A stretch of 64,000 nt of DNA from Puniceicoccaceae bacterium (GTDB taxonomy: Bacteria; Verrucomicrobiota; Verrucomicrobiia; Opitutales; Coraliomargaritaceae). The stretch lies in contig JAFMHF010000003.1 in NCBI GenBank assembly GCA_017854655.1, positions 645-64,644 of the forward strand, read 5' to 3'. Every line of letters starts with the position of its first letter. The first letter of the stretch is position 1. Positions 1 to 64,000 of this stretch are shown piece after piece. Both the position numbers and the translations under genes were made by a program. Under the pieces are notes generated by a model. It ran no database searches, was not told where the DNA came from, and was given only the letters and a program-made list of their open reading frames with translations.

Positions 1-20
1 CCCCTAGGGTTGGCTGAAGT

Positions 21-3000
21 ATGCCGTCACAGAATAAAGAACCAGAGCCATCTCCCGATAAATTGCTTTCAAGCCCCATGTCGACCGGAGGTTTGGGCTC
101 GGTGTTCGAAATGAAGGTTCAAAGCGGCTTGCTGGCTTCTTTGCTGGTGCGTGCACATTTGCCCTTCTTTGATCGTGCTACAATCTGCGAATTACAGTTT
201 CAGTCCGAACTGAAAGGCTATGCCACTGATGATGTTCTAGTCGTTGCTGAAGATCTAACAGGCGGCAGGAGGAGGCAATTGTGGACAATTAAGCACAAAA
301 TTGCATTCACGGAAAAAGATTCTGTTTTTCAGAAGGTTATTCGCGAAACTTGGTCGGACTTCTCGGATCCGAAAACTTTTACAACCGATCAGGATGCAAT
401 CGTTCTAGCTACCGCAACGGGTTCTACCAAGAGTCTTCATGTCGTTCATCTTCTGGAGAGTGTTCGCGCGTCACTTAATCCAGCGGACTTTGACATACGG
501 CTTCGTGCTGATGGAGTCATTTCGAAAGAGGCAAAAGCGTATTATGATCTATTCTTTTCTGCTCTAAAGGAGGTTTCGGGGGACTCGAACTTGAGTGATG
601 AGGTTGTCTGGCGCTACCTTCATAGCTTCCATTGGGTTCGTTTTGATTTTGACCAAATCGCAAGCCAAAATGAAGCCTGCTTCAAAACGATGCTCTCACT
701 GGGATTGAAACGGGAAACCAGTGAAACGGGGGAATCTCTCTGGAACCGAGTTTTTAAGTGGGTTGCCGATAAGAATCCCAGAGCTGGAAATATAACATGG
801 GAATCGCTACCAGTCGAATGGCATGATTTTTGTGCCACACTAGCGCATCATTATGAGTCCGGTGTCATTTCTCGCTTAATCGAGCATTCTAAGAGGCACT
901 TAGCACGAGTGCAGAAGCATATTGGCAAAGAGGAGCAAATTCAGGTCGAACGAAGGGATTTGATCCGAAACTTAGCAGACGCACTGGAGAAGCATCCGGT
1001 GACTGTGGTATCCGGGCCTGCGGGAACCGGAAAATCAGCCGCAACCTTCATGGCATTGGATCAGTCTAATTCATATTGCCCTTGTTTTGTATTTCAGGCG
1101 AGAGAGTTTGCGTGCACCCACATAGACGAAGCACTCGGGAAAATGCGGATTAACGAGCCGTTATCTAGGGTTTCCGCCGCATTTGCACTGCACCCAAGGA
1201 AATTTCTCATCATCGAGAGTGCCGAGCATTTATTGGAATCGCCCGAGAACGACGCATTCTACATGCTCCTAGAGGAGGTAGTAGCCGATCCGACTTGGCA
1301 TGTCGTGATCACCACAAGATCACATGCTGCAGTACTTGTTGTAGAAACATTCCTCCGGAAAGCCGGAAACATCCAGACTTTTAGCATCCCGTTACTTGCT
1401 GACGTAGAGCGGGATGAAGTTTTAGAGCACTTTCCTATACTCAAGAATTCCGCCTTGGATCAAGATGCACTAGAACTGCTTCGGAATCCATGGTATCTGG
1501 ATGCTGCATGTTCTATCAACTGGGCAGTCACCGAAGACACTCGAATAAATCGCAGCAGCCTTCGTGAAATACTCTGGAAGCAGGTTGTTGCTAAAGAGAG
1601 TTTTCGCAGGGGAGGAATACACCTCTCCCGTGAACGGGTTTTTCGCGAGATCGCGATCAATAGAGCTCGGACAATGAAATCCTTTGTCGCCAGCCCTGAA
1701 AATGGAGAGGCTGCAGTGCAACAACTTATTGCTGACGATCTATTGATTGAAAGTGAAGTCTCCGGCCACTTCGCTCCATCCCATGACGTCTGGGAGGATT
1801 GGGCCCTTATCATGTGGGTGGGTCAAGAATTCGAAAGACACGGCAAGGACGTAGTAACTTTCTTTAAGTATTTGGGATATGAGTTGCCCATTCGCCGTGC
1901 ATACCGGAACTGGCTTAATGAAACATTGCTTGAAGGCAATATTGAGCGCATTCGTGAGCACCTTTCCAGTATCATATCAAATGATGGGGTCGAGCAGTAT
2001 TGGAAGGACGAAGTTATCGTTTCGATACTGTCTTCAGAGGAGTCTCTTTGTTTTCTTGACGATTATTCTGATTATATATTGCGCGAAGATTGCAGACTCC
2101 TTCGAAGAATGCTGCATCTGCTTCGCACGGCGTGCAAGAAACCAAACCCGTATCTAATTCTGAACGAGGAAGTTCTAGCGAAGTCGCTTGGCGACCTATA
2201 TCTTGTCCCAGACGGCCCCAGCTGGGGTGCGCTGGTCGGCTTCATACATCATAATATGGATCGAGTTGCCCCTAGCCTTCGTTTGTTGCTGATTGGTTTC
2301 CTTGAAGACTACAAATCGGGAATCGGTTTCAGAAACCCCAAGCCTCTAGGATACCAGGAGGCTTTTCGACTGGCGCTTCGTATGTGGGACATTCACTCAG
2401 TTGAGCGAGGCAACCGGAAGCTCTTGGAGCGTTTAGCTAAAGTGATTTTCACGATCCCGTATGCTGATACCGAAGCATTTCGAAATTTCCTTACCAATAT
2501 TTCTGCCGATGACGGTCGTTCGCCTGCCATTGAAGCGATAAAAGCTGAGTTATTCGGTTTTCCCGGCGGCACTGTAGCCTGCCACTCTTTCACCTCCGAG
2601 ATAGCCTCCTTCTGTCGAAAAATTTGGGAATTAGATCGCAAACCGAGTCCAGAGCTTAGAATTCGGCGGAGCAGTGACATAGACATAGCCTTCGGTCTTG
2701 AAAACGAACTCATGCGTTTTTACCCCCCCAGCAGACTCCAAGGTCCGTTCGGAGCATTGCTTTCATCAGGCAAACCCGACGAAGGAATAGATCTCATTCT
2801 AGATCTCGTCAACCACTGCACACTGTTCTACACAAAAAGCTGGTTAGATCGTGACGAAGAAGATGACACTGGAATGATTACGCTGGTCTTTGATTCCGGC
2901 AATGAGGTCGAGCAATTCTGCCATCCAAGACTGTGGTTATTATACCGGGGAGGTATGCCGGGGCCAAATCTCCTTGAAAGTGCATTGGCCGCCCTTGAAC

Positions 3001-5138
3001 ACTTCTTATTGGCGAAAGCAAAGCTCGGAGAAAGCCTTGAGGAACTGTCTCAAAGCCTGATTCTACGCAGCAATAGCATAGCAACGACTGCGGTGATTGC
3101 AAGTGTTGCAATGGCTTATCCACATCGAGTCGGACGAACTGGTGCAGTGATTCTTCAGAATCCCGAATTCTTCCAAATGGATCAGAGGCGCTACATGCAT
3201 GACCAGACTGGCGACATTGGTGACCATTTGCTTAGGCCAATTCAAAAGATCCATTATAATGAACGAAAAGAGAGCAGAAAGCTGGCACATCGTACGCTAA
3301 ACCTTGAGTCGCTGGCAGTCACATTGCAAGGTGGAGAGCTGAAAGAGGAAGTCTGGAAAACAATTGATAATTATAAAACTGAGGTATCCGGCTTATTGGA
3401 TCGAGCTAAAGGAAATGATGAGTCTCTAACCGATAGTCTTGAGACGTGGCAATTGCGGCTCCATCGAATGGATATTAGGAATTTTGTTCCCATTAAACAG
3501 TTGGAAAATGGTGAAACAATGTTTGCCGCAGGAGATCCTGGACCGGCGCTGAAAGCAATGCGGGCAAAAAAGCTGCCGGAAATTGAGAAAAAGGCGGCTG
3601 AAGCCGAGCTGCTCATGTGGGGCATGGCATTATTGGAGAACCCACAGTCGGAGAAATATGACACGAACCGTTGGAGGGAAATGTTAGCACTGGCATTGGA
3701 AACCCAGCCTAGCTCAATTAAGGACGATGTAGAGCTAATTAGCGATCCGTATGCCGGAGGCTCCGCGTATGTCGCAGCGGTTTGCCTTCGAGACCATCTT
3801 GAAGGCATGCCAACAGACGATGTATCAAAATGCTTGGATATACTCTGTTGCCTTCTTGAGGAGGAACCCCGGGGAGGTGGTATATTTTCAAGCGTTGCGA
3901 GCTTGGGCATGTCTGGCCACGTGGCAGCTGCACAGGTTCTTCCATGCCTTGTCGATACTTCAACAGAGTTGGATATTTCCCGAGTTAAACGCGCAGTGGC
4001 AACTGCTATCACACATTTTTCGAAAGAGGTTAGAGTGCGTGCTGCAAAATCGATCCGGGATTTTTTATGGGGAGCAGATCGGAAGTTTGCCGAATCTTGT
4101 TTGTTTGGAGTGTTACATTTTGCCCAGCTTCGTTCCACAAAACTGGAAGTATGGCGAGAGCTGAACTATCAAGAACGCGGGGATTTTGAAGCGTTCATTT
4201 TTAACGACGTTGTCGAGCTTCGTCGCTTGATTTATGATGAAAAAATTGACTTCGATGATGTGACGCTCTCGTTGGAAAATGTATGTGCAACCACTTTTTC
4301 ACATGCCCTCATGATCGCTTCAAGTGCGCCACGAGACGAAACCTTCAACGCTCTAGTCAAGTCCGCTGTGGCTTCATTGGTCACTTTGTGGCAGGCTGGT
4401 GAAGGTAGCCGCCGAGGACGCGAGAATAAGATCAATTATGAAGAAGAGCAGGTTATACGCAGAATTGCCGCTGGTTTTATTGTGGGCAGTAGCGCTAAGA
4501 TTGCTTTGGAAATTTTTCTTCCCTGCCTTGAAGCATTCGAGGATATCACTTCTGAAATTGCCGATTTCTTTAAGGATATGATTTCCAGCGAGGATCGACT
4601 CAGGGAGGGCGACTCATTTTGGGCGATTTGGCAGAGCTTGTTTGAGCAACTTTCAAGTAAGGTAAATGCCGACAATCACCAGCAGCTGTATGTATCTGAA
4701 GTGCTACTTTCGGCTTTGTTTTTAGACGTCTCATGGAAACAAGATGCCTTGGAATGGACGCCGCTTCATGGTCGAGAAAAGCAGATAAAAAGTCTCGTGT
4801 GTCTGGTAGGAAGTAGATCGAACGCATGTGGCTTGTTCATCCGATTACTTTCCGGAGTTGGGAATTTCATGCTTCCGAATGCGCTTCACTGGCTAGCCGA
4901 TTCATTGCGCAAGGATAATCCCCACGAGGCAATTCAACCTGAAGATTGCCAATACAATTTGGTCAAATTGCTTACGCCACTTGTATACGGCAAAGGAGCC
5001 ATGATCCGTCGAGATGCCTCACTTCAGGAAGACGTAATTTTTATCCTAAATGCCATGGTAGACAATGGCTCATCTGCTGCATTCCGGATGAGGGATTACT
5101 TAGTTTCCCCGTTACGAGAACAGCAACCGGTAGATTAA
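21..5138 (+). CDS. avs4: AVAST type IV (Avs4-like) STAND NTPase antiphage protein with an N-terminal PD-(D/E)xK-like effector
   Basis: Walker A GPAGTGKS, IIESAEHLLE, HVVITTR, LLRNPWYL, SHDVWEDWAL, LPIRRAYRNW, YWKDE, LLRTACK, RLWLLYRG and C-terminal LQEDVIFILNAMVDNGS parallel, in order, motifs I recall from E. coli Avs4; 1705 aa. Confidence 0.8.
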   Translation: MPSQNKEPEPSPDKLLSSPMSTGGLGSVFEMKVQSGLLASLLVRAHLPFFDRATICELQFQSELKGYATDDVLVVAEDLTGGRRRQLWTIKHKIAFTEKDSVFQKVIRETWSDFSDPKTFTTDQDAIVLATATGSTKSLHVVHLLESVRASLNPADFDIRLRADGVISKEAKAYYDLFFSALKEVSGDSNLSDEVVWRYLHSFHWVRFDFDQIASQNEACFKTMLSLGLKRETSETGESLWNRVFKWVADKNPRAGNITWESLPVEWHDFCATLAHHYESGVISRLIEHSKRHLARVQKHIGKEEQIQVERRDLIRNLADALEKHPVTVVSGPAGTGKSAATFMALDQSNSYCPCFVFQAREFACTHIDEALGKMRINEPLSRVSAAFALHPRKFLIIESAEHLLESPENDAFYMLLEEVVADPTWHVVITTRSHAAVLVVETFLRKAGNIQTFSIPLLADVERDEVLEHFPILKNSALDQDALELLRNPWYLDAACSINWAVTEDTRINRSSLREILWKQVVAKESFRRGGIHLSRERVFREIAINRARTMKSFVASPENGEAAVQQLIADDLLIESEVSGHFAPSHDVWEDWALIMWVGQEFERHGKDVVTFFKYLGYELPIRRAYRNWLNETLLEGNIERIREHLSSIISNDGVEQYWKDEVIVSILSSEESLCFLDDYSDYILREDCRLLRRMLHLLRTACKKPNPYLILNEEVLAKSLGDLYLVPDGPSWGALVGFIHHNMDRVAPSLRLLLIGFLEDYKSGIGFRNPKPLGYQEAFRLALRMWDIHSVERGNRKLLERLAKVIFTIPYADTEAFRNFLTNISADDGRSPAIEAIKAELFGFPGGTVACHSFTSEIASFCRKIWELDRKPSPELRIRRSSDIDIAFGLENELMRFYPPSRLQGPFGALLSSGKPDEGIDLILDLVNHCTLFYTKSWLDRDEEDDTGMITLVFDSGNEVEQFCHPRLWLLYRGGMPGPNLLESALAALEHFLLAKAKLGESLEELSQSLILRSNSIATTAVIASVAMAYPHRVGRTGAVILQNPEFFQMDQRRYMHDQTGDIGDHLLRPIQKIHYNERKESRKLAHRTLNLESLAVTLQGGELKEEVWKTIDNYKTEVSGLLDRAKGNDESLTDSLETWQLRLHRMDIRNFVPIKQLENGETMFAAGDPGPALKAMRAKKLPEIEKKAAEAELLMWGMALLENPQSEKYDTNRWREMLALALETQPSSIKDDVELISDPYAGGSAYVAAVCLRDHLEGMPTDDVSKCLDILCCLLEEEPRGGGIFSSVASLGMSGHVAAAQVLPCLVDTSTELDISRVKRAVATAITHFSKEVRVRAAKSIRDFLWGADRKFAESCLFGVLHFAQLRSTKLEVWRELNYQERGDFEAFIFNDVVELRRLIYDEKIDFDDVTLSLENVCATTFSHALMIASSAPRDETFNALVKSAVASLVTLWQAGEGSRRGRENKINYEEEQVIRRIAAGFIVGSSAKIALEIFLPCLEAFEDITSEIADFFKDMISSEDRLREGDSFWAIWQSLFEQLSSKVNADNHQQLYVSEVLLSALFLDVSWKQDALEWTPLHGREKQIKSLVCLVGSRSNACGLFIRLLSGVGNFMLPNALHWLADSLRKDNPHEAIQPEDCQYNLVKLLTPLVYGKGAMIRRDASLQEDVIFILNAMVDNGSSAAFRMRDYLVSPLREQQPVD

Positions 5139-5484
5139 ATATCCAACCGAAACTTCGGCGGGAAAACGCCATCCAAGCTTAGAAAGAAATGTCGGTCGTA
5201 GCGGATTCCGCAAATGAACTCTCTTGCTCGCTGAATCAGTCAATCGGGGGTGCCATACAATATACCGATGCTGGAGTTACTACCTGACCAAGATTGATAA
5301 CCTCTCGTTTGGATACGCGCTCTATTTTGCGGACCATCGTTTTGACTAATCTGGATGTGCTACAGCGAGCCATACCGTTAATCTACAAATCATTACTTAT
5401 CCCTACCAAGCTAAACCTAATAACTCCGAATATATCAAAATCACTTGCCGCCAAAAGGGCCAACTGTAGACTAAGCACTGAAGA

Positions 5485-6747
5485 ATGGAAAACTCCTCTT
5501 ACAGTCGAGCTCTAAGCCTTTTTGACCACCGCTATCGTAGCGTAATATCGGTGCTGTTCGATGCTCGGAATGAAGACTATCGCCTTTCAAGGCTGCGCGA
5601 GAACCCACAGGTCTCAGCTGAAGCAGTCGAATTTATGCGCGCGCTAGATTTGATTGAGATTGAGGACGGAACCATCGCATTGAACCGGGACCTTGTGGAG
5701 TTTTTGGAGCGCACCTTAGGCGTATCAGATTTTGTCATGACTGGGCGCATTGGTGAAATCAACGTCGACATCCAACGTTTCTATAATCTTTACGAGACCT
5801 GCTCAACTGGCCGAGACCGTGCCACGCTTGCACTCCGAATAAAGCGCTTGTCTAAGCAACTGATCGCTGACTTGCGGAATACGCAGCGGGATCTCCGCCG
5901 CTTACTGGACAACGAATTCCGCTTTGAAACCTCATTGCAACTCAAGCTCGAACAACTCGACATCTACCAACAGAAATCGAAAACTTTCGTCGAGGACTTA
6001 GAGAAGTGCCAGCGGATGTTTCAGGATCAGGCAACAATGCGGGCGTCGAGTAATGAGAGCCTCTTGATTACACGCAAGCAACTGGGGCGGCAGATTCATA
6101 TAGCAGGTAAGGCCGCCGCGACTTTGGCCTACGATATTTCAAGTTACATCCACAGGGCAAAGGAAGACCGGGATCACTTAAGCAAGCTGTCCCAGATATG
6201 TGAGTTGATTGATCGCCAGGAATTTCAGAGTCGCTCCAATCTGGTCGAGATTCTCGAATCGGGAGCGTTGGCTCATCTGCAGCGCGCCGAACCGATACGC
6301 ACCACTTTGCCCGCTGATCTAAATGGCGATGCCGTCCTTCAAAGTCGTCTTTTTCTACGAGCCGAACGAATGGGTATGGCGGAAAATCGTGAAGACGAGC
6401 ATCCAACGATGGAAGACGACGAAGATATCGGCACCGAGATATATCTACCGGACATACCAGACATGATTCAGACCTTTCAGAATCATCACGATGGGCGTGA
6501 TTTATTGTCCTTCCTTCTGGAAGCTCCGAATAATTTTCCGAAGGACGAACATCTGTTTGAGCGTATCTTGGAGAGTTTCTGCATGATTGCGACTTCCAAA
6601 GAATCAGACGGACTCTATGTCTTGCAGGAACTAGGCGAGAGGCAGAAGGAATATGTGCAGCTCAGATATTTGCAACTTCATGCCGAGCGTATTGATGGAG
6701 CTTCACCCCGCTCCGAAGTCGATCTTCCAATTATTTCCCGAACATGA
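5485..6747 (+). CDS. jetA: Wadjet JetA / MksF-like kleisin subunit
   Basis: First gene of a tightly packed four-gene operon that contains an SMC ATPase and a Toprim protein; 420 aa, helical; assigned by position and size. Confidence 0.65.
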   Translation: MENSSYSRALSLFDHRYRSVISVLFDARNEDYRLSRLRENPQVSAEAVEFMRALDLIEIEDGTIALNRDLVEFLERTLGVSDFVMTGRIGEINVDIQRFYNLYETCSTGRDRATLALRIKRLSKQLIADLRNTQRDLRRLLDNEFRFETSLQLKLEQLDIYQQKSKTFVEDLEKCQRMFQDQATMRASSNESLLITRKQLGRQIHIAGKAAATLAYDISSYIHRAKEDRDHLSKLSQICELIDRQEFQSRSNLVEILESGALAHLQRAEPIRTTLPADLNGDAVLQSRLFLRAERMGMAENREDEHPTMEDDEDIGTEIYLPDIPDMIQTFQNHHDGRDLLSFLLEAPNNFPKDEHLFERILESFCMIATSKESDGLYVLQELGERQKEYVQLRYLQLHAERIDGASPRSEVDLPIISRT

Positions 6748-7304
6748 ACGAAACAGCAAGTATTCCACCAAAACTCAAAGAGATCTTTCATGCATTGGTG
6801 CGCGGAGAGCGCCTGTTTCTATCTGACAATGGATCTCAAACTGAAACCGACCAGTTTTGGACTTTAAGCCGAAATCTGGATAACTTCAATGACTACCTCA
6901 ATCCCCTAGGTTTTGAAGTTCACGCAGGCGATGGCTATTTTTACATGTCAGGGGAAGAAACCACTAGTGCCACTCAGGACAAAATGGATCGCAACTTGAA
7001 TCTAATTCAAGTCTACGGCTTGCTCTCTGACGCCCTCGATGGCTTTGAAGCAGGAAAGGTTTTCAAAGCCTCGGATTTGGAGTCCCGATTCACGCAAAAC
7101 GGCGATCTGGCCGAACGTCTGACTCGCCTAACCCAAAAGCCGTCCACGAGTTACAGCATAAGTGATCAGATGGAGTCGATCATTAGAAAATTTGAGAAGA
7201 TCGGATTCATCCTGAACAGTTCGACATACGACCGCTCTTTCGTTGTGCTATCCTCTATCAATTATCTGCGCAGCATTATCCTAATGCTCAACTTCAAGGA
7301 CTAA
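6744..7304 (+). CDS. jetB: Wadjet JetB / MksE-like KITE subunit
   Basis: ATGA overlap with the upstream gene; 186 aa; LNPLGFEVHAGDGYFY resembles the MksE/JetB winged-helix pattern; directly before the SMC gene. Confidence 0.65.
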   Translation: MNETASIPPKLKEIFHALVRGERLFLSDNGSQTETDQFWTLSRNLDNFNDYLNPLGFEVHAGDGYFYMSGEETTSATQDKMDRNLNLIQVYGLLSDALDGFEAGKVFKASDLESRFTQNGDLAERLTRLTQKPSTSYSISDQMESIIRKFEKIGFILNSSTYDRSFVVLSSINYLRSIILMLNFKD

Positions 7305-7305
7305 T

Positions 7306-10300
7306 ATGAAAGGAATTGTCGGATACCATCTGATCAACGTCGCAGCATTCCGCTATTCCAAGTGCAATGTGGACGGACACTGTCAATTCATTGGGCACAA
7401 CGGTAATGGAAAAACCACGAATCTACGTGTCCCACTGTATTTTTACAATCCCTCAGGAGAACGGCGTGACCACGCGATTGAGAGTTCCAAGCACAGTTTC
7501 AATGAATTCTATTTTAATGGTGAGCGATCCTTCATTGTATATGAAATTTGCCGGGGACAATTTACCGATGGTGTGCGGGACCTTTACCACATCGCCGTCA
7601 ACCGACGCTCGGGTGCTCCCCGCTTCATCTTCATCGATGCACCCTTTGATAAAACGCTTTTCGAGAACGCAAATGGTCACATCTGTAACGAGCGTGAACT
7701 GATTGGTAACCTACAGGTAGCTGGGATCAAATCTGAATCGGTGAGTACCTACGAAGCATACCGGAGTGTAATTTACGGCGTTGACTATCATGAGCGCTTC
7801 AAGCGTTTCGTCTATGCCTTTCCAAAGGCTAATGCAGAGAAACACATCCGCACGATCCCGAAGATACTTTCTGCCATTTTCCGTGCCGAAAACTCAAAGA
7901 CTGAAACTTTGAAAGATGCATTGATTGCTTCGCTCGGAGAGGAGGAAGCATCCATCGACTTGCGTCAGACCGGCAAGGAAATGAAGCAGTTCAACAGGGA
8001 CCGGAACGAGTTGATGGTCTTAGAAGCTCAACTCGAACGGATTCGGTGTATCTGCAACGATTACGCTGAATACAAAGACCATAGGGCAGATTTGAGTAAT
8101 ATCATCAATCGAGTCCATCAGTGTCTACCTAGGGCCGAACATTGCTTGAATATGGAATCCGTTTCAATTCGAACCCTAGAAGCTGATTTATCTAGAGCGA
8201 AGGGCCTTTATCAAAATGCTTTAGAAGTGATTAATGGTAAAATCGAAGAATGCACCCGCTTGGAAGGTTCGCTAAACGAAACCATTAATGCGATTCGGGA
8301 AATTCAACAGAAATACCCGGAGGCTAAACTGAAGGCTTGGGAGCAGAGCGAGAGGGACATACCAAACCTGAAACAGAAGTTTGAAGTGTATGAGGCGAAG
8401 CTCAAGGCACGATCCAAGCACTACGAAGACATTCAAGAAAAATATCAGGTCTTGGAAGAGAAGGTACGTGCCAGTTATGATAAACTACGAAACAAAGCGA
8501 GAGAGACTTATCAATTGGTGGCGGTATCATGCACCGAGCAAATCGGATTTTTTCAACATGAATCCAGTGTAAAGCTCACCGAACTGCGCGAATCATTTGA
8601 TTCAAAACGGAGCAAATTAAACGAAGACGTAACTGAACTCCACCGTGATGAAGTACGCTTGAAACAAGTTAAATCTAGCCTCCGGCTGGATGATTTCAGA
8701 GGAGAGGTGATCAAGGAACAGCAAATCCAGCTGACTAAACTGAGAAATACAAGCGCCACAAATGAGACTGAGAGCAAGAGTTTGTTAGAGAAGCACAAGG
8801 CAATAGGCAGTCAGAGGGACTCCACATTGCTACAGATAGGGAAAAAGTATGACACCAGAATACTACAGTGGGAGCGAGAGGTCGAAAACCAGCAGGCTGC
8901 CATAGAGAAATTGCAACCAATCATTGAGCGCTATAATGGATCCCTTCTTGAAACTATTGATATCGAAGCTATTCATCCAGACGTGTTTCGTTCGGTCGTC
9001 AACGAGACGGTGTTACTCCAGCGCTCGGACAGCATACTCAAATCAGCTGAAACAAGCCCAAGAACCGCACTGTTAGGGCTACACATTGACACCGAATCTC
9101 TGCCAAAACCGGCTGAATTAAATCTGGAATCGGCTAAACAAGAGTTTTCGAAACTCAAATTAGAGCGCGATGCTCTATTGGAAAAAATTTCCATTGAGAA
9201 CGGCAAGAAGCACGAGGACTTGGATGAGTTAGAAGCATTCTATCAGCAGGAACTCAGAGACCATCAGGAATATGCCAACCATGTGCGCAGTGAGTCTCGT
9301 CGTATTCTCTCTGAGATAGAAATTTGCCAGGAAACCCTCGACTACGAATTGAGGTCCCAAAAGCAAGAGTTCGAATCGAAACTCAAGAGTCTAGAAACCG
9401 AATATCGAAGTGCCAACCAAGCTCTCATAAAGGCCGAGCAAGAGCGCAAGGAATTCAACACCAGTTGTGCAGCCCAAGAAAAAGCACTGCAAGAACAGTA
9501 TAACCTTCAGATTGAATCAACACGCAGGAAACAAAGAGCTTCGGCAGACAAACGTGACAGTGATATCAGTTGCACTGACAAACGCCTCAAAGAAGCACTT
9601 GTCGACCTGAATCGGGAAAAAACCGATGAACTTAAGGCAGGATCTAATAAACCAGATGAGATTGATCGGCTTAAAGAATTGGTCGATGACGCCATAAGCA
9701 AATTAGATGCCGCTCAGAGTGACTCTCAAGAATTAATTGCCTATCGAAAGCACAGCCTTTCTACAGTAGAAAAACTACCACAAACGATTGCGAGTCTTCA
9801 GAAAAACGAATCCGAAAAGAAAGCACTTGAAGCTCAGTTAGAATCTGAAGCGAAAAATTGGCAGAGACAGGAAATCGAGATTAACGATAAGCTGAAAGGC
9901 CACCGAGAACGGTATGAAAAGTCCCACGAAGATATTCAAGCGTTTAAAGGGTGGGATTTTTCCGCTGGTGAAAATGTTGCTGTTACAACTGAAACAAGCG
10001 TTTTCAATTACGCTCCCGGTGACATTCAAAAGCTTCTGACCCAATACCAGCAAACCAACAACCGCATGCGTGACCTGTGGGGCGGGAAGCCGGATACTCG
10101 AACTAGTCAAATCCATGATTGCGGAATAAAGAGCAATGTAGACTACCTTGTTAGCCGATTTGGTCATGGTAATCGCTTCAGTTTTCCAAGTAGCTTTGAA
10201 GCCGATGAGAGCATTCGAGAATTCATCGATTACAAGCTGTCTGTGATGTTGAGTACGGATTCGCTCGATAAGGAACGGAAGCAAGTACTGGAAGCATTTC

Positions 10301-11049
10301 GTCTCACAATGAGAAACCTCTCCCGCGAATACCAGCAGCTTGAGGACAGCAAAACCCGATTGTCGCGCATACTTACTGCCATCCAAAAATCAATTGCTAG
10401 TGACGGTATCTTTGTCGCCTCGATCAACAGCATCGAATTTGATCTTCAATCGTCGAAAACTCGAACGGGAGCTCTGCGCGACACCCTGAAAGTTTGTCTC
10501 GAAAAGTTGGATCCAACTAGAATTGACTTGGATACTGTTCAGAGTGATCTATTTGCTCAGAAACCAAGTCAGTCGGAAATAGTGAGTCTGATGGATCAGG
10601 TGGAAGCCATCAGCAATGAGGTTAACGACCACAACATTGAGCGCATCCGACTCGGCGACTTGGTTGATTTTGTAATACGCATCACCGAAAACGGTATCCC
10701 TCATGGCTGGAAACCCTTGGTTCAAGGAGTTGGTTCAGAGGGAACTGGTGCACTAGCCAAATTCATCATCTATTCTGGCATCCTTTCACATTTCAAGAAG
10801 GCCGTTTATAAGAATGCCGATGAGTTACACTTGCACTGCACAATCGACGAAATTGGCAAGATTTATGCCGGGTACGTCACCGAGCTACTGAACTACTGTC
10901 GAAAGCTGGGCATTTACTTAGCGACAGCTCAACCCAACACCCACAGCAAACCTGGCGATTTCGAACGAACTTTCATCATAGACAGAAATGAGAAGACTCA
11001 ACGCGCAAGAGTCACACCCGTTTATGAGGTGACAGTCAGAATTAGATGA
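7306..11049 (+). CDS. jetC: Wadjet JetC / MksB SMC-like ATPase (DUF3584-like)
   Basis: N-terminal Walker A GHNGNGKTT, long central coiled coil, signature-like GVGSEG, C-terminal Walker B/D-loop CTIDEIGKI; 1247 aa. Confidence 0.85.
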   Translation: MKGIVGYHLINVAAFRYSKCNVDGHCQFIGHNGNGKTTNLRVPLYFYNPSGERRDHAIESSKHSFNEFYFNGERSFIVYEICRGQFTDGVRDLYHIAVNRRSGAPRFIFIDAPFDKTLFENANGHICNERELIGNLQVAGIKSESVSTYEAYRSVIYGVDYHERFKRFVYAFPKANAEKHIRTIPKILSAIFRAENSKTETLKDALIASLGEEEASIDLRQTGKEMKQFNRDRNELMVLEAQLERIRCICNDYAEYKDHRADLSNIINRVHQCLPRAEHCLNMESVSIRTLEADLSRAKGLYQNALEVINGKIEECTRLEGSLNETINAIREIQQKYPEAKLKAWEQSERDIPNLKQKFEVYEAKLKARSKHYEDIQEKYQVLEEKVRASYDKLRNKARETYQLVAVSCTEQIGFFQHESSVKLTELRESFDSKRSKLNEDVTELHRDEVRLKQVKSSLRLDDFRGEVIKEQQIQLTKLRNTSATNETESKSLLEKHKAIGSQRDSTLLQIGKKYDTRILQWEREVENQQAAIEKLQPIIERYNGSLLETIDIEAIHPDVFRSVVNETVLLQRSDSILKSAETSPRTALLGLHIDTESLPKPAELNLESAKQEFSKLKLERDALLEKISIENGKKHEDLDELEAFYQQELRDHQEYANHVRSESRRILSEIEICQETLDYELRSQKQEFESKLKSLETEYRSANQALIKAEQERKEFNTSCAAQEKALQEQYNLQIESTRRKQRASADKRDSDISCTDKRLKEALVDLNREKTDELKAGSNKPDEIDRLKELVDDAISKLDAAQSDSQELIAYRKHSLSTVEKLPQTIASLQKNESEKKALEAQLESEAKNWQRQEIEINDKLKGHRERYEKSHEDIQAFKGWDFSAGENVAVTTETSVFNYAPGDIQKLLTQYQQTNNRMRDLWGGKPDTRTSQIHDCGIKSNVDYLVSRFGHGNRFSFPSSFEADESIREFIDYKLSVMLSTDSLDKERKQVLEAFRLTMRNLSREYQQLEDSKTRLSRILTAIQKSIASDGIFVASINSIEFDLQSSKTRTGALRDTLKVCLEKLDPTRIDLDTVQSDLFAQKPSQSEIVSLMDQVEAISNEVNDHNIERIRLGDLVDFVIRITENGIPHGWKPLVQGVGSEGTGALAKFIIYSGILSHFKKAVYKNADELHLHCTIDEIGKIYAGYVTELLNYCRKLGIYLATAQPNTHSKPGDFERTFIIDRNEKTQRARVTPVYEVTVRIR

Positions 11050-11942
11050 ATAAGGTTAGCAAAGCGCATTTGAAGTTCTACAAGCGTCTGATTGACACGC
11101 CTTCAGGGATACCTCAGTCATCAGTGCCCAGCACTCTTCCCCTAGACCAGTTGATGTCAGGCAACGCAATTGAGAGCAAACGCGTTGGCGCAGGAAATAC
11201 GCTAACCTGCAAGCCCTATTATCTCCGTGCGGCACTCAGGACACTCTTTGACATCCGAGACTTGGAAGGCGCACTTGATGCATTCGATACCGAGATCAGC
11301 AAGGGAGCCATTGCATTAGTTGGGGGTACGACAAAGTCGCTATCTGCTGGACGCAAGCGGCAGTCGACATCCATGCGTGCGTGTGCGCCAACTGGTAATC
11401 CTTGCGTCTCACTAAGTAAGGGGACACTGGAAATTCCCACACTACAATATGCGTGCCTTAACGTGGACTGTGGAGATGTGGATACCCTCACTAACATTAA
11501 TTGCGCTATAATATGTGAGAATATTGAAGATTTTGATATGCTCACATATCCGATGTTTGAACAGTTGTGCCAAAGCCCATCGTCAGCCATAGTCTTATCG
11601 AGGGATGACGGATTGGAGCGCATCGGGAGAGTCATTAAAAATACCGGTATCGCCCGAGTATGGCATTTCGGTGATTTCGACCTTTGCGGAATGCAAATCT
11701 TCGAAACAAACACAGTGCATCACATACCTAGTGCCCGTTTCCTTATGCCTGAACTGAATATGCTAGGCAGCATGATTCGATCTCACGGAAGTGAAGAGCT
11801 CTACTACAAGCAGCTCGACCGAACACGCAGATACATACCCAATTGGAGTGAAGGCAAAGAGCTGATGCATATCATCCATAAGTATAAAAAAGTCATCGAA
11901 CAAGAAACTGTTCGCGAACTTCTAAGCAGGAAGCATTTTTAA
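11046..11942 (+). CDS. jetD: Wadjet JetD / MksG Toprim nuclease
   Basis: Toprim motifs IICENIEDF and WHFGDFDLCG; ATGA overlap with the SMC gene. Confidence 0.8.
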   Translation: MNKVSKAHLKFYKRLIDTPSGIPQSSVPSTLPLDQLMSGNAIESKRVGAGNTLTCKPYYLRAALRTLFDIRDLEGALDAFDTEISKGAIALVGGTTKSLSAGRKRQSTSMRACAPTGNPCVSLSKGTLEIPTLQYACLNVDCGDVDTLTNINCAIICENIEDFDMLTYPMFEQLCQSPSSAIVLSRDDGLERIGRVIKNTGIARVWHFGDFDLCGMQIFETNTVHHIPSARFLMPELNMLGSMIRSHGSEELYYKQLDRTRRYIPNWSEGKELMHIIHKYKKVIEQETVRELLSRKHF

Positions 11943-12162
11943 TAGGTTAGACTAATCGACGTTCTAGGCGTTTCGACTCATCTTCAACTGCTGGGCTAAT
12001 CGTGTGATTAGCACACATTAAAGCATAGCTAATTTTCATCATTAGGGTGCATACCGAAAGACTAGTCTAAAGGGACTAGTTGATGCAGTGGATTTTATGG
12101 CCTGAGGTATGCGTGACATCCCCTGGAGGTGCCCTACCCACATTTCGGAAATGGCTTCGAGG

Positions 12163-12180
12163 CATTGAAAATTTTCAATG
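12163..12180. promoter_or_regulatory. 18-bp perfect palindrome CATTGAAAATTTTCAATG, putative operator (copy 1)
   Basis: Seen directly; the 16-bp core ATTGAAAATTTTCAAT recurs at 17464-17479; both copies are intergenic. Confidence 0.55.
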
Positions 12181-12374
12181 ATTTCAGTGAGTTATATGCA
12201 GGCTGAGAGTTACTCGGGAGGATTTTTTTTGAAAATTTGGTATTCAGCATACCAAGGATCACCAAACAGAAAAAAATTCCTTCGTTAGGCTTTCTAATGT
12301 CAGGGCACATTCCGTCCAGACAACCGGTGGTCTTCTAAGCCGGTGAAAGAGAAAACCAAACTAAGTAACACAAC

Positions 12375-13187
12375 ATGAGTGATGAAAATAAGAAAGCCGA
12401 TTCCAGCCAGTGGTTGGATCTGCCGCCCAAATTCTGCGAGAAACCTCCTAGCGATCCTGCCCGGATGCTAAAGGAATCGAAGGCTAGGATCAAAGCAGCA
12501 GTCGAGAATTACGCCCAATTGGGTCTCTGGTTCAGCCGAGTCCGTCGTTTCGGCCTCTGGCGCTACTCAAAGAGGCCTAAGTTCAAATCTTTCGCAGAGT
12601 TCTACAAACACATGGGCTACAGTGCAGATCAGGTATCTCACCAGATCGCAATTAGCACAGTGCTCCGGATGCTTTTGGAGGAATTCGGGAAAGCTGAAGT
12701 GAAGGTCAACGTGTATCATGCGACGATTCTTCTGCGGGGTGTGCGCGACGACGAGGCACGCTTTAAAGCTGACGGTGAATTGGCCTGCGACATCTTTCGC
12801 ACAGTTTTGGCAGCTGAAGCAAAGGTGACAGGGAAACTCCTGAAAAAAGAGATGACCGCGCGTGGCCTGCTAAAAGCAACTCCTAAGCAGAAGTCTCGCC
12901 ATACAGAAGAAGACAACGAACCAAAGAGTGATGTCAAAATCGGCGAACCAATTGATGGATTGAGCCTCGGCGAGAACGCTGGCAATGACTCGGAGAGTAA
13001 TCAGGCAGTATTGAAAACTAAAGAGGTGCTCCCTAGACAGGCAAGGAAGGAACTGAACGAGGCACGATCAGTCGCCGCTGCACTTGTCGAAGACACTGGA
13101 AATTCGACGGAGCATTTAGAGCTGCATAAAAAGCTCATTCAACTTCGTACACTATTGGAAGAGGTATACCGCCAAGTTAATTCGTAG
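12375..13187 (+). CDS. Hypothetical protein (weak resemblance to DUF3102-like MGE proteins)
   Basis: 270-aa ORF followed by a clear terminator; LGLWFSRVRRFGLWRY...FKSFAEFYKHMGYS resembles a pattern common in phage/plasmid DNA-binding proteins. Confidence 0.6.
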   Translation: MSDENKKADSSQWLDLPPKFCEKPPSDPARMLKESKARIKAAVENYAQLGLWFSRVRRFGLWRYSKRPKFKSFAEFYKHMGYSADQVSHQIAISTVLRMLLEEFGKAEVKVNVYHATILLRGVRDDEARFKADGELACDIFRTVLAAEAKVTGKLLKKEMTARGLLKATPKQKSRHTEEDNEPKSDVKIGEPIDGLSLGENAGNDSESNQAVLKTKEVLPRQARKELNEARSVAAALVEDTGNSTEHLELHKKLIQLRTLLEEVYRQVNS

Positions 13188-13210
13188 CGATTGTTGGACA
13201 CGAACAAGAG

Positions 13211-13242
13211 TGCGCAGGGAATGATTCCCTGCGCATTTTTTT
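13211..13242 (+). terminator. Intrinsic terminator between convergent genes
   Basis: TGCGCAGGGAA-TGA-TTCCCTGCGCA perfect 11-bp stem followed by T7. Confidence 0.85.
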
Positions 13243-13597
13243 ACGCTTCCACCTCATCGATAACGCGGATCGTTCGTGCACCTTGGCCGTGTTTCTCGAT
13301 CTCAGCGGGCTCGGAAACCGGTAAGTACTTCAATTCATGCAGGCAAATCCACTTAAAGTATCCACCCAGCTTACGCCCCGCCATTTCAATCTGGCAGAAT
13401 CCGTAGTCTAGTTTGATGAGATCTTCCCCATTGTGGCTAGAAAACTCGCAATGCAAGAGGAAGGCATAGGCGAATGCCCGGACTTTATCACTTTCTAGTT
13501 TGAGCACTAGCATGGGGGGATTTCCAGTTTCGTGGTGTTCGCGTTGTGGGGCTTTTTCGTCCTGAGCTGTAGGCTCGTTTGATTCGGAAGTTTCCAT
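13241..13597 (-). CDS. Small hypothetical protein downstream of the relaxase
   Basis: 118-aa ORF 32 nt after the relaxase stop on the same strand; ends at the terminator; composition is protein-like. Confidence 0.6.
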   Translation of the reverse strand: METSESNEPTAQDEKAPQREHHETGNPPMLVLKLESDKVRAFAYAFLLHCEFSSHNGEDLIKLDYGFCQIEMAGRKLGGYFKWICLHELKYLPVSEPAEIEKHGQGARTIRVIDEVEA

Positions 13598-13629
13598 AAA
13601 GTGTCGGATTTGAATTTAGTAGGTAACAG

Positions 13630-16458
13630 TCAGGCTTCAGGTGACTGGGACAGACTGCTTGCGATCGATGGTGTTTCGACTGTCGTCGGTTTCACCGATA
13701 TTGGCAACACTTTGCCAGGCCAAGCTTTGACCGTCGCGACGACACGCCTGAGCAGCGAAGGCTTTCGACTTGCCAAAGCTAATTTCGGATTGTGCCAATA
13801 GTCGCTGGCCGATTTGCGAATACGGGCGTGTTTTACGGCGTTGCGGAGTGCGTCCTTATCGTCTGTGTAAATGCGGATACGACGACGTCCGCGACTAGCC
13901 GACACATAAAACTGTTGCAAAGAAGACGCAACAAAACTGCCCGACGACTGCGCGATAAAAACGTTATCGACTGTCTTCCCCTGCGAGGCATGTGACGTCG
14001 TGCAGTATCCATGAGCGAAATGGACAGCATCGTTTGGCAGTGTCATACCCTCGCCGAAACTCACGCGCCCCGCGGCGTCGATGCTTTCGACGGTGTGGAG
14101 GGTTCCGTTATGGAGCGGATTGCCTTCAACCGATTTAGAATTTCGCGTGATGCGTACGCGATCACCGAGCATAAGCTCTACCATATCCAGTTTGAAAACA
14201 TCGAATTTATCGGCGTGCTGTTTCAAGTTTAAGGTATGCGTATCGCCTTTGTCGTCCCGAAGCCAGAGTTCTCCGTCATGTCCGGTATAGATTTTAGCCC
14301 TAAAATCTTTCGGAAGGTTTCCAGCCTTCTGATTGAGCTGGATGTAATAGTCATCCAGTTCCTTCGCGAATACCTTGTAACGAGATTCCTCGCCACGCTG
14401 CGCAACTGTCCAGTTTACTGATCGCAGAACCTGGCGCTCACTCACGTCACCCTTCAACTCTCCGTGAGCTTTTAGTAGACCGCGGATCGCTGTCGTCACA
14501 TATGCTGCTTCTTCGTGTGTTGGAGAGACGCAGAGCGTCGTACGCGGCTGATTTTTGTCGTTCAATTCCTTGATGCTCAAGATATAGTCTAACGCTAAGC
14601 GTTGGTAACGTTCATGCCAGCGTATCTCCTTGATTGCATTGACGCCCTCCAGTTGATCAAAGGCTCGATCAACTTGTCCATCCGAAATTAGCCGGACTGC
14701 TTCACGGTAGATCGGATCCTGTTGGCGATAGATACAGTCAAGTTCTGCTGGCTTGAGGCCACCATATCGCTCTAAGATGCGGAGGGCATCGCCTCGCTCG
14801 ACGGAGTTGTGCTGGGAGGTGTCACCAGACAGTATGAGACGGCAGTCGTGAGCTTGTGACAGCTCCGCGAGTCTGGCCATCTGCTTGGCAGATAGAAGCC
14901 CCGCTTCGTCTATCCAGAGGATCGATCCGTGAAGATTTTGTTGCATTTTGGGATCGACCAAAAGGCGTTGAACGGTGTCAGCGTCCTTGAATCCTTCCTT
15001 CCGCAGAGTGTTCTTCGCGGCATCACTCGTCGGGGCGAACGTTTTAACTCTGTGTCCGGCAGCGTGGAGCGCTTTGATCGTGGCAGTCATCATGGTCGTT
15101 TTGCCCGTGCCTGCACGACCACGTAACGCCGTCACCCGATTTCTGGAACTGAGAATTTGACGCATGGCGATGATCTGCTGATCAGAAAGGTGCGCCGTGT
15201 CCGCCCCCTTCGGATCGGCATTGAAGGCCTTGTGGGCGAATCGTCCATTTTTAGAATAATCGATAAATAAGCGCTCTTCGTCGAGCACTTCATCAGTTGT
15301 GCACCAAGTGCGCCCCGTATCATCATAACGTATCATTTTTCGGGAGTAGACCGCGCTTTCGATGGCGTCGTGCCGAGCCTCACCTAATCCTGATTTAATC
15401 GCTTCGGCGATCACGCCGCGTTCTGACTCTACCGACTTTCTCTCGAAGACGTGCTTCAATGCAAAGTCAGTTGCATTCTCGACGGCTTCCTTTGAATGTC
15501 GCGGCGAAGCCGTCACCCGGCGGTTACGAGCGCGCAGAAAGATCTCGTGTAGGTGTAATCGCTCATTTTGACCGATACGATCCAACCATTCGCTTTTGAG
15601 TTCTAAAGAAGTCATCTGTTCAGCGTCGCTTTTTTTACGACGAGTACGTTTCCCCAACTCCGCCTCCTGCTTGGTGGTTAAGTCATGTCCTCGCTTGGCT
15701 TTTTCGATTTCCTTGGTTCGATTGGAAAAGAGATCTCGAACCTGTTTGCTCACACCCGCGATCTCCCAACCACCTTTTTCGGTTCGCTCTATATCATAGC
15801 CCAAGTTCTGTAGCCTCTGAACAAGACGGCTGTAGAAGCAGGCCTCAAAGTAACGTGCGTCGAATTTGATCTCACCGAACTGACCTGCCTTCCATCGGTT
15901 TTCGACAGGATCCCAGGTGCCGTTAAATGCCACCGCATGCACATGTAGATGCGGGTCAGGGAGCACCTTTGCCTGTCCTTCAACGCCATCCTCAGCTACT
16001 GGACGAGTTGCAAGGTGGGTGAATTGCGACCAAACGAGATTTCCTGTGGTGCGGTCAACATCCTGGCCGTGCTTACGGACGCGTGTGGACATGTCTTTTT
16101 CGATTTGGCGCATGGTTTCATAGACAGAACGTTCGAAAGCGACGCAGATGGCCTCATCGCCCGTTAAGGCATGGAGTAAGGATACGGACTTCGGGGCGTG
16201 AAAGTTGAAATCGTAACCGACACGACGGTTCTTCTTATTGCGAGAGGTCCACTGTTTGCCCGTGCGCGGATTCTGATTGTCGCAAAGTTGATGAAAGTCT
16301 TCTTTGTTGACTGCGCCTTTGAGTCCAAGCTGATCCGCTCCGTGCCCGCCCCAAACGCCGGGCTTTTCAAGCCCGGCGGTGTAGTAGTCCACCGCCTGCG
16401 GGTCGGTGTAATATGTCTTGGCGGCCTCGGAGGACTTGATGGTGCAGATGCGAAGCAT
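13630..16458 (-). CDS. mobF: MOBF (TrwC/TraI-like) conjugative relaxase-helicase
   Basis: N-terminal TYY...DYY catalytic tyrosines, GVWGGHGA, HUH motif PDPHLHVH, SF1B helicase motifs GRAGTGKTT, WIDEAG, GDTSQH, HGYCTTSHASQGKTVD. Confidence 0.95.
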   Translation of the reverse strand: MLRICTIKSSEAAKTYYTDPQAVDYYTAGLEKPGVWGGHGADQLGLKGAVNKEDFHQLCDNQNPRTGKQWTSRNKKNRRVGYDFNFHAPKSVSLLHALTGDEAICVAFERSVYETMRQIEKDMSTRVRKHGQDVDRTTGNLVWSQFTHLATRPVAEDGVEGQAKVLPDPHLHVHAVAFNGTWDPVENRWKAGQFGEIKFDARYFEACFYSRLVQRLQNLGYDIERTEKGGWEIAGVSKQVRDLFSNRTKEIEKAKRGHDLTTKQEAELGKRTRRKKSDAEQMTSLELKSEWLDRIGQNERLHLHEIFLRARNRRVTASPRHSKEAVENATDFALKHVFERKSVESERGVIAEAIKSGLGEARHDAIESAVYSRKMIRYDDTGRTWCTTDEVLDEERLFIDYSKNGRFAHKAFNADPKGADTAHLSDQQIIAMRQILSSRNRVTALRGRAGTGKTTMMTATIKALHAAGHRVKTFAPTSDAAKNTLRKEGFKDADTVQRLLVDPKMQQNLHGSILWIDEAGLLSAKQMARLAELSQAHDCRLILSGDTSQHNSVERGDALRILERYGGLKPAELDCIYRQQDPIYREAVRLISDGQVDRAFDQLEGVNAIKEIRWHERYQRLALDYILSIKELNDKNQPRTTLCVSPTHEEAAYVTTAIRGLLKAHGELKGDVSERQVLRSVNWTVAQRGEESRYKVFAKELDDYYIQLNQKAGNLPKDFRAKIYTGHDGELWLRDDKGDTHTLNLKQHADKFDVFKLDMVELMLGDRVRITRNSKSVEGNPLHNGTLHTVESIDAAGRVSFGEGMTLPNDAVHFAHGYCTTSHASQGKTVDNVFIAQSSGSFVASSLQQFYVSASRGRRRIRIYTDDKDALRNAVKHARIRKSASDYWHNPKLALASRKPSLLRRVVATVKAWPGKVLPISVKPTTVETPSIASSLSQSPEA

Positions 16459-16467
16459 CGTCTTTAA

Positions 16468-17394
16468 TCAATCAGAGATTTTACTTAGTAGAGGGAACTT
16501 CGAGATATGTTCGATTACTTCATCAAATGAACTGAAGAACGAATCGTAAGCCTCTCCCTGAATAGGCAACGGATTGGAAGAGTTTTCCAAGTGAAGATAG
16601 ATCGTAGCAAAAGCATAGGCTTGAGATATGTGGTTCTCAGGTACTCCAAAATGTGTCATCAATTTGAATAGTCGGTCGATGCTTCTAGGATGAGTGCTCA
16701 TGGTGGTCTTTCCAAGGTGAACATCCCTGATGATTCCTACAGAATATGCATGAACCAAAAGCAGAAAGCGTTTCTGCAAATCGCTGGACTCAAAGTCCCT
16801 GCGATTGTTGATGATCCACTCCCAGGATTCTTGATCAGCGTCTTTCTCGATTTCTATGGTGCTTCCACCGCTGTGTTTTAATCCGATGTGAGCCAGTTCA
16901 TGATGGAGAAGGCATGCAACCGCCCCGAGCGTGAACTCATCAGCAACTCCACAATCTGAAGTATCACCAACGATCATTTGAGGCTTAGGAAGATCATCAG
17001 GCCATGCTGACTTATCCTTATTCATTAATTTCTGGATCGCCCATTGTAGAAGATTCATCGCTGCGACTACATCTGGGTCATCCCGCAAGGAAACTTCCGT
17101 TCTTGCCGAGAATTGCTTACCCTGGAATATTTTGGTATAAAATACAAAGTGTGCATAAGCGGTGGCCCAGAGAAACTCCAATACGAAGCTACTGATTTGG
17201 ATACGTTTGTCATCAGTAACACCTAGTATCCAATTGTGGCTATCCAAATACTCCAAAGTAAACTCGGGATATAGTTCATCAAGTTGAGCTTCTCGTTCTG
17301 GTGCGATATTTACTAGCGCAAGATGAACCTTAGGAAAAACGCACTTTACTGGAGAAGCCATTACCTCTAGGGCGGAGTTGTCTATGATACGCAT
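16468..17394 (-). CDS. lit: Lit-family (peptidase U49) phage-exclusion metallopeptidase
   Basis: HExxH motif LLHHELAH, followed by EKDAD and THPRSIDRL; N-terminal NIAPERE and LEFLWATAY resemble Lit-family proteins; 308 aa. Confidence 0.7.
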   Translation of the reverse strand: MRIIDNSALEVMASPVKCVFPKVHLALVNIAPEREAQLDELYPEFTLEYLDSHNWILGVTDDKRIQISSFVLEFLWATAYAHFVFYTKIFQGKQFSARTEVSLRDDPDVVAAMNLLQWAIQKLMNKDKSAWPDDLPKPQMIVGDTSDCGVADEFTLGAVACLLHHELAHIGLKHSGGSTIEIEKDADQESWEWIINNRRDFESSDLQKRFLLLVHAYSVGIIRDVHLGKTTMSTHPRSIDRLFKLMTHFGVPENHISQAYAFATIYLHLENSSNPLPIQGEAYDSFFSSFDEVIEHISKFPLLSKISD

Positions 17395-17461
17395 ATAAGC
17401 TTTCTAGCGTGAATGATCAGTGTATCGCAAGGCTACTTGCAGCGGTGCATGACTTTTTCCT

Positions 17462-17481
17462 ATATTGAAAATTTTCAATAT
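17462..17481. promoter_or_regulatory. 20-bp perfect palindrome ATATTGAAAATTTTCAATAT, putative operator (copy 2)
   Basis: Seen directly in the divergent intergenic region between lit and the 17649 ORF; shares a 16-bp core with 12163-12180. Confidence 0.55.
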
Positions 17482-17497
17482 CCTTGATCGACTGCAC

Positions 17498-17541
17498 CCT
17501 CAGACAGATACGTTCATGCACCGGTGCCGCTTCGCGGCATA
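17498..17541 (-). promoter_or_regulatory. Candidate oriT (MOBF nic-like site with hairpins)
   Basis: Minus strand reads TGCCGCGAAGCGGCACCGGTGCATGAACGTATCTGTCTGAG: inverted repeats followed by CGTATCTGTCT, loosely like the R388 nic region (GCACCG..GGTGCGTATTGTCT). It lies in the intergenic region upstream of the relaxase operon. Similarity is weak. Confidence 0.3.
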
Positions 17542-17648
17542 CATCTCCATTGTTATTACAGGCGTCTCCCCTAAGCTTCGCTTATGCTTGACGCTTTACT
17601 TGACGCTTGGCCATTGCGGTCAATGATTACGGATGTCGGCTTCGCCAT

Positions 17649-18104
17649 ATGCCCAAGAAAAATTCAGTCTATACACGTAACAAAGATTTTGTCGACGCTC
17701 TACGTCAGCAGGGAAAGTCGTGGCAAGAAGTTGCGTCGGCTCTGGCCGAAGTTGGCATAAAGTGCACTCGGGCAGGCCTTCATTCTGCCTATCAAACATG
17801 GCTTCGCCATGAAGCATCTAAGAACGAGGAAAAGACAGAAGAAACCGATTCGAAACCGCTAGAACCGCTCTTAATGCGGGCAAAGGATGAAGCGGAGGCA
17901 GCCAGAGTGGCTGGAAATTTAGAGATTTCTGATGCCGATCAGTTACGTCAATGGGCAAGAAATTTAGATTACTATAGCCCGACACTCGCGCATAAATTTC
18001 TAGATAGTTGTAAAGGGAAGGCGCTTCAGGGGTGCTTGAGCGAGTTTGAGAAGCACTTGGAAATCGTTAAAGAGGTCATCAAGCGAACGAACTGGAGGAC
18101 ATAA
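17649..18104 (+). CDS. Putative DNA-binding protein (TraK/StbA-like HTH); ORF caller start 17607
   Basis: GKSWQEVASALAEVGIKCTRAGLHSAY is HTH-like; lies next to the candidate oriT; ATG at 17649 preferred. Confidence 0.5.
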   Translation: MPKKNSVYTRNKDFVDALRQQGKSWQEVASALAEVGIKCTRAGLHSAYQTWLRHEASKNEEKTEETDSKPLEPLLMRAKDEAEAARVAGNLEISDADQLRQWARNLDYYSPTLAHKFLDSCKGKALQGCLSEFEKHLEIVKEVIKRTNWRT

Positions 18105-18154
18105 ACGATTTAAACTTCGAGCGGAGTCATGACTGCAAAACTTAAAAAGCAGTC

Positions 18155-19993
18155 ATGAAAAAGTATCTAAAAAAATCCTGCTTCCTTCGTTTTATAAAAT
18201 GCCCAACCAGTGCATATTTCGGCTGGCAAGGCTACACCTCAAAGAACGGCGATGACGAATTCCTCGCCTTCCTCTCAGAGGAAGGTCAGGCCGTTGGCCG
18301 CGCCGCCCACCGCCTCTTCGCGGAGGGGCAACATGTCGGGTACAAGCAGCCTGAACTGGCCTGCGCACAGACACGGGATCTCCTCCAGTGTGAGAACGCC
18401 GTTCTCTTCGAGGGCTGCCTGATAGCCGGGCAATTTCTGGCCCGTCCAGACGTCCTAATCCGCAAAGGCGACCAGCTATATCTGGTCGAGGTGAAATCCA
18501 AACTGGGCAATCTGGCCGACCATCGGGCGAGTAAGATGCTGTTCAATTGTTATGGGGACATTCGTGCCGCATGGAAAGATTACGTCCACGACCTCGCATT
18601 TCAGTGCCAGGTTGCCAAGCGTGCGTTCCCCAACTTGGAAATCATCCCGTGGCTACTTTTGCCCGAACAACAATCCCCAGCCACTAAGGATGAGATTTCG
18701 AGTCAAGATGAACCTTCAACAACCGACCAGATCGCGATCCAGGAGCGACGCGAACAGTCGGTTCTTAAGTTCTTCAACGCATCCAAAGCTGTCACCCATG
18801 TGAGCGCAAGTGTCGCTCAAACGATGGATAAAATGAGGCAAGTTTGGGAATCGGAAGAGCGTCCGGTTTCGCCGCTTCGCTACCAATGCCGGAATTGCGA
18901 ATTCAGGCTCGGCAACGGTCGGAACAAAAGCGACGGCTTTCACGAATGCTGGGGAGCACTGGCCGAACCAGACCCTCACATTTTCGATTTGAATCAGTTG
19001 TACGCGCTCAAGCAGCAGGACAATAAGCAGAAGCTTTTGGCCGATCAGAAAATCCAAGACGGCACGACTTCGCTCTATTCCATCTCGGTATCCGAGCTCC
19101 ACGGAGAGCATTCGAACAGGCAAGCCATCCAACTCCGAAACCAACTTCAGGGACAGGAATGGATCGCATCGGAGCTGGCCGAAGAAATCAATAACCTGCA
19201 ATGGCCGATTTGTTTTTTGGACTTCGAAACCACGATGGCGGCGGTTCCGAAACACAAAGGCATTCGACCCTACGAGACGCTCCCATTTCAGTTTTCGGCA
19301 CATGTTTTGCACGAAAACGGCCAATACGAGCACCGTGAATGGCTCAATACAATCGACCGAATTTCGACCTGGCCATTCGTCCGTGCACTCATGAAAGAAC
19401 TGGACGCAACAGGCAGCGTTCTGGTCTACACCGATTACGAAAACCGGATCCTCAAAGAGTCACTGGAGTTCCTCTCTCGATTCGGAAATGAATCGAGAAT
19501 CGAGCGCAGCTGGATCTTCGATTTGCTGAATTCGGGACGTATCTTGGATCAACATGAATGGGTGCATCGCTACTATTGGGCTCCACTCATGGGCGGCAAA
19601 ACGTCGATTAAAAAAGTGCTACCTGCCGTCTGGACAAATAACAAGACGCTACACAATCACACGGCTTTTAGGGAGTATTTTGAAAGGGTCGATGGCCGAA
19701 TCTTGAACCCTTACGAAACACTTCTATCAATCGTGTTGAACGGCAAAGAAGTGTCTGTTCGCGAGGGGTGTGGCGCGATGCAAGTTTACCGCGAAATGAT
19801 TCATGGCGAAGGCGCAAAATGCGCTGAGTCTAAAAAGGCCCTGGCCGGACTGCTTCGCGAATACTGTAAACTCGATACGGCGTCTCAGTGGATAATTTTC
19901 GAACATTGGAAGGAGCAACTTGGACTAGCGCCTGCGAAGTCTCAAATGCTCGACACAAGCATCTCCAATGACCCGAAAAGTGCTTTCCATTAG
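18155..19993 (+). CDS. DUF2779-domain protein (N-terminal PD-(D/E)xK-like nuclease plus RNase H/DEDD-like domain)
   Basis: ARPDVL...LVEVKS, HDLAFQ, CFLDFET, YETLPFQFSAH, SIKKVLPA, LREYCKLDT. Confidence 0.75.
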   Translation: MKKYLKKSCFLRFIKCPTSAYFGWQGYTSKNGDDEFLAFLSEEGQAVGRAAHRLFAEGQHVGYKQPELACAQTRDLLQCENAVLFEGCLIAGQFLARPDVLIRKGDQLYLVEVKSKLGNLADHRASKMLFNCYGDIRAAWKDYVHDLAFQCQVAKRAFPNLEIIPWLLLPEQQSPATKDEISSQDEPSTTDQIAIQERREQSVLKFFNASKAVTHVSASVAQTMDKMRQVWESEERPVSPLRYQCRNCEFRLGNGRNKSDGFHECWGALAEPDPHIFDLNQLYALKQQDNKQKLLADQKIQDGTTSLYSISVSELHGEHSNRQAIQLRNQLQGQEWIASELAEEINNLQWPICFLDFETTMAAVPKHKGIRPYETLPFQFSAHVLHENGQYEHREWLNTIDRISTWPFVRALMKELDATGSVLVYTDYENRILKESLEFLSRFGNESRIERSWIFDLLNSGRILDQHEWVHRYYWAPLMGGKTSIKKVLPAVWTNNKTLHNHTAFREYFERVDGRILNPYETLLSIVLNGKEVSVREGCGAMQVYREMIHGEGAKCAESKKALAGLLREYCKLDTASQWIIFEHWKEQLGLAPAKSQMLDTSISNDPKSAFH

Positions 19994-20571
19994 ATCGCAG
20001 GTTCGATCCACTGCAGTCGCCTTAACCAGAATCAATGTTTGCGCATTGGGATACTCTGTATGGTCAAGACGGATGAAGAAATCTTCAAATTTCTCGATAC
20101 GCTTGCGTGTGTCTTCATTATGCCTCCCGACGCGTGGGCGATTCGATTCCTATATCGATATAGCTCGATGAGCATATCAAGATTCGAACTTGAAAACACG
20201 GAAGCTTCTATCCCACATCTTTGTAACAGCGTGCGGCAACCCGACAGCCCAGCGATCCTTCAAATCACGCACCTGAAAGTCGATGCCACAGGCCCCGACG
20301 ATACGATCCGAGAAATCGATCATGTGGTGCTCAAAGAATGAGCATAAAGACAGCAACAGGCTTTCCCTATACAGAAAAGGGCACTCATTCGCATAATTTT
20401 CATAGTCCTCGATTAATGCGTCCATGTGATAGCTTTGCCTTCGTCATTGTCGAAGCCATCCGCCTGCTTCGACTTGGCCACAATGTCCTTAGCCCACCGC
20501 CTCATTATCGCTTCGATTTCAAGGCTCATCTGCCGAACATTCGACAGGTTGAAATCTAACGCATGCCTCAT
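19925..20571 (-). pseudogene. Frameshifted HEPN-domain (RxxxxH) gene remnant
   Basis: Joining minus-strand frames across three apparent single-base indels (~20425, ~20260, ~20120) gives ...YANECPFLYRESLLLSLCSFFEHH...DLK/GLSGCRTLLQRCGI...ELYRYRNRIAHASGG...; RNRIAH is encoded at 20134-20151. Confidence 0.6.
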
Positions 20572-20717
20572 CGCAATGAAGCGAGTCTTACCTGAAGACC
20601 TTCCACTCATACCTAAACAATTACGACAATCGCACCATCTTCAAATGAAATCAGCTCCAAGACGAAGGGTTTTGAGAACTAAAAATTGCGTAATTAAGCG
20701 CATTAAAAGTTCTCAAA

Positions 20718-21149
20718 ATGAATCAAAAGAAACGCTATAAAAATAATCGAAGTGCCCAGATGGCGCGCCAGATCGCTCGCAACCGCAAACAAAATGCTCC
20801 GCGTCTAAAGCTGCTAAAAGAAACAATGGGCTGCCACGCTTGTGGCCGTTGTGATGTTGATGGAGACCATCTTGATGGCCACCACTATGACGGAGATCGT
20901 CATAAATATAAGCCTTTGGCTCACCTAATAAATCGAAATTGGCAGCGAGTCATCCGTGAGATCCTCGGCCTTGATCGTGGCAAGAAGAACTGTGGGGGCC
21001 CGACAGTTTTCTGGTGCCAGAGGTATCATGAAGACTACGAGCAGGTAGGTCATCATGCCAAAACGTGCACTCAGTTACTAAAAGAAGGCCATACCTGTCC
21101 CGAGCGTGTTAAGAGCCGCAAACCAAGGCGAAAGGACGCTTCGCGCTAA
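20718..21149 (+). CDS. HNH-like / zinc-binding endonuclease-like protein
   Basis: CHAC...LDGHH...REI...C.RYH pattern typical of small phage HNH proteins; the second CxxC is degenerate (CQRY). Confidence 0.5.
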   Translation: MNQKKRYKNNRSAQMARQIARNRKQNAPRLKLLKETMGCHACGRCDVDGDHLDGHHYDGDRHKYKPLAHLINRNWQRVIREILGLDRGKKNCGGPTVFWCQRYHEDYEQVGHHAKTCTQLLKEGHTCPERVKSRKPRRKDASR

Positions 21150-21166
21150 ACTTAAAAACTTCTAAA

Positions 21167-21661
21167 ATGACTGAAATATACATTCACACTATCACCAAGG
21201 AGGAAATCACTGGCATGGACTTTAGTCGGTTCGAAAGCCTTTTTGGAGAGTGGCCTCAGCTACGTGGCGACTCACTTCGTAGGCGATATAATTCGCTTGC
21301 CATATTCGTCAGCGGTTACGACCTGCATCCCGACGAAATTTACGTTATCTCAGAGGTCAGGGCTTTCTTTTCTGAGCTTCACCGAAGATGGCCTTGGTGG
21401 CTATACTTCATACACAATTTGGAGGCTAGCATAGCCATTCTGTATCTATGCCTACTGGATCGAGTTGAATCTTTCAAGCGCGAGAACGATGCCATGTGCT
21501 CTGCTGCTTTCGACATCGAACAATTGCTAGAGCATATTCAAAATGACTTCATTCGAATGAACTTCTTGATGGATCGAGCCGGAATGACCGACGAGGAGAA
21601 TAATACGAGATCTCAGGAAATCCTCGATCTATTTGTTCCTAGTATTGGAGGTGCAAAATGA
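21167..21661 (+). CDS. CRR6 (DUF1817)-like protein
   Basis: LAIFVSGYDLHPDEIYVISEVRAFFSELHRRWPWWLYF matches the CRR6-family pattern (GYD..P.E...I.EVR.F...L...P..YF). Confidence 0.6.
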   Translation: MTEIYIHTITKEEITGMDFSRFESLFGEWPQLRGDSLRRRYNSLAIFVSGYDLHPDEIYVISEVRAFFSELHRRWPWWLYFIHNLEASIAILYLCLLDRVESFKRENDAMCSAAFDIEQLLEHIQNDFIRMNFLMDRAGMTDEENNTRSQEILDLFVPSIGGAK

Positions 21662-21918
21662 GTAGCGAAGCTGTCGAATACTGGTCACTTTTTGTCGTGA
21701 CTTCGATTTATTCCATCGTGCCAATGTATCCATCCTGGTTGCTGCTTTGGGTGACAATTGGCTTAATTTGGGACAGGCGCTATGGCCCCAGTTGGTGCCA
21801 ATATAATCGAAAGACAAGGACTTATAAATTTCTAATTCTAGATTTCCTCGTCTGCTTTCCTTTCGCACTTGTCTGCATGCTTGCAGTCATACTTTCGAAA
21901 GGAGCAAGCAATGAATAG
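21658..21918 (+). CDS. Small membrane protein
   Basis: Two or three hydrophobic segments; ATGA overlap upstream and overlap with the next gene. Confidence 0.55.
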   Translation: MSSEAVEYWSLFVVTSIYSIVPMYPSWLLLWVTIGLIWDRRYGPSWCQYNRKTRTYKFLILDFLVCFPFALVCMLAVILSKGASNE

Positions 21919-23335
21919 TTCAGACATAAATCACCTAGATGATAGCATTATAAATCTACCCTGTTATGAACCAGCAGGTTCCTCTGTTTCGATGACTATC
22001 GCTGATCTAATGGGGCACACACTGGTGACAGGCGGTAGTGGCACTGGAAAAACCACTCGTGTGATTTATCCGATGCTGAAGCAGCTGCTTGAAAAGACGG
22101 CAAGTTCTTCAGAAACGAAAGTGGGTCTATGCATTATCGATACGAAAGCCGATGGTGAAATGATCGCATATCTTAAGAAAGCCTGTCTTGAGGCTGGGCG
22201 CTTAAAAGATCTATGCGTCATTGATTGTGATAGTGATTACTGCGTGGATTTGTTGGATCCGGTAAAGCAGAACGGCATACAAGGAGCTGAGGTTATTTCT
22301 GGCCTGTTGGCGGCACTAATTCCCGAATCGGAAATCAATCGATACTGGGAGGTCACTTTTGAATCGATGCTTTTGCTTGCTCTACGACTGTATTTTTTGA
22401 CTGCCGAAATACAGAGCTACTCTGATATGGTGAAATTCCTAATTCGCTACTTGTTGTATTTCGATGTTCTTAACGATGAGTTTAAGGAGGCGCTGTATTC
22501 ACTACAGGAGGACAAGGAAACTAAAAATGCTGCTGTCATTGAGGAAACCCTCGCAGGGCATCGAATGTGGAAAACACTCGATGTGCGAACGCGAAGTGTC
22601 TTTCAATCAATGGCTGCGCCACTGCTTAATTCACTATCTAGTAAGACTGCTCGAAAATTCTTTTCAGGCGGTAAGGCGTGTAGTGTTCAAGACGCCACAA
22701 ACTTTGGAAAAGTCTTTGCCATTAGTGTCGATGCAATCCGAGAGCCAACAGTTGGTGCACTTGTGTCGACCATTATCAAAGGTCAATTTTACGATTCGAT
22801 TTTGAATCGACGGCATCGAGATCGAAATGAGCAGCGTATAGCTGGCTTGGTAATGGATGATTGGCCACTTTGTGCGACTGGAGGGGTGAATAACCGTCAC
22901 TCTGATGTTAGCGCACTCGGTATGATACGCTCCAGGCGTGGTTTTGTCATTGCCGCCACCCAAGGGCTGTCAGCGCTGGATTTAAAGATTGGAGCAGTTT
23001 CAAGACGCGCCGCTATGGGGAATTTTTCCAATGTATTTTTCTTTAGGGGGCGAGATTTTGAGTTAGACGCTTTTGCATCAACGTATCTGGGGGAGAGACG
23101 TAAGGTTCTTCAAGATCGCACAAAGCCGGCTAAAGAGCATACCTCACGCAGACAAGCTGAAGCACTGGAGCATGAGCGAGAAACATTCGTCCCTGCCGTT
23201 CCAGTTGGTGCACTCGCTCGTTTGCCACTAGGTGAAGCTTTTGCTCTAATCGGCGGGGCAGTTCATAGTCAGCCACTATGCCTAGTTCCTGACTATGCGC
23301 CAACGCTGGAGGTGGAACATGAGCAGGAAAGTTGA
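21911..23335 (+). CDS. VirD4/TraD-like type IV coupling ATPase (no N-terminal TM in this ORF); ORF caller start 21869
   Basis: HTLVTGGSGTGKTT, IIDTKADG, Walker B-like LVMDDW, IAATQGLSAL, NFSNVFFFR, LARLPLGEA. Confidence 0.7.
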   Translation: MNSSDINHLDDSIINLPCYEPAGSSVSMTIADLMGHTLVTGGSGTGKTTRVIYPMLKQLLEKTASSSETKVGLCIIDTKADGEMIAYLKKACLEAGRLKDLCVIDCDSDYCVDLLDPVKQNGIQGAEVISGLLAALIPESEINRYWEVTFESMLLLALRLYFLTAEIQSYSDMVKFLIRYLLYFDVLNDEFKEALYSLQEDKETKNAAVIEETLAGHRMWKTLDVRTRSVFQSMAAPLLNSLSSKTARKFFSGGKACSVQDATNFGKVFAISVDAIREPTVGALVSTIIKGQFYDSILNRRHRDRNEQRIAGLVMDDWPLCATGGVNNRHSDVSALGMIRSRRGFVIAATQGLSALDLKIGAVSRRAAMGNFSNVFFFRGRDFELDAFASTYLGERRKVLQDRTKPAKEHTSRRQAEALEHERETFVPAVPVGALARLPLGEAFALIGGAVHSQPLCLVPDYAPTLEVEHEQES

Positions 23336-23843
23336 CTTCCAAGCAGTCCATGAAAGGGCATTGGCTAGAGTTTCTCTGGATGCATCAATTGGGCGAATTC
23401 CGTTTTATGACTATAGCATTGAGTATCAATCGGCATTGGGTTTGCCGTTCCACAGTCCTGAACCTGAACTGATTCATTTTTTAGAATACTCTGAGAAAAT
23501 TGAGAATTCAAAAAATGCATGTGAGAAGATTGAAAGGTGCTATTCGAGATATTCCGTCGAGATACCTATCGGGCTACTAGATCTTCCGGTCTGGTGGACG
23601 CCTGCTATTATTGACTCGATTAAGGCAGCGAATTGGGTCGAAGCGGACTCTTCATGGACAAGAAAGGTCTTCGGATGGACTTACGTTCAGATGCAAGGTG
23701 CATTTTTGGACATTCAATTTGAAAATCCAATATCTTGTGATTCCAGCGATTGGTTTCAAATGGCACAGGCACTTCTTGATCTTCACCGTCGTCTAGAGCC
23801 CGGTCCACTAACGTCTCGAAAGCGACTCATCGAATTCGTATAA
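23319..23843 (+). CDS. Hypothetical protein; ORF caller start 23295
   Basis: Overlaps the coupling-protein stop; followed by a terminator; no family recognised. Confidence 0.55.
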   Translation: MSRKVDFQAVHERALARVSLDASIGRIPFYDYSIEYQSALGLPFHSPEPELIHFLEYSEKIENSKNACEKIERCYSRYSVEIPIGLLDLPVWWTPAIIDSIKAANWVEADSSWTRKVFGWTYVQMQGAFLDIQFENPISCDSSDWFQMAQALLDLHRRLEPGPLTSRKRLIEFV

Positions 23844-23870
23844 GGAATTCCGCACTAGACAGTCCCTCCT

Positions 23871-23902
23871 GAACCCCGCCAATCGGCGGGGTTCTTTGCT
23901 TT
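23871..23902 (+). terminator. Intrinsic terminator
   Basis: GAACCCCGCC-AATC-GGCGGGGTTC perfect 10-bp stem followed by TTTGCTTT. Confidence 0.8.
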
Positions 23903-23924
23903 CCATACCCGACAACTAAAATTT

Positions 23925-25064
23925 ATGGAAATACAATACACACGCGACTACCTGCTCACCTGCGAAACGGAGAGCTACTCACCATGGCCCAACTTTAAAC
24001 CAAATCAAACGATTCAGCTCGGAGGCCTTTGGCGCAGTGTCCACCTCTATCATGTATTAACCGCTGCTGACTTAAGCTGCGCTGCTTGGCGCGCGGCGAT
24101 CCCTAGCAATATACTACGGACATTACAGCAATTCTCCGAGTGCCATGCCGAGCTAATCGAGATGGCGCAAGTTGTCCCAGATTTTTACCTAAACACGGTA
24201 AGAAAAAGCCCAGCTCTTACCCTTCTATACGCCACATACTGGATCTATCACTCTATTGAAGAAGCTCCGTCGATTGATGAGCGAATGATCGTATGGGAGA
24301 ATTTGGATTCCCAGAACCTTCTGCAACATATGCGCTTTAATGCGTCAAAAAGCTTCATTCGAGCTTTGTCGAAGATCCCAATTGCAGACGCGACACACTA
24401 TTTGATCCGAGCAATTCGAGATCACTGGCAAGTCCCTGATAAGCGACGGCTTCTTCAGCACAGAGATAGTATAAAAATCGAGAACGCGTGGCTACTGTCA
24501 TGTTACCCCGCAATACTTGATCCAGGCATTCACCAGCTCGCTGCAGAAGCTCCAAACTATGAAGAGTATACACTTGTGGACGTCGTCTGTGATCTGTCAA
24601 ACCGCCGAGAACTGCATGGCTGGGAACCGTGGCCTTATAGGAATATGATTCTCACATGGGAACAGCTTTTGCGTGCATATAATAATTTTTTCAAGAAGAC
24701 CAATCACTTCCCAGAGACCTTTCCAAAACCGCCAGTCTATGGGGTTACGGATGAGAATTATCACATTGAAGCGCTGACCAATCTAACTGCGCTCAAGCGC
24801 GAGTCAAGAGAGATGGCGAACTGCACCGAGGATTACGCTGGCCCTATCGCTTATGGGAAATCTTACGCTTACCGGCTCCTGATACCTGAAAGAGCAACCG
24901 TGATGCTTGAGTATCGTTCAGGGCGCTGGGGCATCGAAGAAGCAATGATTTCCGAGAATCTACGTGCAGTCCTACCCAGTACATGGATTCAACTTCGAAA
25001 ATGGCTGAAAGAAAATTCGGAACTAAAAAATTCGTCAAAATTAAAACTAAATAACTATGAATAA
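23925..25064 (+). CDS. PcfJ-domain protein (paralogue 1)
   Basis: C-terminal IEALTNLTALKRESREMANCTEDY...YAYRLLIPERATVML resembles the PcfJ-like domain. Confidence 0.65.
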   Translation: MEIQYTRDYLLTCETESYSPWPNFKPNQTIQLGGLWRSVHLYHVLTAADLSCAAWRAAIPSNILRTLQQFSECHAELIEMAQVVPDFYLNTVRKSPALTLLYATYWIYHSIEEAPSIDERMIVWENLDSQNLLQHMRFNASKSFIRALSKIPIADATHYLIRAIRDHWQVPDKRRLLQHRDSIKIENAWLLSCYPAILDPGIHQLAAEAPNYEEYTLVDVVCDLSNRRELHGWEPWPYRNMILTWEQLLRAYNNFFKKTNHFPETFPKPPVYGVTDENYHIEALTNLTALKRESREMANCTEDYAGPIAYGKSYAYRLLIPERATVMLEYRSGRWGIEEAMISENLRAVLPSTWIQLRKWLKENSELKNSSKLKLNNYE

Positions 25065-26193
25065 ACTAGACAATTATCAATACCTATCAGACGCCTCTAT
25101 TCGCATCGATGACGTTACCTTTCGCCCTTGGCCTGACTTCTGCATCATTGGAGAAGTTGGCTGTGGAAAGAACCACTTATTGCCCAATCTGCTGGTCTCG
25201 TCTGACCCGCTTGCGATTATGTGGAGAGGGAAAATCCCTACAAAGGTGCTCGAACTTATTCGGCGCTTTCCAGTGTGTCTGTGGAGTGGCCTCCTCGAAC
25301 TCTCTCAACTGCATGCGGAGTATTTCCTACAATGGGGACAGAATTGTCCAGCGCTCATTGGTTTGCTTGCCATGCACTCAAGTGAAATACAAGCGGACCG
25401 AGATCTTGACCGAATTCGAGCATTGTATAAAGGACGCAAAGAAAGAATGAAAGTCGTTGGTCTGCCGCCGACGAGGGAAGCGTTCCGCATACTACAAAAA
25501 CTTACTGTAGAAGACTGCTACCCAACACAGCTTGAGCAACTTCGTTCGGCAGTGAATCATTCAAAGAAAAGGCGTCTAATGACGCACCTCAGTCGCATTA
25601 CATGCTCAACCCTAGAGACATTGCTTTTGCCTGATACTTTTTTGGACGTGAATTTGCTTCAACTAGAAGACGCCGGCGAGTTGCCCGATGATTATAATTC
25701 AGTCGCCGCACTCTGCTCAGATATTGCCGATTGCAGGCGTAAACTCGGAAAACTACCGGTCTGGCCGTATCGTGGTAGTAAAATTAGCGTGCACAAGCTG
25801 CTGCAAGCTCGTGATAGCTACGAACTAGAACTACTCCTGGGCGAAGAATATAAAGCAACAGTACTCCCTGATCCGCCTGTCGGCGGGATTGTAAGCAGTC
25901 AGATCAGAATCGAAGCACTCCGAACTGTGAGGGATATTTGCGACGAAGGAACTTGTATGAAGAACTGCCTCATTACGTATGCCCAGGCGATCATGAAAGG
26001 GACCCATTATGCCTATAAAATGATTTACCCTGAACGGGCAACGATACTGTTGAATCGGAAGATGGAAGACTGGTACCCTGTCGAGATTCGAGGGTACGAA
26101 AATAGTTATATCGATCCAAATCATGTAGATCTAATTTATACGTGGCTGGGAAATCTCAACCGAAAGGAGGTGCCAGATGACTTCCCTTTCTGA
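25057..26193 (+). CDS. PcfJ-domain protein (paralogue 2)
   Basis: C-terminal IEALRTVRDICDEGTCMKNCLITY...YAYKMIYPERATILL; collinear with the upstream ORF over its whole length. Confidence 0.65.
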   Translation: MNKLDNYQYLSDASIRIDDVTFRPWPDFCIIGEVGCGKNHLLPNLLVSSDPLAIMWRGKIPTKVLELIRRFPVCLWSGLLELSQLHAEYFLQWGQNCPALIGLLAMHSSEIQADRDLDRIRALYKGRKERMKVVGLPPTREAFRILQKLTVEDCYPTQLEQLRSAVNHSKKRRLMTHLSRITCSTLETLLLPDTFLDVNLLQLEDAGELPDDYNSVAALCSDIADCRRKLGKLPVWPYRGSKISVHKLLQARDSYELELLLGEEYKATVLPDPPVGGIVSSQIRIEALRTVRDICDEGTCMKNCLITYAQAIMKGTHYAYKMIYPERATILLNRKMEDWYPVEIRGYENSYIDPNHVDLIYTWLGNLNRKEVPDDFPF

Positions 26194-27226
26194 ACCATTT
26201 AAACGTCGAATGTTGGCTCCAATTGAGACTCTTCTAAAAGGTGCCATCGATGAAGGCACCCCATCGAGACCTAATTCCGGAGGACGTAACATTGAGCCGC
26301 CGATATTCGACGAAGAAGATCCTACATTTGAAAGCAACCACTCTTATGCTCCCGCCCGTAGTGGTCATGTCGGTAAGGTCGATAAAGAAGCTTATGAGCA
26401 GACGCTTTATCGGATGAACGGCTTGATCGGCTTGCAGTCGGCGAAGCAATCAATTCGGCGACTATCTGACTTCGCATGTATCGAGTCGGAACGCCGACGT
26501 CTCAAGCTTCCGCTGTCCGAAATTACCTTTCACTGTGTCTTCACCGGGGCACCTGGCACTGGAAAAACTTCGTTCGCGAGGCTACTGGGCAAGCTACTTC
26601 ATTCATTGGGGCTACTGGAGAGTGGACACACGATCGAGGTGTCCAAGTCCGACCTTGTGGGCGGTTACTTGGGGCAGACACCTTTGAAAGTTAAAAAGGT
26701 TTTCGACCATGCCGATGGCGGCGTTCTCTTCCTCGACGAAGCGTATTCGCTCACCCACGACGACCAAGATCTCTACGGCAAAGAAGCTATCGATATGATT
26801 GTCAAACTAATGGAAGATCGGCGCGACCGTGTCGTAGTGATCGTCGCGGGATACCCAAAACAAATGCGTGAATTCATCGCATCAAATCCCGGTCTGAGAT
26901 CACGATTTAGCCGTACTATTTTCTTCGACAATTTCGACGCTGAAGAACTGTACTCTATTGAGAAGCAGATGATCCGAAGTTCAGGATTTGACGGATCAGA
27001 TGGGTTCTTTCTTCGCAGTGAACTGATGTGGCAAAAGCTCTATGAGCAGCGTCTAACACATGGCTCCAATGCCCGTTTGGTTCGCAGCGCGATGGACATT
27101 ATATTAGAAAACCAAGCAGCACGCCTTAACAGAATTCCGCGAAAAAAGCGTCACGAACTATGTGAGCTGATCGCCGATGATTTGGACGGGGTTGAGACTC
27201 AACTAAGATGGAATCACGATGACTAA
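26177..27226 (+). CDS. CbbX/SpoVK/EccA-family AAA+ ATPase
   Basis: LIGLQSAK, HCVFTGAPGTGKT, DLVGGYLGQT, GGVLFLDEAYSL, VIVAGY, NPGLRSRF, NARLVR. Confidence 0.9.
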   Translation: MTSLSEPFKRRMLAPIETLLKGAIDEGTPSRPNSGGRNIEPPIFDEEDPTFESNHSYAPARSGHVGKVDKEAYEQTLYRMNGLIGLQSAKQSIRRLSDFACIESERRRLKLPLSEITFHCVFTGAPGTGKTSFARLLGKLLHSLGLLESGHTIEVSKSDLVGGYLGQTPLKVKKVFDHADGGVLFLDEAYSLTHDDQDLYGKEAIDMIVKLMEDRRDRVVVIVAGYPKQMREFIASNPGLRSRFSRTIFFDNFDAEELYSIEKQMIRSSGFDGSDGFFLRSELMWQKLYEQRLTHGSNARLVRSAMDIILENQAARLNRIPRKKRHELCELIADDLDGVETQLRWNHDD

Positions 27227-28403
27227 ACGCACACAAATTAAGGTTGTTCAGCAGGACATGTGGATGGATTCGTTGCCTCCCATTCTGCTGGATCGAATAC
27301 GTCTCTGTTCCAGTGAAAGAGAGGTGCCAGCGGAGATTCCACTGATGGTCGGACTGGCCGCTGTAGCAGCCAGCTTAGGCTCCGGTCTAGAAATTCAGTC
27401 GGGAACTAACCGTACAACACGCGCTAATCTTTTTGTTCTCCTCGGTGTCAGTTCTGGAATCGGAAAAAGTGAGGTTTTCAGAGACCTACTTGGCCCTCTG
27501 CTTGCTTTCGAAGATGCGTTGCACCGTTGGTGGGAAAACGAGCCATTGGTTAAAGCCAGAGCCGGTGAGGAATTGCTTAAAGCTAGGATTTCAGGTATGC
27601 GAACTGAAATTCGAAAACTTCACTCAGGACTTGCGACGAGTTTTTTCGAAAAGCTTCAAGAAGCCGAACGCGCTCGTATGGCATGCGAAACATTCCGGCA
27701 CGCACCAAGCCTTTTGGCCGATGATTCAACATCTGAGGCACTGGCTCAAATGATGTTTCGGTCGAATGAGGCTATCGCCTCCGTCTCTGCGGATGCTCGT
27801 TATTTCCTAAAGCGTCTGGGCACTCCAGACACAAAGGAGGAGTCATTTTTCCTAAAGGGGTTTAGCGGCGACTTAGCACTGACGAATCGCGTTTCCCGTA
27901 ATGCCGTTCGCCTGCGAAAACCTTGTTTGACGACACTGCTTCTTACGCAGCGCGATGCTTACAGGGATTTCATAGATAAGTCGGTGAAGAATCGTTCCGG
28001 TCTACTGCCCAGATTTCTGCATGCGCGAATCAACCACTCAAAGTCAGACTTGGTCAGGATCGATGGACGGACAACTAGCCGGATCCGCAACGATTACGCT
28101 GAACGTATAAAAGACATCATTGAAGCATATCGCTTCGAATCAAGTCCGACAACAGTCGAAGTCTCTGACTCAGCTAAACAGTTCATCGAGAGCATCGAAC
28201 GTGAATGTCGAAACGCTGCCATGACCGACGAAAGTCTACATGGCGAAATAATGCGACGCCGGGCCGAACAAACTTGGAGGGTCAGTCTGTGCCTGCATGC
28301 TCTGCGGTATGGAACAACTTCCACCCTGCATCCACTGGAACTCAGTGACGCTCAAACCGCAGTTCAGATCGTGACTCGATTCACCGCTACACCTGAAAAC
28401 TGA
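27219..28403 (+). CDS. DUF3987/YfjI-family P-loop protein (helicase-like)
   Basis: NLFVLLGVSSGIGKS, ADDSTSEAL, RSGLLPRFL and C-terminal RRRAEQTWRVSLCLH. Confidence 0.7.
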   Translation: MTKRTQIKVVQQDMWMDSLPPILLDRIRLCSSEREVPAEIPLMVGLAAVAASLGSGLEIQSGTNRTTRANLFVLLGVSSGIGKSEVFRDLLGPLLAFEDALHRWWENEPLVKARAGEELLKARISGMRTEIRKLHSGLATSFFEKLQEAERARMACETFRHAPSLLADDSTSEALAQMMFRSNEAIASVSADARYFLKRLGTPDTKEESFFLKGFSGDLALTNRVSRNAVRLRKPCLTTLLLTQRDAYRDFIDKSVKNRSGLLPRFLHARINHSKSDLVRIDGRTTSRIRNDYAERIKDIIEAYRFESSPTTVEVSDSAKQFIESIERECRNAAMTDESLHGEIMRRRAEQTWRVSLCLHALRYGTTSTLHPLELSDAQTAVQIVTRFTATPEN

Positions 28404-28417
28404 AATACATAATAGCC

Positions 28418-28609
28418 ATGAAAAAACTTAACGAAAAGCTCGATAGGATCAAAGCGGAAGCCCTTGAGCTAACAACAGTCATTGATCGCTTGATAGTAGA
28501 GGTTCAGTCTCTTCGTGTCGAAGCCACATCCGCAGAAGACGCGAAGCGACGTCATCGACTGGAAATGGATCTGCTGAACATGAAAGACTTTATGTGGATT
28601 CGTAGATAG
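28418..28609 (+). CDS. Small coiled-coil hypothetical protein
   Basis: 63 aa with heptad-like pattern; 14 nt after the previous gene. Confidence 0.45.
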   Translation: MKKLNEKLDRIKAEALELTTVIDRLIVEVQSLRVEATSAEDAKRRHRLEMDLLNMKDFMWIRR

Positions 28610-28760
28610 CGTAAAGCAGAGCCAATCAGTCCCGAGAAACATTTGAAGATTGGGGCCCCTTCGTGGAATGCTCCGCAGTGTGCTGCAACTCACTGTATTC
28701 TCTCGAAGCAATCTGCGTCTTCGCCGAGCATTATCTCGACGCCTTCGAGTTGTCCTTTTT

Positions 28761-29558
28761 CTATTGCGACAGCTTCAAAATACGGAGTGCTCCGCGCATT
28801 ACGAATCCGAACACGATTCCACCCACTAGGAGGTCAGGCCATGGGCTCCCCAGCCAGTATACGAGCAGACCTGCCGTGATTACGCCTCCGTTGACGATGA
28901 TGTCGTTCGAGGTAAAAATCGCGGACGCCTGCATATGGGCCTCCTCCGACCGGGCTTTTTGAATCAACCAGAGGCAGACCACATTGGCTACTAGAGCTAC
29001 AGCAGCCACGATGATCATCGTCTTGAAGTCCGGCATTGTCTCTGAATAGAAAAACCGGCGGATCACCTCCGAAAAGCCGACGAGTGCTAATAGCATTTGG
29101 AGAAGTCCACTAATTTTCGCGACCTTCTTCTTGGTCGCTACTGCAGTGCCTACAGCCATTAAACTCAATGCGTAGACGATGGCGTCGGCTAGCATGTCGA
29201 GCGAGTCTGCGATCAGGCCCATCGAGTTCGAAAACAAGCCAAAGCCCATTTCGATAACGAAGAAAGCAGCATTGATGCCGAGCACCCACCACAGAATGCG
29301 TTTTTGAGTATCTCGATTTTCGGTCGTATCTGTTTCTACCTCCTCGGAGGTCTCTAATCGTGATCCCAATCCCAATTCTGAAAGCGCCTTCGAGATTGGC
29401 TCCACATCGCCACGATGGACGACACTGACCATACGTTCTTGGATGTTTACTGATATGCATAGGACGGCCTCAAGTCCTTCCATCTTGAGCCGAATCATTT
29501 GCTCCTCCGAGGTACAGTCCAATTTTTCGACGTGGTAGCTGGATTTAAACAAAGACAT
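28761..29558 (-). CDS. Cation diffusion facilitator with N-terminal HMA-like domain and no C-terminal cytoplasmic domain
   Basis: YHVEKLDCTSEEQMIR HMA-like start; TM motifs LIADSLDMLADA and HMQASAIFTSND; WPDL in the last helices. Confidence 0.85.
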   Translation of the reverse strand: MSLFKSSYHVEKLDCTSEEQMIRLKMEGLEAVLCISVNIQERMVSVVHRGDVEPISKALSELGLGSRLETSEEVETDTTENRDTQKRILWWVLGINAAFFVIEMGFGLFSNSMGLIADSLDMLADAIVYALSLMAVGTAVATKKKVAKISGLLQMLLALVGFSEVIRRFFYSETMPDFKTMIIVAAVALVANVVCLWLIQKARSEEAHMQASAIFTSNDIIVNGGVITAGLLVYWLGSPWPDLLVGGIVFGFVMRGALRILKLSQ

Positions 29559-32500
29559 TACATTTGAGTTTCGTCACCTTGGCCATCGTTGCGACCGCCA
29601 AACAACTCGTAGAGCAGTGGAAGAACCAACAGCGTCAATAAAGTCGAAGTCAGAATGCCGCCGACAACGACAGAGGCCAAAGGTCGCTGAATCTCCGAAC
29701 CGACTCCAGTAGACACGGCCATGGGCAAGAATCCTGCAGCGGAGGTCAAAGCCGTTGCTAATACGGGACGCAGGCGTTGGCAGGCAGCTTGTGTGACTGC
29801 CTCACGCATATCTGCCGTGCGTTCGCGATAAGACCGGATCGCTGAAATCAGAATTTGACCATTCAGGACGGCGATACCGCTCAAGGCAATAAAGCCGACG
29901 GCTGCACTCACACTAAAAGGGATGCCTCTAAACCAGAGAGTAAGGATGCCCCCAATGAGGGCGAGTGGGATGCCGCTGTAGATGAGCAATACGTCACGCA
30001 TATCTTTCAAGCTGAAGTAGAGCAGGAAGAAGACAGCCGCAAGCGTCACGGGCACTACGATGGCGAGGCGTGTCTGAGCGCGTTCGAGGTTCTCAAACTG
30101 GCCACCCCAATCGAGCACATAGCCCTCGGGCAGTTCCAATGATTCGTTAATCTTCTCTTTCGCCTCGGCGACGAATGAGGAAACGTCACGGTCATCTACA
30201 TTGACCTGCACACGAATCAAGCGTCGTCCCCATTCGCGGTTGATCGTGGCAGAGCCATCTTCAATCCGAATGTCGGCGAGTCTGTGTAGTGGTAATTGCT
30301 GCCCTTCGGCTGTAGGGATGATTGTATTACGCAATGCTTCCATGTCAGTTCGCAATGCATCCGGCAGGCGCAGCACGAGGGGAAAGTTGCGTTGTCCCTC
30401 AAACACTTGTCCAGCTCGGGTGCCACCGATGGACTCTACAATACTCATCACATGATGCGTGGAGATACCATGCTGTGCGATCACGTCCTGGTTGATGTCG
30501 ATCTTCAGCGTCGGCTGTCCGGTCAACTGATCGACGGAGATGTCCCCATGCCCTTCGACATCAAGCAGAATACGCTGCACCTGGTCACTCAGTCGCACAA
30601 GTTCGTCAAAATCGTCGCCGTAGATCTTGATACCTACGTCGGAACGGATGCCGGATTCCATCTCATTGAGTCGCATCTCAATCGGTTGGGTAAAGGCCAT
30701 GTTTAAGCCTGGTAGCTCGGCAACAGACGCTTGCATAGCCGCCACTAGCTCAGATTGACTTTTGGCTTTGGTCCACTGTTCCCGAGGATGCAAGGAGACG
30801 AAAATATCTGTCAGTTCTGTTCCCATCGGATCGGTGGCTACTTCCGCCGAGCCGATACGGCTCCAGATGTGACGAATCTCATCGGGGTAGTTTTCCAATA
30901 AGAGTTGTTCAATACGTGTATTGTATTTGACCGACTCAGGAATCGAAACCCCGGCGAGGCGAATCGTATTGATGGTGATGGCACCCTCGCTAAGACGGGG
31001 CACAAATTCGCCGCCCATTTTCGCGCCGACCCATAGCGTCAGCGCGAACACGATGGCTACCGTCGCCAAAACATATGTGCGGGCACGCATCGCAAACCGC
31101 AAACTCGCAGTATATGCCTTAGTTAATGCTCCCGCAATACCGCCCCCTTCTTCTTTAGCACTGGGCTTGATGAAATAGTAATTGAGGATCGGAGTGACAG
31201 TTAGCGCATAAATCAGCGCCCCAGCCAATGCGAAGATGAAGGTGAGAGCCATCGGGCGGAACATCTTACCTTCAGTTCCTTCGAGCGTCAGTATCGGAAA
31301 AAATACTACGATAGTGATACCCATTCCGAAGATCACGGGGCGTGCCACTTCCTTGGCTGAACTGATGACGATCTCCAAGCGTTCTGCCTTTGTGAGGGGG
31401 CGTCCGAGTTCGATGCGTCGCTGCCCCAGCTTACGCATGTTCGATTCGGTCATGACGACAGAGCCATCCACAATCATACCGAAATCGACCGCGCCGAGGC
31501 TCAACAAGCTGGCGGCGATGCCAAAGTAACTCATGCCGAACGCAGAGAAGAGCATGGATATCGGGATCACTGAAGCGACCAAAAGGCCCGCCCTAAAGTT
31601 TCCCAACAGAGCAAAGAGAATCGCCACAACAAGAATGGCTCCCGCAGCGAGATTGTGTTGAACTGTGCCGATTACCTGACTGGTGAGCTCTGTGCGATCA
31701 TAGACGATATTAACGACCACATCTTCAGGCAGCGAGCGTCGGAGGCTGTCTAAACGTATCTTGAGTTCTTCGGTCACAACCTTGCCGTTTTCACCCATCA
31801 ACATAAATGCCAGACCGAGCACGACTTCACCTTGGCCTTGTGCGGAGACAGCACCTCTACGAATTTCGTAGCCGATCTTTACCTCGTCCGCTACATCTCT
31901 GACACGTAGCGGACTGCCGCCATAGGAAGCGATGACGATATTCTCGATCTCTTCAATCGACTCCACGCGACCAAGGCCGTGAATCAGCAGCGACTGACCA
32001 CCTCGGGTGAGAATGCCGCCGCCTGCGTTGCTGTTATTCGCCTGCAATGCTTCAGACACCTCGTCGAGAGTGAGCCCGAACTTTACCAAGTTTTGCGGCG
32101 AGACGATCACATGATACTGGCGCTCGTAGCCGCCCCAGGAGTTGACCTCGGCGACTCCGGAGACTTTTCGCAACTCAGGCTTAATCACCCAGTCATGCAA
32201 GGTTCGCAACTCCTCTAGAGAACGATCAGGGGCGGTGGAGCTGAGTGTATAGTGAAAGATCTCACCCAGTCCGGTCGAGATCGGCCCGAGTTGGGGGCGT
32301 TCGATTTCTTCCGGTAGTTCAACTGTGGACAGCCGTTCGGATATATACTGCCTTGCTTCTGAAATCTCCGTGGCATCCGAGAATGTCGCGACGACTTGTG
32401 AAAATCCGAACTTTGAAACCGAGCGAACGCTTTCCAGTCCTGGCAATCCGCCCATCGCTAGCTCGACGGGTAAGGTGATCTGTTGTTCGATCTCCTCTGG

Positions 32501-32668
32501 ATTCAATGCAGGTGCGACCGTGTTGATCTGCACTTGGACAGGCGTCGTGTCCGGAAAGGCATCGACAGGCAGCTGGAACAGTTTCCATGAGCCAAGACCG
32601 ATGAAGATAGCTGAGAGCAGCAGAACCAGTAAACGGTTTTGCAGAGAGAGTTTAGAAAGTGATTCCAT
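29558..32668 (-). CDS. czcA: CzcA-type heavy-metal RND permease (divalent-cation type)
   Basis: LPVDAFPD, AVDFGMIVDGSVVMTE, EGKMFRPMA, RLNEMESGIRSD, RLRPVL, EIQRPLASVV; the CusA methionine triad is not evident. Confidence 0.9.
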   Translation of the reverse strand: MESLSKLSLQNRLLVLLLSAIFIGLGSWKLFQLPVDAFPDTTPVQVQINTVAPALNPEEIEQQITLPVELAMGGLPGLESVRSVSKFGFSQVVATFSDATEISEARQYISERLSTVELPEEIERPQLGPISTGLGEIFHYTLSSTAPDRSLEELRTLHDWVIKPELRKVSGVAEVNSWGGYERQYHVIVSPQNLVKFGLTLDEVSEALQANNSNAGGGILTRGGQSLLIHGLGRVESIEEIENIVIASYGGSPLRVRDVADEVKIGYEIRRGAVSAQGQGEVVLGLAFMLMGENGKVVTEELKIRLDSLRRSLPEDVVVNIVYDRTELTSQVIGTVQHNLAAGAILVVAILFALLGNFRAGLLVASVIPISMLFSAFGMSYFGIAASLLSLGAVDFGMIVDGSVVMTESNMRKLGQRRIELGRPLTKAERLEIVISSAKEVARPVIFGMGITIVVFFPILTLEGTEGKMFRPMALTFIFALAGALIYALTVTPILNYYFIKPSAKEEGGGIAGALTKAYTASLRFAMRARTYVLATVAIVFALTLWVGAKMGGEFVPRLSEGAITINTIRLAGVSIPESVKYNTRIEQLLLENYPDEIRHIWSRIGSAEVATDPMGTELTDIFVSLHPREQWTKAKSQSELVAAMQASVAELPGLNMAFTQPIEMRLNEMESGIRSDVGIKIYGDDFDELVRLSDQVQRILLDVEGHGDISVDQLTGQPTLKIDINQDVIAQHGISTHHVMSIVESIGGTRAGQVFEGQRNFPLVLRLPDALRTDMEALRNTIIPTAEGQQLPLHRLADIRIEDGSATINREWGRRLIRVQVNVDDRDVSSFVAEAKEKINESLELPEGYVLDWGGQFENLERAQTRLAIVVPVTLAAVFFLLYFSLKDMRDVLLIYSGIPLALIGGILTLWFRGIPFSVSAAVGFIALSGIAVLNGQILISAIRSYRERTADMREAVTQAACQRLRPVLATALTSAAGFLPMAVSTGVGSEIQRPLASVVVGGILTSTLLTLLVLPLLYELFGGRNDGQGDETQM

Positions 32669-32689
32669 TTTAAATGAGCAGCAAAAGGT

Positions 32690-34552
32690 TTAATCGTCGA
32701 CGCAACCTGCGCCCAAACGTGATTTAAGAAATTCCGACATGGCAATGAAGGCACCTTCAGTCACGACGAGTTCGTTCGCTCCAAGGCCTTCAGTCACGGC
32801 AACCGTATCGTTCCCGGATTGTCCGAGACTCACGTGGCGCAATGCGTAAAGGTCAGGCGCTTCTTTAACAAAAACATAGGGCCTGCCTTCATGATGCTGG
32901 ATTGCATCTCGCGGCAGTAAAACAGCGTTTCCCGCGCCTGTTAGGACTAGTTCAGCATGCCCGAACATGCCTTGCCGTATGACTCCATCCGGGTTTTGTA
33001 TTTCAGCACGAGCTTTTAGCATTCGGTTGCGCGGGTCGATTGCTGAGTCCACCCAAGTGATGACCCCTGTATATTTGATGTCTTTGGCACCGCCGTCTAG
33101 ACGTGCCGTTAATATCTGCCCGACTTGAACAGAATCGGCATACTCAGGGCTTACTGATAAATCCAGCCAGAGGGTCGATAAATCGGTCACTTTGAACAGT
33201 GCTTTTCCTTCGGATACAGCTTCCCCGGTAACAGCTTCACGTGCAACTAGCGTCCCCGCGAATGGCGCACGTAATTTGATGGTGGAGCTGCTGTCTTGCT
33301 CTTCGGCGATTTGTGCAATTTCTCCATCGGAGAACCCCAGATTGAGGAGTTTTTGACGAGCCATTTTACTCTTCAACTGGGCTACTTCATGAGCTGCTTC
33401 AGCCTCAAGAAAATCACGGGCAGCTGAAATCTTTTCCTCTTTCAACTTCTTTTCGCGCTGATACGCCAACTCTGCGATACGTTCGTCTACTTGTCGGGTG
33501 AGAAACTCTGCCTTAGCCTCTGCTACTTCGTCGGAACTGATCTCGACAAGCACATCTCCTTTTTTGACGGACTGCCCCACGTCCGCATGGACGGTGCGAA
33601 CGATCCCATCGGCGAGAGGTGTCACGAGTGCCAACTTGTTGCGGTTGTAGCTCACTTCGAAGAAAGCCGAGACTGTTGGCTGCGCAAGACCCTCTGTCGG
33701 ATGTGTGGTAACAATACCTGCTTTAGATGAGGACTCGGCAGAAGCAAAGCGAACTTTCACACTTTTGCCCGGTGCTAGCTGGCCGGCGAGTTGAGGCTGA
33801 CAAATGCCACATTCCAATTCGGCAACATCATGCTCCTTACACCAGAGCACTGGGGCATCGGACTGTCCTTTAGAACCTTGCTGCGTGCCATGATCCGCCC
33901 GAGCCGGGTCGCAGTAGAAACATTCGTCCTCGTAGAGGCTGTGCTCTTCGCACCAAAGCCGATCCTTATCTTCCAACTGTGGTTGGCAAATCCAGCAACG
34001 ATCTTCGTAGCGGTCGTGTCCATTGCACCAGAGCCGTCCTGCTTCCCTTTTTGATGGGTCGCAGATATAGCAGAGGTCAACAGATACATCGTGGGCTTCG
34101 CAGACTTCGGAAGAGAGTGAAGGACTTGCTTGTGGAGATGTCGAAGAAGCTGCTTCTGAAGCATTTTGTTTCTCGGCTATTTCTGGATGACAATAAAAGC
34201 ACTCGTCCTCATAGAGGCTGTGCTCTTCACACCAAAGCCGATCCTTGTCTTCCAATTGTGGCTGGCAGATCCAGCAACGATCTTCGTAGCGGTCGTGTCC
34301 ATTGCACCACAGTCGTCCTGCTTCCCTTTTTGATGGATCACAGATATAACAGAGGTCAGCAGATACTCCATGAGCTTCGCAAAGTGCTGTAGCTTTCGGA
34401 GCCACGTCTGTTTCGCAGCTTGAACAATCTTCGGCGTTCTCAGGACTGGCGGTTTTTTTCGAATCCGTGTCGGCGAGTAGTGAGTTTGAGGCGTAGACAA
34501 GTGCAATCGCGAGTAGCGCGGTGCATCCAAATATATTGATGAGTTTTTTCAT
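32690..34552 (-). CDS. RND periplasmic adaptor (CzcB-like) with N-terminal duplicated Cys/His-rich repeats
   Basis: Signal peptide, CEAHxVxxDLCYICDP...WCEEHSLYEDECFYC twice, then an MFP body (LRAPFAG, LWLDL, RQGMFG, VTEGL). Confidence 0.9.
   Translation of the reverse strand: MKKLINIFGCTALLAIALVYASNSLLADTDSKKTASPENAEDCSSCETDVAPKATALCEAHGVSADLCYICDPSKREAGRLWCNGHDRYEDRCWICQPQLEDKDRLWCEEHSLYEDECFYCHPEIAEKQNASEAASSTSPQASPSLSSEVCEAHDVSVDLCYICDPSKREAGRLWCNGHDRYEDRCWICQPQLEDKDRLWCEEHSLYEDECFYCDPARADHGTQQGSKGQSDAPVLWCKEHDVAELECGICQPQLAGQLAPGKSVKVRFASAESSSKAGIVTTHPTEGLAQPTVSAFFEVSYNRNKLALVTPLADGIVRTVHADVGQSVKKGDVLVEISSDEVAEAKAEFLTRQVDERIAELAYQREKKLKEEKISAARDFLEAEAAHEVAQLKSKMARQKLLNLGFSDGEIAQIAEEQDSSSTIKLRAPFAGTLVAREAVTGEAVSEGKALFKVTDLSTLWLDLSVSPEYADSVQVGQILTARLDGGAKDIKYTGVITWVDSAIDPRNRMLKARAEIQNPDGVIRQGMFGHAELVLTGAGNAVLLPRDAIQHHEGRPYVFVKEAPDLYALRHVSLGQSGNDTVAVTEGLGANELVVTEGAFIAMSEFLKSRLGAGCVDD
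33912..34381. repeat. Intragenic direct duplication of ~190 nt (33912-34102 and 34191-34381; offset 279 nt = 93 codons)
   Basis: Two near-identical blocks are visible in the DNA, with mostly third-position differences. Confidence 0.9.
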
Positions 34553-34573
34553 GATGTATGATCTCTGTTTTAT

Positions 34574-35941
34574 TTAAAATTTTTCGTATTCGTTGTTCTC
34601 ATTCGAATTGATCTCTGAAAGCGGACGTCCAGCTAAGGCTTCCAGTTCGAAGAAGGCTTTGTTGTATTCGACCAGCGTCTCTGTGTGTCGGATGCGTGCT
34701 TCGGCAAACATCCGTTGTGCGTCGATGACTTCCAGATAACTGGCTTTGCCTTCCTGATACGCACGCCAGGTCTTTTCCTGCACGCTTTGAGATGAGCTTA
34801 AAAGGTTCCGTTCGATGTTCTCCACTTCATCACGCAGGAACTCCAGCTTTCGATGGGTGCTCGTCAACGCGACTAAGGCGTTGATACGGATTGCTCGTGA
34901 GTTTTCATGTGCTTTGCCGAGTTCTTCTCGCGCCTTTCGAATATTACCTTGGTTCCGGTCGAAGAGCGGAAGCGGCACACTGAATTGAACGACGCCGGAT
35001 AGGTTATCGTCCCCGTTGAAGTGTTTGAGTCCGACACCCACGGTCAGATCTGGAATCGCCTTTGACTCTTCAAGAGCAACAACCTGGCGGTGTTGTTCGA
35101 GGAGTGCCGCCCAGCGAAGCATCTCGGGATGACGCTCTAAGGTTTGCTTCAAAGATAGCTGCGTCGGCAGCTGTATTGATTGTCGTAACTTTCCGGACAC
35201 GTGGGAGAACTTAGGATCGTCGCTGCCGTAGAGTTCGGCGAGTTGACGCCTTGCTGCATCCAACTTCCGTTCGGCTTGCCGTGCACTGATTTCTTCAGAT
35301 GCCAAGACAGACTGGGCCTTGAGCTGTTCGAGTGGAGAAGCTTCACCGCTTTCTACCCGCGTTTTCGCTCCATCGAGCGCTTCCGATGCCAGCTTAGCGT
35401 TTTTCTGAAGTAACTCCAATTGCTCCTGAGCCGCTAATACTGAGATAAATGCCTTAGAGACTTCCGTAAGCAGAAGCATACGGGCTTGTTCGTAAGCGAA
35501 TCGACTCACGTCTTCGCTCAACTTTGCAGTCTTTACTCGATGTTTGCGCTTCCCCCCCAATTCAAGCAACTGGCTCAGTAGCACGGTTGATTCCGCATTG
35601 TCGAAACCTGACGTCTCGTCGGAGCCACCGAACTCCTCCGCTTCGACCTCCAGTTCAGGATTTGGAAGGAGTCCTGACTGAAGTGTCTCAGCTTCAGCAA
35701 TCCGGATGTCGATTGCGTATCCCGCTAGTCTAGGGCTGTTGACCAGCGCGTAAGAGTAAGCTTTCCGAAGAGTCAATTCGCCCTGAGGTTCGCCGACGTG
35801 TGGCGGATCAATTGTATTCGCCTGCGCGGCTGAGAGTGTGCCCGCAGCGAAGGAGCAGATCGCAAAGGCAATAGTAAATGGTTTATAGTAGATACATGCG
35901 CGAGTGGGCATGCTTTGTTTACGTTTTGAAAATAGGTGCAT
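34574..35941 (-). CDS. TolC/CzcC-family outer-membrane factor
   Basis: PNPELEV, LELGGKR, PDLTVGVG, VPLPLFDRNQG, YQEGKASYLEVIDAQR. Confidence 0.9.
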   Translation of the reverse strand: MHLFSKRKQSMPTRACIYYKPFTIAFAICSFAAGTLSAAQANTIDPPHVGEPQGELTLRKAYSYALVNSPRLAGYAIDIRIAEAETLQSGLLPNPELEVEAEEFGGSDETSGFDNAESTVLLSQLLELGGKRKHRVKTAKLSEDVSRFAYEQARMLLLTEVSKAFISVLAAQEQLELLQKNAKLASEALDGAKTRVESGEASPLEQLKAQSVLASEEISARQAERKLDAARRQLAELYGSDDPKFSHVSGKLRQSIQLPTQLSLKQTLERHPEMLRWAALLEQHRQVVALEESKAIPDLTVGVGLKHFNGDDNLSGVVQFSVPLPLFDRNQGNIRKAREELGKAHENSRAIRINALVALTSTHRKLEFLRDEVENIERNLLSSSQSVQEKTWRAYQEGKASYLEVIDAQRMFAEARIRHTETLVEYNKAFFELEALAGRPLSEINSNENNEYEKF

Positions 35942-36045
35942 AAAAAATCCTGATAGAAGTTAAATACTGCGAATCCACAGAAGGTGGTTTGCGCAGTGGA
36001 GGTGCCCTCAACGAGAGGGCCTAACCAACTAACTTTATCAGAATA
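35942..36045 (-). promoter_or_regulatory. Structured 104-nt spacer; stop-proximal arm (36030-36043) pairs with the tolC SD region (35948-35962)
   Basis: mRNA UUCUGAUAAAGUUA is complementary to UAACUUCUAUCAGGA (one bulge, one G-U); the AGGA sits 6 nt before ATG; two internal hairpins. Confidence 0.6.
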
Positions 36046-36465
36046 TCAGAGACGCAGATTTACGGTCTGCGCGACGAGCACACACGTGTCCATCAACTCC
36101 GGCGGTGCCTGAGCCTGAACAATGTGAGCAATTTCTTTTAACGTAAAATTCGGTGCGGAGACATCGGATCCCGCAGATTGAAGTGCAGTCAAAGTCGGAA
36201 TGGATTCTCCTTTGTCGATGCACACTTGCGGTAGTTCGACTGCTTTAAGTTCAAGGTCCACACAGGAGTCTTCGTCTGAGAAACGACGCTCCTCAGCTAG
36301 TCCGCTAACACACACAGGCGGACAGTCAGAGCATTTGGCGGAGCTCAACTCGGGAGAGAGGTCCGAGCTTTTGTTAAGACACAGCAACAGTCCTCCGACG
36401 CCACCAAAGAGGACGTTCCAAGCAAACAAGCTCAAGAGAGCAACTGCTGTTATTTTGCGTTTCAC
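36046..36465 (-). CDS. CzcI-like exported Cys-rich leader protein with QAPP motif
   Basis: Hydrophobic N-terminus, CSDC, QAPP plus 17 residues ending LRL; first gene of the czcCBA-like operon. Confidence 0.65.
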   Translation of the reverse strand: MKRKITAVALLSLFAWNVLFGGVGGLLLCLNKSSDLSPELSSAKCSDCPPVCVSGLAEERRFSDEDSCVDLELKAVELPQVCIDKGESIPTLTALQSAGSDVSAPNFTLKEIAHIVQAQAPPELMDTCVLVAQTVNLRL

Positions 36466-36710
36466 TGATTTAACTAGTTCGCCGATAGATCATTTAAGTC
36501 AAGGCTTTGCATTTAATTTTTCACCGATGTTTCTTTGAGTGAGCTGTCTAGGGGGTATATTTACCACACTAGTCGATCATTACAGCTTAACAGATTCATA
36601 TACCAACCGCGTGTTACTCCAGTTGGTATTTGTTCGGGTGAGTTAATCATATTGTTTTGGGAATAATAAATGTTTGTATCATTCTTACCTATTAAGTAAT
36701 CCACTGAGAA

Positions 36711-37097
36711 ATGTTTTCTAACTTCATTCATCTGCTGATGGCGCTCGCCATCTTTAATCCGTTCTGCTGTTGCACGGCGGCGGGTTTGTTTGCGGATGAT
36801 TCTGGAGTGGCAGCGATTCCGAGTTGCTGTGAGAGCACTGGCGATCAGCAGAGTTCGCAAGATCAGCATGATCCAGAGAATTGTCCGCACAAAGCTTTAG
36901 ATGACTTCGAAATTACATCTAATAAGGAGGCGGGCACTCACAACTCCACGCTTTCGCTACTTCCAGTGCTTTTTGTTGTTCGCGACTTGCTGGTCTATGA
37001 ACCAGTTGTCGAATTAATTCATCCCAAGGTGCTAGAGTCAGTGCTTGGGTCCCCACCTGTTTCGTTATCACAGGTGTATTGTGTCTATAGGATCTGA
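36711..37097 (+). CDS. CzcI-like exported Cys/His-rich leader protein with GSPP motif
   Basis: Hydrophobic N-terminus, CCC/CC/CPH, GSPP plus 12 residues ending YRI; first gene of the cus-like operon. Confidence 0.65.
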   Translation: MFSNFIHLLMALAIFNPFCCCTAAGLFADDSGVAAIPSCCESTGDQQSSQDQHDPENCPHKALDDFEITSNKEAGTHNSTLSLLPVLFVVRDLLVYEPVVELIHPKVLESVLGSPPVSLSQVYCVYRI

Positions 37098-37198
37098 TTG
37101 ATCCGTGTTGTTAACGTGCCGCTTTTGTGCGGCGCATCCATGCCACGTCCTATTCGGGATGACAGGCTTTTGAGCAATTACCGAATCAATCATGATCT
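37091..37198 (+). promoter_or_regulatory. Structured spacer; GATCTGATTGAT (37091-37102, over the stop codon) pairs with ATCAATCATGATC (37185-37197) next to the tolC ATG
   Basis: 12-bp complementarity with one bulge, seen directly; internal hairpin GTGCCGC-TTTTGT-GCGGCGC. Confidence 0.6.
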
Positions 37199-38461
37199 AT
37201 GTATACAAAACACTTTTTTAAGGGTGCCTATCGTGGCACTCAACTAAGCCTTCTATTGGGGCTATCCATTTCAATCGCATATGCGGAGAGTCTGAGTCTC
37301 GACCAAGCGCTTGCACGGGCGGAGTCGAAAAATCCTAGCTTAGAGGCTTTTCGTGAAAGTCGCCTGAGTGCAACGGAGCGCGTTGGCGCTTCGAATGCCT
37401 TGCCGAATCCGAAACTACAAGTTTCCTATTTCGGTGAGTCCGTGGAGACACGAACAGGTTCGCAAGAGGCCATCTATTCGTTTAGCCAGACGGTGCCCTG
37501 GCTGAGTAAGCTCTCTACGCGTAAAGATATCGCCTTGAGTGATGCCAACATGAGTGGCTTTGCCTATGAGCACGCTTTGGCCCAGCTTCAAAGGGAGGTA
37601 ACCATTACTTATGTCGAGCTACTTTATTTGAAGAACTCGGTCATAACGACAGAGCAGAACTTAGGGCTCATACAGGACATGCGTTCTATCGTAGAGGAGC
37701 AAGTCAGCGGCGGGGCTTCGGTTAATTCCATGCTTCGTCTGGAGCTGGAGTATGAGCGAAAGCGAGATGATCTGGATAAACTCGAACAGGAGCGAATCGA
37801 ACAACGCCATCGATTAGCTGCCTTGCTTGCGATGCCAGAAGCTCAGCTCTCTTTAGCTGGTGAACTAGAAGGGGTTGGGCCGTCAGTAGACAACGCAAGC
37901 TCGTTCCATCGGAAACTAGTTGAAAATAACCCTGAGCTGCTGGCTCTACGTCAAAGTAGCATTCGAGCTAGCCAGCAAGCGGAGTTGAGCCGATTGGCAC
38001 GTCGTCCTGATTTCACGGTGGGGCTGAACTACATTCAAGTCGATGGCAGCGGTATCGCGGCGCGAGATGCAGGCAAGGATCCATGGAATGTCTCTTTGGC
38101 CGTCAGTCTCCCGATTTGGGCGGGGAAGGATCGTGCCAACATACGTGCGACCAAGGCAAACAGGCGTTCTGTAGACAGCTCCTACCTCAATAGAGAGTTG
38201 GCACTAAAGGCCGAGCTGAGTGCAACGCTGGCGTCCTTTCAGGATAGCGCGAGGCGTATGCAACGCTACGAGGAGACGCTGATCCCGCTGGCGGACCAAG
38301 CTTTGGATAATTCGAGAGCCGCCTACGAGAGCGACCAGCTCAGTGCTCTGGAAATGATCGATAGCGAGCGCTCCTTGCTCGAACTGAAACTGAACTACTG
38401 GCGAGCCGCCGCAAACGCGCGTCAAGCGGTCGCCAAAATCAACGCCCTGATCGGCGAATAA
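37199..38461 (+). CDS. TolC/CusC-family outer-membrane factor
   Basis: LPNPKL, QTVPWLSKL, RPDFTVGLNY, VSLPIW, LEMIDSER. Confidence 0.88.
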   Translation: MYTKHFFKGAYRGTQLSLLLGLSISIAYAESLSLDQALARAESKNPSLEAFRESRLSATERVGASNALPNPKLQVSYFGESVETRTGSQEAIYSFSQTVPWLSKLSTRKDIALSDANMSGFAYEHALAQLQREVTITYVELLYLKNSVITTEQNLGLIQDMRSIVEEQVSGGASVNSMLRLELEYERKRDDLDKLEQERIEQRHRLAALLAMPEAQLSLAGELEGVGPSVDNASSFHRKLVENNPELLALRQSSIRASQQAELSRLARRPDFTVGLNYIQVDGSGIAARDAGKDPWNVSLAVSLPIWAGKDRANIRATKANRRSVDSSYLNRELALKAELSATLASFQDSARRMQRYEETLIPLADQALDNSRAAYESDQLSALEMIDSERSLLELKLNYWRAAANARQAVAKINALIGE

Positions 38462-38485
38462 TCTAGAACGGAAAATTTAAATCGA

Positions 38486-40654
38486 ATGAAAACGAAACAA
38501 ATACTTATGGCTCTCGGGCTGTTAATTCTCGGTCTGCTTGCAGGTCGATTCCTCCTGCCTTCTAAAGCATCGCAAGATGCCGTTGGCCACAACCATGGGA
38601 CTGGGGACGCCGAACTTAGCGAGCCAGAAGTATGGACTTGTTCCATGCACCCTCAGATTCAACAGCCGGAATCAGGCGATTGCCCGATCTGCGGCATGGA
38701 CCTGATTCCCCTCGCAAATGATAGCGACGGTGACGAAGGTGAACGTGTTTTAAGCATGAGCGAGAGCTCGCGCGCATTGGCTGATATTCAAACGACTCTG
38801 GTTAAAGAAGAGTCTCCCGAGATAAACATCCGCCTCGTCGGAAAGCTCGGCTATGACGAGACTTTGGAAAAATCACTCACTGCACGATTTCCTGCACGTA
38901 TCGATGAACTGTTCGTCAACTTTACGGGTGCGAAAGTTCGTGCTGGCGATCCATTAGCCAAGGTCTACAGCCCCGAACTTCGCACCGCACAACGCGAATT
39001 GCTCAATGCTTACCGAGCCGACCCCGAAAGCATCTACACCGTGGCTGCTCGCAAGAAGCTCCGTCTCTGGGATCTGTTGCCCGAGCAAATTGATGCGATT
39101 CTTGATAACGGCGAAGCGCAGGATCACTTTACGATCAAAGCACCGGTGGGCGGGGTCGTTGTGGCCAAAAATGTAAGTGAAGGTGATTACCTTAAAGCAG
39201 GTGAAGTCCTCTTCCGTATCGTTGATCTGAGTAATATCTGGGCTGAACTGGATGCCTACGAGTCAGATCTGGGATGGCTGAAGGTAGGCCAATCAGCGGC
39301 GCTTTCTTTAAAAGCGTTTCCCGGTGAAGCCTTTGAGGGAGAGGTCGCTTTTATCGAACCAGAGATCAATGCGGCTACTCGAACCGTTCCCGTTCGTGTC
39401 AATGTTCCCAACTCGGAAGCTCGCCTGAAACCTGGAATGTTTGTCGAGGCGACAGTTAGTGGTTCAAGCGATAGTAGCGGTGCCTCGATTTTGGTTCCGT
39501 CTACAGCCGTCTTACGGACGGGGCAGCGGGCCGTTGTCTACGTCGAAAAACCTGATGCGGATCGCCCGACTTATGAAGGGCGGGAAATCGAGTTGGGTGT
39601 GAGGGCTGGCGATAGTTACGTTGTTACTTCAGGCCTCGAAGTGGGCGAACGGGTCGTCACTAATGGAGCCTTCAAGATTGATAGTGCACTTCAAATTAAG
39701 GCAAAGCCCAGTATGATGAATCCAGACGCTGGCTCTGAGACTGTCGGACATGACCACAGCGAGATGGCTATGGCTCCGGCTCCACCTGCGCTGTCAGTGG
39801 AAATGGCACTCTCTTTATTGGATGACTATTTGAAATTACAAGCGAGCTTGGCCGCCGACGATCTTGGCGCATCCAAGTCGGCGCTTAAAGCGATGATGCA
39901 GGTAACCGGCCATCAAGGCGATCTACCCGACTTGATACATGCGATGCTCGCAGCGGATAGTCTGGATGCGATCCGGCGTCCGCATTTTGAAACACTTTCG
40001 AATTCGCTGATCGCAGCAGTCATGGATACGCCATCGAGCTTTCCCGAAGGGCTTCTCGTGATGCACTGTCCGATGGTCTATGATGACCGTGGAGCCGATT
40101 GGATTCAAGCGACCGAGCCCCTTCAGAATCCTTACTATGGAGCGATGATGCTGAAATGTGGTGAGGTTAAATCGAAGGTGGATAGTTTGAAAGGCGCTGA
40201 GATCGAAGCGGCTACAGATACGAATTCCGAGAAATTGTTTGTGTCTTTGGTGCCCGGTTATTTGAAGCTGCAAGCCGCCCTTGCTGCGGATGATTTGGAT
40301 GCATCAAAAGTTGCTCTAAAGTCGGTGATGCAGGCAACCGGTCATGAGGGGGATATTCCCGATTTGATACATGCGATGCTTGCAGCAGACAGTCTGGATG
40401 CGATCAGACGGCCTCATTTTGAGACGCTTTCGAACGCACTGATCGAAGCCGTGGAATCCAATCCGAACTCATTTGAAACGGATCTCTATCTGATGCATTG
40501 CCCGATGGTTTACGGCGACCGTGGAGCCAGTTGGCTTCAAGCTGAGGATTCACTCCTGAACCCTTACTTCGGGGACATGATGTTACGCTGTGGCGAAGTG
40601 AAAGGTCTGCTTGTTGAGCCAGAGCTCACTAAAGAAGCTGAACACAAACATTAA
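38486..40654 (+). CDS. CusB-like RND adaptor with heavy-metal-binding domain and two C-terminal DUF3347-like domains
   Basis: WTCSMHPQI...CPICGMDL, MFP body (LKPGMF, TVPVR), tandem YLKLQ..LAADD...HCPMV...NPY.G..ML.CG units. Confidence 0.9.
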   Translation: MKTKQILMALGLLILGLLAGRFLLPSKASQDAVGHNHGTGDAELSEPEVWTCSMHPQIQQPESGDCPICGMDLIPLANDSDGDEGERVLSMSESSRALADIQTTLVKEESPEINIRLVGKLGYDETLEKSLTARFPARIDELFVNFTGAKVRAGDPLAKVYSPELRTAQRELLNAYRADPESIYTVAARKKLRLWDLLPEQIDAILDNGEAQDHFTIKAPVGGVVVAKNVSEGDYLKAGEVLFRIVDLSNIWAELDAYESDLGWLKVGQSAALSLKAFPGEAFEGEVAFIEPEINAATRTVPVRVNVPNSEARLKPGMFVEATVSGSSDSSGASILVPSTAVLRTGQRAVVYVEKPDADRPTYEGREIELGVRAGDSYVVTSGLEVGERVVTNGAFKIDSALQIKAKPSMMNPDAGSETVGHDHSEMAMAPAPPALSVEMALSLLDDYLKLQASLAADDLGASKSALKAMMQVTGHQGDLPDLIHAMLAADSLDAIRRPHFETLSNSLIAAVMDTPSSFPEGLLVMHCPMVYDDRGADWIQATEPLQNPYYGAMMLKCGEVKSKVDSLKGAEIEAATDTNSEKLFVSLVPGYLKLQAALAADDLDASKVALKSVMQATGHEGDIPDLIHAMLAADSLDAIRRPHFETLSNALIEAVESNPNSFETDLYLMHCPMVYGDRGASWLQAEDSLLNPYFGDMMLRCGEVKGLLVEPELTKEAEHKH
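39827..40604 (+). repeat. Tandem DUF3347-like domain duplication in the CusB-like adaptor (offset 432 nt = 144 codons)
   Basis: Both copies share PDLIHAMLAADSLDAIRRPHFETLSN exactly at the protein level. Confidence 0.85.
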
Positions 40655-40673
40655 TCTTTAAGAGAACTTAACA

Positions 40674-41411
40674 ATGAAGAAAAAGGCGATAATCTACAGA
40701 ATGGTGACACCCGATCACCTGTGCCCTTGGGGTATCAAGGCTTGGGACTTATTGAAGCGCAATGGATACGAAGTTGATGACCGTCATCTCGAATCGATGG
40801 ATGCGAATAAGCGATATAAAGAAGAAAACGGTGTCGATGAGACGCCGCAGATCTTGATCGATGGAGAACTCATCGGCGGTTATGACCAATTGCGTGAGCA
40901 CTTGAAGCTCGGCTCCGATCCGAAGGAAGGAAAGACCTATCAACCAATCATCGCCATCTTCGCAGTCACGTTTGGGATGGCCTTGACGACGGCATGGGCA
41001 ATTCACGGTAGTCTCCATATCATACCAGTTCTCGAATTATTTATCGCATTCAGCATGTGCGTGTTGGGTGTTCTAAAACTCCAGAATCTGCAGTCCTACG
41101 CTAACGGATTCATCCAATACGATCTGCTCGCACGGCGTTATGTGCCTTACGCTTACGTCTATGCTTTTATCGAGGCGATTGGTGGAATCTTGATGATCTC
41201 GGGGCTCTTTATCTGGGTCGTCGCTCCCATCGTTCTTCTGGCGACGACGCTTGGTGCTATCTCGATTATAAAAGCAGTCTATATTGATAAGCGCGACTTG
41301 AGCTGCGCCTGTGTCGGCGGGGGGAGCGACGTGCCACTAGGTTTCATTTCCCTCACCGAGAATCTCATGATGATGGGAATGGCAATATGGATGATCTCTA
41401 AAGCCTTCTAA
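40674..41411 (+). CDS. Glutaredoxin-like plus MauE/DoxX-like membrane fusion protein
   Basis: HLCPWG, ETPQILIDGELIGGYD (Grx fold), then four TM segments and LSCACVGG...SLTEN. Confidence 0.8.
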   Translation: MKKKAIIYRMVTPDHLCPWGIKAWDLLKRNGYEVDDRHLESMDANKRYKEENGVDETPQILIDGELIGGYDQLREHLKLGSDPKEGKTYQPIIAIFAVTFGMALTTAWAIHGSLHIIPVLELFIAFSMCVLGVLKLQNLQSYANGFIQYDLLARRYVPYAYVYAFIEAIGGILMISGLFIWVVAPIVLLATTLGAISIIKAVYIDKRDLSCACVGGGSDVPLGFISLTENLMMMGMAIWMISKAF

Positions 41412-41414
41412 ACT

Positions 41415-44400
41415 ATGAGCACCAATCCAAAAAATCCGATCAATCAGCTCATCCGTTTCTGTCTCGAGAACAAGCTGGTCGTCATACTCTTCACCGTCGT
41501 TCTCATCTTCTGGGGAATTGCCGTCGCTCCCTTTGATTGGGAGTCTGATTTCTTGCCACGCGATCCGGTTCCCGTCGATGCGATTCCCGACATCGGCGAG
41601 AACCAGCAAATTGTTTTCACCGAGTGGATGGGGCGCTCTCCGCAGGATATCGAAGATCAAATCACATATCCGCTGACGACTGCATTACTGGGTCTGCCAG
41701 AAGTGAAGACGATCCGCAGTTACTCGATGTTCGGCTTCTCCTCGATCTATATCATCTTCAAGGAAGATGCTGAGTTTTATTGGACGCGTAGTCGCATCCT
41801 CGAAAAGCTCAATAGCCTGCCATCGGGCACCTTGCCGCAAGGAGCGTCACCCCAGTTGGGGCCGGATGCCACCGCCTTAGGGCAAGTCTTTTGGTATACA
41901 CTGGAAGGCATGGACACGGACGGTAATCCAACGGGTGGCTGGGACTTGGACGAGCTACGTAGCACGCAGGATTGGTATGTGCGCTATGCGCTGCAGGGTG
42001 TCGACGGGGTCGCCGAAGTTGCCTCTATCGGGGGCTATGTGAAAGAGTATCAGATCGACGTCGATCCGGATGCACTTCGGACCTATGATGTCGCGTTACA
42101 TGAAGTGTTTGCCGCGGTTAAGGGGAGCAATCTCGATGTCGGAGCGCGCACGATTGAAATCAATGCGGTTGAATACGTGATTCGGGGGCTGGGGTTTATC
42201 GATAGTCTGGATGACCTTCGTAAGACAGTCATTACCCAACGCGACAATGTGCCGGTGACGCTCGATCAAATCGCCTCTATCGAATACGGCCCCGCGCTGC
42301 GGCGTGGCGCATTGGACAAGGCGGGAGCTGAAGCAGTCGGTGGTGTTGTCGTCACGCGTTATGGAGAAAACCCGCTCGAAGTGATCAAGCGGGTGAAAGC
42401 AAAAATCGGTGAAATTTCGGCGGGCATGCCTAAAAAGACGCTTGAAGACGGCACAGTCAGCCAAGTCGAGGTGGTTCCTTTTTATGATAGAACCGGCCTC
42501 ATCTACGAGACCCTCGGCACGCTGGAGAATGCCGTGCGGCAACAGATACTCGTCACGATCATCGTTGTCGTGCTCATGGTGATGCATTTGCGCAGCGCTT
42601 CATTGATCGCAGGTGTGTTGCCACTCGCGGTGCTCTTTTCTTTTATCGGCATGAAGCTGTTTAAAGTCGATGCGAACGTCGTCGCGCTATCTGGAATCGC
42701 GATCGCGATTGGCACCATTGTGGATATGGGTGTTGTTCTGGTTGAGAACATCCTCAAGCATATTGACAAAGCACCACCGGATGAGAATCGTCTGGAAGTC
42801 GTCTACCGAGCTTGTAGCGAAGTGGGTGGGGCAGTGGTCACCGCTGTGCTCACAACGGTGATCAGCTTTCTGCCTGTCTTCACGATGCAGGCTGCAGAGG
42901 GTAAATTGTTTCAGCCGCTCGCTTATACCAAAACGTTCGCGCTGATCGGTTCTATCCTTGTGGCGATTACGATTATACCTCCACTGGCACACTGGGTATT
43001 GGCGAGACGGATACGAAAAAAAGCGAAGGCCGTCCCTAGATGGCTCGGCTTCCTCAAAAAGTATTCCCGTTATGTGATTTGTCTTACAGTCGCACTCATC
43101 ACTGCGTGGTTCTTGGCCGCAGACTGGAAGCCATTGGGTGTAGAAGCAACTTTGATGAACTTTCTCTTTGTCGTTCTCACCATTGGTGGACTTTTAGGAT
43201 TCTTCTATGTGTTCGTCCATTTCTATGGGCGTATCCTCGCTTTCCTCTTAAAAGCGAAAACAGTTTTTCTCGCTGGTTGTGTGTGTATTATTCTTTTCGG
43301 GTTCACAATCTGGTTGGGCTGGGGGAAGGTTTTTGGGTGGATGCCTGAATTTGTTAAAAAATCTGATCCCTATGTAGCAGTGGCCCATGCAGTGCCCGGG
43401 TTGGGCAAAGAATTTATGCCGGACCTCGATGAAGGTTCCTATCTTTTGATGCCAACGACTATGCCGCATGCCTCCATCGGCGAGGTCATGGATGTGCTGC
43501 GCAAACAGGACATGGCAATCAACGCGATTCCAGAAGTGGAGATGGCGGTGGGTAAATTGGGGCGCGTTGAAAGTCCGCTCGATCCTGCGCCGATTTCCAT
43601 GATCGAAACGATTATCAATTATAAGTCGGAGTATCTAAGCGATGAGGATGGTCGGATCCTGACTTTTGCTTATGATCACGCTGCGGGCGTGTTTGAGCGC
43701 GACGCATCCGGCGATCTAGTAGCGGATGAAGACGGTCGTCCTTTCCGACAGTGGCGCGACGAGATTCAGAGTCCTGACGATATCTGGGATGAAATCGTAA
43801 AGGCAGCCACGATCCCCGGGACGACCTCCGCACCTAAGCTTCAGCCTATTGCCGCACGCATCGTCATGCTGCAAAGTGGTATGCGGGCACCGATGGGCCT
43901 GAAAGTCTACGGCCCGGATTTGGAAACACTCGAACAGGTCGCGTTGGACATCGAGGACTCTCTCAAGCAGGTGCCTTCCATCAAAGCCGAGGCCGTGTTG
44001 GCCGACCGAATTGTCGGCAAACCCTATTTGGAAATCGACATCGATCGTGATGCCATTGCCCGCTTCGGTATCACAATTAAAATGGTGCAGGACGTGATCG
44101 AGGTTGCCGTTGGCGGAAAGCCGATTACAATGACGGTCGAAGGTCGTGAACGCTATCCTGTCCGCGTGCGGTATATGCGCGAGCGGCGTGACAGCATCGA
44201 ATCCATTGAACAGGTCTTAGTCGCTGCACCCGATGGCACTCAAGTTCCACTGCGTGAGCTGGCTTCGATTAACTACGTCAGAGGACCTCAAGTGATTAAG
44301 AGTGAGGACACCTTTCTTGTCGGCTACGTCATCTTTGATAAGCGCGACGGTTTTGCTGAGGTTGAAGTCGTTGAGCAGGCTAGCGAGTTTCTTCAGCAAA

Positions 44401-45074
44401 AAATCGATAGTGGCGAACTCAACATACCAGCCGGAGTGAGCTATAAATTCACGGGTAGCTACGAGAACCAAGTGCGTGCAGAGAAGCGGCTACGTGTCGT
44501 TCTGCCTATTGCGCTCTTCGCCATTTGGTTGATCCTCTATTTCCAGTTCAAGCGTTTTGCCACCACCATGCTCGTCTTCTCTGGGATCGCATTCGCTTGG
44601 TCGGGTGGATTCATCATGCTCTGGCTGTATGCGCAGCCTTGGTTCTTTGACCTGAACTTGTTTGGGCATAATCTGCGTGAACTTTTCCAGATGGACGTGA
44701 TCAATCTAAGTGTCGCCGTTTGGGTCGGTTTTCTCGCTTTGTTCGGCATCGCAACCGACGACGGCGTCATCATGTCGACCTATCTTGAACAACGCTTCAG
44801 AGAATCACCTCCGATGAACCGGGACGAGATTCACCAGCGGGTGATCGAAGCCGCGTCGCGTCGCGTGCGTCCTGCTTTGATGACGAGTGCCACTACGATT
44901 CTGGCGTTACTTCCAGTGCTCACCTCTACCGGGCGTGGATCTGACATTATGCTCCCGATGGCAATTCCATCCTTCGGTGGCATGCTACTCGCCATCCTCA
45001 CCATCTTCGTGGTGCCCGTGCTTTACTGCGGACTAGCGGAAATCGCACACCGGTTCACTTCACCCAAAAAATAG
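41415..45074 (+). CDS. cusA: CusA-type Cu(I)/Ag(I) RND permease
   Basis: PVDAIPDIGENQQIV, LGPDATALG, IGTIVDMGVVLVEN; methionines at the positions of the CusA triad (LLMPTT, PISMIET, RIVMLQSG). Confidence 0.9.
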   Translation: MSTNPKNPINQLIRFCLENKLVVILFTVVLIFWGIAVAPFDWESDFLPRDPVPVDAIPDIGENQQIVFTEWMGRSPQDIEDQITYPLTTALLGLPEVKTIRSYSMFGFSSIYIIFKEDAEFYWTRSRILEKLNSLPSGTLPQGASPQLGPDATALGQVFWYTLEGMDTDGNPTGGWDLDELRSTQDWYVRYALQGVDGVAEVASIGGYVKEYQIDVDPDALRTYDVALHEVFAAVKGSNLDVGARTIEINAVEYVIRGLGFIDSLDDLRKTVITQRDNVPVTLDQIASIEYGPALRRGALDKAGAEAVGGVVVTRYGENPLEVIKRVKAKIGEISAGMPKKTLEDGTVSQVEVVPFYDRTGLIYETLGTLENAVRQQILVTIIVVVLMVMHLRSASLIAGVLPLAVLFSFIGMKLFKVDANVVALSGIAIAIGTIVDMGVVLVENILKHIDKAPPDENRLEVVYRACSEVGGAVVTAVLTTVISFLPVFTMQAAEGKLFQPLAYTKTFALIGSILVAITIIPPLAHWVLARRIRKKAKAVPRWLGFLKKYSRYVICLTVALITAWFLAADWKPLGVEATLMNFLFVVLTIGGLLGFFYVFVHFYGRILAFLLKAKTVFLAGCVCIILFGFTIWLGWGKVFGWMPEFVKKSDPYVAVAHAVPGLGKEFMPDLDEGSYLLMPTTMPHASIGEVMDVLRKQDMAINAIPEVEMAVGKLGRVESPLDPAPISMIETIINYKSEYLSDEDGRILTFAYDHAAGVFERDASGDLVADEDGRPFRQWRDEIQSPDDIWDEIVKAATIPGTTSAPKLQPIAARIVMLQSGMRAPMGLKVYGPDLETLEQVALDIEDSLKQVPSIKAEAVLADRIVGKPYLEIDIDRDAIARFGITIKMVQDVIEVAVGGKPITMTVEGRERYPVRVRYMRERRDSIESIEQVLVAAPDGTQVPLRELASINYVRGPQVIKSEDTFLVGYVIFDKRDGFAEVEVVEQASEFLQQKIDSGELNIPAGVSYKFTGSYENQVRAEKRLRVVLPIALFAIWLILYFQFKRFATTMLVFSGIAFAWSGGFIMLWLYAQPWFFDLNLFGHNLRELFQMDVINLSVAVWVGFLALFGIATDDGVIMSTYLEQRFRESPPMNRDEIHQRVIEAASRRVRPALMTSATTILALLPVLTSTGRGSDIMLPMAIPSFGGMLLAILTIFVVPVLYCGLAEIAHRFTSPKK

Positions 45075-45098
45075 TAATACAAAAATAAAGATAGAAAT

Positions 45099-45671
45099 AT
45101 GAAAAACATACTACACATGGCTCTGGGCCTACTACTAAGCATTTCTGTGCTTCAAGCGCACAGTGACGCCTTCAAACCTACGTTCGTCGATACATTAGTC
45201 GATCCATACCTCTCCATGCAAAAAGGCTTGGCGGCTGACGATCTGCAAGCTGCTCAAGTAGGCGCCGCCGCTTTTCTTAAAGCGATGAAACATGCGCCGC
45301 ACGAGGGGGGAGCTCACGAAGAAGCCATGGATCTGAGCAATCCAGCAAAGACAATCTCAGGGGCGGAAGACATCAAAGTGGCACGCACTGCCTTTTTGGA
45401 TCTGTCCCAGCAGATGACCTCGCTGATTCAGCATGTCGGCACTACCGCCGACACACCGCTTTACACCGCATTCTGCCCAATGGCATTCGATAACAAAGGC
45501 GGTCAGTGGATCCAGTCCGAGAAAACCGTATCCAACCCATACTACGGATCGATGATGCTACGTTGCGGCAGCGTTAAAAAGAAAATCGCCGGAAGTGCAG
45601 AACATTCTGACGATTCTAAGCATGGAAAGATGCCGATAAAGAAAGACGACCATTCCGGCCATTCACACTAA
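45099..45671 (+). CDS. Exported DUF3347-like metal-binding protein
   Basis: Signal peptide; YLSMQKGLAADD, FCPMAFDNKGGQW, NPYYGSMMLRCG; His-rich tail. Confidence 0.8.
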   Translation: MKNILHMALGLLLSISVLQAHSDAFKPTFVDTLVDPYLSMQKGLAADDLQAAQVGAAAFLKAMKHAPHEGGAHEEAMDLSNPAKTISGAEDIKVARTAFLDLSQQMTSLIQHVGTTADTPLYTAFCPMAFDNKGGQWIQSEKTVSNPYYGSMMLRCGSVKKKIAGSAEHSDDSKHGKMPIKKDDHSGHSH

Positions 45672-45685
45672 ACCCTAGGAAACGG

Positions 45686-45720
45686 TGCCCTCTGGTGTCC
45701 GTCCATGACACTGGAGGGCA
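45686..45720. terminator. Hairpin between convergent operons (probable terminator)
   Basis: TGCCCTCTGGTGTC / GACACTGGAGGGCA 14-bp stem with two G-U pairs; U-tract is weak. Confidence 0.5.
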
Positions 45721-45841
45721 TCGTATCTTTGATGAGACTTCGTCACTATTTTTTCTGAGCACTCAGCGTCTTCCTTTTCAGTGCAGTGGCATCGAGGAAC
45801 TGAAATTTCTTAGACCGGACTGGAACCTCAGAGCAGTGAGC

Positions 45842-46765
45842 CTAAGAACTGCAATTTGCTCCGCCTTTGATATTGTGGCAGCGATTTTCCGCTGATTCGA
45901 ATTCTAGGGTGCTGTGGTGAATCGAAAAGTGTTCTCTCAAGTAGGTTTTGACCGTCTCCTTGATTGATTCCAGTTCCTCCATGCTGGAGGCTTCCCCGAT
46001 CACGACATGCGCCTCAAGTGCACGGTGATGTTCGTCGAGCTCCCACACGTGGATATGGTGCACATTTTCGATTCCATCGAGGTTTTGCAAGGCCTCCTTG
46101 ATCTCATCCACAGAGAGATTGGTGGGGGTGCCTTCCATCAGGATACGCGAGGTTTTCTTTAACATGCCAAATGACATATAGAGTATATATCCCGCGATGA
46201 TGAGTGTGATAAGGGGATCCACCCAAGTCCAATCGAGCCATAGAATCGCAGCGCCGCCAAGCAAGACGGCGACTGAAGCACCGGCGTCGGTCAGGTTATG
46301 TAGGAACGCTGCCTTCACATTTAGGCTTCCCTTGGACATCGACCACAGGAGCCAAGCGGTAATTACATCCACCACGAGTGCGACGCCAGCCGCTGTCATG
46401 ATCCAGCCCCCAAGTAGTGGCTCGGGGTCGAAGAATCGGCGCACCGCCTCGTAGATGAGGTATAGCCCTACGAGTATCAGTGCGGTCAACTGGATCATCG
46501 CGCCGATCAGCTCGGCTCGTCGATACCCGAAAGTATATTGCTCGTCAGCACCCTTGCGGGAAATCTTACGGGCAATATAGGCGATGAGCAGTGCCGCAGC
46601 ATCATTGGTATTATGCAGCGCATCGGCCATCAAGGCCACGCTCCCCGAGATCGCCCCAGCGACAAATTCGAAGACCGAGAGTCCTAAATTAACAATGACC
46701 GTCCACAATAGAACGCCGTCGCTGACATTTTCAGTGCCGTGAGAGTGGTTGTGATCGTGTCCCAT
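45842..46765 (-). CDS. czcD: CzcD/ZitB-type cation diffusion facilitator
   Basis: His-rich N-terminus, ADALHNTND, TFGYRRAE, AFLHNLTD, DPLIT, HIHVWELD, HSTLEFE. Confidence 0.9.
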   Translation of the reverse strand: MGHDHNHSHGTENVSDGVLLWTVIVNLGLSVFEFVAGAISGSVALMADALHNTNDAAALLIAYIARKISRKGADEQYTFGYRRAELIGAMIQLTALILVGLYLIYEAVRRFFDPEPLLGGWIMTAAGVALVVDVITAWLLWSMSKGSLNVKAAFLHNLTDAGASVAVLLGGAAILWLDWTWVDPLITLIIAGYILYMSFGMLKKTSRILMEGTPTNLSVDEIKEALQNLDGIENVHHIHVWELDEHHRALEAHVVIGEASSMEELESIKETVKTYLREHFSIHHSTLEFESAENRCHNIKGGANCSS

Positions 46766-46791
46766 TGTTAATGTCCTTTGTTTTGGCTGCG

Positions 46792-46821
46792 AACTGCTGG
46801 CGTGAATACACGCCAGCAGTT
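46792..46821. terminator. Perfect 13-bp hairpin upstream of czcD
   Basis: AACTGCTGGCGTG-AATA-CACGCCAGCAGTT; T-rich flank only on the plus side. Confidence 0.45.
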
Positions 46822-46833
46822 TATTTCTTCAGC

Positions 46834-47451
46834 TTAATGGTCGTGTCCTTCGTGACTATCTTCTCCGTGTTCGCAGACACAGGCATACTCCTTGTATTTG
46901 CAAGTCGGGCAGTCGCTGAGGTTTAGATTGAATTTCTCGCGAACGGTTTTCGATTTCGCATCTGCCTTAATCGAGAGAACGATCGGTAGGTTGTTACCCT
47001 CTGGCAGAGCTTTATCGGACAGTAGAACGCTGCCTTTCTTCGTGAAGCGTAGACGGACAGGGTTTTGACGGTCACCACCTATAAGCGAGAGCGCCTGATC
47101 TTTCGGAGCGACAGCTTTGCCGTCGTCATTGAGGAACGTGATCTGTATGAGTCGCGTATCAGTCACGAAGAATTCTAGATGGGGTTCAACCGATGTGATG
47201 ATACGACCGCCATTGGGGCCTGCTTTCACATCGCCATGGTCGTGCTCATCATGATCGTCTTCGTGAGCCTCGTGGTCATGGTCGGAGTGGTCCTCTTCTG
47301 GCTTTGCCTTGGCATGCGCTGCATGATCGTGGCCTTCGTGAGCAGAATGGTCATGGTCCGCATCATTTCCGTGGTGATCCGCATAGCTGGTGCTCCACGA
47401 AAGCAAAGCGAATGTGATCAACGTAGTGAGTAGTGTTTTTTTGTATTTCAT
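46834..47451 (-). CDS. Exported His-rich putative metallochaperone
   Basis: Signal peptide, HxxHxH-rich tract, AGPNGGR domain, C-terminal CPTCKYKEYACVCEH. Confidence 0.75.
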   Translation of the reverse strand: MKYKKTLLTTLITFALLSWSTSYADHHGNDADHDHSAHEGHDHAAHAKAKPEEDHSDHDHEAHEDDHDEHDHGDVKAGPNGGRIITSVEPHLEFFVTDTRLIQITFLNDDGKAVAPKDQALSLIGGDRQNPVRLRFTKKGSVLLSDKALPEGNNLPIVLSIKADAKSKTVREKFNLNLSDCPTCKYKEYACVCEHGEDSHEGHDH

Positions 47452-47479
47452 AGTATATGTATGTATTTGTAATGTGTGA

Positions 47480-50400
47480 TTATTCAGACGCAGCAGATTT
47501 GCGTTGGACGGATGTTTCCGCCGACTTGCGGCAGAAGGTGTAGAAAATCGCAGGCGTCACACCGAGCCCCAGTAGGGTGGAGGTGACGAGGCCTCCGACG
47601 ATGACGACTGCAATTGGATTTAGGATTTCTTTTCCCGGTTCATCGGTTGCTAAGAGAAGCGGCACCAGAGCAAGGCCAGCAGAGATTGCAGTCATGAGAA
47701 TCGGGATTAGGCGTTCCTGCGTGCCTCGTTCGACCATCTTTCGGGTAAATCGCTCGCCTTCATGGCGCATTAGGTGAAGATAGTGCGAAATCAGCATAAT
47801 ATTATTACGCGCCGCAATCCCACTCACCGCGATGAAACCGACAAGAGTGGCGATACTAATATTGTTCAGCGTCATCCCCGTCAGGAATATACTGCCAACT
47901 AGAGAGATCGGCACGATGGTGAAGACTAGTAGCACAAACGCAAAATTCTTGAAGTAACTGTAGAGTAGAAACGAGATGACCAAGAGCACGATTGCCGATG
48001 TGATCAGAATCGTCCGTTTTGCTTTGGCCTGTGCTTCATATTCGCCTTCGTAAGAGAGCGTATAGCCTTCAGGGAGCTTCACCCGTTCGTTGACCTCGCG
48101 CTGCAACTCCTCGACCGCGGCATTCAAGTCGTCGACGGTCGGATTGATGGAAACCACAAAACGTCTCACGGTGTTTTCCCGCAAGATGTTGTTGGGCCCC
48201 GTCGCGTGCCTTATATCCGCGACATAACTGAGTGGGATTCGCTGCCCGCTCAGAGTGTCAATGTAGAGCTTCGATAGTTTTTGGGGTGATTCTCGCCACT
48301 CCAATGGCAAGCGTATGACTAGGTCGTAGACGCGTTGCCCTTCGTAGATTTCACTCACAGCTTCGCCTCCCATGAGCGCAGAGAGTTCCGCATTGAGGGC
48401 ACCTGGTGTCACTCCATAAGCCATGGCGCGTTTACGATCCACCTCGATTCGAAGTTGTGGGATGGGTGCCTGCTGCTCGACACGTGCTTCTTCCATTCCC
48501 GGCACTTCGCGTGCGATCTCGGCAATTTCAGTGCCGATGCGACGCAACTCATCCAAATCGGGGCCGAAGACCTTAACGGCTACCTTGGCTGAGACACCAC
48601 TGAGCATGTGACCGATACGGTCTGCCAATGGCCCGCTGAGCGCACTAAAAGTTCCAGGGATGGTCTGCATGGTGCTGCGAATATCTTCCAAGATCTCGCT
48701 ACGTTCACGCTTCACGTCGTGAGTGAATTCGATGTCGATTTCCACGGTCGAGACAGGCACAACATGATCCCCACGTTCGGCGCGGCCGACCCGATAGCCG
48801 ACTGTTTCAATTTCAGGGATCTTCAGTAGTAGATCCTGAGCGGTATCGGCTAGTTCACGTGTTTGTTTAAGTGAGGTTCCTGGAGCTGTCGTCATGGCGA
48901 CTAGAACGGTAGGCTCCCGAAATGCCGGCAGGAAGTTGCCGCCCATTTTTGTAAATGAGATGCCTGCAGCCACAACAAGTGCTCCCGTTGCGAACAGCAC
49001 AATCAATGGTTGCGAGAGTGAAAAACGCAACCAAGTCACATTGAACAGTTTCTTGAAACCTCGCTCGATGACACCGTCTGCATGCTTTTGCCCCGCTTTG
49101 GGCTTCAGCAAATACGAACTCAGAACTGGTATCACTGTGAGTGAAACGAGAAAGGACGCTGCCATACTGACAATAGTAGCGACTGCAATCGGAGTGAACA
49201 GTCGCCCCTCGACCCCGCTCAGAGCCATCAGCGGCAAGAAAACCAGAATAATCAGCACGGTTGCATATAAGATCGAGGATCGGACTTCGGCAGATGCTTT
49301 GGCGATGACCTCTAGTCTATTTCGTGGTTCATCGAGCATCGCATTCTCCCGTAGTCGTCGGAATACGTTCTCGACATCCACAATGGCATCATCGACCACC
49401 ATACCAATGGCCACCGCAAGCCCACCGAGTGTCATTGAGTTGACGCTCAAATCCAAGAGGCCAAATACCAGCACTGTCATTCCTAAAGATAATGGAATCG
49501 CGGTGAGAGTAATCAGTGTGATACGCACATTCAGTAAGAAAAGGAACAAGATCACGGCCACCATGATGGCACCATCACGCAAGGCTTCTTCCAGATTCCC
49601 CACGGCAAGGTCGATGAAGTCGGACTGACGATACAATGTCACAAGTTCCACGCCCTCGGGCATTGAGGTTTTCAAATCCTCCAACGCGGCTTCGACTTGA
49701 TCGGTGAGTGCCAATGTGTCGAACCCAGGGGACTTCGTGACGCTTAGGATCACGCCGGGATAGCCCTTCGTGTCCGCGTCATCCAATAGCTTGGTTCCCA
49801 TGCCTGCATCTCCGCGCATCGGTTCGATGTCCCAAGCAACTGTAGCGACATCTTTGATACGGATCGGGCGATCATTGACGTGTGTGACCACCGTATTACC
49901 AATTGCATCGAGGTCTGTCGTCATGGCTAGGTTGCGCACCATAATCTCTTGGGCGGACTCGGTTAGAAAGCCTCCAGTTCGATTACTCACCGCATTGGCG
50001 GCAGCTTCTCGAAGTGCTTCGTAGTCAATCCCCAACGCCAACATTTTATCTGGATTGGGCTGAACTTGCAGTTGTTTGACACCGCCCCCCATGCCGAGCA
50101 CTTCAGCCACCCCAGGGATGGATTGCAGACGCCTGGAGACCGTCCAGTCGGCAATGGTTCGAAGGTCCATCGGCTCTGTGTTCCCCGATGGGTCAACGAG
50201 TCCTACCAGCATGATATTGCCCATTAAGGAGGCGACTGGCGTCATGTAAGGGCTGACCCCATCCGGAAGTGTTTCACTGGCTCCTGTTAGGCGCTCCTGC
50301 ACGAACTGACGTGCTTGATAGATATCGGTGCCCCATTCGAATTCGATGAAGATCAAGGAAAGGCCAATATCGTTTACCGATCGTAGACGCGTCACGCCAG

Positions 50401-50629
50401 TGACTCCCATCAATGAGTTTTCAAGTGGTATGGTTACCAGGGTTTCGACTTCTTCAGGGGAGAAACCTGCGGATTCCGTGAGAATCGTGACGGTTGGCTT
50501 GGTTAAGTCCGGCAGCACTTCAACAGGAAGCTCGCTGGCTGTTTTGATGCCTAAGATGAAGAGCACCAAGGCCAGTGCTAATATGAGTGGCCTTTGCGAA
50601 AGCGAAAACTGAATGAGCTTATTAAGCAT
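47480..50629 (-). CDS. CusA/CzcA-family heavy-metal RND permease (third system)
   Basis: LPVEVLPD, IGMVVDDAIVDVEN, EGRLFTPIA, RLIPILMTA, GKEILNPIA. Confidence 0.9.
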   Translation of the reverse strand: MLNKLIQFSLSQRPLILALALVLFILGIKTASELPVEVLPDLTKPTVTILTESAGFSPEEVETLVTIPLENSLMGVTGVTRLRSVNDIGLSLIFIEFEWGTDIYQARQFVQERLTGASETLPDGVSPYMTPVASLMGNIMLVGLVDPSGNTEPMDLRTIADWTVSRRLQSIPGVAEVLGMGGGVKQLQVQPNPDKMLALGIDYEALREAAANAVSNRTGGFLTESAQEIMVRNLAMTTDLDAIGNTVVTHVNDRPIRIKDVATVAWDIEPMRGDAGMGTKLLDDADTKGYPGVILSVTKSPGFDTLALTDQVEAALEDLKTSMPEGVELVTLYRQSDFIDLAVGNLEEALRDGAIMVAVILFLFLLNVRITLITLTAIPLSLGMTVLVFGLLDLSVNSMTLGGLAVAIGMVVDDAIVDVENVFRRLRENAMLDEPRNRLEVIAKASAEVRSSILYATVLIILVFLPLMALSGVEGRLFTPIAVATIVSMAASFLVSLTVIPVLSSYLLKPKAGQKHADGVIERGFKKLFNVTWLRFSLSQPLIVLFATGALVVAAGISFTKMGGNFLPAFREPTVLVAMTTAPGTSLKQTRELADTAQDLLLKIPEIETVGYRVGRAERGDHVVPVSTVEIDIEFTHDVKRERSEILEDIRSTMQTIPGTFSALSGPLADRIGHMLSGVSAKVAVKVFGPDLDELRRIGTEIAEIAREVPGMEEARVEQQAPIPQLRIEVDRKRAMAYGVTPGALNAELSALMGGEAVSEIYEGQRVYDLVIRLPLEWRESPQKLSKLYIDTLSGQRIPLSYVADIRHATGPNNILRENTVRRFVVSINPTVDDLNAAVEELQREVNERVKLPEGYTLSYEGEYEAQAKAKRTILITSAIVLLVISFLLYSYFKNFAFVLLVFTIVPISLVGSIFLTGMTLNNISIATLVGFIAVSGIAARNNIMLISHYLHLMRHEGERFTRKMVERGTQERLIPILMTAISAGLALVPLLLATDEPGKEILNPIAVVIVGGLVTSTLLGLGVTPAIFYTFCRKSAETSVQRKSAASE

Positions 50630-51827
50630 CCGACGCCTCGCTTTCCTTTTGTCGACGCTTCAAGAGCATCTGCGTGGTAACTAACGCGAAGAGCGTCACT
50701 AATCCCGCATATATCATGAGTGGCTTAGTGAGAGCTCCACTGGCTTTAGAGTTCTCAGCATGGCCATGATCGTCTGGATCGCCAGAGGCACTGTCTTCCT
50801 CGGTCAGCTCGGATCCATCTTCGGCATGGGCATGCCCATGAGCAGCATCAAGTGCTTCCTTGAGTGACATACCTGAGCCTCCACCGACAAAACTGAGTGC
50901 ATAGGAACCCTGTGCAACGACTTCATCGCCTGGGAATACCCCGTTGAGCACTTCGACATATGCGTCGTTTTCTCCGCCGAGTGTGACGGGGACTCGAATG
51001 AAGGCATTTGGCAGCTCATAGTCTTTAACAAAAACGACTCGGCTGGCGGGGTCTCCTTGAATTGCAGTGCGTGGAACTGAGAGGACAAAAGGCTGTGAAT
51101 CGAGCACGACAGAGAATTCTGCCCGCATGCCAGGACGCAATTTTCCATCTACGTTATCTAATTCAAAAATCGCTTCGATGGTGCCTGCCTCGCGGTCTGC
51201 TTCGACGCCAAAGCGTGTCAGTTCGGCTTCGAACACCTCATCGCCGAGTGCTGGGATGTGAATTCGTGCAGCAGTCCCAATCGCGACTTGAGCCGCTTCT
51301 TGTTCCGGGATTTTGGCCACAGCCCACAACTTTGAGCGGTCTGAAATATCCAGTAATTCGGCCGATGGCTCCACTGGTTGTCCAAGTCTGACATGTGAGG
51401 CGACGACTAAGCCACCTTGAGGTGCCTTGAGCTCCACACTGGGCGGTGGATCCCCCAACTGACGACTTTCGACGACAGCCAAAACTTCGCCTGCCTCAAC
51501 GGTATCGCCTTCGAACGCATTCAGTGCGCTGACCCGCCCTGCAATACGTGATGACAGGACTGAGCGACTGGACGGAATTTCTTCGATGCGTCCGATCGCG
51601 AAGACTGTGGTTTCAAAGTCACGCTCCTCGGCCTCTTCAGTTTGAATGCGGAGGTTTTTGACCGCAATCTCGTCTAGAATGATTGTATTTTGTGCACGCG
51701 CTTCTTCAGCTGCGTGTATTGTGGAGATTGAGAGTAGAGAAAGGAAAATTATGCTATTTAGTTTCATTGGAAAGGTCTCCGATAGAGTGAGTCGAAAGGT
51801 TGCGAGCAGTAGCTGCGCGCCATTCAA
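50622..51827 (-). CDS. RND periplasmic adaptor; likely start near 51767 (MKLNS)
   Basis: LKAPQGG, LWAVAKIPE, LRPGMRAEF, VVAQGSY; His-containing tail with C-terminal TM. Confidence 0.85.
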   Translation of the reverse strand: MNGAQLLLATFRLTLSETFPMKLNSIIFLSLLSISTIHAAEEARAQNTIILDEIAVKNLRIQTEEAEERDFETTVFAIGRIEEIPSSRSVLSSRIAGRVSALNAFEGDTVEAGEVLAVVESRQLGDPPPSVELKAPQGGLVVASHVRLGQPVEPSAELLDISDRSKLWAVAKIPEQEAAQVAIGTAARIHIPALGDEVFEAELTRFGVEADREAGTIEAIFELDNVDGKLRPGMRAEFSVVLDSQPFVLSVPRTAIQGDPASRVVFVKDYELPNAFIRVPVTLGGENDAYVEVLNGVFPGDEVVAQGSYALSFVGGGSGMSLKEALDAAHGHAHAEDGSELTEEDSASGDPDDHGHAENSKASGALTKPLMIYAGLVTLFALVTTQMLLKRRQKESEASDA

Positions 51828-53052
51828 TCAAGATTTGCTCGAGCTCATGCCAGAGATCGAGTTGAGCGGTTTGGATGTTTAAGTGCTGTTCTTGCACTCG
51901 AAAGACTTCGCCGAGGTCGACGAGTCCAGCAGCATACGCTGCATTGATGTCTTTGTGGTTTTGCTCCACCAACTTCAGTGCGCTTTCTTTGTAGGTGGAC
52001 GCTTGTTTATAGGCTGCAGCGGCATTACTGCGCAGTGCTTCAGCATCGTTTTGTAACTGCAGCGACATAGCGTTCATCTCATGGTAAATCTGCTTTTCGC
52101 GAAAGCGACTGGCTTCAACTTCACCACGGTAATTACTCCGGAGGGGGAGTGGAATCGAGACACCGATCCCGAAGAAACGATCTCGACCTAAACCATCCGG
52201 CTCATCGACGGATTTCTCTTCTTCAAAGAAAATTTCTACTGCGATGTCAGCCCAGCGACTGGCTTTAGCCAAATTTGTTTGCTCCTGCGCGATATCCGCA
52301 AGTAAGGCTCGAAGTTGATACTCGGGATGCTGCTTTAGGTCATCCAAGTTGAATGCTTCCATCTCAGGTAGCGTTGGCATTTGGACTGAATCGGCGAGCA
52401 CCTCTAGCTCACGATCTGGCTCAAGGCCAAGGAGGCTACGTAAGTCTCCAAGTGCTCGATTACGTTCTTTCGTCCGATTTTCAATCTCCTGCTTTACTGA
52501 AAACAGTGCGACACGCACCTGATTCAAAGCGAGTGTCGACGCCTCGCCAGCGTCGATTCTCTTCTCCATAAATGCCGCAAATTCCTCCTGCAGCCGAATC
52601 ATTCCACTCAGCAGAGACAGTTGTTTGTCGAGACTGGCGATCAGTGCCATAGAGCCTTCGACATCGCGTATCAGCAACCTCTGCTGATTGAGAAGTTCCG
52701 CCTCGGCGAGTTTGACCTCAATGGCAGAGACGTTCTTTAGTCGCTTGAGTCGATTGGTAATCGGAAAGCGTTGCTCGAAGCCAATGGAGTAAGACTGTTC
52801 CCCCTCATCGTTGAAAGCGCGATCGGACGCATAACCCAAATTGAGTTCAGGGTTGTCGAGCCTGCCTGCGTATTGCGAGTAAGCACCCGCTTCATTAATT
52901 GCAGAACGAGCAGCCTGTAACGACTGGTTCTTCTGCAAAGCCAGTGCAACAGCGTCTTGGCTTGTGAGTTTTAGAGAGCTCTCTGGCGTAGCATATGCCA
53001 GAGAAGCGTAGAAAATGAATAATGTTGTCAGTAAATAGTTATATGTGTGCAT
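51754..53052 (-). CDS. TolC-family outer-membrane factor
   Basis: LDNPELNL, EQRFPIT, GVSIPLPL, YAAGLVDLGEV. Confidence 0.88.
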   Translation of the reverse strand: MHTYNYLLTTLFIFYASLAYATPESSLKLTSQDAVALALQKNQSLQAARSAINEAGAYSQYAGRLDNPELNLGYASDRAFNDEGEQSYSIGFEQRFPITNRLKRLKNVSAIEVKLAEAELLNQQRLLIRDVEGSMALIASLDKQLSLLSGMIRLQEEFAAFMEKRIDAGEASTLALNQVRVALFSVKQEIENRTKERNRALGDLRSLLGLEPDRELEVLADSVQMPTLPEMEAFNLDDLKQHPEYQLRALLADIAQEQTNLAKASRWADIAVEIFFEEEKSVDEPDGLGRDRFFGIGVSIPLPLRSNYRGEVEASRFREKQIYHEMNAMSLQLQNDAEALRSNAAAAYKQASTYKESALKLVEQNHKDINAAYAAGLVDLGEVFRVQEQHLNIQTAQLDLWHELEQILIEWRAATARNLSTHSIGDLSNETK

Positions 53053-53150
53053 GAAAAAACCTGTTTAGTTGAAATCGTCATAAGACACGTTCGAACGTGC
53101 CAAAGTCACACGAAGGAAATCCTACGTGCATATTTCACTAATCAGGTTTT
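53053..53150 (-). promoter_or_regulatory. Structured 96-nt spacer; arm over the stop codon (53132-53150) pairs with the tolC initiation region (53056-53075)
   Basis: mRNA AAAACCUGAUUAGUGAAAU is complementary to AUUUCAACUAAACAGGUUUU (one mismatch, one bulge); internal palindrome CACGTTCGAACGTG. Confidence 0.65.
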
Positions 53151-53607
53151 AAATTCGGAGCACTGTCGTGCGCACACACTGCTCTAATGTGCCACAGAAA
53201 ATGGGTGGCGCTCGTGTCGCTAAACGTATCTGAGGAGCCGCGTTTGCTTTAATGATCGGAACAAATAGCTGATACGAGTGGTTTGCGGCTACTGGTTTCT
53301 TAATCGAAATAAAATCAGCGACTCGCTGTATCGGCTCATTCGATGAGCTGATCAAAATGTCGATGCAGTGTTGGTCACTAACTGCAGAAAGGCCATCATC
53401 TGCTTCGCCGGAATGGGAATCGTGATTGTGTGATTCCGTCTCATGTCCATGGCATGTGTCACCATGATCAGAGTGTTGCCCCGTGAGCACATGACCAAAA
53501 TTATGATCATGCAGGCACAGCACCGCCCCACCAGCAGTAGCTAGTAGGCCGTTCATTGCCATCATCAGGGTAAGGCAATATGCTGTGTATTTTTTTAACA
53601 TGAACAA
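53149..53607 (-). CDS. CzcI-like exported His/Cys-rich leader protein with RAPP motif
   Basis: Hydrophobic N-terminus, LCLHDH and His-rich middle, TRAPP plus 17 residues ending LRI; first gene of the third RND operon. Confidence 0.7.
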   Translation of the reverse strand: MFMLKKYTAYCLTLMMAMNGLLATAGGAVLCLHDHNFGHVLTGQHSDHGDTCHGHETESHNHDSHSGEADDGLSAVSDQHCIDILISSSNEPIQRVADFISIKKPVAANHSYQLFVPIIKANAAPQIRLATRAPPIFCGTLEQCVRTTVLRI

Positions 53608-53813
53608 GTTGGAATGAATACAGCTCGGAATTATTCCAAGTCAATAGCGATTTCCGATCGCCAGATTTGAATTTGTGATCAATGCAGTGCAATATGCCTG
53701 TGCGTTCCAGAGCCGATGTGAGCATCAGTTTAAATTATGAAATATGCGCCTACGTCATTTACATGCTCTTGATCGACTGGATCTAACCAAACGCTACGAT
53801 CCAAATACTGGCA

Positions 53814-54038
53814 TTAGTCGCTGTCTTTTTCGAGGTGTTCCTCCATTTTACACTCCACGTATATCAATTCTTCGCGGATAAAGAAATCTGGGACGTATGT
53901 GACCTTAGTCATTCGTCCATACATAAGGCCTAGTAACTCGGAATGGTAAGGCTGTGAGCTCCATATCCGTATCTCAAATCCATTATTGCCCGATAGGTTA
54001 AGAGGGTTCCCAGTCTCTGGACTAGGCCTCTTGAGCAT
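53814..54038 (-). pseudogene. TnsA-like endonuclease N-terminal fragment
   Basis: SQP...YVPDFFIR...YVECK matches the TnsA-type Y.PDF...E.K motif; truncated after about 74 aa; no tnsB/C nearby. Confidence 0.4.
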
Positions 54039-54768
54039 TTTTCAGTTTCTTTGGCTTGCGGGTCTTTTTTACTTTTCGTTTCTTGGGATTTAATTTGAGA
54101 AACGCCTTAGCTTCTTTTTCGGCCTCCTTCATCGATTCTGAGAATTCTTCTACTTTCCACTTTCGCCAGCGGTCTCCGAATAACTGGTCGGTAGCTTCCG
54201 GAACTTGATCAGCCATAGCCCGCGCAAGTTCATTGACCGTGGGCTCCATTTTTTTGCCTTTGTCATCTCGTTGAAGTCCGATAGCCGCATTTATTTTATC
54301 AAGTTCTGTTCCTAGAAAAAAGAGGGTGGAAAGAAAGCCAAGACCCTCCCGATCTACAAGCAAATCGATAGTCTCCTCAAACCGCGTTTGGATAATATTT
54401 ACGATGTCATTCCTCCAAACCTGACTAGCGAAATTAAATGAACTTTGGTAATTCCTATAGTCATGTTTGGTGAATTTACCAGATTCACCGTTCGGCCTAA
54501 GCTGGTTCTGTAACAGACGTTTCGGAGAAACTCCGGTGACTGCAGCGATTCGGTAAGCATTTTCTGCGCTCAAGCCGCCACCATTGCCGTCCTGCCTCTT
54601 AATCAGCGTCTTGTATGAGTTGATTTTGATATTACAGAGCGCAGCAAACTCCGTTTGCGATAAGCCAGTAACCTTGCGAAGGCGCTCAACTGAAGAGTTT
54701 GGATAGGCGTTTTTTTTGTCTGTCTGGTCTTTCATCTTAATGGTGCTCATGTGGACAGTCTCACTCAA
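54022..54768 (-). CDS. XRE-like HTH transcriptional regulator
   Basis: VERLRKVTGLSQTEFAALCNI...LSAENAYRIAAVTG; divergent from the integrase operon. Confidence 0.7.
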   Translation of the reverse strand: MSETVHMSTIKMKDQTDKKNAYPNSSVERLRKVTGLSQTEFAALCNIKINSYKTLIKRQDGNGGGLSAENAYRIAAVTGVSPKRLLQNQLRPNGESGKFTKHDYRNYQSSFNFASQVWRNDIVNIIQTRFEETIDLLVDREGLGFLSTLFFLGTELDKINAAIGLQRDDKGKKMEPTVNELARAMADQVPEATDQLFGDRWRKWKVEEFSESMKEAEKEAKAFLKLNPKKRKVKKTRKPKKLKNAQEA

Positions 54769-54852
54769 TGTTGCTACAAAGACAAGATCGTAGGTATTCA
54801 GAACCCCCCTTGGTAACGTTCTTTTTTTATATTTTCGCCCAATACTGCTTAC

Positions 54853-55206
54853 ATGCGCAATGCAGTAGACAGTTTAGGAAGCGAAGAGCGCCTCGGTGAG
54901 ATCGGCGAGATCCTCTCCCGTGGCGTCGAGCTACTCCTGCAATCGCGCGTGCGAGTTATCGAAAAAGAAACCACAAGAAATGAAGAACTAAATGGCGAGG
55001 CTCACGAAGTAGTCCACGACAGCCCCATTATTCAAATGACGACAAGGTTCGGCTCAATCTCGACAGCGGACGTGATCGAAAAAATGGGGATGACTCGTTC
55101 AACGGCACGTCGTCGCCTCGCCGAACTGGTCGATTCTGGAGATCTGGTTGCTGAGGGCAAAGGTCGTGGAGCTCGCTACCGCGTCGCCTCCAAATCTGGA
55201 AACTAA
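54853..55206 (+). CDS. Small winged-HTH protein, candidate recombination directionality factor or regulator
   Basis: N-terminal EERLGEIGEILSRG; C-terminal wHTH ISTADV...STARRRLAELVDSG...GKGRGARY; 18 nt upstream of the recombinase. Confidence 0.6.
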   Translation: MRNAVDSLGSEERLGEIGEILSRGVELLLQSRVRVIEKETTRNEELNGEAHEVVHDSPIIQMTTRFGSISTADVIEKMGMTRSTARRRLAELVDSGDLVAEGKGRGARYRVASKSGN

Positions 55207-55224
55207 AAATTAAAATAGAACACT

Positions 55225-57021
<1,797 letters not shown>

Positions 57022-57193
57022 GATAGAGAAGCGGTTCAAATCTGCTTGGCAAGCCTTGACTGAAATCTGTCACATGTTCTGCTTCGCTACGCGACCTGTC
57101 TGGTCGTCGCGGCGCAGCAGCCAATTTCAGCTCGCGGCGCTTTCTTGTCGATAAAGGCGGTTTTATTCATACGGTGCGGTGTTGATCGAAACT

Positions 57194-58567
57194 ATGAGTC
57201 ACACAGAATTCAAAGACCTGCCTTTAATCGAACCGCTCCAGCGTGCACTGGCGGAGAAAGGCTATGCGGAGCCGTCGCCGATTCAGGCGCAGGCCATACC
57301 TCTGTTGCTCGAGGGGCGCGACCTATTGGCCTGCGCGCAGACTGGCACGGGTAAAACCGCAGCGTTTGCTTTGCCGATGCTCAACCGTATCGCGACGCAG
57401 GGGCGTAAGCCGTTCCGGCGCGGGGTGCGTAATCTGATTCTAGTGCCGACGCGTGAGTTGGCGGTGCAGGTGACCGAGAGTTTTCGCACCTATGGGGCGC
57501 ATTTGGATCTAAAGATCGCGATGATCTATGGTGGCGTATCGCAAACGCCGCAGACCAAGGAGCTGTATTTCGGCTTGGATGTGCTGGTGGCGACGACTGG
57601 GCGCTTGCTGGATTTGATCAAGCAGGGACACGCGAATTTGAGCGGTGTGGAGTGCTTGGTGCTCGATGAGGCGGACCGCATGCTGGCGATGGGCTTTATT
57701 GATGACTTGCGCGAGATCGTCAGTGATGTGCCTAAGGAGCGACAGACGCTGCTCTTTTCGGCGACGATGGCAAAGGGCGTAGCCAAGTTGGCTGCGGGAC
57801 TGTTGAATAATCCCGAGGAGATCCGAATCACGCCAGAAGGCACCACCGCCGAGAAGATTGATCAGTCGGTGCTGTTTGTGCGACTGCGCGATAAGCCTGC
57901 GTTGTTACTGGATCTACTGCACAGCCAATACTTTGAAAAAAAAGAAGAGCTCTGCCTTATTTTTACTCGGACCAAGCGGGATGCTCGGTTGATTGCGACC
58001 CATTTGAATCGCGACGGGATTCGTTCGGATACCATCCACGGGGATCGCACGCAGGCGGCACGTGAGGATGCCTTGCGCCGCTTTAAGCTAGGTGAAACGC
58101 CGGTGTTGGTCGCCACAGACGTCGCAGCGCGAGGGATTGACGTCAAAAATATCGGCTTGGTAATTAATTACGATTTACCGATGGATGCGGAGAATTACGT
58201 GCACCGTATCGGGCGCACCGCGCGTGCGGGCGAGAGTGGCAGGGCGATGAGTTTCTGCTCTGAGATTGATCAAGATGTGTCGCGATTTAAGGCAATCGAG
58301 CGCTTGATTAAGCAAACGATTTCGACGGTGCGAGCGCATGACTTTCATGACGAAGCGATCGAGGGGCTGCATCGCGAAGGCATCCCGCTGCCGGAGGATG
58401 CCAAGGATCGCCGTCCGGCGCGTGGTGTGCGTGCCTCGGGCAAACGAGTTGCGAAGACCCGCGCGCCGAAGGAAAAACCAAAGGATAAAGATGTCTCCGC
58501 AGGCCGAGCCGCGAAGCAGAAACGTGCGGGCCGTCCGTTTCGAGGTTTTGGGCGCGGGCGTCCGTAG
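57194..58567 (+). CDS. DEAD-box RNA helicase (RhlE-like); ORF caller start 57179
   Basis: Q motif PSPIQ, AQTGTGKT, PTRELA, LDEADRM, FSAT, ATDVAARGID, YVHRIGRTAR; basic C-tail. Confidence 0.93.
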   Translation: MSHTEFKDLPLIEPLQRALAEKGYAEPSPIQAQAIPLLLEGRDLLACAQTGTGKTAAFALPMLNRIATQGRKPFRRGVRNLILVPTRELAVQVTESFRTYGAHLDLKIAMIYGGVSQTPQTKELYFGLDVLVATTGRLLDLIKQGHANLSGVECLVLDEADRMLAMGFIDDLREIVSDVPKERQTLLFSATMAKGVAKLAAGLLNNPEEIRITPEGTTAEKIDQSVLFVRLRDKPALLLDLLHSQYFEKKEELCLIFTRTKRDARLIATHLNRDGIRSDTIHGDRTQAAREDALRRFKLGETPVLVATDVAARGIDVKNIGLVINYDLPMDAENYVHRIGRTARAGESGRAMSFCSEIDQDVSRFKAIERLIKQTISTVRAHDFHDEAIEGLHREGIPLPEDAKDRRPARGVRASGKRVAKTRAPKEKPKDKDVSAGRAAKQKRAGRPFRGFGRGRP

Positions 58568-58628
58568 TGCCAACTCGATCGAGGTTTGCGCTTGTCCCTG
58601 AGTGCCCGCAGACTGATTGATAGCAACG

Positions 58629-59465
58629 ATGAAAAAATCACTTAACCGGCAAGCACAGGCGCAGTTTGATCTGCAGTTGCGCCACCGCATCAATGCGGGG
58701 CGAGTGGCAGTGAAAGCGCAGACGGCGTTTTTCGGTCGTCAGTTTGGCCAAGTCGCCAGTGAGTGGAAGGCGGATGACACCCGGGTGACCTTTGCTGACT
58801 TTGCGATCTCGGAGAATGTGTTTGCGGCGCTGCGGCGAGATTTCGCAGAGGATGACTATTGCAGCGAAGAGGCGAATCCGCTCGATGAGGTGTTAACACT
58901 CGGCGCTGGATTCGCTTGGGTGATCGATCCGATCGATGGCACTAATAATTATGCGCTCGGCTTTCCTGTCTGTGCCATTTCGTTGGCCTTACTGCACGAT
59001 GGGATGCCGGTGTATGGCTTTATTTACGATTACAGCACCGATGCGTTGCTAGAGGGCGGCGCTGGTTTTGGCCTACAACGCAATCAAAAGACGGTGAATC
59101 GCGATCGCATGGCGGCCGATGCGCAGACGATGTTAGGCCTGCATTTTCCGATCGATCTTGAGCTGCTGGATAAGCTCAAGCCCTTGCTCGCAAAATACCG
59201 TGTGCGCTGCCTGGGCAGTGGCGCGCTGAGCGCTGCGTACGTGGCGACTGGCTATTTGACCGGGGTGGTCGATTTTCGCGTCAAGGTCTGGGACATCGCC
59301 GCGGCCTACTCGCTGTGTGCCGGCGCGGGCGTCGCGTTTAGATTTCTCGAAGCGAGTCCGTTTCCATTAAGAGCGTTTCACCCGCAGACGGATTTCTGTC
59401 CATACCTGGCGGGTACGGACGCGGTCTGCGAGGAACTGCAGGCGCAGCTGTGCAGTGAGACGTGA
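58629..59465 (+). CDS. Inositol monophosphatase family protein; ORF caller start 58617
   Basis: SEE, WVIDPIDGTNNY, LGSGAL, VWDIAAA. Confidence 0.9.
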   Translation: MKKSLNRQAQAQFDLQLRHRINAGRVAVKAQTAFFGRQFGQVASEWKADDTRVTFADFAISENVFAALRRDFAEDDYCSEEANPLDEVLTLGAGFAWVIDPIDGTNNYALGFPVCAISLALLHDGMPVYGFIYDYSTDALLEGGAGFGLQRNQKTVNRDRMAADAQTMLGLHFPIDLELLDKLKPLLAKYRVRCLGSGALSAAYVATGYLTGVVDFRVKVWDIAAAYSLCAGAGVAFRFLEASPFPLRAFHPQTDFCPYLAGTDAVCEELQAQLCSET

Positions 59466-59701
59466 GCCAGTGTTTGGTAAGCAAAGAGGCTTGTACGCTG
59501 TCTTGGTTAAAATCCAGGCAAGTCGTAGGGTTGATAGTGAGGCGAAGATGTCACAATCACATGGTTGAGGCTAATCAAGTAATCGCAGGTTTTTTTAACG
59601 AGTCGAAGGTCAACCCTAGATGGCTTAGTCACTGCTTCGAATACGGAACAGCGACTCGAAATAGAGAACCTCTAATACATCAAAGAGTGTATAAGCAAAA
59701 G

Positions 59702-60727
59702 TTACAGGAAGTAGCGCACGTAGCCGTCTTCGCGCACCTGCTGTAGCCAGCGGTCTTGGGTCTCGCGGGCGATTTCGCCGACTAGCACATTTTCGATTGC
59801 ATCGCGTACTTCGGTTACGGGCTGAATGAGTTCCTCGCGCTTAGCTTCACAGTAAAGGATGAAGATGGTGTTGTTCATCTCCACGGGTTGACTGTAGCTA
59901 CCAGGCTGAAGGCCGAAGGCGACGGTACTGAGTTCTTTACGGATGTCTTGGCGCTCGATCCAACCCCAGTCACCACCCTTGCGGCTCATTTCGTCCTGAC
60001 TGTATTTGCGTGCGAGATCGCCAAAGTTGCCGCCTTCAGCGAGCTCTTGAATGATCTTGTTGGCGGTTTGATGTAGCAGGTCGGGACCTTCGTCTGCCAT
60101 TGGCGACAGGATGATCTGGCGCAGATGCATAGCCTCTTCCTGGTAAAAGCGAATTTTGTTTTGGATATAAAAAGCTTGGATGCGCTCAGGGCTGATCTCT
60201 GATTGAGACCTGCGATTTTCTTGGCGCATCACGTTGACCACCACTCGGTTATAGATACTTTCGCGGTACTCGCGCGCGGTGAGACCTTGCGCACGTAAAT
60301 ATGCTAAGAAGCGGCCACGGTCGCCGCCAAAATCGCGGTTGAGGACTTCGTCGTATTCCTGGTCGATGTATGACTGTGGTAGAAGTAAGCCTTTTTCTTT
60401 GGCTGCTTGGACGATCAAAATACGGTCGATTAAGTTTTGTAGCACCTCACGGCTCATGCGGTCGATGCTCTCGGAGAATTCTTTTTCAGAGCGGGCTTCG
60501 GCGCGCAGGCGTGGAATGATCGGTTCGAGCTCTCTGCGGAGCTGCTCGATAGTGATGATTTCACCTTCTGCGATGGCGGCGATGCCGTTACCCATGCGGA
60601 TCAGGGCAGCATCTTGCTGGGCATATGCGTGCTGCGAGAGGCCGAGGAGCGCGAAGGAAGCGAAGAGAAAAGAAAGAGAGCGTTTAAGCGACATAATGCA
60701 CGTGGCTGATGAGTGAATTTTGAACAA
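59702..60727 (-). CDS. SurA-like PpiC (parvulin) peptidylprolyl isomerase
   Basis: Signal peptide, SurA N-domain-like region, [16 protein letters not shown]...GGDWGW, YSQPV. Confidence 0.85.
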
Positions 60728-60780
60728 TAAACAACAGTAGAAAGGGATCTGGTGTGGTCAAGCGGCGAAAGTGGCCCTTA

Positions 60781-63700
60781 TCAGGCAGACGACTTTTGGT
60801 TGCGGATCAAGTATTTCTGGATCTCTCGCAATCTCTTCAGCGGATCTTTGGCCGTGAGTCTTGGGAAGCGTGCGCCCGTCTTGAGGAATTCGCCGCTTTT
60901 GCGGGGTTGTGCGAGGCGGCAAATTAGGCGTTCGCTCTCGCTTTCGACGCGGCGCACACCAGCGCCCTCGGCAAACACGCGCACGCGGCTTAGTTCGATC
61001 AGCGCTTGAGTGGCGCGGGGCAATGGTCCAAAGCGGTCAGCCATTTCTGCGGCGATTTCCTTAATGATCGCGTCGCTGTTGGCCAGTGCGAGGCGGCGAT
61101 AGAGGTCGATCCGTAGGCGCGGCTCGGCGACGTAGTCGGCGGGCAGGGCGGCTTCGATCAGTTGATCCGAATGATCAGTATATTCGGCGTCTTTGATCGC
61201 GGCGAAGGCGAAGCTGCCCGTGGTGCGGCGCGAGCGCGAACCACCTTCACCGGTAGCGATGAAGTCGAGCTTCACTTCGGCACGAATGCGATCGGCGCCG
61301 GGCTCACCCTTGAGGCGGGCGACGCTTTGTTTGAGCAATTGGCAATAGAGCTCGAAGCCGACACCAGCGATGTGGCCACTTTGTTGCGAGCCGAGCAGAT
61401 TGCCTGCACCGCGAAGTTCGAGGTCGCGCATCGCAATGCGAAAGCCTGCGCCGAGCTGATTGTGCTGCTTGAGCGCGTTCAGGCGCTTTTGCGCGCTATC
61501 AACCAGTGCGGCGTGGCGATGCAGTAGCAGGTAGGCGTAGGCTTGCCGTTTGAAGCGACCCACGCGGCCACGAATCTGGTAGAGCTGGGCCAGCCCAAAA
61601 CGGTCGGCGCCTTCGATGATCAGCGTATTACAATTGGGGATGTCGATGCCTGACTCAATGATCGTGGTGCAGACCAATACATCGAACGCACCAGCGACGA
61701 ACTGGGTCATGATTTTTTCCAGTTGGCCTTCATCCATTTGTCCGTGGCCGACGGCAACGCGCAACTTCGGGTGCATTTCGCGGACTTGGTGCGCCACGCC
61801 TTCGATGGTCGAGACGCGGTTGTGCAGGTAGAAGACTTGGCCGCCGCGATCTGTCTCGGCCTGAATCGCACTTTTGATGAGATCGGCCGAGTAACTTTTA
61901 ACGATAGTCTCGATCGGGCGGCGATTGACGGGCGGGGTCTCGATCACACTCATTGCACGGGCTCCTGCGAGCGCCATATATAGTGTGCGCGGGATTGGCG
62001 TGGCGCTGAGTGTGAGGATGTCGACGTTGGCGCGCAGCTGCTTGATGCTTTCCTTCTGCTTTACACCAAAGCGCTGCTCCTCATCGACGACCAGTAGCCC
62101 AAGGTCCTGGAAGTGGACATCTTTGCTCAGCAGTCGGTGCGTGCCGATCACGATGTCGATTCGGCCTTCGGCAAGGTTAGCAATGATTTCTTTGTTCTGC
62201 TTCGCGCTGCGGAAGCGACTGACCATATCAATAATGATTGGGTATTCGGCCATGCGCTCGCGAAAGGTGTTGAGGTGCTGTTGGCAAAGCACGGTGGTTG
62301 GCACCAGCAGGGCGACTTGTTTGCCGGCTAGTACGGCTTTGAGCGCAGCACGGATTGCGACTTCGGTTTTGCCAAAGCCCACGTCACCGCAAATCAGACG
62401 GTCCATCGGCAATGCTGCCTCCATGTCCGATTTGGTGGCTTCGATGGCAGTGAGCTGATCGGGTGTTTCGGTGAACGGGAAGGCCCCTTCGAAGGTCGCT
62501 TGCCAAGGGTGATCTGGCGGAAAGGCGTAGCCGCCGTGTTGACTGCGCTCGGCGTGCAGGGTGAGTAGCTCGGCGGCATAATCGAGCGTGGCGACCTCGG
62601 CGGCGGCGCGCGTCTTATCCCATGCGGCTCCGCCGATCTTGCCGAGCTTAGGGCTCGATTTGGTCAGGCCGACGTAGCGCGTCAGCAGGTGCGACTCGTG
62701 CAGTGGTACATGCACCGTCATTTGATCCGCAAATTCGACGGTGATCACTTCTTTGCTGCCGCCTTGGATCTCTAACTTACTGAGTCCACGAAATCGGCAC
62801 ACGCCATGTTGCAGGTGGACCAGTGGATCGCCGTCCGCGAGCTCTGTGAAATCGAGCAATTGATCGACTTGCGAAATGGTCGGCCGCGCGCGTTCCTGAG
62901 TACGGCTAATTTTGCGCCGCTGACGTCCGAAGTATTCGGTGTCGGTAATTAGAACAATGCCCGAGGAGGCCTTCGTCTGCTTGAGTGGCAGCCATGTTGG
63001 CGACCCTTGACAGATGAATCCGCCAGAGATGGTGCCGTGCAGATACTTGGGCTTGAGCTTCGCGGTGAGCGGATTCTCGGCCAGTAGCTCTGCGATGCGC
63101 GCCGCCTCACTCTCGCTGGCAGTGACAAAGTAGAGTGTGCGCTTCTCTTTTTTCGACCAGTCGGCGATACTGCTTTCAAACTTGGTGCGCGCACTTTGCT
63201 CGGACTCGAAGCGATCGAATCCGACCTGCACCGCGTCTGTGTGATGGCGGTAATTGGCTGTTGGTTCGGTGGCGAGTTCGACGCGTTGGGCTTGGTCAAA
63301 CAGTGCGGGATCTGTATCCACTGAGCAAATACCTAGGCGCAGGTCGTTGGCTCGCGCGCGGTGTGCAAAGACTTGCTCGAAGCTACGGGTCTTGCTGCTG
63401 CTAGCCGTCAACTTTTCAAAGCGATAAGGATGCTCGCGGACAAGTTGCGAGGGTTCTTCAAGAATCCATGTAATCGGCTGATCAGTTAAATAATCGATCA
63501 GCTGCCCATCTGCGGCGTTGGTTTCTTTAGCACTTTCGGCGGCCGAGATCGTAATGTTGCCAACCTTTTCTAGTGTGCGTTGAGAGCTGGGGTCAAAGCT
63601 GCGAATGCTCTCAATCTCGTCGCCAAAGAAGTCGAGTCGGTAAGGCTGATTGGCATCGTAGGGATAGACATCAATCAGGCCGCCGCGTGTGGCGATCTGG

Positions 63701-64000
63701 CCGGGATGTTCGCAGAGCGCTTCGGAGTCGTAGTCGAGCTCGCAGGTGAGTGTGTCGACCAGTTGTTTGAAGGAATGCGCTTCGCCAGTGCGTAGTTTGA
63801 GTTGGCGGCTTTCAAATTGAGTGCGCTCCGGGCAGCTGCCCAGGATCGCTTCAGGCGTGGCTACGATTAGGCGGGCGTTGTTACTGGAGCGCAGCAAGGT
63901 GCTGAGCACGGATAGACGCTCGCAGATGCGGTCTGCGCGTCGAGTGGCGTCGATGTCTGGTGGCGGCACTTCTGGAAAGTGCAGCACCTCCAGTACGACC
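60781..64000 (-). CDS. mfd: Transcription-repair coupling factor, 5'-truncated by the window edge
   Basis: [88 protein letters not shown]; frame open to 64000. Confidence 0.95.

Follow-up and report, generated by a model that had tools for sequence, protein, structure and literature searches.

In a Puniceicoccaceae bacterium, the start codon of an outer-membrane efflux protein (OEP) gene at the head of a Cu(I)/Ag(I)-type RND pump operon is predicted to be buried in a long, conserved RNA helix whose opposite arm contains the stop codon of a small, cysteine-rich upstream open reading frame (ORF), and it is the modelled footprint of a ribosome at that stop codon, not of one at the Pro-Pro (PP) codons further upstream, that covers the opposite arm. 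This locus (locus 2) is best read as a verrucomicrobial version of the metal-sensing leader genes typified by CutF and CruR, and not as the proline-hairpin switch of a preliminary description. More specifically, we lean, at somewhat better than even chances, toward a CutF/CruR-type, cis-acting exported sensor ORF in which unmasking of the next start is coupled to termination, and the OEP gene is probably translated only once ribosomes complete the small ORF.

The window, by which is meant the whole 64,000-nt stretch analyzed (assembly GCA_017854655.1, contig JAFMHF010000003.1, positions 645-64,644 of the forward strand), carries at this locus the features listed in Table 1; the intergenic region between the small ORF, P0001, and the OEP gene on the same strand is 101 nt long. 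The downstream pump had been described as CusA-type, and comparison with solved relatives agrees: E. coli CusA is the best match (626 bits, versus 410 bits for ZneA), and the residues aligned to the Cu(I)-site methionines M573, M623 and M672 of CusA are methionine in 3/3 cases, a numbering that assumes, as we infer, that a tag shifts the PDB chain by 7 residues. The pump also has an extra segment after residue ~530. Among the scanned part of the metal-island ORFs there is no two-component, MerR-family or ArsR-family regulator, and the sole HTH protein lies at 54853, beyond the island, so that the operon is left without an obvious sensor. In a paralogous locus on contig C4, the leader, the RNA and the long CusA-like RND protein are all as at locus 2. 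The mobile metal-resistance island holds three differently tuned copies, one with a Cys-only leader ahead of the CusA-like pump, one whose leader is His-rich and one of mixed type.

Table 1. Positions, in the window, of the features of locus 2 and the genes of its operon
Feature	Position	Strand	Evidence
Small Cys-rich ORF (P0001), 128 aa	36711..37097	+	ORF translation
Pro115-Pro116 codons CCA CCT, context G-S-P-P-V	37053..37058	+	
7-bp hairpin over PP codons, neither significant nor conserved	37054..37076	+	folding
Closing helix, 5' arm: outer UAUAGGAUCUGAUUGAU, inner CG + GUUGUU	37086..37112	+	MFE
Hairpin 1, GUGCCGC-UUUUGU-GCGGCGC	37116..37135	+	MFE, covariation
Hairpin 2, GCC.GUCCUA-UUCG-GGAUGA..GGC	37142..37167	+	MFE, pair probabilities
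Closing helix, 3' arm, AGCAAU..CG.AUCAAUCA-U-GAUCU.UGUA	37173..37203	+	MFE
Outer-membrane efflux protein gene, OEP/TolC-CusC type, 420 aa	37199..38461	+	Pfam OEP E 3.7e-40
Membrane-fusion adaptor, 722 aa, HMBD + DUF3347 domains	38486..40654	+	domain search
Glutaredoxin-MauE/DoxX membrane fusion protein	40674..41411	+	domain search
CusA-like HME-RND pump, 1219 aa, Met triad kept	41415..45074	+	domains, alignment
Free-standing DUF3347 protein, 190 aa	45099..45671	+	domain search

The stop/start element is a 25-bp interrupted helix that encloses hairpins 1 and 2 in a three-way junction topology. Its outer 5' arm, UAUAGGAUCUGAUUGAU, takes in the final three sense codons as well as the stop, UGA (37095-37097, within GGATCTGATTGATC), and its 3' arm spans the 26 nt 5' of the OEP start together with bases 2-5 of the OEP ORF. 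The segment ATCAATCATGATC ends at 37197, one base ahead of the ATG at 37199, and 7-9 nt upstream of this AUG lies a UCA with which the UGA of the stop pairs. The minimum free energy of positions 37085-37210 is -44.4 kcal/mol versus -29.0 +/- 3.5 for shuffles (z -4.41, with 0/200 shuffles as good), a longer piece around the helix gives z -3.57, and pair probabilities in the helix core are 0.87-0.99. The GATC stem joining stop and start, which had been proposed in the preliminary description, is thus borne out by its z score, by its core probabilities and by the covariation described below. No Shine-Dalgarno (SD) motif is seen ahead of the OEP start in the region of the 3' arm; an out-of-frame AUG at 37192, which is conserved, also lies inside this arm. 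The idea that AGGA in the 5' arm forms part of a "split SD" was dropped because close homologues carry CGGAUC. Also rejected was a local hairpin from the terminator scan, GGAUC-UGAUU-GAUCC (37090-37104), which as an alternative state has an ensemble probability of 0 and a forced fold 6.9 kcal/mol worse.

The helix is kept, with compensatory changes, in 14 Puniceicoccaceae loci. In a 14-sequence alignment (A9), 88.9% of cells are paired versus 76.1% in shuffles (0/500 as high) and 30-41% in slid controls, and compensatory pairs number 18 versus 10.2 in shuffles, with a similar result for a second alignment (A8); these counts come from alignments built to fit the model structure, which they therefore favor. 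Cognate 5' and 3' arms pair at -14.9 kcal/mol versus -10.3 kcal/mol for non-cognate arms (0/20,000 permutations as low). Sequence conservation is confined to the arms and the interior is kept as structure alone, as in hairpin 1, where the sequence is free, the structure is kept and compensatory changes occur in 6/7 pairs. Within the helix, the inner part covaries; the outer part does not vary in this subfamily, which could also be due to coding constraint (R-I-stop) or to a palindrome at the DNA level, ATCATGAT. Run on an alignment made with MAFFT (A3), RNAalifold missed the long helix owing to misalignment of the variable interior, and the covariance models R1 and R2 were used in place of that alignment. 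In 11/61 relatives R2 finds the element once or twice per genome, solely at these loci; a match at 28569-28640 on the minus strand (E 1.5) is weak and was taken as chance.

The same three-part architecture, in different sequences, is found at the two other RND operons in the window (z -5.5 and -4.9), and across relatives it recurs in four leader types, locus 2 being of type 2. As R2 detects none of the intergenic regions of types 1, 3 and 4, the types are not one sequence family. An hhalign comparison of the type-2 protein family (A5) with types 1/3/4 (A6) is likewise not significant (probability 5%), so that a common origin of the leader types rests on architecture, not on sequence.

The small protein has zero matches in a Pfam/NCBIfam search, its public homologues carry no Pfam domains, and an AlphaFold2 model built on A5 is of low confidence (pLDDT 53.5). 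It had been taken for a short Cys-rich leader; the richness in cysteine (CCC, CC) stands, but an ORF of 128 aa with a hydrophobic N terminus is no short leader peptide. Residues 1-26 are hydrophobic (Kyte-Doolittle 1.6-1.9) and form a putative signal peptide or anchor ending in NPFCCC, and the N termini of relatives consist of MKK, an h-region and NPLCCC. The cysteines are C19-21, C39-40, C58 (in C58-P-H60) and C124, fifth from the end, all of which, together with P17 and H60, are invariant in the 22 sequences of A5. A second hydrophobic helix occupies residues 80-100, that is, 28-48 residues from the C terminus. The G-S-P-P sequence, at residues 113-116, is followed by 12 residues after PP and includes no Arg, and the PP varies in the family: the paralogue in this genome carries QASP, GSPE is seen in others, and in distant members the motif is missing; G/V/Q/P/H-A-P-P also occurs among homologues, the closest of which commonly have xAPP. 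Cysteines aside, conservation is strongest in the residues leading up to the stop, with a conserved end QVYCVYRI-stop whose residues are kept through synonymous codon change (AGG/CGG, UAU/UAC, UGU/UGC). Judged by these features and by analogy with the published leaders, P0001 is presumably exported co-translationally, and its invariant NPxCCC/CC/CxH cysteines would bind metal in the periplasm. By the same analogy the locus would sense metal, and metal binding may feed back on elongation or termination via the nascent chain, for which the C-x-Y-R-I-stop tail and the hydrophobic helix are better candidates than the non-conserved GSPP.

Constrained folding with ribosome footprints at PP and at the stop distinguishes the two positions, and does so contrary to the expectation that a ribosome at PP would switch the structure. 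A ribosome at PP (P site 37053) extends to ~37068 only and so leaves untouched a helix that begins at 37086; the start region is as buried as in the free RNA (P(unpaired) 0.18 in both). The modelled footprint of a ribosome at the stop codon, ~37077-37107, includes positions 37086-37105 of the 5' arm, and here the predicted P(unpaired) is 0.50 for the start region and, for the OEP AUG, 0.59 versus 0.05 in the free RNA. When the 5' arm is masked, the start region opens no more than halfway, in part through modelled pairing with coding sequence further upstream. In these predictions the start is thus paired in the free RNA and its partner falls within the stretch that a ribosome translating the upstream ORF would cover, the arrangement of the start-sequestering class.

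In the mechanism that we propose, the small Cys-rich protein would be made first and exported during its translation. The helix would be closed by default, its 3' arm burying the OEP start codon and 26 nt upstream, and the two sequence-free hairpins would act as a clamp holding the arms together. A ribosome arriving at the stop would cover ~37077-37107, unwinding the whole 5' arm and freeing the start region, and since the partner of the stop UGA is a UCA lying 7-9 nt upstream of the AUG, the start would be freed right beside the terminating ribosome. Unmasking at the stop would mean that translation of the pump is gated by the number of ribosomes finishing the small ORF and by their dwell at its end.

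The alternative that survives best is plain translational coupling without sensing, with the small protein a true metal-binding accessory of the pump, CzcI-like or CusF-like and sited in the periplasm or membrane, and the helix serving only to tie OEP synthesis in time and amount to that of the small protein, a reading that we regard as possible and on balance unlikely. Termination-dependent unmasking, which the geometry favors, suits it well, as do a PP that is neither conserved nor preceded by Arg (PMC12992588), seven cysteines and one histidine that are invariant as they would be in a metal-binding protein, and the example of CzcI ahead of czcCBA without a Pro motif (PMC9973294). It accords poorly, however, with the lack of a predicted fold (pLDDT 53.5), with conservation up to the stop, which is typical of nascent-chain effectors and not of a chaperone C terminus, and with a scanned set of island ORFs that includes no transcriptional metal regulator.

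A more doubtful possibility is a metal-sensing termination-arrest peptide without RAPP, for which the arrest site would be the stop codon and not PP. Under such an arrest, the invariant C-x-[YR]-[RL]-[ILV]-stop tail would slow termination when the exported CCC/CC/CxH motifs have Cu(I) bound, the hydrophobic helix, which with the ribosome at the stop lies 28-48 residues from the peptidyl-transferase center, would sense pulling force, and the parked terminating ribosome would keep the 5' arm occupied and the helix open. Termination-reinitiation would in this way span 100 nt, mediated by structure and without an SD, with the start codon handed to the terminating ribosome or 30S subunit because UGA pairs with UCA beside the AUG.

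The evidence is considerably less kind to the bistable copper switch of the preliminary description, in which a Pro-Pro pause and a hairpin choose between an ATTCGG/CCGAAT pairing and the stop/start stem, and which we consider very unlikely. The complementary strings all exist at the positions given, xAPP is common in the closest homologues, and a PPP stall operates in CutF (bioRxiv 10.1101/2025.02.05.636593). Yet the hairpin, in which CACCTGT (37054-37060, the Pro115-Pro116-Val codons) does pair as described with ACAGGTG (37070-37076), has z -0.85 (43/200 dinucleotide shuffles as good), an ensemble probability of ~0.4 and a mean z of -0.46 over 18 homologues, and the third base of its Val codon varies synonymously (GUG, GUU, GUA) without compensation; it is not a selected element. 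The hexamer ATTCGG (37152-37157), which falls within the loop and 3' strand of hairpin 2, is complementary to CCGAAT (37181-37186), but a hexamer match of this kind arises in 16% of shuffles, and this one is lineage-specific, being missing from more diverged homologues. As one state of a switch the pairing fails, with a probability of 0.000 in the free RNA that reaches 0.001 once the 5' arm is masked, and when forced it costs 8.6 kcal/mol and leaves the outer stem still closed. The R-[AG]-P-P arrest motif is absent from P0001, which has G-S-P-P, and mutagenesis has shown the Arg of RAPP/RGPP to be irreplaceable for robust arrest (PMC12992588); even the own-genome paralogue carries QASP. As PP is out of reach of the helix, without Arg and not conserved, any switching would come from ribosome position at the stop, not from competing helices.

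Improbable to a like degree is a role in RNase III-type processing or in stability, by which the helix would separate leader and pump mRNA or remove an inhibitory 5' arm: ~25 bp with small interruptions only and a free interior sequence would suit RNase III, but processing leaves unexplained why the stop is in or beside the 5' arm and the start in or beside the 3' arm in four sequence-unrelated subtypes. A metal riboswitch or RNA thermometer on the three-way junction, suggested by that topology in a structured 5' region ahead of a metal pump, is scarcely credible given that an Rfam 15 scan of the whole window has no match at the locus (its sole hit is a tRNA at 56925-57011), that conservation is in the arms only and not in junction or loop nucleotides, and that CruR mRNA alone did not sense copper in vitro (PMC9426467).

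Among known systems, CutF of Rhodobacter capsulatus cutFOG resembles locus 2 in that a small exported protein with a Cys motif is encoded directly upstream of a copper-detoxification gene and an intergenic RNA structure shields the downstream start and is opened by a ribosome on the small ORF; CutF acts with a stem-loop shielding the cutO RBS (PMC9973294; bioRxiv 10.1101/2025.02.05.636593). P0001 has the features of the published CutF-like rules (<150 aa, a hydrophobic N terminus, PP in the last 15 residues, a same-strand gene <1000 nt away; PMC9973294), albeit by rules alone, with the N terminus judged by hydrophobicity, whereas the published lists were also homology-seeded, and its PP lacks Arg, has 12 residues after it and is not family-invariant. 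The commonest neighbors of CutF-like genes are OEP genes of RND systems (PMC9973294). The differences are nonetheless substantial. The PPP of CutF lies in the last ~10 residues, whereas the PP of locus 2 precedes the stop by 12 codons, out of reach of the helix, and is not conserved; CutF has a simple stem-loop over an SD, whereas locus 2 has an SD-less, 25-bp long-range helix with two hairpins that contains the stop; and locus 2, unlike CutF, targets an RND pump operon. The cysteines of CutF form CxxxC, whereas locus 2 has NPxCCC/CC/CxH, no CXXC or CxxxC motif among the invariant cysteines of its family and no detectable homology to DUF2946. P0001 does not match Pfam DUF2946 (PF11162) even at E<=10, the best match of that domain in a six-frame scan of the whole genome is a Locus-3 ORF (E 0.34, 12.5 bits versus a cut-off of 23.7), and 1/17 type-1/3/4 members matches it (E 0.2).

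CruR (Bp2923) of Bordetella pertussis, a DUF2946 protein, is likewise a metal-responsive upstream ORF with Cys ligands, a C-terminal Pro-Pro and post-transcriptional control of metal transport, and its mRNA itself did not sense copper in vitro (PMC9426467). It has RAPP three residues from the end and a long, unstructured, C-rich intergenic region with Rho-dependent termination (PMC9426467), whereas locus 2 has GSPP, a conserved 12-residue tail and a highly structured intergenic region that is poor for Rho loading. The RAPP/RGPP arrest peptides ApdA, ApdP and SecM-like proteins (PMC10951233, PMC12992588) share with locus 2 a small secreted protein, a late Pro-Pro and an RNA-masked downstream start; the G-S-P-P of locus 2 is without their Arg, and two sister loci in the window have QAPP and RAPP.

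CzcI of Cupriavidus metallidurans, like locus 2, is without a strict Pro arrest motif (PMC9973294), a likeness by description and not by sequence. Its gene, upstream of czcCBA, is again that of a small periplasmic protein placed before an RND outer-membrane-factor gene. We know of no conserved stop-to-start helix described for czcI. In the "Min Jou" interaction between the coat and replicase cistrons of phage MS2, translation of the upstream cistron melts a long-distance helix that hides the next start. Locus 2 differs from MS2, apart from organism and context, in that the stop codon itself pairs beside the start codon and the helix is clamped by two hairpins.

CutF and CruR set the precedent that bacteria can sense extracytoplasmic copper by way of a nascent, exported peptide, which regulates the following gene at the level of translation or transcription. 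To our knowledge, no case of a CutF-like ORF next to an RND outer-membrane-factor gene has been dissected. Locus 2 and its marine Puniceicoccaceae relatives offer such a case with a covariation-supported RNA and a geometric prediction that unmasking requires the ribosome to have reached the stop codon, a position at PP being insufficient. The natural variants GSPP, QASP, GSPE and none separate the role of Pro-Pro from that of the conserved C-terminal tail. If confirmed, the CutF principle would reach to RND pumps, to the Verrucomicrobiota and to a protein family invisible to Pfam DUF2946.

The interval 37050-37201 at Locus 2, a cus-type RND operon, comprises the last 16 codons of a leader ORF, a spacer, and the start of the gene for an outer-membrane efflux protein (OEP); every sequence string quoted for it in the preliminary description is present at its assigned position. 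That description envisaged a two-state switch built from a hairpin on the Pro-Pro codons (115-116), a stem joining the stop and start regions, and an alternative pairing of ATTCGG with CCGAAT. The stop-to-start stem is real, significant, and conserved. Positions 37085-37210 have a minimum free energy of -44.4 kcal/mol versus -29.0 ± 3.5 for shuffled sequences (z -4.41), folding into a 25-bp interrupted helix (37086-37112 with 37173-37203) that encloses two hairpins. In the predicted fold the stop UGA is paired with UCA at 37190-37192, and the 3' arm runs from 26 nt upstream of the OEP AUG through bases 2-5 of its ORF. At 37192, 7 nt ahead of the OEP start codon, lies a conserved AUG that is out of frame; it falls in the pattern UCAUGAUCNAUG and opens a 9-codon mini-ORF in the window; in two distant homologues (L043 and L044) the AUG of the equivalent UCAUG is the OEP start itself. 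The DNA at 37188-37201 includes an 8-bp palindrome, ATCATGAT, and three GATC sites (37091, 37100, and 37194) fall within the RNA element.

Features of Locus 2 and of the surrounding island
Feature	Position	Strand	Remarks
CDF (Cation_efflux) gene	28761-29558		
Locus 1 small ORF	36046-36465	-	spacer 104 nt, fold z -5.5
Leader ORF, 128 aa	36711-37097	+	stop UGA 37095-37097
Hairpin 1	37116-37135		inside helix
Hairpin 2	37142-37167		inside helix
OEP gene	ATG at 37199	+	after 101-nt spacer
Membrane-fusion adaptor	38486-40654		HMBD + DUF3347 domains; Locus 2 operon
Glutaredoxin-MauE/DoxX membrane-domain fusion	40674-41411		between adaptor and RND gene
HME-RND pump, 1219 aa	41415-45074		Locus 2 operon
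Free DUF3347 protein	45099-45671		Locus 2 operon
CDF (Cation_efflux) gene	45842-46765		
Locus 3 small ORF	53149-53607	-	spacer 96 nt, fold z -4.9
Serine recombinase	55225-57021		adjoins island
tRNA gene	56925-57011	-	adjoins island

Comparison across relatives, for which two covariance models of the Locus 2 type (R1 and R2) were built and 14 loci aligned, bears out this structure. In the 14-locus alignment, which like the others was fitted to the model structure and is hence biased toward it, 88.9% of cells are paired versus 76.1% in shuffles (0/500 as high), with 18 pairs showing compensatory change versus 10.2; a further alignment (A8) behaves similarly, and slid controls are 30-41% paired. 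Independently of any alignment, cognate stop-proximal and start-proximal windows form duplexes of -14.9 kcal/mol, versus -10.3 for non-cognate ones; in 20,000 permutations no value was as low as the cognate one. The outer helix, GGAUCUGAUUG/CAAUCA-u-GAUC, is invariant, and covariation is seen in 5/6 pairs of the inner helix and 6/7 of hairpin 1. Sequence conservation is limited to the two arms, and the freedom of junctions and loops argues against a ligand-binding riboswitch; no Rfam family matches the Locus 2 RNA. Among 61 relatives, 11 have R2 matches, with one or two in each genome, and all matches listed and examined lie directly 3' of an ORF of the Locus 2 leader type (type 2). Small ORF, spacer, and closing helix with two hairpins also recur, in unrelated sequences, at the other two RND operons of the window (Loci 1 and 3), and this layout is also found in four sequence types across relatives. 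A leader of the fourth type, with RGPP followed by 18 residues and ending TVLRV, occurs on contig C115 of the same genome (15503-15805); it is followed by a clamped spacer of its own, UCCUAAUACA/UGUAUUAGGA over an AGGA Shine-Dalgarno sequence, and is widespread in the genus. Copies of leader and RNA in MAG contigs labelled Gammaproteobacteria, Polaribacter, and Yoonia (protein identity 90%, 42%, and 45%) reflect either mis-binned Puniceicoccaceae contigs or horizontal spread of a mobile island.

How the helix might be opened was addressed in silico by masking a ribosome footprint from -15 to +14 relative to the P-site codon's first base, a range assumed from bacterial ribosome footprints in general. 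Folding with the ribosome at Pro-Pro or at the stop, a comparison suggested in the preliminary description, places the opening at the stop codon. With Pro115 in the P site the ribosome reaches only ~37068 and the helix stays intact, the start region being unpaired with probability 0.18, as in free RNA, and the AUG with 0.05; with UGA in the A site the whole 5' arm is covered and these values become 0.50 and 0.59. Loci 1 and 3 behave likewise. What drives switching thus appears to be a ribosome positioned at the stop, an arrangement that would constitute translational coupling through a long-range helix, with OEP translation probably dependent on leader translation in this model; a stall at Pro-Pro would be a brake at most, not an opener.

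The other two proposed pairings fared poorly. The 7-bp Pro-Pro hairpin (z -0.85, with 43/200 shuffles as good; ensemble probability ~0.4) averages z -0.46 over 18 homologues. A weak GCACC/GGUGU pairing recurs there solely because Ala-Pro and Gln-Val-Tyr are conserved, and the synonymous third base of the Val codon varies (GUG, GUU, GUA) without compensation. As for the supposed second state, ATTCGG lies within stable hairpin 2, in the loop and the 3' strand, and the pairing of ATTCGG with CCGAAT has a probability of 0.000 in free RNA and 0.001 once the 5' arm is masked, costs 8.6 kcal/mol when forced, with the outer stem still closed, is matched by a similar hexamer complement in 16% of shuffles, and is absent from diverged homologues.

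Nor is Pro-Pro conserved in the leader family. The Arg of RAPP/RGPP is irreplaceable in mutagenesis, AAPP and AGPP being arrest-defective (PMC12992588). The Locus 2 motif is GSPP, and close homologues have G/V/Q/P/H-A-P-P; other members have GSPE, distant members lack any Pro-Pro, and the paralogue on contig C4 of the same genome has QASP together with the same RNA, the same kind of long CusA-like pump, and an HMBD adaptor. What is kept throughout the family is C-x-[YR]-[RL]-[ILV]-stop, with synonymous variation (AGG/CGG, UAU/UAC, UGU/UGC), a pattern indicating that the peptide is under selection as far as its last residue before the stop. The motifs at the sister loci are QAPP and RAPP, with a conserved tail of 17 residues after them that closes in VLR[ILV]; in canonical DUF2946 proteins RAPP stands a few residues from the C-terminus (PMC9426467).

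The leader is Cys-rich (CCC, CC), as first described, but is a protein of 128 residues rather than a short peptide. Hydrophobic residues 1-26 end in NPFCCC and are followed by CC (39-40), C58-P-H60, a hydrophobic helix (80-100), GSPP (113-116), and a C-terminal QVYCVYRI. Homologues occur in Puniceicoccaceae and other Opitutales MAGs, and P17, C19-21, C39-40, C58, H60, and C124 are invariant in 22 diverse members. Public copies are all unnamed and none has a Pfam domain; the AlphaFold2 model is of low confidence (pLDDT 53.5). Distant members have a classic signal peptide at the N-terminus (MKK, h-region, NPLCCC). Judged from sequence, the leader is probably exported; it may bind metal, and metal may alter elongation or termination on it.

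The pump downstream is clearly CusA-like. Its score against Escherichia coli CusA (626 bits, versus 410 for ZneA) and Met at 3/3 positions aligned to the Cu(I)/Ag(I) site M573, M623, and M672 (assuming a 7-residue tag offset) justify the cus-type label; of the other two RNDs, the one at Locus 1 is nearer ZneA and the one at Locus 3 ambiguous. CusA-like RNDs following type-2 leaders (41415-45074 and L092:4227-7976; 1219 and 1249 aa) exceed CusA by ~170-200 aa; an extra segment with hydrophobic stretches (residues ~530-660 of the Locus 2 pump) separates the N-terminal half from the PC1 region, and the CusA alignment is interrupted there from residue ~531 to ~660. The C4 operon lacks the glutaredoxin-MauE/DoxX fusion gene.

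Together with two CDF transporters, the three RND operons make up a metal-resistance island (28761-53607), probably on an integrative mobile element; conjugation-type genes lie upstream. A separate Cys/His leader ORF with a clamped spacer belongs to each HME-RND operon. Loci 1 and 2 diverge from a common 245-bp AT-rich region (36466-36710) in which a scan for the sigma-70 consensus detected nothing promoter-like. Among the subset of island ORFs scanned there is no two-component, MerR-family, or ArsR-family regulator, which is consistent with control by the leader ORFs.

Such control has precedents in CutF (PMC9973294; bioRxiv 10.1101/2025.02.05.636593) and CruR (PMC9426467), exported or nascent Cys-motif uORF proteins providing copper-responsive control of the next gene. 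CutF melts a stem-loop over the cutO RBS (PMC9973294; bioRxiv 10.1101/2025.02.05.636593), and the commonest neighbours of CutF-like ORFs are OEP genes of RND pumps (PMC9973294). Locus 2 passes the published rule-based filter for CutF-like ORFs (PMC9973294) and, by analogy, would resemble this class in mode of action. Its leader, however, fails the sequence tests for DUF2946 and lacks CXXC and RAPP, and its RNA element, unlike the CutF stem-loop, is much larger, includes the stop codon, and has no Shine-Dalgarno sequence. Given this proposed functional likeness and these differences, Locus 2 is filed as a variant of CutF/CruR-type leader control that differs in sequence family, motifs, and RNA element.

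Follow-up and report, generated by a model that had tools for sequence, protein, structure and literature searches.

The window analyzed here is a 64,000-nt stretch of contig JAFMHF010000003.1 from a Puniceicoccaceae bacterium. On its minus strand, a small leader open reading frame (ORF) lies upstream of a folded intergenic region and a set of metal-efflux genes in the order outer-membrane factor (OMF), membrane-fusion protein (MFP), CzcA/CusA-type RND pump, 205-aa ORF and CDF transporter:

53615-53644, minus: candidate promoter read by eye, TTGACT (53644-53639) and TATTCA (53620-53615) separated by an 18-nt spacer
53149-53601, minus: leader ORF, 150 aa plus UAA stop, with homologues
53512-53601, minus: N-terminal basic and hydrophobic segment (MLKK...GGAVLCL), predicted signal peptide or membrane anchor
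53520-53509, minus: conserved LCLH motif, with C29 and H31 invariant in alignments A2 and A4
53368-53511, minus: variable His/acidic-rich region, residues 31-78
53353-53370, minus: HCIDIL block with invariant C79 and D81; in 31 of 35 representatives the Arg of R[AG]PP follows 51-53 residues later
53203-53214, minus: RAPP (R130 A131 P132 P133), putative ribosome-arrest core
53152-53202, minus: conserved 17-residue tail IFCGTLEQCVRTTVLRI, ending in TVLRI (53166-53152)
53149-53151, minus: UAA stop; pairing in the closing helix starts with its two A's
53132-53150, minus: 5′ arm of closing helix P1, supported by covariation and including the anti-Shine-Dalgarno (anti-SD) sequence CCUG (53146-53143)
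53108-53129, minus: inner hairpin 1 of a three-way junction; a hairpin is predicted here in all loci, with differing sequences
53084-53101, minus: inner hairpin 2 of the three-way junction, predicted fold
53056-53075, minus: 3′ arm of P1, holding the OMF Shine-Dalgarno (SD) sequence CAGG (53063-53060)
51754-53052, minus: OMF (TolC-like, PF02321 domain match), first regulated gene
50622-51827, minus: MFP of the CzcB/CusB type, domain match
47480-50629, minus: CusA/CzcA-family heavy-metal RND pump (TIGR00914, 771 bits, cut-off 701)
47451-46834, minus: conserved 205-aa ORF with no assigned function; a 205-aa ORF holds the same position in locus L001
46765-45842, minus: CDF transporter, ZitB/CzcD-like, domain match

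The automatic ORF list placed the leader start at a TTG codon at 53607; the ATG at 53601, read from the minus-strand sequence and translation together with the UAA at 53151-53149, matches the family N-terminus. The basic n-region and hydrophobic segment of the 150-aa product are kept family-wide in the alignments. A preliminary description of this locus had called the leader middle His-rich, and the 48 residues 31-78 indeed include 11 His and 10 Asp/Glu. It took this stretch as a sign of a different metal, a plausible reading given the ZitB/CzcD-like CDF gene in the operon. What the family as a whole conserves, however, is C29, H31, H37, C79 and D81 (with C50 in A1/A2), not the His-rich stretch as such; H37, invariant in A4, and C50, present in at least 90% of A1/A2, both fall within the variable region. 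AlphaFold2 run with 34 sequences yielded helices at residues 2-21 and, shorter, at 137-145 but no confident fold (pLDDT 48, pTM 0.18), which fits a sensor peptide rather than a stable domain.

The leader belongs to an unannotated family found almost exclusively in Opitutia (Verrucomicrobiota), whose cultured hosts are Cerasicoccus arenae, Thalassobacterium sedimentorum and Pelagicoccus spp. Members share an N-terminal hydrophobic LCLH segment, a Cys/His/acidic stretch and a CxD block 52±1 residues before R[AG]PP, a spacing that is fixed although the linker sequence is not conserved; R[AG]PP is followed by 17 residues up to and including TVLR[ILV], and then by an intergenic three-way junction of 84-104 nt (96 nt in the window). 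Wherever the DNA of a family locus extends far enough past the leader, an OEP gene follows at a distance of 84-104 nt. No Pfam or NCBIfam family scored above threshold against the window leader, 18 close homologues or 42 diverse members, and matches to Peptidase_M43 and StpX were rejected as noise. DUF2946 (PF11162) matched the window leader at 12.8 bits (E = 0.2), below its gathering score of 23.7 bits; this sub-threshold match aligns residues 39-133 with positions 24-117 of the 117-position profile and ends exactly on RAPP, and others occur in 6 of the 18 close homologues (best E = 0.039) and 2 of the 42 diverse members. A profile search of 5.8 billion proteins returned no leader match with a Pfam domain or an informative name, so a bridge to DUF2946 could not be shown.

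The exact RAPP motif claimed for the leader is present in both sequence and translation, encoded by CGA GCG CCA CCC at 53214-53203, and comparative evidence supports it beyond chance. Related loci were collected with the degenerate DNA pattern R[AG]PP-x12-TVLRx-stop, and because this pattern forces the motifs, all motif frequencies were taken from an independent profile search. PP is present in 40 of 52 unbiased representatives at 50% identity, and 23 of these 40 carry RAPP and 4 RGPP; R130, P132 and P133 are invariant in alignment A4. Synonymous variety at R[AG]PP, with five codons used for Arg and all four for Pro, indicates that constraint acts on the peptide, and the motif is maintained as amino acids across a family otherwise 20-30% identical; the leader is a conserved frame upstream of a metal-efflux operon. 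The two paralogous leaders in the window, at 36465-36046 and 36711-37097, read QAPP and GSPP, without the Arg, a point against the brake model favored below. RAPP and RGPP are robust and versatile arrest cores, and AAPP is arrest-defective (PMC12992588).

RAPP is not C-terminal in the window leader: 17 more codons precede the stop, and the distance from PP to the C-terminus is likewise 17 aa in 31 of the 40 representatives. The TVLR[ILV] sequence is written with 4-6 synonymous codons per position and is thus conserved at the peptide level. Tail and RNA structure also occur in a few members without PP (for example L050, which has RTTP), so the proposed brake would be dispensable in some lineages. 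The tail may prolong ribosome dwell at the stop codon or may mark the released protein for degradation. Ribosome collision was rejected, by reasoning only, as the source of the 17-codon ruler, as the 18 codons between P sites are not a multiple of the ~10-codon disome spacing.

A local hairpin on the PP codons fared less well. The pairing partners named in the preliminary description, GCCAC (53209-53205) and GUGGC (53195-53191), exist and pair in the minimum-free-energy (MFE) fold as a hairpin of 5 bp around a 9-nt loop, but the duplex energy is at chance level against composition-matched shuffles (z = -0.43), and we rejected the hairpin as a specific feature. It disappears in orthologues with UGC in place of the UGU Cys codon, and across 29 loci hairpins involving the RAPP codons have a mean z of -0.58 against shuffles.

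The intergenic RNA gave a stronger signal. A stem of ~19 bp had been proposed to run from the UAA stop to 3 nt before the tolC AUG, and we recovered it as an 18-bp helix, P1, built of three segments with single-nucleotide bulges (arms 53150-53132 and 53075-53056), which takes in the two A's of the stop codon at one end and comes within 3 nt of the OMF AUG at 53052 at the other. P1 closes a three-way junction rather than a simple hairpin, and the predicted fold has an energy of -33.6 kcal/mol (z = -4.8 versus dinucleotide shuffles, none of 200 reaching this stability). Nine of ten P1 pairs show compensatory covariation, with changes on both sides; 82.7% of cells are paired compared to 22-59% in slid controls, and none of 500 shuffles matches the score. 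The anti-SD begins 0-6 nt past the leader stop in all loci, and anti-SD/SD pairing is conserved with compensatory changes, which bears out the earlier proposal that the stem hides the OMF ribosome-binding site. The U-tract at 53059-53054 begins within the 3′ arm, and P1 followed by U6 gives an A-tract-helix-U6 layout. The first OMF codons (AUG CAC ACA) can also pair with the leader tail codons GUGUGUGC at 53178-53171. A search of 52950-53700 on both strands against Rfam 15, including metal riboswitches such as NiCo/czcD, returned at E <= 10 only a spurious snoU13 on the opposite strand. Judged from sequence comparison, the leader together with the folded RNA that hides the pump SD is a real, conserved regulatory module of marine Opitutia.

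Constrained folding indicates which ribosome position could act on this RNA. Using a ribosome footprint of -12 to +15 nt around the P site, a textbook value that may differ from that of these ribosomes, the predicted SD pairing probability is 0.89 in the free RNA, is still 0.89 when a ribosome occupies RAPP, and falls to 0.46 when it stands on the stop codon; a RAPP-positioned ribosome leaves SD pairing unchanged in 29 of 29 loci. The SecM-like geometry implied by the preliminary description therefore does not hold: RAPP lies 17 codons before the stop, and a ribosome there is ~55 nt short of the stem and cannot open it, but one terminating at the stop can. This geometry suggests that the arrest is a brake and not a switch that opens the RNA.

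Metatranscriptomes place the leader, the intergenic region and the OMF start on one RNA, with co-transcription in eight datasets. RNA contigs from seven metatranscriptomes end at 53585-53594 and none extends further upstream, these being approximate ends of assembled contigs. Leader and OMF contig depths were 115 versus 63, ~15-46 versus 2-9, 4.6 versus <=3 and ~31 versus 20-45, so that leader depth is equal to or above OMF depth by a measure that reflects RNA level poorly. Assembled contigs break at 53040-53048 in three of the eight metatranscriptomes and cross this site in the other five. Automatic sigma-70 and terminator scans of the relevant strand found nothing beyond chance, calling neither the candidate promoter nor P1 with its U-tract.

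For the general notion of a leader that senses metal through RAPP arrest, two precedents have been published, CruR (PMC9426467) and CutF (PMC9973294; bioRxiv 10.1101/2025.02.05.636593). CruR (Bp2923, a DUF2946 protein of Bordetella pertussis) is, like the putatively exported Opitutia leader, a small exported protein heading a metal-homeostasis operon, with a fixed spacing of 45 aa from its CXXC metal motif to RAPP, compared to 52±1 aa from CxD in the Opitutia leader; it acts in cis on the downstream gene, as we propose here, and Cu is proposed to relieve its RAPP arrest (PMC9426467), the direction favored for the Opitutia leader. The two differ in that RAPP lies 3 residues from the C-terminus of CruR and 17 in the Opitutia leader, and in that CruR works through Rho-dependent termination in a 162-nt intergenic region before a TonB-dependent importer, with metal turning the gene off, whereas the Opitutia leader has an anti-SD helix past its stop, an efflux-pump target and an expected turning-on by metal. 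The Opitutia family also stays below the threshold of DUF2946, the Pfam family of CruR (12.8 versus 23.7 bits). CutF of Rhodobacter capsulatus, a DUF2946-like protein (PMC9973294), resembles what is predicted here in being a Sec-targeted sensor that has Cys/His ligands and, toward its C-terminus, a proline stalling motif, and a stem-loop between its gene and the next shields the SD as P1 does in the Opitutia loci; CutF-like genes reportedly lie most often upstream of OEP/RND efflux genes (PMC9973294; bioRxiv 10.1101/2025.02.05.636593). In CutF, however, the motif is PPP near the C-terminus, EF-P dependent, and Cu-induced stalling melts the stem directly, while constrained folding indicates that the arrested ribosome of the Opitutia leader cannot reach its stem. 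CutF, the other studied relative, stalls with metal present, a direction opposite to a metal-relieved brake and a point against it. The Opitutia family shares with CutF-like proteins the intergenic stem and conserved putative Cys/His/Asp ligands but not the PP position, 17 residues following it here, and the published CutF-like search excluded the family because it required PP in the last 15 residues. The definition in PMC9973294 also sets a length of no more than about 150 aa and an N-terminal signal peptide; the window leader has 150 aa and a candidate signal peptide or anchor.

Arrest peptides including ApdA, ApdP, ApcA and a Streptomyces lividans set (PMC7897499, PMC10951233, PMC10987492, PMC12992588) provide a second comparison. 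Like the Opitutia leader, they are small proteins that contain an R-[AG]-P-P core and an N-terminal localization signal (a predicted one in the Opitutia leader), and their genes lie upstream of the regulated gene; the studied RAPP/RGPP peptides monitor Sec/YidC activity, not metals. The Opitutia leader has the conserved core of this class without its closeness to a downstream SD structure. Upstream of genes annotated 'TolC family protein', supplementary tables of PMC12992588 list 530 small ORFs with RAPP and 415 with RGPP, among them family locus L015 (JAABVD010000042.1, distance -18); the motif in these tables is typically 2-7 residues from the C-terminus as opposed to 17. None of these four papers treats the Opitutia family, the tail or the RNA junction. 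The leader is of an already published kind, represented by CruR, CutF and RAPP uORFs upstream of TolC genes; what is new, as far as the sequences tell, is a family below the DUF2946 threshold with RAPP displaced from the C-terminus and a conserved tail.

A ribosome terminating on an upstream gene can melt a helix that occludes the SD of the next gene, a general form of translational coupling to which our proposal would add gating of ribosome flow by an arrest motif 17 codons before the stop. We tentatively favor, at somewhat less than an even chance, the view that the leader is an exported metal sensor acting in cis, akin to CruR and CutF, and that RAPP arrest puts a brake, relieved by metal, on the unmasking of the SD by a terminating ribosome. 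The leader would control translation, and possibly transcriptional read-through, of the czcCBA-like heavy-metal efflux operon. By default, the translating ribosome would halt at R-A-P-P while Pro132 occupies the P site and Pro133 the A site; since this position is ~55 nt ahead of the anti-SD, the closing helix would remain intact and the pump genes off. As the ribosome arrives at RAPP, C79-x-D81, the last ligands, would sit just outside the exit tunnel, and metal binding to conserved Cys/His/Asp ligands of the nascent chain would relieve the arrest, as reported for CruR. The released ribosome would then translate the 17-codon tail and stop on UAA, where its footprint would cover the anti-SD and free the OMF SD and AUG; metal would therefore turn the pump on. 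For the Opitutia family we infer the arrest, the metal binding and the direction of the response alike. Nothing in this model calls for the fixed 17-residue spacing or for TVLR[ILV] to be conserved as a peptide, and both count against it.

Among the alternatives, essentially the model of the preliminary description is a switch of the CutF/SecM type, in which metal would prolong RAPP arrest on an exported nascent chain and the arrested ribosome would turn the pump on by RNA rearrangement. Hairpins involving the RAPP codons are predicted in many loci and beat shuffles in the subgroup L004/L040/L041 (z = -2.8 to -3.9), yet the window's own RAPP hairpin is at chance; 17 codons separate RAPP from the stop and ~55 nt the P site from the start of the anti-SD, a RAPP-positioned ribosome keeps SD pairing at 0.89 in all 29 loci, and no conserved alternative pairing was found that could pass the arrest on to P1. 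We consider this switch rather unlikely. The tail would be explained directly if the C-terminal 21 residues (R[AG]PP-x12-TVLR[ILV]) formed a tunnel-filling module that holds the ribosome on the stop codon, its footprint keeping the anti-SD covered and the pump on, with R[AG]PP acting in the tunnel and not at the peptidyl-transferase center. The 17-residue spacing that 31 of 40 representatives share, the conservation of TVLR[ILV] as a peptide, the tail and RNA architecture retained by members without PP, the predicted short helix at residues 137-145 and the freeing of the SD by a stop-codon ribosome all fit such an arrest, and stop-codon arrest is known for other peptides, as in PMC11890864. 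However, RAPP and RGPP are well-established arrest cores at the peptidyl-transferase center (PMC10951233, PMC12992588), conservation of exactly these variants argues for arrest there, and no known termination-arrest peptide resembles TVLR[ILV], which leaves termination-site arrest doubtful to a similar degree. A combination of the two sites, metal-gated RAPP arrest and, 17 codons later, a conserved TVLR[ILV]-stop module keeping the terminating ribosome over the anti-SD (gate-then-latch), is unlikely but has a little more to recommend it; the tail module would then be the older, core part, because it is present in members that lost PP.

The leader could also be an ordinary CzcI-like accessory protein, a periplasmic or membrane metal binder whose stem provides plain translational coupling for stoichiometry and whose RAPP causes a mild pause. 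CzcI of Cupriavidus metallidurans, compared here by description only, is encoded directly upstream of a czcCBA-type operon and has no C-terminal proline motif; PMC9973294 cites it as a presumed regulator that senses metal. Conserved Cys/His/Asp ligands suit this explanation, and the C-terminal L-R-[ILV] could be a recognition motif of the finished protein. Bacterial proteomes, on the other hand, strongly avoid RAPP/RGPP unless for arrest (PMC12992588), the family keeps the motif and its distance of 52±1 from the CxD block but not the linker sequence, AlphaFold2 gives no fold, and the anti-SD lies directly past the stop in every locus, all of which make a simple accessory role improbable. Transcription attenuation, which could add to translational masking, would have P1 and the U-tract serve as an intrinsic terminator whose formation is set by the position of the leader ribosome. 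The A-tract, helix and U6 (AAAACCUG...CAGGUUUUUU) have the required order, a U-tract occurs in most loci, the RNA contig breaks fall 7-9 nt or slightly more past the helix, and depth drops 2-fold in two of the three metatranscriptomes with a break. Against this, the terminator would be an 80-nt three-way junction with no compact hairpin, the U-tract is absent from several loci (L008, L019), contigs cross the site in five runs and the breaks are those of assembled contigs, not read ends; attenuation thus appears very unlikely.

Metal-sensing arrest leaders are a recent discovery, and the two that have been studied, CruR and CutF, respond to metal in opposite ways. The Opitutia family is conserved and phylogenetically distant and has the same parts rearranged, with the arrest motif 17 codons away from the RNA and a second peptide module at the stop, an arrangement that offers a clean test of RAPP arrest as a brake on translational coupling versus a helix opener. 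Searches that require a proline motif in the last 15 residues miss whole families. Three paralogous leaders with differing Cys/His content head three efflux operons in this one genome and form a natural set for studying metal specificity. Gate-then-latch control, if true, would be a two-step switch for an efflux operon of a type undescribed for any arrest peptide.

The leader is a 150-residue open reading frame, MLKKYTAYCLTLMMAMNGLLATAGGAVLCLHDH...HCIDIL...RAPPIFCGTLEQCVRTTVLRI, upstream of a metal-efflux operon. The preliminary description had reported an exact RAPP motif and a His-rich middle in this protein, and both are present, the latter as 11 histidines in residues 31-78; it had not remarked on the 17 codons that lie between RAPP and the leader stop. 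A gap of 96 nt separates the stop from the gene for an outer-membrane factor (OMF), the first of five same-strand genes:

53601 to 53149, minus strand: leader open reading frame, 150 aa, from ATG at 53601 to the UAA stop at 53151-53149 (sequence and translation)
53214-53203, minus strand: RAPP codons of the leader
53052..51754, minus strand: outer-membrane factor (PF02321)
51827..50622, minus strand: adaptor, CzcB/CusB type
50629..47480, minus strand: RND pump, CusA/CzcA family (TIGR00914, 771 bits against a cut-off of 701)
46834-47451, minus strand: 205-aa open reading frame between the RND pump and CDF genes, with no Pfam or NCBIfam match
46765..45842, minus strand: CDF transporter, ZitB/CzcD-like

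The 205-aa frame is also called at the equivalent position in the Opitutales genome L001 and therefore appears, judged by its placement, to be a conserved operon member without an assigned family. An HTH protein (54768..54022, minus strand) adjoins the leader on its upstream side, followed by a winged-helix protein (54853-55206, plus strand) and a large serine recombinase of 598 aa (55225-57021, plus strand), and the efflux locus may lie at the edge of an integrative element. L001 has other genes upstream, encoding an ECF sigma factor, a Metal_resist protein and a MauE/DoxX protein.

Sequence search recovered 27 homologues of the leader, all unnamed or "hypothetical" and the named ones from Opitutales or Opitutaceae MAGs, and profile searches found 53 members among 1.84 billion 50%-identity representatives and 50 among 5.8 billion proteins, with a Pfam domain in none of the latter 50. 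At 20-30% overall identity, residues C29, H31, H37, C79, D81, R130, P132, P133, V147 and L148 are kept across the family, and C50, T146 and R149 come close to invariance. Motif counts were taken from representatives collected independently of the motif. Among the 40 that carry PP, RAPP occurs in 23 and RGPP in 4, and PP lies exactly 17 residues from the C-terminus in 31. The HCIDIL block containing C79 and D81 (CxD) stands 51-53 residues before the Arg in 31 of 35 representatives, across a linker with no sequence conservation among them. The 29 distinct loci use five Arg codons and all four Pro codons at the motif and 4-6 codons per position in TVLR[ILV] at the end of the tail, a synonymous variety indicating that constraint acts on the peptide and not on the RNA. 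AlphaFold2 gave no confident fold for the leader (pLDDT 48), and the only helices in the model are N-terminal (residues 2-21) and a short one in the tail (137-145).

A degenerate DNA pattern, R[AG]PP-x12-TVLRx-stop, run against 185,579 species genomes, returned 47 matches, about 30 of which have the N-terminal and CxD features that mark true family members. These are nearly all labelled Verrucomicrobiota, mostly Opitutia, with labels including Opitutales, Puniceicoccales, Cerasicoccus arenae, Thalassobacterium sedimentorum, Pelagicoccus, Coraliomargarita, Lentimonas and Pelagisphaera, and one (L023) labelled Verrucomicrobiia only. Two short MAG contigs carry the labels Yoonia sp. and Gammaproteobacteria (L022 and L047); because the L047 protein closely resembles the window leader, both are probably mis-binned Opitutales DNA. 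The other matches, from unrelated phyla, were set aside as short stop-interrupted frames in a number close to chance expectation. Every locus with enough downstream DNA has a same-strand frame of 414-442 aa beginning 84-104 nt past the leader stop; 20 of these match the window OMF by BLASTP, and of the five without a match the two scanned with Pfam (L004 and L044) are both OEP proteins. A Coraliomargarita MAG (L035) has an OMF with 97.8% identity to the one in the window. Two paralogous leader genes lie head to head in the window, 245 nt apart:

36465..36046, minus strand: paralogue of 139 aa, with QAPP followed by 17 residues ending NLRL
36711..37097, plus strand: paralogue of 128 aa, Cys-rich, with GSPP and ending VYRI

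Each has its own OEP gene about 100 nt downstream (35941..34574 and 37199..38461, respectively), and both lack the Arg of RAPP; the 36465..36046 paralogue has the same stop-adjacent three-way junction with an anti-SD as the leader.

This junction occupies the intergenic RNA. The long stem that the preliminary description had drawn from the stop codon to 3 nt before the OMF AUG is present as 18 bp (arms 53150-53132 and 53075-53056). It forms the base of a three-way junction, not mentioned in that description, from which two inner hairpins extend (-33.6 kcal/mol, z = -4.8). At all loci, the closing helix P1 forms between bases 0-6 nt past the leader stop and the SD region, which lies 5-9 nt ahead of the OMF AUG, and two hairpins lie between its arms. 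Examples of the 5′ arm are CCUGAU, CUCCUGAU, CCUAAU, CCAAAU, UCUGAA and CCAAUUG, and of the 3′ arm AUCAGG, AUCAGGAG, AUUAGG, AUUUGG, UUCAGA and UAUUGG. In a 23-sequence alignment, both sides have changed in 9 of 10 P1 pairs and 82.7% of cells are paired, compared with 22-59% for partners shifted by 1-3 columns; none of 500 shuffles reached the P1 covariation score. Locus L050, which has RTTP without PP, retains the tail, a 95-nt spacer and the same junction (z = -4.6). Rfam contains no family matching the leader or intergenic RNA. GCCAC on the Pro codons (53209-53205) and GUGGC (53195-53191) are also in place, as previously described; the hairpin proposed from them does not hold as a feature, with z = -0.43 against shuffles and loss in orthologues with UGC Cys codons. 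The sequence observations of that description were all correct, and its interpretation is supported in part. In several subgroups the last leader codons are predicted to pair with the first OMF codons:

53178-53171 with 53050-53043, minus strand: leader-end/OMF-start pairing in the window, GUGUGUGC with GCACACAU

As both strands of this pairing are coding, it is only suggestive. One metatranscriptome run (X27) contains a co-occurring strain variant with six substitutions and a 2-nt deletion, all in inner hairpin 1 (53102-53126, minus strand); the pattern is that of an orthologue-type hairpin sequence and indicates a hairpin maintained while its sequence drifts.

The leader region is found in many marine metagenomes and more than 15 metatranscriptomes, and we placed contigs from eight RNA runs upon it. 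Single RNA contigs, 52852-53589 and 52916-53585 among them, span the leader, the intergenic region and the OMF start. Seven of the eight runs have a leader contig ending at 53585-53594, 7-16 nt inside the reading frame, none of the eight runs has a contig extending further upstream, and one leader contig ends in adapter sequence. Ends just inside the frame suggest that the mRNA may be leaderless or nearly so. There is no SD upstream of the ATG at 53601, and a start at Met13 or Met14, if used instead, would give a protein without the basic n-region. The TATTCA part of the candidate promoter is conserved in orthologues:

53644-53615, minus strand: candidate promoter, TTGACT-18 nt-TATTCA

Contig depth over the leader ranges from equal to that over the OMF to 5-fold deeper. 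Breaks occur at 53040-53048, just past P1 and a U6 tract, in three of eight runs, with a drop in depth of about 2-fold in two of the three. Within 53040-53059 (minus strand), the U6 tract after P1 may act in addition to SD masking as a partial terminator or attenuator, a reading compatible with assembled contigs, which cannot establish termination.

The exported Cys/His sensors CruR and CutF (DUF2946) carry a C-terminal proline arrest motif and act in cis on the gene that follows (PMC9426467; PMC9973294; bioRxiv 10.1101/2025.02.05.636593). We consider it likely that the leader is a cis-acting arrest leader of this kind and that it governs the efflux operon by way of the SD-sequestering junction. 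When ribosomes arrest at RAPP, the P site holds the first Pro and the A site the second (PMC10951233). A ribosome on RAPP has its leading edge near 53193, and the anti-SD is at 53146-53143. In folds of 29 loci with a ribosome-sized stretch kept unpaired, the SD arm had a mean pairing probability of 0.89 in free RNA, of 0.89 with a ribosome on RAPP, unchanged in every locus, and of 0.46 once the ribosome stood on the stop codon, a decrease seen at each locus. These constrained folds indicate that a RAPP-arrested ribosome cannot open the stem and a terminating ribosome can. On the best-fitting reading, arrest would be a brake: a ribosome waiting at RAPP would leave the pump off, and relief of arrest would let it run to the stop codon and uncover the SD. 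Metal would relieve the arrest, the direction expected for an efflux pump, and C79-x-D81, 52±1 residues before R[AG]PP, would at arrest have just emerged from the exit tunnel or be within the translocon; we infer both this direction and the compartment of metal sensing. We advance the specific brake-release mechanism tentatively, as a possibility a little short of even. The brake model leaves the conserved 17-residue tail unexplained, and on a rival account TVLR[ILV]-stop would be a second control site.

The brake reading resembles CruR, for which metal relief of arrest is reported and a CXXC is fixed 45 residues before RAPP (PMC9426467), in its proposed metal-relief direction and in its spacing, 45 residues there and 52±1 from CxD to R[AG]PP here. 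Whereas SecM, CruR and CutF arrest within a few codons of their ends, 17 codons follow RAPP in this leader, and CutF-like proteins were gathered under the rule "PP within the last 15 residues" (PMC9973294), which leaves this leader's family out. The leader falls below threshold for Pfam DUF2946 (12.8 bits against 23.7), and RAPP is exactly where the weak alignment stops. OEP/RND efflux genes are reported as the commonest downstream neighbors of CutF-like genes (PMC9973294), and the supplementary tables of PMC12992588 list small ORFs that precede "TolC family protein" genes, 530 with RAPP and 415 with RGPP, most entries at distances of -2 to -7; family locus L015 (JAABVD010000042.1) is present there at -18. 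In supplementary file 72 of the same work, other genomes also have outlying RAPP ORFs ahead of TolC genes, in which 13-25 residues separate the motif from the C-terminus (distances e.g. -25, -24, -22 and -16). Some of these genomes have two, and other long-tailed leader families may exist outside Opitutia. Compared with CruR and CutF, the leader has the same parts and nascent-chain metal-sensor logic in a different family, phylum and geometry, with an extra conserved tail module. The class of metal-sensing arrest leaders is already published; new in this family are a RAPP displaced from the C-terminus, two rulers of fixed length and a conserved tail.
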